From IMG/VR virus record IMGVR_UViG_3300011947_000002, positions 64,001 to 78,349 of that record: a stretch of DNA of 14,349 nucleotides. One strand, 5' to 3'. The stretch comes from a virus. Taxonomy: Duplodnaviria; Heunggongvirae; Uroviricota; Caudoviricetes. The notes beneath the pieces were generated by a model, which saw nothing but the letters and a program-made list of their open reading frames with translations, searched no databases and had not been told where the DNA came from. Below are positions 1 through 14,349 of the stretch, piece by piece. Numbering within the stretch: position 1 is the first letter of the stretch; every line of letters starts with the position of its first letter. The translations under genes and the position numbers were made by a program.

Positions 1-2
1 AC

Positions 3-398
3 GTACCGCGACCTAATGGCGGTCAACCAGATTACGATAATCCATCATACTTATCTGAACACATCATGGGTTCTGTAAATGCTGCTATCTGCCCTACTCA
101 ATTTTATATTGGGGAAGCAGAATTCGACAAAGTAACTACTGGCGAAAACATTTACAAGGTATGGCATGAAGAAGTGTTACAGAAGGCCGAAAAAGGCGAG
201 TTACAGGCCGTTGATGCGAAAGATCGTACTCTGATCCAATTTGATTGGCAAACGTGGCATACGGGCGTTCTAGCGCGTCAAAATGGCTGGCGCTGGTTTG
301 GTCGTCTAAGTCGCAATACAGATCGAACCAAACATATCACAAATGAAATACGTCGTCAGACACAAGTTTATATGGATAATCTAACAGAAGGTTGGTGA
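3..398 (+). CDS. 5'-truncated CDS; hypothetical protein, possibly the C-terminal part of a 2OG-Fe(II) dioxygenase-like fold
   Basis: The frame is open from position 3 (VPRPNGGQPDYDNPSYLSEHI) into the ATG at 66, so the gene starts before the window. C-terminal WHTG...GWRWFGR resembles the distal His plus 2OG-binding Arg strands of double-stranded beta-helix oxygenases; the HxD motif would lie outside the window. The CDS is secure, the product is tentative. Confidence 0.6.
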   Translation, partial: VPRPNGGQPDYDNPSYLSEHIMGSVNAAICPTQFYIGEAEFDKVTTGENIYKVWHEEVLQKAEKGELQAVDAKDRTLIQFDWQTWHTGVLARQNGWRWFGRLSRNTDRTKHITNEIRRQTQVYMDNLTEGW

Positions 399-399
399 T

Positions 400-630
400 A
401 TGAAAGCTCAATTAAGAAGTTCAAATTATGTGATTGCACTCACACCAGAACAATATGATAAATTAGAATCAATGGATTTTATTTATGAAGTTGAACCACG
501 TCTTCATGCGGTTGGTGCTTATCATATTGATTACAGTGGTCATTACGGAAATAACATATTCTTTGAAGCCAAAGCTGACACTGATGTATCATTAATCGAA
601 AACGAACTAAAAAATATGCTGGGGGATTAA
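400..630 (+). CDS. hypothetical protein (76 aa)
   Basis: ORF starts 1 nt after the upstream stop; purine-rich GAAGG/GGTG upstream; tightly packed. Confidence 0.75.
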   Translation: MKAQLRSSNYVIALTPEQYDKLESMDFIYEVEPRLHAVGAYHIDYSGHYGNNIFFEAKADTDVSLIENELKNMLGD

Positions 631-631
631 T

Positions 632-889
632 ATGCTAGTTATTTCATCAAATACAACCGATCGTGCTTCTATTCGTCAAAAATTATTGTGTAATGGTTAT
701 CGAGAACAATTCTTAAATGAAATGAATGCAGGAGAATTCCTATACTTCAACATCAATACCCGCGACAGGTCATTTGTGACAATGAAGCATGATGATTATG
801 AAACACAATATCGATACCAGATTAATCGCGAAGCATTATTCGTGATTTCTTCATCTATATTCCGAGAACGTTTTACATTTTTGATCTAA
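632..889 (+). CDS. hypothetical protein (85 aa)
   Basis: GGGGA Shine-Dalgarno upstream; 1 nt after the previous stop. Confidence 0.75.
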   Translation: MLVISSNTTDRASIRQKLLCNGYREQFLNEMNAGEFLYFNINTRDRSFVTMKHDDYETQYRYQINREALFVISSSIFRERFTFLI

Positions 890-900
890 TATGATATATT
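872..900 (+). promoter_or_regulatory. sigma70-type early promoter with extended -10
   Basis: TTTACA (872-877), 17 nt, TATATT (895-900) preceded by TG at 892-893; upstream of ORF 933. Confidence 0.6.
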
Positions 901-932
901 GTATACACATTATGATTTGTTGAGGGACAAAA

Positions 933-1433
933 ATGATTACATTTAAAATGAAACCATCTTACCATCAAAGTGAAAGTAGCCAAGAATTGCGCGAAAAAGT
1001 TTTCCATATTTACAATAAAAACTCTACCAGCCTTTTCAACAAAAATGAACGTTTCATTTTAACTTGGCTTGATGGATTTGGTTCCAGTGATATTTACTGG
1101 CGTGATAGGGAAAAAATGAATCATGTATATTACAACAGTAGTATGAAATTGGTTCGCTTAATCAATATCAACAACCAGAATGCACGTTATGAAAAAATAT
1201 TGTTTAAATCTGGCGCACGTAAAGGTGAATTGAAAGAATATAAATTGATCCAGAAAAAACAATGGCTTGGTTACACCTATGACATTCCATTGGAATTATT
1301 TAAACATCTTACTCAAAATGGCCGATACCGCATTCGCCAACACAATCATCATTTCACATTTGAAGATGTCAATAATCTTCCTGATAAAGAAAAGCCAAAA
1401 AACAAAGTTAAAACTAAAGGAAAAGCCGCGTAA
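933..1433 (+). CDS. hypothetical basic protein (166 aa)
   Basis: GAGGGA SD, own promoter, terminator at the 3' end; Lys-rich C-terminus. Confidence 0.85.
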   Translation: MITFKMKPSYHQSESSQELREKVFHIYNKNSTSLFNKNERFILTWLDGFGSSDIYWRDREKMNHVYYNSSMKLVRLININNQNARYEKILFKSGARKGELKEYKLIQKKQWLGYTYDIPLELFKHLTQNGRYRIRQHNHHFTFEDVNNLPDKEKPKNKVKTKGKAA

Positions 1434-1447
1434 TGCGGCTTTTTTTA
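1421..1447. terminator. intrinsic terminator between convergent genes, probably bidirectional
   Basis: AAAAGCCGC-GTAAT-GCGGCTTTT stem-loop followed by a T run on + and preceded by an A run; overlaps the stop codons of ORFs 933-1433 (+) and 1445-2059 (-). Confidence 0.85.
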
Positions 1448-2059
1448 TTTTGGATTATATCCCCATTCTGATAATGAGTTTCCGTCAGTATGGACTTCAG
1501 AAGCACTAACGGTTTTGGTTATAATTTTATATTTCCCTTTCAGGTTATCTTTACCATGTTCGTCAGCATAACGCTTAGATAAAGTAACCCAGTCACCAGC
1601 ATTAATTTTAAGCTTTTCGTCATCATTCATATCTTCCAGCTTTTCAGTAAGCTTTTTGATTTCAGCACGAACATGATTTGAGTATTCGCTTTTCGATCCA
1701 GAGAAATATGAAGGAATGGTTCCGCGACGCATATATGCAGCTAATTCTTTTTCATGTTTCGCCAGTTCTTTTTCTACAGCTTTCTTATCACCAAGGGGAA
1801 CAGCACGATAGATTTTAACTGGTTTGTTTTGACGACCCTTATAACGCAATGCAATATTCAAACATTCAACATCAGTTGGCATGTGAGTATATTCATGTGG
1901 TCGCGTATAGATATCATCTGGATATGTTCCATCAAAGGTTAAATCGTACAATGGCGCATCAGCTTTAGTTGGTGCTTCATGATCACCTTTATATTTTTCA
2001 CTGATTACAATTTCACCAGTTAATGCTTTTTCTTCTAATAGGAATTGTTCAAATTTCAT
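1445..2059 (-). CDS. putative ADP-ribosyltransferase-fold protein (R-S-E type), predicted virion-packaged
   Basis: IYRAVP (catalytic Arg strand), INAGDWVTLS (S/T-x-S-like strand), YADEHG, GNSLSEWGY (catalytic Glu); N-terminal MKFEQFLLE resembles the T4 capsid-targeting sequence. Confidence 0.6.
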   Translation of the reverse strand: MKFEQFLLEEKALTGEIVISEKYKGDHEAPTKADAPLYDLTFDGTYPDDIYTRPHEYTHMPTDVECLNIALRYKGRQNKPVKIYRAVPLGDKKAVEKELAKHEKELAAYMRRGTIPSYFSGSKSEYSNHVRAEIKKLTEKLEDMNDDEKLKINAGDWVTLSKRYADEHGKDNLKGKYKIITKTVSASEVHTDGNSLSEWGYNPK

Positions 2060-2060
2060 T

Positions 2061-2567
2061 TTAAATTTTCTTCATTTTTTGTATTGTTGTATCGCTTAAT
2101 ATCTGGCCCTTACCACGTGCTGTATCTATGATTAGGCGATCCAGAGTATTTATATTATTTAAATCGTTGTGTTCAGATAAGGTATAATAATTTTTCAGTT
2201 CTGATTTGAATAAAGAAACAATCATTAAGATATATGCTTTATCTACCATCGGACTGAATTTATAAACGATGTGATCAACACTAATTCCATCCAAATGAAC
2301 TTCAGTGAAGATATCAATGATTGTAGAAATCACCATATCAACATCATAAAAATCACTCATGATTGGTTGAATTTTATTATCACCCTTCTGGTATCCTAAT
2401 TCCACCACATAAAAATCTTCTTTTTTGGTGAAAATCATTCTATATTTTTTATCTTCATCCGTTTCAATATCGAATTGAATAGCAGTATCACTACTATTCT
2501 TATCGTAGTTATAGCTTCCTTTAGATGCCGATTCTGCTATAAGTCGGCTATAATCTTTATATTTCAT
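2061..2567 (-). CDS. hypothetical protein (168 aa), candidate internal head protein
   Basis: ATGA overlap with the upstream gene; N-terminus MKYKDYSRLIAE ends in an I-x-E site like T4 MKTYQEFIAE. Confidence 0.8.
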   Translation of the reverse strand: MKYKDYSRLIAESASKGSYNYDKNSSDTAIQFDIETDEDKKYRMIFTKKEDFYVVELGYQKGDNKIQPIMSDFYDVDMVISTIIDIFTEVHLDGISVDHIVYKFSPMVDKAYILMIVSLFKSELKNYYTLSEHNDLNNINTLDRLIIDTARGKGQILSDTTIQKMKKI

Positions 2568-2965
2568 ACGTGATTGATAAACCGTTTTAAAAATTGAAAT
2601 GCACGTTGTGATATGACAGAATCGCGTTTAATAAATCGCTTTTTACTGATACTGGTAAACACCAACTCATCACCAACTTTAGTTAAGTATGCAAGTTCTT
2701 CTAGATCATTCTTAACAATTAAAGATAAGTTAGATACATCTGACTTACTCACATCTTTAATATTATTAGTATTAGTAAAATCAACAGATTTACCTACAGG
2801 TACACAACGAAGAATTCTAATAATATCACGCGCATTGGCGGTATCATCTGCTGTTGGTGTTTTATTTAAATTCTTATTAATTTCTTCTGTGTCAATACTT
2901 TGTTCTTGTTGATTCTGATTCAAAATAAATTCAGATAGATATTCTTTAATATTTTTTTCACTCAT
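2564..2965 (-). CDS. hypothetical protein (133 aa), candidate internal head protein
   Basis: Start moved from 2974 to the ATG at 2965, which has a GAAGGTG SD; N-terminus MSEKNIKEYLSE. Confidence 0.8.
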   Translation of the reverse strand: MSEKNIKEYLSEFILNQNQQEQSIDTEEINKNLNKTPTADDTANARDIIRILRCVPVGKSVDFTNTNNIKDVSKSDVSNLSLIVKNDLEELAYLTKVGDELVFTSISKKRFIKRDSVISQRAFQFLKRFINHV

Positions 2966-3242
2966 GGGATTCACCTTCTTTTTGTTTTAAAATTTCTCTT
3001 GATATATCAACTTCATGCTTGATGTGAATAATACCATGTGTGTATAAAGAAGCCTGAACCCATGTAATCCATGCAGAACTTGTTGTTTTAGGGTTGTAAT
3101 CCGGTGAAGACATTTTTTCCAACATCCAAAGGGCATGGGAAAGTCCCAGACTACCATCCTTATCTTTCACAGGTTTAATATCAGGTCGAATTTCATTAAT
3201 AAACATTTTGTATCGGTTAACTAACACATTTATATTTTTCAT
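2958..3242 (-). CDS. conserved-type phage hypothetical protein (94 aa)
   Basis: AAGGA SD and late promoter upstream; HALWMLEKM...WITWVQASL...G resembles, from recall, a widespread HxxWM...WxGxxQG phage family of unknown function. Confidence 0.8.
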   Translation of the reverse strand: MKNINVLVNRYKMFINEIRPDIKPVKDKDGSLGLSHALWMLEKMSSPDYNPKTTSSAWITWVQASLYTHGIIHIKHEVDISREILKQKEGESHE

Positions 3243-3264
3243 ACGTTACACATCCTTTTAATAG

Positions 3265-3272
3265 TATTTATA
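3265..3272 (-). promoter_or_regulatory. T4-type late promoter TATAAATA
   Basis: Exact TATAAATA on the minus strand, 22 nt upstream of the ATG of the minus-strand operon and upstream of its SD. Confidence 0.65.
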
Positions 3273-3284
3273 TGAGTTTATCAC

Positions 3285-3313
3285 TTTACAAATATGATTT
3301 AAACATTTATTAT
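3285..3313 (+). promoter_or_regulatory. sigma70-type promoter
   Basis: TTTACA (3285-3290), 17 nt, TATTAT (3308-3313); upstream of ORF 3346 and divergent from the late promoter. Confidence 0.55.
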
Positions 3314-3345
3314 GTGTATACAAAATTCAATTAGAGAATTCATAT

Positions 3346-4275
3346 ATGTTAATTACTCCAAAAATACGTTTGTATTCAGAATTTTACATCGCAAAATTTA
3401 CTGATCCTGATATTGAAAAATATGGTCTAACACGTAGCTACTATGAACGTCACAATGCATTAGGTGAACAACCATTATATGACGGCATCATTGGTTTATA
3501 TGGGGAAGTTAATGAATTCGACTTACATCCAATGTATTATGAAACAAAGCAGCAATTTCAAGATATTCACGTATCAAATATTAAATCATATTTGAATCGA
3601 AATCGTTATCTTGCATATAAGATTAAAAAGTTTCGCTGGAATGAAAATTATCGTGCATTGTTTCATCCACGTTTTATCTTCAGAGGTGAATATCCAGACG
3701 AACAAAGTTATATAAAAGCTTACAAAGCAAATAAAGATGTAAGTATTACACCTTATGGTGCTGGTGATGATCCTTTACAAATTTATAATCGCCTTAACTT
3801 CTTAAAGAAAATCAAAAATCGTGATTTTATTATTTCTTTAACATTCACCCGAAAGGAAATTCTTGAAGATGGAGAAACATCATATGGTGGCTATCGTCAA
3901 CATAAAAATGGCGGATACTTCGGAACCAAGTTTCTAGAACATGAATATCTAGCTGATGAAGATGCTATCAAGGATGGTATTTATCAATTCCATATCTTGG
4001 AATTAGTGAAACCAGATGATATTGATATAATCAGAACAGAGAATTTCATTTATGTTCGAGGTCGTCGTAATCGGGAAAATTATGAAGTGTATGATATTAA
4101 GGATGATCGCTACTTAATCACTCATATCCAAAAGAACAAAGAAGGACAATTTTACATTGGTGATGCTATTCATCAAATTAAATTTTATGATGAAGGTGAA
4201 TTCAGCATTGAACAAGTTGATGCCGACCTAAAAGCAATGGTTGATGAATTCAAGTCAAAACGCAACGCTACATAA
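3346..4275 (+). CDS. hypothetical protein (309 aa)
   Basis: Long ORF with AGAG SD; the segment YGAGDDPLQ...GGYRQHKNGGYFG...EYLADE resembles, from recall, the GGWRWHKWG-Y-G family of large-phage hypotheticals. Confidence 0.85.
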   Translation: MLITPKIRLYSEFYIAKFTDPDIEKYGLTRSYYERHNALGEQPLYDGIIGLYGEVNEFDLHPMYYETKQQFQDIHVSNIKSYLNRNRYLAYKIKKFRWNENYRALFHPRFIFRGEYPDEQSYIKAYKANKDVSITPYGAGDDPLQIYNRLNFLKKIKNRDFIISLTFTRKEILEDGETSYGGYRQHKNGGYFGTKFLEHEYLADEDAIKDGIYQFHILELVKPDDIDIIRTENFIYVRGRRNRENYEVYDIKDDRYLITHIQKNKEGQFYIGDAIHQIKFYDEGEFSIEQVDADLKAMVDEFKSKRNAT

Positions 4276-4297
4276 GCTAATTTAACGCTATTTGAGA

Positions 4298-4342
4298 ATT
4301 TAAGCCGCTGGATGGTATATCACTACTGTCGTCGGCTTAAAT
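4298..4342. repeat. 10-bp inverted repeat with 25-nt spacer
   Basis: ATTTAAGCCG (4298-4307) and CGGCTTAAAT (4333-4342), just downstream of ORF 3346-4275. Confidence 0.7.
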
Positions 4343-4423
4343 GCCTTATACGGGCTTACAATGCAAATTAAAAACATATTGTTTGTAAATACACGATAGT
4401 TTGTTGTATACACACGATTCTTC

Positions 4424-4452
4424 TTGACACAATTCGATGTAATATTAATAAT
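4424..4452 (+). promoter_or_regulatory. possible sigma70 promoter firing into the AT-rich tract
   Basis: TTGACA (4424-4429), 17 nt, AATAAT (4447-4452; 5/6 match lacking the first T). Confidence 0.35.
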
Positions 4453-4555
4453 ATCTATTATAATATATAATAATTACTTATATATTTATTAACTAATAAT
4501 TAATTATATTTATATGTCGCGAAGCGACATATTGATGCGAAGCATCAAATTTGAT
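4440..4555. other. AT-rich unwinding tract plus tandem GCGAAGC mini-hairpins and a palindrome; candidate replication origin
   Basis: 4440-4515 has 3 C and no G in 76 nt; ATATGTCGC-GAA-GCGACATAT (4512-4532); TTGATGC-GAA-GCATCAA (4532-4548); perfect palindrome ATCAAATTTGAT (4544-4555). Confidence 0.5.
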
Positions 4556-4579
4556 TTTATTATTTTTATATGATATATT
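4551..4579 (+). promoter_or_regulatory. sigma70-type promoter with extended -10
   Basis: TTGATT (4551-4556), 17 nt, TG-A-TATATT (4571-4579). Confidence 0.5.
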
Positions 4580-4613
4580 TCTTACATCAAATATGTATAG
4601 AGATATTTTTAAA

Positions 4614-5504
4614 ATGTTAATTACTAAGAAAAATAGAATTGAAACTAATATTACAAGATTACATCAGTTCTTTGAATTCATTAGTCCAACCATTAGTTTC
4701 TTACAATCGGATATCTTGTTCCATTTAAGAAGTCAGTTAAAAAATTCATTGACTGGATTGATTTACAATGAATCATTTGAAGTGTTATGTGATTATAACA
4801 CACGTTCAATCAATCGTTATTTCAAAGACTGGGAAAACGACGAAGATTGTACAATTTCAGTGCTGGATTGGATTCAACCAAATATTCCATTATTAATTGT
4901 TCCAGCGGAATATCAGGATAAAATTCCATCTGTTTTATTATCTGAAAAAGTAGCAAATCTTGAAGATGATCTATTCGCTCCATCAGGTGAAGATAACTAT
5001 ATCGATTTTTCTTACAAGAATGCTGAATATCATTATGCACATTATACCCTATTAAATTATGTGTTTAATAAGTTTATGAATGATATTCTTTCGTCAAAAT
5101 ATAATACGAATAAAGGTGCTATTTTCGGTGATATTTATAACAATTATTTCCGTAAACAGGTTTCTTTTTACAAAGAAAGAATGATGAAACTGGCTTTACT
5201 TTCATCTAATCCTGATATTCAGGAACGTGCGAAGATGATTCTAACAACTTCAGATTTCATTTATTGTGAAGATTCATACACTGAAACACATCATTGTCGA
5301 GTTTTGTTTACATCTGAATACTTTGTTCAAGGTGGTGATCAATTAGATCGTAGTGCACATATGTTTAAATCATCTCATAGAGATAATATGTTGAATGAAA
5401 TGCGAGATATCCATAATCCATTATTTAACAAATATATTGATATTATGAAGGCGAGAATAGCCAATTCAAATGTTGATACAAATATCCATGATGAAAATTC
5501 ATAA
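4614..5504 (+). CDS. hypothetical protein (~296 aa)
   Basis: Long ORF; the TTG start at 4551 coincides with a promoter -35, so the ATG at 4614 (AGAG upstream) or at 4593 is more plausible. Confidence 0.8.
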   Translation: MLITKKNRIETNITRLHQFFEFISPTISFLQSDILFHLRSQLKNSLTGLIYNESFEVLCDYNTRSINRYFKDWENDEDCTISVLDWIQPNIPLLIVPAEYQDKIPSVLLSEKVANLEDDLFAPSGEDNYIDFSYKNAEYHYAHYTLLNYVFNKFMNDILSSKYNTNKGAIFGDIYNNYFRKQVSFYKERMMKLALLSSNPDIQERAKMILTTSDFIYCEDSYTETHHCRVLFTSEYFVQGGDQLDRSAHMFKSSHRDNMLNEMRDIHNPLFNKYIDIMKARIANSNVDTNIHDENS

Positions 5505-5519
5505 TTTATAGGATAACTA

Positions 5520-5990
5520 ATGAAAGAATTTACAATTGCTAATATGACCAGTATCGAAATGTTGGTTGATTTAATTGATGAAACCAGTGAATGTGTAGGT
5601 GATAATTATAACATCAGCCAAAAATGTGATGATATAATTGAAGAAATGATTCAATCCATTAATGATTTAAACAACCCTACTTTAAAGGGGAAATATTTCT
5701 TCACTGAATCAAATCTTCAATATTGTGCCAATGAAGCTATAACCAATGATGTTGATCAGCTTGGTGTGCACATTGATCATGATGGGGTTTGGGAATTTAA
5801 CGGTCGAATTCACGATGATGTATATTCTTGGGTAGAAAATATTATGGTGTTTTTCTATCATGCCGATGGAAGTGGTTTTGATTACATTATTGGTCATCAT
5901 AAACACGGTCTAATATTTTCTAATGAAACAGTATTCGGCCGATTCATTAAACGCTTTCCAACAAATGTATGGGATTATAGGGATATCTAA
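5520..5990 (+). CDS. hypothetical acidic protein (156 aa)
   Basis: AGGA SD; TAATG coupling to the next gene. Confidence 0.85.
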   Translation: MKEFTIANMTSIEMLVDLIDETSECVGDNYNISQKCDDIIEEMIQSINDLNNPTLKGKYFFTESNLQYCANEAITNDVDQLGVHIDHDGVWEFNGRIHDDVYSWVENIMVFFYHADGSGFDYIIGHHKHGLIFSNETVFGRFIKRFPTNVWDYRDI

Positions 5991-6697
5991 TGACTAATTT
6001 AATCACGTGCATTGCAGTTGAACCTACGAACTTTTTTCTTATCTACAACAGACTATATTCATTAAAAGCATCTGATGTAAATGGATTATTTGATGTATTG
6101 GTAAAACAATCACAATTAATCTTTGATGAGAAAGGGAAAGTGATTGTTGGGCATAATCAACATAACCTGATTAAATTCGTTCAAGAACGATATATTAAAG
6201 ATATTCGTGACTTTCAAAATAATGTCACAGCGTTAGACGATATGGTTGTGTACGATGTACAAGCATTGATCAATACTATATGTGATGATATTCTTAATTA
6301 TAAGAATCGAGAAGTTTTAATTGATGAAGACTTAATGTTATGTGAAATAACAAATAAGCCAAATAATAATTGTGCATATTTGATGTTTTATGGTAAAATT
6401 TTCAAAATTAAACTTAATCCGATTAATGGGATTTTTAATAAAGCATATCATCCGATGCGAAATACTGATGTCTTAAAAACATCAGGATTCATAATTGATG
6501 ACGGTGTTAAAATTAAATTAAGGAATAATCAAGGATCAAAAGATTTAATTGACTTTATCAACAATAATACGGTTGATGATGTTGCTGTAGATTTAACACA
6601 TCTTATTAGTCGAGATGAAATTTACAACGAAATGACAAAATCCACTAATGCTGTGATTCAGTTCAAAATTTCCCAAAAAATTTTAGAAGGGATGTGA
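5990..6697 (+). CDS. hypothetical protein (235 aa)
   Basis: TAATG overlap with the upstream gene; long ORF. Confidence 0.85.
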   Translation: MTNLITCIAVEPTNFFLIYNRLYSLKASDVNGLFDVLVKQSQLIFDEKGKVIVGHNQHNLIKFVQERYIKDIRDFQNNVTALDDMVVYDVQALINTICDDILNYKNREVLIDEDLMLCEITNKPNNNCAYLMFYGKIFKIKLNPINGIFNKAYHPMRNTDVLKTSGFIIDDGVKIKLRNNQGSKDLIDFINNNTVDDVAVDLTHLISRDEIYNEMTKSTNAVIQFKISQKILEGM

Positions 6698-6736
6698 TAT
6701 TTATCACCCATTTCTTGGAATAAAGAGAGTTTTAAA

Positions 6737-6955
6737 ATGGAAGATTTACAATCGAAATATGAAAAACTGAAAGAAGACGATCATATCTTCTTAACACATG
6801 ATAATATTGAATGTGTAGTAGTTTCACAACATGTAGGTGATTCTGTATTCCTTCAACGCACAGACGACCATTCAAAATACTTCCATATTTTCTATGATGA
6901 ACTATGTGAAAAAGATCAATTTAAAATAATAGGATTGCAAAAAGGTGAACGATAG
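6737..6955 (+). CDS. hypothetical protein (72 aa)
   Basis: AGAGAG upstream; directly abuts the next gene. Confidence 0.7.
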   Translation: MEDLQSKYEKLKEDDHIFLTHDNIECVVVSQHVGDSVFLQRTDDHSKYFHIFYDELCEKDQFKIIGLQKGER

Positions 6956-7501
6956 ATGAGAATCCAGAAAGGTAAGGTTCGTTTCTCTAAACGAGAATTA
7001 TGGAACCTAGATGAAACATTAAAACCTATCCTACGCACAGCCCTAACACAGTTTCGTGATGCTAAAAAGATGGGTGTATCTACACTTGTCTATGAAGACT
7101 ATATCGCGGATGAACGCGGTATTACTGTTGATGAAGCTGCTAAATGGATCAAGGAACATCGCGATATTTATGGTAATATCGAAGGTTTCAAAGGCCGACT
7201 AGAAGAAATGGTTGAATATTTCCATAAAGTTATTCTGGAAGATATGATATTTGCATTTAGCGATCATCTAGATTATATGGATATTGAAAATCAGCCGTAT
7301 AATATCCATTTCAATCGTGTGGGTACAACCAGTGAAGGCAATGTTCGCTCTGTGTTGCATAGAGAAATGAAAGATGGCTTCACAGAAGAAGATTATGATT
7401 CTTATCGCGAACGTGAACGCGAATATGATAAGAAAGTGCATGATCGATGTGAACGTGGGCGATTCTTATTTGCAAGATATTTTCATGCACTTTGGGATTA
7501 A
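6956..7501 (+). CDS. conserved-type phage hypothetical protein (181 aa)
   Basis: AAAGGTG SD; WNLDETL...DMIFAF...GRFLFARYFHALWD resembles, from recall, a common phage family ending LFxKYyxxLWD. Confidence 0.85.
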   Translation: MRIQKGKVRFSKRELWNLDETLKPILRTALTQFRDAKKMGVSTLVYEDYIADERGITVDEAAKWIKEHRDIYGNIEGFKGRLEEMVEYFHKVILEDMIFAFSDHLDYMDIENQPYNIHFNRVGTTSEGNVRSVLHREMKDGFTEEDYDSYREREREYDKKVHDRCERGRFLFARYFHALWD

Positions 7502-7514
7502 TCCCAAATTTGTA

Positions 7515-7543
7515 TTTACAAACTATCCATCATTTGATACACT
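7515..7543 (+). promoter_or_regulatory. sigma70-type early promoter with extended -10
   Basis: TTTACA (7515-7520), 17 nt, TG-A-TACACT (7535-7543); heads the gene run 7571-11720. Confidence 0.7.
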
Positions 7544-7570
7544 CTATACATCAAATGATGGATTTTTACT

Positions 7571-7918
7571 ATGCTGAACAACAACTTAAAGAAATCTAAG
7601 GAATTGATTTATAATCTCGGTTATAAAGATGATTTATACAAGGTGAATTTAATTTGTCAGGATGGACAATTTCGTGTTGATTATGAACCGTGTAACTTTT
7701 TACGTAAAGTTATTGAAACAGGGCGAACAAAAGATATTGTTGATATAGCTGGGGCATTTAACACATTTTGTATGGGGGATATTCATCCATTCACTAAATT
7801 TATTGAGTCTACACACTTATATGGCGATAAACTATTAAACCTGAACGTTAACCAAATACTTAATAGTTATGAAAATTGGTTTGAGTTAAACAAAAACAAT
7901 TTCAGTGAGTGGTGTTAA
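7571..7918 (+). CDS. hypothetical protein (115 aa)
   Basis: GATGGA upstream; follows a promoter. Confidence 0.8.
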   Translation: MLNNNLKKSKELIYNLGYKDDLYKVNLICQDGQFRVDYEPCNFLRKVIETGRTKDIVDIAGAFNTFCMGDIHPFTKFIESTHLYGDKLLNLNVNQILNSYENWFELNKNNFSEWC

Positions 7919-7919
7919 T

Positions 7920-8246
7920 ATGGCCTTGCGTGTTACGAATAAAGATAATCGAGTGATTATTCAAAACGAAATTGGTATGAATCCCAATGGTTTTGAATTT
8001 GATAATGGTTTAAACACTGTAATGGTTTTATGTGATCGTTTATATGTGTATAAAACAAACAACCCTGAATCCATTTATGAAAGAAATTTAAATGAAAAGT
8101 TCTCAATTGTGGTTCGGGGAAAGATGGTTTTTGATAATCAAGAAGAATATGATAAGTGTATAAGAAATCAACTCTTTGTAATACTTAGTGTATTTGGTGC
8201 TTTTTTCTTAATATTTATTATATTTGCTTATTTTACAGGGATATAA
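7920..8246 (+). CDS. hypothetical membrane-anchored protein (108 aa)
   Basis: ATG at 7920, 1 nt after the previous stop, GTGGTG upstream; C-terminal hydrophobic helix LFVILSVFGAFFLIFIIFAYF. Confidence 0.8.
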   Translation: MALRVTNKDNRVIIQNEIGMNPNGFEFDNGLNTVMVLCDRLYVYKTNNPESIYERNLNEKFSIVVRGKMVFDNQEEYDKCIRNQLFVILSVFGAFFLIFIIFAYFTGI

Positions 8247-8251
8247 TTATT

Positions 8252-8896
8252 ATGCGATATTTAATGTTTAAACTGGATATGCCAAATGTTGGTTCATGGA
8301 ATAATAAATGGTCACATAAAGATCGATTATTCGCTTCTATAATTCGATTACCTGATCGTTCTAAGCAATCTAAAATTGAATCTGAAGAAAAGATTAAGCT
8401 GTGGAGTGGATCACACTATTACGATTTTGAAGATGGTTGGGGTGCTTCTGTAACTGTTAAAGAAGTTGATGAAAAAGAAGCTAAGCTAATTAATAAAAAC
8501 AGTGATGGGTTTTCTGGTTATGATTGGATGATTACCATGATCATGAATCATGGCCGCATTTTAACTCGTTCCGAAAGAGGTCAATTTGAAGCCACTGCTA
8601 TTATTGGTAGTGTTATCAAGACCGATGTTGATAAAAAGTATAGTGGTTTAGACGCTTTTATTCAGGCCAAATATGAATATTTGAATTCAATCAAATATGA
8701 TCAATTTGCAACTGTATATACAAATATGATATCATCTCTATTATCAGATAAAGATCAAACTCTGGTGGATAGTAAGGGTTTAGAAAACGAAGTATCATTA
8801 TCAGTAGTTAACCAATTACCTAAGAATTCTGACTACATCGTTAAAAAAATTCTTTCACTCACTTATGATCAATTTAATACGTGGAGTGTGCCATGA
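8252..8896 (+). CDS. conserved-type hypothetical protein (214 aa)
   Basis: The N-terminal ~105 aa carry MPNVGSWNNKWS...DGWGASV...SDGFSGYDWM, which I recall as a conserved phage/bacterial family of unknown function; followed by a ~110-aa extension. Confidence 0.85.
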   Translation: MRYLMFKLDMPNVGSWNNKWSHKDRLFASIIRLPDRSKQSKIESEEKIKLWSGSHYYDFEDGWGASVTVKEVDEKEAKLINKNSDGFSGYDWMITMIMNHGRILTRSERGQFEATAIIGSVIKTDVDKKYSGLDAFIQAKYEYLNSIKYDQFATVYTNMISSLLSDKDQTLVDSKGLENEVSLSVVNQLPKNSDYIVKKILSLTYDQFNTWSVP

Positions 8897-9780
8897 ATAA
8901 CGTTGAACATAAATTAGGCCAGTTGGATTATGGGAATCGTGCCGCTATCACTGATTTAGTGGATAAAATGCTTCTTCTACAAGGGAAGGCTGATTCAAAC
9001 TTCCAAAAGGCCAAAATTGTAAATCAATTGCGTATTCCAAGCAATTGTATCGCGCCATATGTGATCATAAATGACCTTAAAAAGATCAATGATTTACAAC
9101 GTTTGGAGGATTATAAAAATAGTCAAATCTCAAAATACAATGAGATGATTGCTGATCTAACCAAACAACATAATGAAAATTTGGATGCAATCAATTCAAA
9201 CCGCGCATTGAAAGCAAAAATCATTGAATTGTTCACTTACATCGGTATACACCAAGAATATTCAGAGTTAAAAACTTCTGGTGCACGATTTAAAACTATC
9301 AAGCACAAAGCTGGTTACTTGAGTGATCTTGATCGTGTATGTGTAACCAATGACTATTATGATAATTGTATTTCTACCATTCAATCACACATTACCCAAG
9401 TTGAACGCGAATTCAACCAACTGTACGGCCAATTACAGCATAAAGCAGCATTAGAACGCAATAAGTCATTATTCTACAAATTCAACCATCATGCAGTTGA
9501 ATTCAATGTGGATGTAAAAGATGTGTTTGATTTTATCAAAGTCAAACGTGGCATGTTGACTAAGATCGATAATGCATTGGGTAATCTATACAACGAAAAG
9601 GTTTCAGAATTCTTATCGGATGGATATGATGAAGTTCAAGACGTTGTAGATGCTGAAATCGATGTGGTTAATAACATCGTCTTTAACAATAACTTGTTGA
9701 TTGATGATGCTGATATTTCACTGTTGAAGTTGAAATATTACACTTATAACCACACCAAAAATCAAATCTTAGGTGCTTAA
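8893..9780 (+). CDS. hypothetical helical/coiled-coil protein (~295 aa)
   Basis: ATG at 8893 with GGAG SD (8883-8886) and ATGA overlap, preferred over the GTG at 8881; heptad-like Q/N/K/E-rich stretches. Confidence 0.85.
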   Translation: MNNVEHKLGQLDYGNRAAITDLVDKMLLLQGKADSNFQKAKIVNQLRIPSNCIAPYVIINDLKKINDLQRLEDYKNSQISKYNEMIADLTKQHNENLDAINSNRALKAKIIELFTYIGIHQEYSELKTSGARFKTIKHKAGYLSDLDRVCVTNDYYDNCISTIQSHITQVEREFNQLYGQLQHKAALERNKSLFYKFNHHAVEFNVDVKDVFDFIKVKRGMLTKIDNALGNLYNEKVSEFLSDGYDEVQDVVDAEIDVVNNIVFNNNLLIDDADISLLKLKYYTYNHTKNQILGA

Positions 9781-9782
9781 TA

Positions 9783-10412
9783 ATGGCTGGATATCACCAA
9801 AATTTCATTATGAAATTCCCACATGGAAATGTACATAAATTAAAAGAAGAAGTTGATGAATTCCTTGATGCCTATGCGTCAGGGAACCCAATCATGGCTA
9901 TGCAAGAACTATCAGATATCTATTTGATCTTACGCACCATCGCACGTGATTATGGGATTGATGTAAGTGATTTAGCTAAAATGGCTGACACAACTGAAAG
10001 CGTTTTCTTGTCTGGTGATCGTACATCATGCAACTTATTTGAAATGATTCGTTCAAATACAAAGTATATAAGTTTATCTGTACCAGCCCCAAAATATTAT
10101 TTTATTTGTGAAGATGTTAATTATGAATATATATTGGTTGATTCAGAAACGGAAACTATAATTCTACCTGCTGGGACAGAATATTTTGAAGTATTGGCTG
10201 GGGAAGTTTATGTTGAAGATCAGCGCATCATTGAACAATACCAATGTAGTAAAACTTCAATTACATTTTTAGAGTTCAAATCCAAAGGTTTGATTATGAC
10301 TAAATCAAATGGATTAAAAGATAATTTAAATTCGATTAATCATGTTTCTTATAATAAATCGGATAAAATATTTGATGTTTTAAAAGCATCATTGGAAGAA
10401 TTTGATGTTTGA
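9783..10412 (+). CDS. MazG-like (all-alpha NTP pyrophosphatase) domain protein with a C-terminal extension
   Basis: KLKEEVDEFLDA (EExxE) and MQELSDIY (ExxD) metal-binding helices in the first ~80 aa; then a ~125-aa beta-rich C-terminal region. Confidence 0.65.
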   Translation: MAGYHQNFIMKFPHGNVHKLKEEVDEFLDAYASGNPIMAMQELSDIYLILRTIARDYGIDVSDLAKMADTTESVFLSGDRTSCNLFEMIRSNTKYISLSVPAPKYYFICEDVNYEYILVDSETETIILPAGTEYFEVLAGEVYVEDQRIIEQYQCSKTSITFLEFKSKGLIMTKSNGLKDNLNSINHVSYNKSDKIFDVLKASLEEFDV

Positions 10413-10959
10413 TATTGATGCTAATTTGCTTTATCAGGCTATGATGTTCTTCAATAATTGCGGTTATGAGTTTATAACCGCGCCTTACGTCGTAGATAAG
10501 AAGGCGGTAGAACATACCCTACCTGAAGGTCGTGAAGCTTACCCACACGCAAATTATGGATTCTACGTGGGATCAGCAGAACAATCTATCTATCATATGC
10601 TTGATAAATGCGGCCGTAAAAATTTACCAAAGCGTTGTCTGGCAATTACACCATGTCAAAGAAATGAAGAAGTTCTGGATGAATCACATCTTGAAATCTT
10701 TCTGAAGATCGAATTGATCAGTTTTGATTTGGGATACAGTCATAAAAATATTATGGAAGATGTTCTAGATTTCCTAAAATCAATTGGAACGGAAAATGTA
10801 ATATATGTGATGCAAGATGATAATGTATCATATGACATTAACGTGAATAATATCGAAGTTGGTTCATATGGCTATCGCTGGTTCAGAGATGTTCTGGTAT
10901 CCTATGGAACAGGTCTTGCATTACCACGTTATTCATATGCTGTTAGTAAAGGAAAGTAA
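10405..10959 (+). CDS. stand-alone class II aminoacyl-tRNA synthetase-like catalytic core (SerRS-like, 184 aa)
   Basis: Motif 1 GYEFITAPYVV; GSAEQS (SerRS PTAE/TxE loop); motif 2 TPCQRNE...HLEIFLKIEL (SerRS CFRxE...HQFxKVE); EVGSY (SerRS EISS); motif 3 GTGLALPR (SerRS GSGLAxxR). ATG 10405 with GGAAG SD; 8-nt overlap with the MazG-like gene; no tRNA-binding domain. Confidence 0.75.
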   Translation: MFDIDANLLYQAMMFFNNCGYEFITAPYVVDKKAVEHTLPEGREAYPHANYGFYVGSAEQSIYHMLDKCGRKNLPKRCLAITPCQRNEEVLDESHLEIFLKIELISFDLGYSHKNIMEDVLDFLKSIGTENVIYVMQDDNVSYDINVNNIEVGSYGYRWFRDVLVSYGTGLALPRYSYAVSKGK

Positions 10960-10960
10960 T

Positions 10961-11269
10961 ATGAAATACTGTGAAAAAAGAATTTACGTCGCTGAAGATG
11001 GTCGCCAATTCGAATTTGAATCTGATGCACAAGAATATTGCAACGAATATATTTTGCATCAGAACATGGCGATCCGAAAATCAGATATTAAGGATTATGA
11101 AAAGAAACTTGAACGAATTGGTGTCGTAGCATTCCTTGATGAATTCTATGATTTGGCGCAATCAAACAGCATGGGTGCAATGCATCCAATGGATGTAATG
11201 AAATACATCATCGACATGAAGAATTTAGATTATCCAGACGGGATATATAATGAAGCTGAAGAATATTGA
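10961..11269 (+). CDS. hypothetical protein (102 aa)
   Basis: ATG at 10961 with AAGGAAAG SD, preferred over 10859; N-terminal YVAEDGRQF motif typical of small phage proteins. Confidence 0.8.
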   Translation: MKYCEKRIYVAEDGRQFEFESDAQEYCNEYILHQNMAIRKSDIKDYEKKLERIGVVAFLDEFYDLAQSNSMGAMHPMDVMKYIIDMKNLDYPDGIYNEAEEY

Positions 11270-11720
11270 ATTAGTTTTTGAAAATTGCGAAACCATGTTT
11301 ATCAATTATCCAGATGTTGTTTATCTGGATGTTGAAAAGCCATACATCAGCTTTGCCAGCTACATGAATGCAATTTGCAAAAATCAATGTATTGAAGGAT
11401 TCTCTATTGGAATTGCAAAAGGTGCTGATTTTCCTGATTCAACATCATTCAGTGGGGATATGACGATTGATCGTCTAAAGCTACAGGATGTCACTCAATT
11501 ACACATCACATATGATGATGAATCAACTGATTCATTTTATGTCAATTGGGATGTTGATCATGAAACCAGAAATGAAAAGCAAAACTTATTGGAAACAAAT
11601 GAAGGTAACTTCGTTTATTATTCATATAGTGGCGATAAAGAACCAGATAATTTAATGGAATTAAAATGTTCTGTGGATTTTCTTGTTAGCATGAATAAAG
11701 TGATGGAAGAAAGGGATTAA
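11250..11720 (+). CDS. hypothetical acidic protein (156 aa)
   Basis: 20-nt overlap with the upstream gene; GGGA upstream; ends in a terminator. Confidence 0.8.
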   Translation: MKLKNIELVFENCETMFINYPDVVYLDVEKPYISFASYMNAICKNQCIEGFSIGIAKGADFPDSTSFSGDMTIDRLKLQDVTQLHITYDDESTDSFYVNWDVDHETRNEKQNLLETNEGNFVYYSYSGDKEPDNLMELKCSVDFLVSMNKVMEERD

Positions 11721-11731
11721 TCCCTTTTTTT
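11710..11731 (+). terminator. intrinsic terminator
   Basis: Perfect palindrome AAAGGGATTAATCCCTTT (11710-11727) running into a T tract to 11731; contains the stop codon of ORF 11250. Confidence 0.75.
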
Positions 11732-11781
11732 CATCTTTGTAATTAAATAGAAATATATCTAAAAATGTAATTACAAAGATG
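11732..11781 (+). promoter_or_regulatory. 14-bp inverted repeat covering the start codon of ORF 11779
   Basis: CATCTTTGTAATTA (11732-11745) and TAATTACAAAGATG (11768-11781); TAAATA at 11744-11749. Confidence 0.6.
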
Positions 11782-12015
11782 TTAAAGAAATTATTTTGCT
11801 TCCATGACTATCAAATAATATTAGATCAGAACTCTATGCATGTGTGGTCTTATGAGGACTTCCAAACAAATAAAGTTTATCGATATGAATATTCATACTG
11901 TGCTGTGATTTGTTCAAAATGTGGTAAATATCGTGATAATTATAAAATAGAAGATAAAAATCACCCTGATCGACATAGTGATAGAACAGTTTATATTGAT
12001 ATTAAAAATACTTAA
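11779..12015 (+). CDS. small putative Zn-binding protein (78 aa)
   Basis: LFCFHDY...CSKCGK (CxH...CxxC) pattern common in small phage proteins. Confidence 0.75.
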   Translation: MLKKLFCFHDYQIILDQNSMHVWSYEDFQTNKVYRYEYSYCAVICSKCGKYRDNYKIEDKNHPDRHSDRTVYIDIKNT

Positions 12016-12031
12016 ACTTATATCTTCAAAT

Positions 12032-12060
12032 TTGACATATTTGCTTCCAAGTGGTACTAT
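12032..12060 (+). promoter_or_regulatory. strong sigma70-type promoter with extended -10
   Basis: TTGACA (12032-12037), 17 nt, TG-G-TACTAT (12052-12060). Confidence 0.8.
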
Positions 12061-12096
12061 TCTTATATCGGATAAATACTTGTTGGAGTATAAAAC

Positions 12097-12378
12097 ATGG
12101 CAACTTTTCAAGAAAGTTTTGATTCAATCGTTAAACTAACTAAAAAAGAAATCAAGAAAGGTGAAGCTACCGCTGAAATTAACCTTGAAATCAATGTTAG
12201 TTCAATGGGTGGGGATTTTGCGAGAGATTTGTGGTACGGACTACGCACTTATAAGTTTAAAGGTTATAAAGTTCGTACTTGCCGAATCCGCGAAACAGAA
12301 GAATATCTTTTTGTAGATTACGATTATCAAGAGAAAGATATCTTAATTCAGTTGAATCTTGTGTTGGAAAAAATATAA
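12097..12378 (+). CDS. hypothetical protein (93 aa)
   Basis: GGAG SD at 12085-12088; own promoter. Confidence 0.85.
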   Translation: MATFQESFDSIVKLTKKEIKKGEATAEINLEINVSSMGGDFARDLWYGLRTYKFKGYKVRTCRIRETEEYLFVDYDYQEKDILIQLNLVLEKI

Positions 12379-12450
12379 AGTAATCGCCATGTGTTTATTC
12401 TTCCACAATTATGTTCAAGATACCCAAGATGAAGATCAAATGATCCACTA

Positions 12451-12621
12451 ATGCCTTTATCTAACAAAAACTTTTTTAAGGATGTACAAGTGATTACACT
12501 AATAATAATTTCAGTTTTATGGTTCACATTTTATAAAACACATCATCATATGCCACCACGTTTTTTAAAAGCTTATAAATGGACAGCATTTGTATTAGTG
12601 GCGTTGTCAATCATCTTGTAA
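12451..12621 (+). CDS. small membrane protein with two hydrophobic segments (56 aa; alternative GTG start 12490), absent from the ORF track
   Basis: MPLSNKNFFKDVQVITLIIISVLWFTFYKTHHHMPPRFLKAYKWTAFVLVALSIIL; fills an otherwise empty gap; AAGGA SD before the in-frame GTG at 12490. Confidence 0.55.
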   Translation: MPLSNKNFFKDVQVITLIIISVLWFTFYKTHHHMPPRFLKAYKWTAFVLVALSIIL

Positions 12622-12634
12622 GGGTTGCTGATAT

Positions 12635-12895
12635 ATGAAAAAATTTGATGGAATACATCCATGCGCATATGAAACTATCTTTGGAATCATCAACATTGAT
12701 CCTGATGAAGAAAAAGGTTGGTTTGTCGTGAAAAAGATTACTGAGTCACCTGTTATGTATCCAGTAGTCGTAGATTATGATCGAATTGTTGGTTTACGTC
12801 GTTTCAAAAATCGAACTAAGTGTTACCAGTTTATTCGAGGGATGGAATTACGTGTAGCCGATAATGTTAAAAAGTTGTTGTCGGAAATAGTATGA
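12635..12895 (+). CDS. hypothetical protein (86 aa)
   Basis: AAGGG upstream; in line with neighbours. Confidence 0.8.
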   Translation: MKKFDGIHPCAYETIFGIINIDPDEEKGWFVVKKITESPVMYPVVVDYDRIVGLRRFKNRTKCYQFIRGMELRVADNVKKLLSEIV

Positions 12896-12960
12896 TTTTT
12901 ATTGCTTGTATCTTCATCTCAATTATTGCTTTATTTGTTGTTTCTTTTTTGAGAAGATAA
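12892..12960 (+). CDS. putative single-TM micropeptide (22 aa), absent from the ORF track
   Basis: MIFIACIFISIIALFVVSFLRR; ATGA overlap with the stop of ORF 12635; GGAA upstream. Confidence 0.4.
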   Translation: MIFIACIFISIIALFVVSFLRR

Positions 12961-13040
12961 AAATAAGCATAATCCAAAGGTGTGTTGTATGAACAATACA
13001 TCTTTTACCTATATGTCTAATTATGAAAGGATAAGAATAC

Positions 13041-13583
13041 ATGACATTTAAATTAATCGTGGATTTCGAAGCCACATGTTCAAAAGACCAGAAAGAGTTT
13101 CCGCGTGAAGATATGGAAATCATTGAAATTGGGGCGATTTTATATGATGAGAATTGGGAAGAACGAGGTAAATTTCAGTGTTTCATTAAACCAGTTAAAC
13201 ATCCAAAGTTAACCGACTTTTGCATGGAGTTGACTACTATCAAACAACAAGATGTTGATGCGGGTGACTCATTTATAGATTCTATAATTGCATTTCAAAA
13301 ATGGGTTGACGAAATATGTGGGAAAAATGATTATATATTTTGTTCATGGGGCGACTTTGATAAAAACATTTTGAAACGCCAATGTAAAGAAGAAAATCTT
13401 CGGCACGTGAAGATGATTGAAAATCATATTAATATAAAAAGGGAATTCGCTGAATACCACAACATCAAGCCAATGGGGGTTGGGGCTGCACTAAAATATA
13501 TGCGAATGAAATTTGAAGGTACTCAACACCGTGCCTTGGATGATGCTATTAATATCGCTGAATTGATCAAGACGATGGGGTGA
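13041..13583 (+). CDS. DEDDh 3'-5' exonuclease, ERI-1/KapD-like family
   Basis: ExoI LIVDFEATC plus EIIEIGA, ExoII WGDFDKNIL, ExoIII HRALDDA; FIKP and LTDFCMELTTI are typical of ERI-1-like nucleases. Confidence 0.9.
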   Translation: MTFKLIVDFEATCSKDQKEFPREDMEIIEIGAILYDENWEERGKFQCFIKPVKHPKLTDFCMELTTIKQQDVDAGDSFIDSIIAFQKWVDEICGKNDYIFCSWGDFDKNILKRQCKEENLRHVKMIENHINIKREFAEYHNIKPMGVGAALKYMRMKFEGTQHRALDDAINIAELIKTMG

Positions 13584-13589
13584 TTTGTT

Positions 13590-13922
13590 ATGGCTGAATA
13601 TTTGGTTGGGGCTGAAAAGCCCCTCAAATATGATTTGAAAAAATCATGTCCAGAATGCCCATACACACCAAAAACAAAAGGGTGGATTGGTTCCCATGAA
13701 AGCGCGAAAGAATTCCATGATGTTGCTAAAAATGATATTCCATTTTGCTGTCATATGAATAAAAATCAATCATGTGTTGGTAATGCCATTTACATGAATA
13801 AGTTATGTAAAATGAGTATTGATCCCGACAAAAAGAACCATCAATCATCTTTGCGCAATTCAAATGAAGATGTGTTATTTTCATTTGATGGATCAAAATT
13901 GGAAGCCTATCATGGGAAGTAA
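13590..13922 (+). CDS. Cys/His-rich putative metal-binding protein (110 aa)
   Basis: CPECPY...GWIG...FCCH...CVG...LC; GGGGTG SD. Confidence 0.8.
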   Translation: MAEYLVGAEKPLKYDLKKSCPECPYTPKTKGWIGSHESAKEFHDVAKNDIPFCCHMNKNQSCVGNAIYMNKLCKMSIDPDKKNHQSSLRNSNEDVLFSFDGSKLEAYHGK

Positions 13923-14115
13923 AGATCAATTTTATTATAAAGGCTTGAATATTGACCTTGTTACAGGAACAATTTATCACACGATTGATGGAAAACCATT
14001 TTATTTCATGTATATTCCAAAAGATCAGAACCTAGCCAAGCGGTTTATCGATGAAAATATTGATTTGATTAAAAATCAATATCATTTGGAACATCCATCA
14101 TACCAGAATCCATGA
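13912..14115 (+). CDS. hypothetical protein (67 aa)
   Basis: ATG at 13912 with GGAAG SD (13901-13905) and an 11-nt overlap, preferred over 13819. Confidence 0.7.
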   Translation: MGSKDQFYYKGLNIDLVTGTIYHTIDGKPFYFMYIPKDQNLAKRFIDENIDLIKNQYHLEHPSYQNP

Positions 14116-14149
14116 TGTGAAATACCATTGCCGAAATAAGTGTATTGTA

Positions 14150-14178
14150 TATACAAATATGTTTTAATATGATAGAAT
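14150..14178 (+). promoter_or_regulatory. sigma70-type promoter with extended -10
   Basis: TATACA (14150-14155), 17 nt, TG-A-TAGAAT (14170-14178). Confidence 0.55.
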
Positions 14179-14205
14179 ACCATCTAATGCGTTAGATGGT
14201 TTTTT
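14179..14205 (+). terminator. intrinsic terminator-like hairpin
   Basis: ACCATCTAA-TGCG-TTAGATGGT (14179-14200) followed by TTTTT. Confidence 0.7.
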
Positions 14206-14208
14206 ATT

Positions 14209-14349: not shown

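Follow-up and report, generated by a model that had tools for sequence, protein, structure and literature searches.

A minimal SerRS-type class II core paired with a MazG/HisE-like domain in large phages, CPR bacteria and DPANN archaea: a candidate two-part enzyme

The window analysed here is a stretch of 14,349 nucleotides (14.3 kb) forming the terminal part of a 78,349-bp virus record. It is AT-rich (GC content 32%), and the whole 78-kb phage contig is devoid of tRNA genes. A Megablast search of phage records with this region returned no near relative; the nearest protein match is to Acinetobacter phage Phab24, at 47.8% identity. Two overlapping genes on the plus strand, P0001 and P0002, are the subject of this description. 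The features of the locus are as follows.

7491-7543, plus strand: upstream boundary of the eight-gene run, with a terminator-like hairpin at 7491-7508 and then a promoter-like site at 7515-7543, by consensus scan, pattern match only
9783-10412, plus strand: P0001, gene for a 209-aa two-domain protein (MazG/HisE-like and cupin-like), by ORF, translation, phrog_6408 and AF2
9783-10025, plus strand: MazG/HisE-type all-alpha NTP-pyrophosphatase-like domain of P0001, residues 1-81, with the metal motif E22 E23 E26 / E42 D45
10035-10409, plus strand: additional C-terminal beta-rich domain of P0001, residues 85-209, weakly cupin-like
10405-10412, plus strand: 8-nt gene overlap, ATGTTTGA, where the core gene begins before the MazG-like gene has ended, from the sequence
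10405-10959, plus strand: P0002, gene for a 184-aa minimal SerRS-type class II catalytic core
11702-11735, plus strand: terminator-like hairpin that contains GGGATTAATCCC as its core and marks the downstream boundary of the run, pattern match only
13041-13583, plus strand: 180-aa RNase T/DEDD-type 3'-5' exonuclease
14209-14349, plus strand: 5' part of a gene of the Sir2 family (sirtuin-like, NAD-dependent), truncated by the end of the contig

The pair occupies positions 5 and 6 in an eight-gene run (7571-11720) that is densely packed with ORFs. The ATG of the core gene lies at 10405 and the TGA of the MazG-like gene at 10410-10412. The resulting overlap implies translational coupling, and overlaps of -3 to -13 nt between the two genes are frequent at other loci too. 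A preliminary description of this DNA had noted two genes with an 8-nt overlap, one MazG-type and one encoding a small SerRS-like class II core, and that observation is confirmed. The GGGATTAATCCC core is common to the hairpins at either end of the run, which may be copies of a repeated phage terminator or regulatory hairpin. Almost all other ORFs at 1-9780 and 10961-13000 lack a Pfam match, and the few that match PHROGs fall in families of the function-unknown type; these parts of the window appear as a run of small, early-gene-like orphan ORFs. The exonuclease at 13041-13583 matches Pfam RNase_T (3.4e-24) and an Rv2179c-like model (3.2e-7), and an Rv2179c-like exoribonuclease also adjoins the pair at a viral locus unrelated to this one. 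The sirtuin-like gene lies a few kb from the pair; it begins with MKNVVFLTGAGLSKESGIDTFRD, has 47 residues present, and its Pfam SIR2 match (E 1.7e-5) is barely above the cut-off.

P0002 is, by sequence and structure prediction, a class II core of the SerRS type with a complete active site. It matches PHROG 4806 with E 1.3e-45, a family labelled 'histidyl tRNA synthetase'. With Pfam, a sub-threshold match to a PheRS-type class II core was the sole result, and PF00587, the Pfam SerRS-class model, gave no match. A 59-sequence profile of P0002 searched against the PDB matched PylRS (1.5e-6), SerRS (1e-4) and also PheRS; the slight lead of PylRS over SerRS in this ranking, like the missing PF00587 match, counts against the SerRS-type reading. 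The AlphaFold2 model, built from a 59-sequence alignment, has a pLDDT of 96.4 and a pTM of 0.91, and shows the antiparallel beta-sheet class II fold with motifs 1, 2 and 3 present. Foldseek comparison of the model with PylRS gave a TMq of ~0.74, and the structural matches also include HisZ and HisRS. The class II fold of the model agrees with the one proposed for the product of 10405-10959 in the preliminary description.

The hhalign alignment of P0002 with E. coli SerS covers SerS residues 186-406. It places S57/E59 on T237/E239, R86 on R268, F99-K101-E103 on F287-K289-E291, D144 on D342, E151/S154 on E355/S358, T169 on S391 and R175 on R397. The aligned segments (P0002/SerS) are VGSAEQS/IPTAEVP, TPCQRNE/TPCFRSE, FLKIE/FDKVE, YDINV/YDLEV, IEVGS/REISS and GTGLALPR/GSGLAVGR. 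Among 251 members of the family, S57, E59, Q60, P83, C84, R86, F99, K101, E103, D144, E151, S154, T169, A172, P174 and R175 are 99-100% invariant, with R86, R175, E151 and S154 conserved in every member. We take this set to include the arginines of motifs 2 and 3, the Phe that stacks on adenine, and the Glu and Ser that bind Mg. The serine-pocket positions E59, E103 and T169, aligned with SerS E239, E291 and S391, are likewise invariant, and presumably correspond to the three serine contacts of SerRS: the Glu of the TAE loop, the Glu of F-x-K-x-E and the Thr/Ser ahead of motif 3. A strand with F-x-K-x-E and a motif 3 of the form G-(T/S)-G-L-A are SerRS signatures. Since the ATP, Mg and serine positions are invariant, P0002 looks like a complete, active serine-adenylating site, its activity being predicted from these residues. 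ATP is almost certainly bound, as a prediction, and serine, judged by motif identity alone, is most likely the amino acid. At about 180 aa, this family ranks among the smallest known class II proteins whose active site appears complete.

A non-catalytic role for the core is very improbable. P0002 would then be a HisZ-like ligand-binding subunit or a decaying aaRS fragment, and its pairing with P0001 purely structural; the PHROGs label, the HisZ and HisRS structural matches and HisE as the best Pfam match of the partner all lean that way. Unlike in HisZ, however, the catalytic Arg, Glu and Ser are 99-100% invariant in a family of more than 1000 divergent lineages, the core is predicted to be well folded, and linkage to HisG was not found in the neighbourhoods.

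The bacterial-type class IIa SerRS references used for comparison are E. coli SerS, the T. thermophilus structures 1SER and 1SRY and human mt-SerRS (7U2A). The core matches bacterial-type SerS in its serine-pocket residues and motifs, but is ~240 residues shorter. It begins at the equivalent of SerS residue ~186, so that the N-terminal antiparallel coiled coil, the arm by which SerRS contacts the long variable arm of tRNA-Ser, is absent from the model; an anticodon domain is absent from P0002 as well. The motif 2 loop has 6 residues, against 14 in E. coli SerS (hhalign). The core further differs from SerRS in being linked to a MazG-like protein and, in cellular carriers, in having a canonical SerRS beside it. 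PylRS (PylSc, class IIc) is its best PDB profile match, and the two have a similarly short motif 2 loop and an HLE-x-F strand in common. In contrast, the core has E103 where PylRS has a key Asn, its motif 3 is SerRS-like, and the tRNA-binding helices and tail of PylRS are absent. Class II cores that lack tRNA-binding domains and perform non-translational chemistry, or regulate it, are also found in the amino acid:carrier-protein ligases, EpmA/PoxA, AsnA and HisZ, and the core family most plausibly belongs with these tRNA-independent synthetase paralogues. The latter are ~300 aa or longer, however, and derive from methanogen-type SerRS, LysRS, AspRS or HisRS. They have a known partner or target each (carrier protein, EF-P, HisG), and pairing or fusion with a MazG/HisE-type domain is not known for any of them. 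Linkage of the core to genes for a carrier protein, EF-P or HisG was not found, and the 84 viral loci surveyed have no conserved third neighbour. HisZ differs from the core in two respects, since the catalytic residues of the core are invariant and HisG is not linked to it.

The partner, P0001, carries its conserved domain at the N-terminus. Residues 1-80 match phrog_6408 (E 4.8e-15); the Pfam matches are PRA-PH/HisE (best), MazG-like and MazG, all weak and below the cut-off. The AF2 model of P0001 has a pLDDT of 85. Residues Y4, H5, I9, K19, E22, E23, E26, E42, D45, T71, F75 and R80 are invariant in forty homologues, and the EExxE/ExxD residues (E22 E23 E26 / E42 D45) align with EEVGE and EELAD of the Sulfolobus MazG 1vmg. 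The metal-binding carboxylates of the MazG/HisE type are kept in this protein. It shares the EExxE...ExxD arrangement on consecutive helices of a small helical domain with MazG, HisE (PRA-PH), MazZ and the T4 gp56 dCTPase. It differs from all of them in its ~82-aa, three-helix size, its scores below every Pfam cut-off, the invariant motifs G-Y-H (N-terminal) and T-x3-F-x2-G-x-R (C-terminal) that are peculiar to it, and its coupling to a SerRS-type core. Phage NTP pyrophosphohydrolases of this kind pass the NMP to the next enzyme, as MazZ does to PurZ and gp56 to gp42. The partners at most other loci consist of the ~82-aa domain and have no extra domain. The extension in P0001 (residues 85-209) is beta-rich, poorly conserved and weakly cupin-like, and is restricted to the closest relatives, namely Phab24-like and T4-like Acinetobacter phages. 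Foldseek of the two-domain model against the PDB gave no match at E ≤ 0.001, and an Atlas search with the C-terminal domain returned nothing useful.

The linkage of the two genes was surveyed in 80 IMG/VR loci and three phage records, representing 65 lineages at <70% identity. All ORFs of the viral loci were scanned with HMMs for both domains, the MazG HMM being built from domain envelopes only. A MazG-like domain lies within ~0.5 kb of the core in 80 of the 84 viral loci; the HMM scan itself gave 79, and the seeming exception L019 has a MazG-like domain directly upstream as well. In most cases the MazG-like gene immediately precedes the core gene, the two overlapping slightly; at some loci it follows immediately instead. 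The remaining exceptions are Acj61, one half-complete contig and one contig edge. Acj61 is a complete genome with the core present and the partner absent, which counts against obligatory pairing. Both domains are fused in a single ORF at two viral loci (L043, at 1001-1789, and L078), and further fusions were found among library representatives in both domain orders (five core-MazG, two MazG-core). Clustering at 50% identity divides the core family into 1,628 groups, and E is ≤ 1e-30 for 1,106 of those. Complex prediction for the core with the MazG-like domain gave a score of 0.02 and a mark of 0.32, and weighs neither way. The association with a MazG-like gene that the preliminary description mentioned for other phages holds across the viral loci, and extends to 20 of 22 cellular loci (see below) and to natural fusions.

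A triphosphate-binding partner beside the core at nearly all of these viral and cellular loci would also suit a pair that handles signal nucleotides. Attack of NTPs on an enzyme-bound aminoacyl-adenylate is an established side reaction of aaRSs, and the core, which has no domain for a macromolecular acceptor, would on this account use seryl-AMP to build Ap4A, Ap3A, Ap4N or alarmones of a related kind, a chemistry shown by LysU among other aaRSs. The partner would cleave or trim the dinucleoside polyphosphates or supply the second nucleotide. We regard this as unlikely. The strict serine-side-chain contacts E103 and T169 would be superfluous in a pure Ap4A synthase, a synthase fused to a hydrolase in minimal symbionts and phages is hard to explain, and linkage to ApaH or Nudix genes was not found in phages.

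The surroundings of the pair vary among phages. In Phapecoctavirus, a UvrD helicase gene is upstream and class III RNR genes are downstream, and in T4-like Acinetobacter phages the pair lies within the nrdC region. Citromicrobium phage RXM has the pair beside dNMP kinase, ThyX and MazG genes (PMC8953757). Other phage loci contain a mixture of nucleotide, sugar-nucleotide and translation genes. The translation genes near the pair are those for MetRS and PTH2 at some loci and YqeY in phi92, and this heterogeneity counts against a nucleotide-related reading. All-against-all clustering of the flanks and Pfam searches with 60 flanking proteins revealed no third conserved neighbour in phages, the flanks being lineage-specific. 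The YqeY/GatB-domain protein (phi92 gp195) was considered as a third partner and rejected, being adjacent to the pair only in phi92 among the 84 loci. Literature searches found no experimental study of the pair, in agreement with the preliminary description; mentions are limited to genome annotation (PMC8953757), and a survey of jumbo phages (PMC7824862) does not discuss it.

A scan of a genome collection revealed 22 cellular loci, including ones in CPR bacteria and DPANN archaea. The MazG-like domain is present at 20 of them and fused to the core at seven. Saccharibacteria are among the carriers and have the core and MazG-like genes adjacent to each other, while one Woesebacterium and six DPANN archaeal MAGs have fusions in the order core then MazG. 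In five of five CPR/DPANN genomes checked, the MazG subfamily is single-copy and located beside or fused to the core, and all five also encode a full-length canonical SerRS scoring above the NCBI curated cut-off. Because canonical serS coexists with the mini core in each of these genomes, the latter is neither the housekeeping SerRS nor its replacement. The same observation argues against the alternative, raised in the preliminary description, that the protein simply charges tRNA-Ser.

Two gene families adjoin the fusions. The first encodes a small, unclassified radical SAM protein (221-256 aa) and directly adjoins the fusion at four DPANN loci and in the Woesebacterium:

L094, L098, L100 and L107, about 4790-5520, plus strand: radical SAM gene
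L095, 3234-4004, plus strand: radical SAM gene

Its best similarities, which are weak, are with MoaA, viperin and NrdG, all of which act on NTPs, and with enzymes of the QueE type; the likeness to KamA/EpmB is generic (E ~1e-4), far below the cut-off. In cellular carriers, this family may supply a third component. The Atlas clusters nearest to it are largely viral. The second is a ~280-aa family with a winged-helix-like N-terminus, which adjoins the fusion at six DPANN loci, is mostly divergently transcribed and has no Pfam or NCBIfam match:

L094, 3011-3865, minus strand: wHTH-like gene
L098, 3045-3884, minus strand: wHTH-like gene
L100, 2577-3416, minus strand: wHTH-like gene
L103, 3084-3956, minus strand: wHTH-like gene
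L107, 2026-2862, minus strand: wHTH-like gene
L099, 699-1517 and 3521-4378, minus strand: wHTH-like gene, present twice

Both families are absent from the phage genome described here, and the radical SAM gene is absent at all 84 phage loci. The genes flanking the pair in Saccharibacteria encode a P-loop kinase of the AAA_28 (NadR-RNK-like) type and a wHTH-NUDIX protein:

L109, 3043-3699, plus strand: kinase or wHTH-NUDIX flank gene
L106, 2417-3601, minus strand: kinase or wHTH-NUDIX flank gene
L096, 2929-3597, minus strand: kinase or wHTH-NUDIX flank gene
L109, 2268-2936, minus strand: kinase or wHTH-NUDIX flank gene

These flank genes are reminiscent of NAD and nucleoside-salvage regulators.

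The radical SAM gene that abuts the fusion at five DPANN/CPR loci recalls EpmA/EpmB, in which a class II paralogue is partnered with a radical SAM enzyme. By this precedent, the core could attach serine, or in DPANN a derivative made by the radical SAM enzyme, to a protein side chain in the manner of EpmA/PoxA, with the MazG-like protein as adaptor or regulator. Such protein aminoacylation is quite improbable. The radical SAM gene is missing from the 84 phage loci and from this genome, and its likeness to KamA/EpmB is no closer than generic; there is no conserved gene for a target protein, and the conserved metal site of the MazG-like domain would be left without a role.

Enzymatic action on RNA ends is rather unlikely, though several observations are in its favour. 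The active site of the core is that of a tRNA-charging enzyme; the motif 2 loop of PylRS, which charges tRNA, is equally short in the alignment; many of the carriers are large phages; and MetRS, PTH2 or, in phi92, the YqeY/GatB-type tRNA-binding-domain protein adjoins the pair at some loci. The core would aminoacylate the 3' end of a tRNA (tRNA-Ser or another) or of a tRNA-like RNA, with the RNA contacts provided in trans. The partner would process a (pyro)phosphorylated RNA end or clear a competing nucleotide, for example in tRNA repair or protection during infection. Against this stand the missing tRNA-binding arm and anticodon domain of the core, the occurrence of the YqeY neighbour in phi92 only among the 84 loci, and the lack of a conserved RNA-binding partner. 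Moreover, the phage contig has no tRNA genes, the CPR/DPANN genomes retain a normal SerRS, and the cellular neighbours of the pair are nucleotide enzymes rather than RNA enzymes.

The reading we favour, with a probability of about one half, is that the pair is one two-part enzyme which combines serine activation with NTP-type hydrolysis in a nucleotide-centred pathway, and does not serve ordinary tRNA-Ser charging. That the two proteins act together is shown by their adjacency and translational coupling, by the fusions in either order and by their one-to-one relation in minimal genomes; they probably form one complex. The wide spread of the pair, its single-copy retention in reduced CPR/DPANN genomes and the combination of adjacency with fusions further imply that the two activities belong to one shared reaction or pathway. 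Ordinary charging of tRNA-Ser by the core is unlikely, because the tRNA-binding parts are missing and a real SerRS coexists with it. A nucleotide pathway is favoured because of the metal site of the partner, the kinase, Nudix and radical SAM neighbours in cellular carriers, and several of the phage neighbourhoods. The mechanisms put forward in the preliminary description, namely attachment of an amino acid to a nucleotide, base or host protein, dinucleoside-polyphosphate or (p)ppGpp-like signalling, and a ligase/eraser pair, are candidates between which these findings do not discriminate. A purely anti-defence role is, however, made less likely by the finding that CPR bacteria and DPANN archaea carry the pair on their chromosomes in single copy.

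In the two-part enzyme proposed here, the core would bind ATP together with L-serine, or with a compound closely resembling it, and form seryl-AMP. The seryl group would then go not to the tRNA-Ser of translation but to a different acceptor, for which a small molecule of the nucleotide type is the likeliest candidate. The partner would split a molecule of the nucleoside-triphosphate type between its alpha and beta phosphates, leaving a monophosphate and PPi, a step that would either supply the acceptor of the core or process its product. The models for this role, by analogy, are MazZ with PurZ, T4 gp56 with gp42, and HisE acting on PR-ATP. A more specific version, which we offer tentatively and consider unlikely as it stands, is an aminoacyl-nucleotide synthase in which the MazG/HisE-like half converts a possibly modified NTP to the monophosphate and the mini-SerRS half esterifies or amidates it with serine. 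To our knowledge, no truncated aaRS paralogue among those studied loads a free nucleotide. If this version is true, large phages, CPR bacteria and DPANN archaea would contain a seryl-nucleotide metabolite, for example a cofactor or its precursor, a modified nucleotide or a mimic of a tRNA end.

The core and MazG pair is common to large phages and to the genome-reduced symbiotic CPR and DPANN microbes, in over a thousand lineages, with its genes adjacent or fused. The database names 'seryl-' and 'histidyl-tRNA synthetase' given to the core family are misleading, and the identity of the product would correct thousands of such phage annotations. The tRNA-independent relatives of aaRSs have repeatedly yielded unexpected chemistry, including EF-P lysylation, carrier-protein loading and asparagine synthesis, and knowledge of the product would add a new enzyme to nucleotide and amino-acid metabolism.
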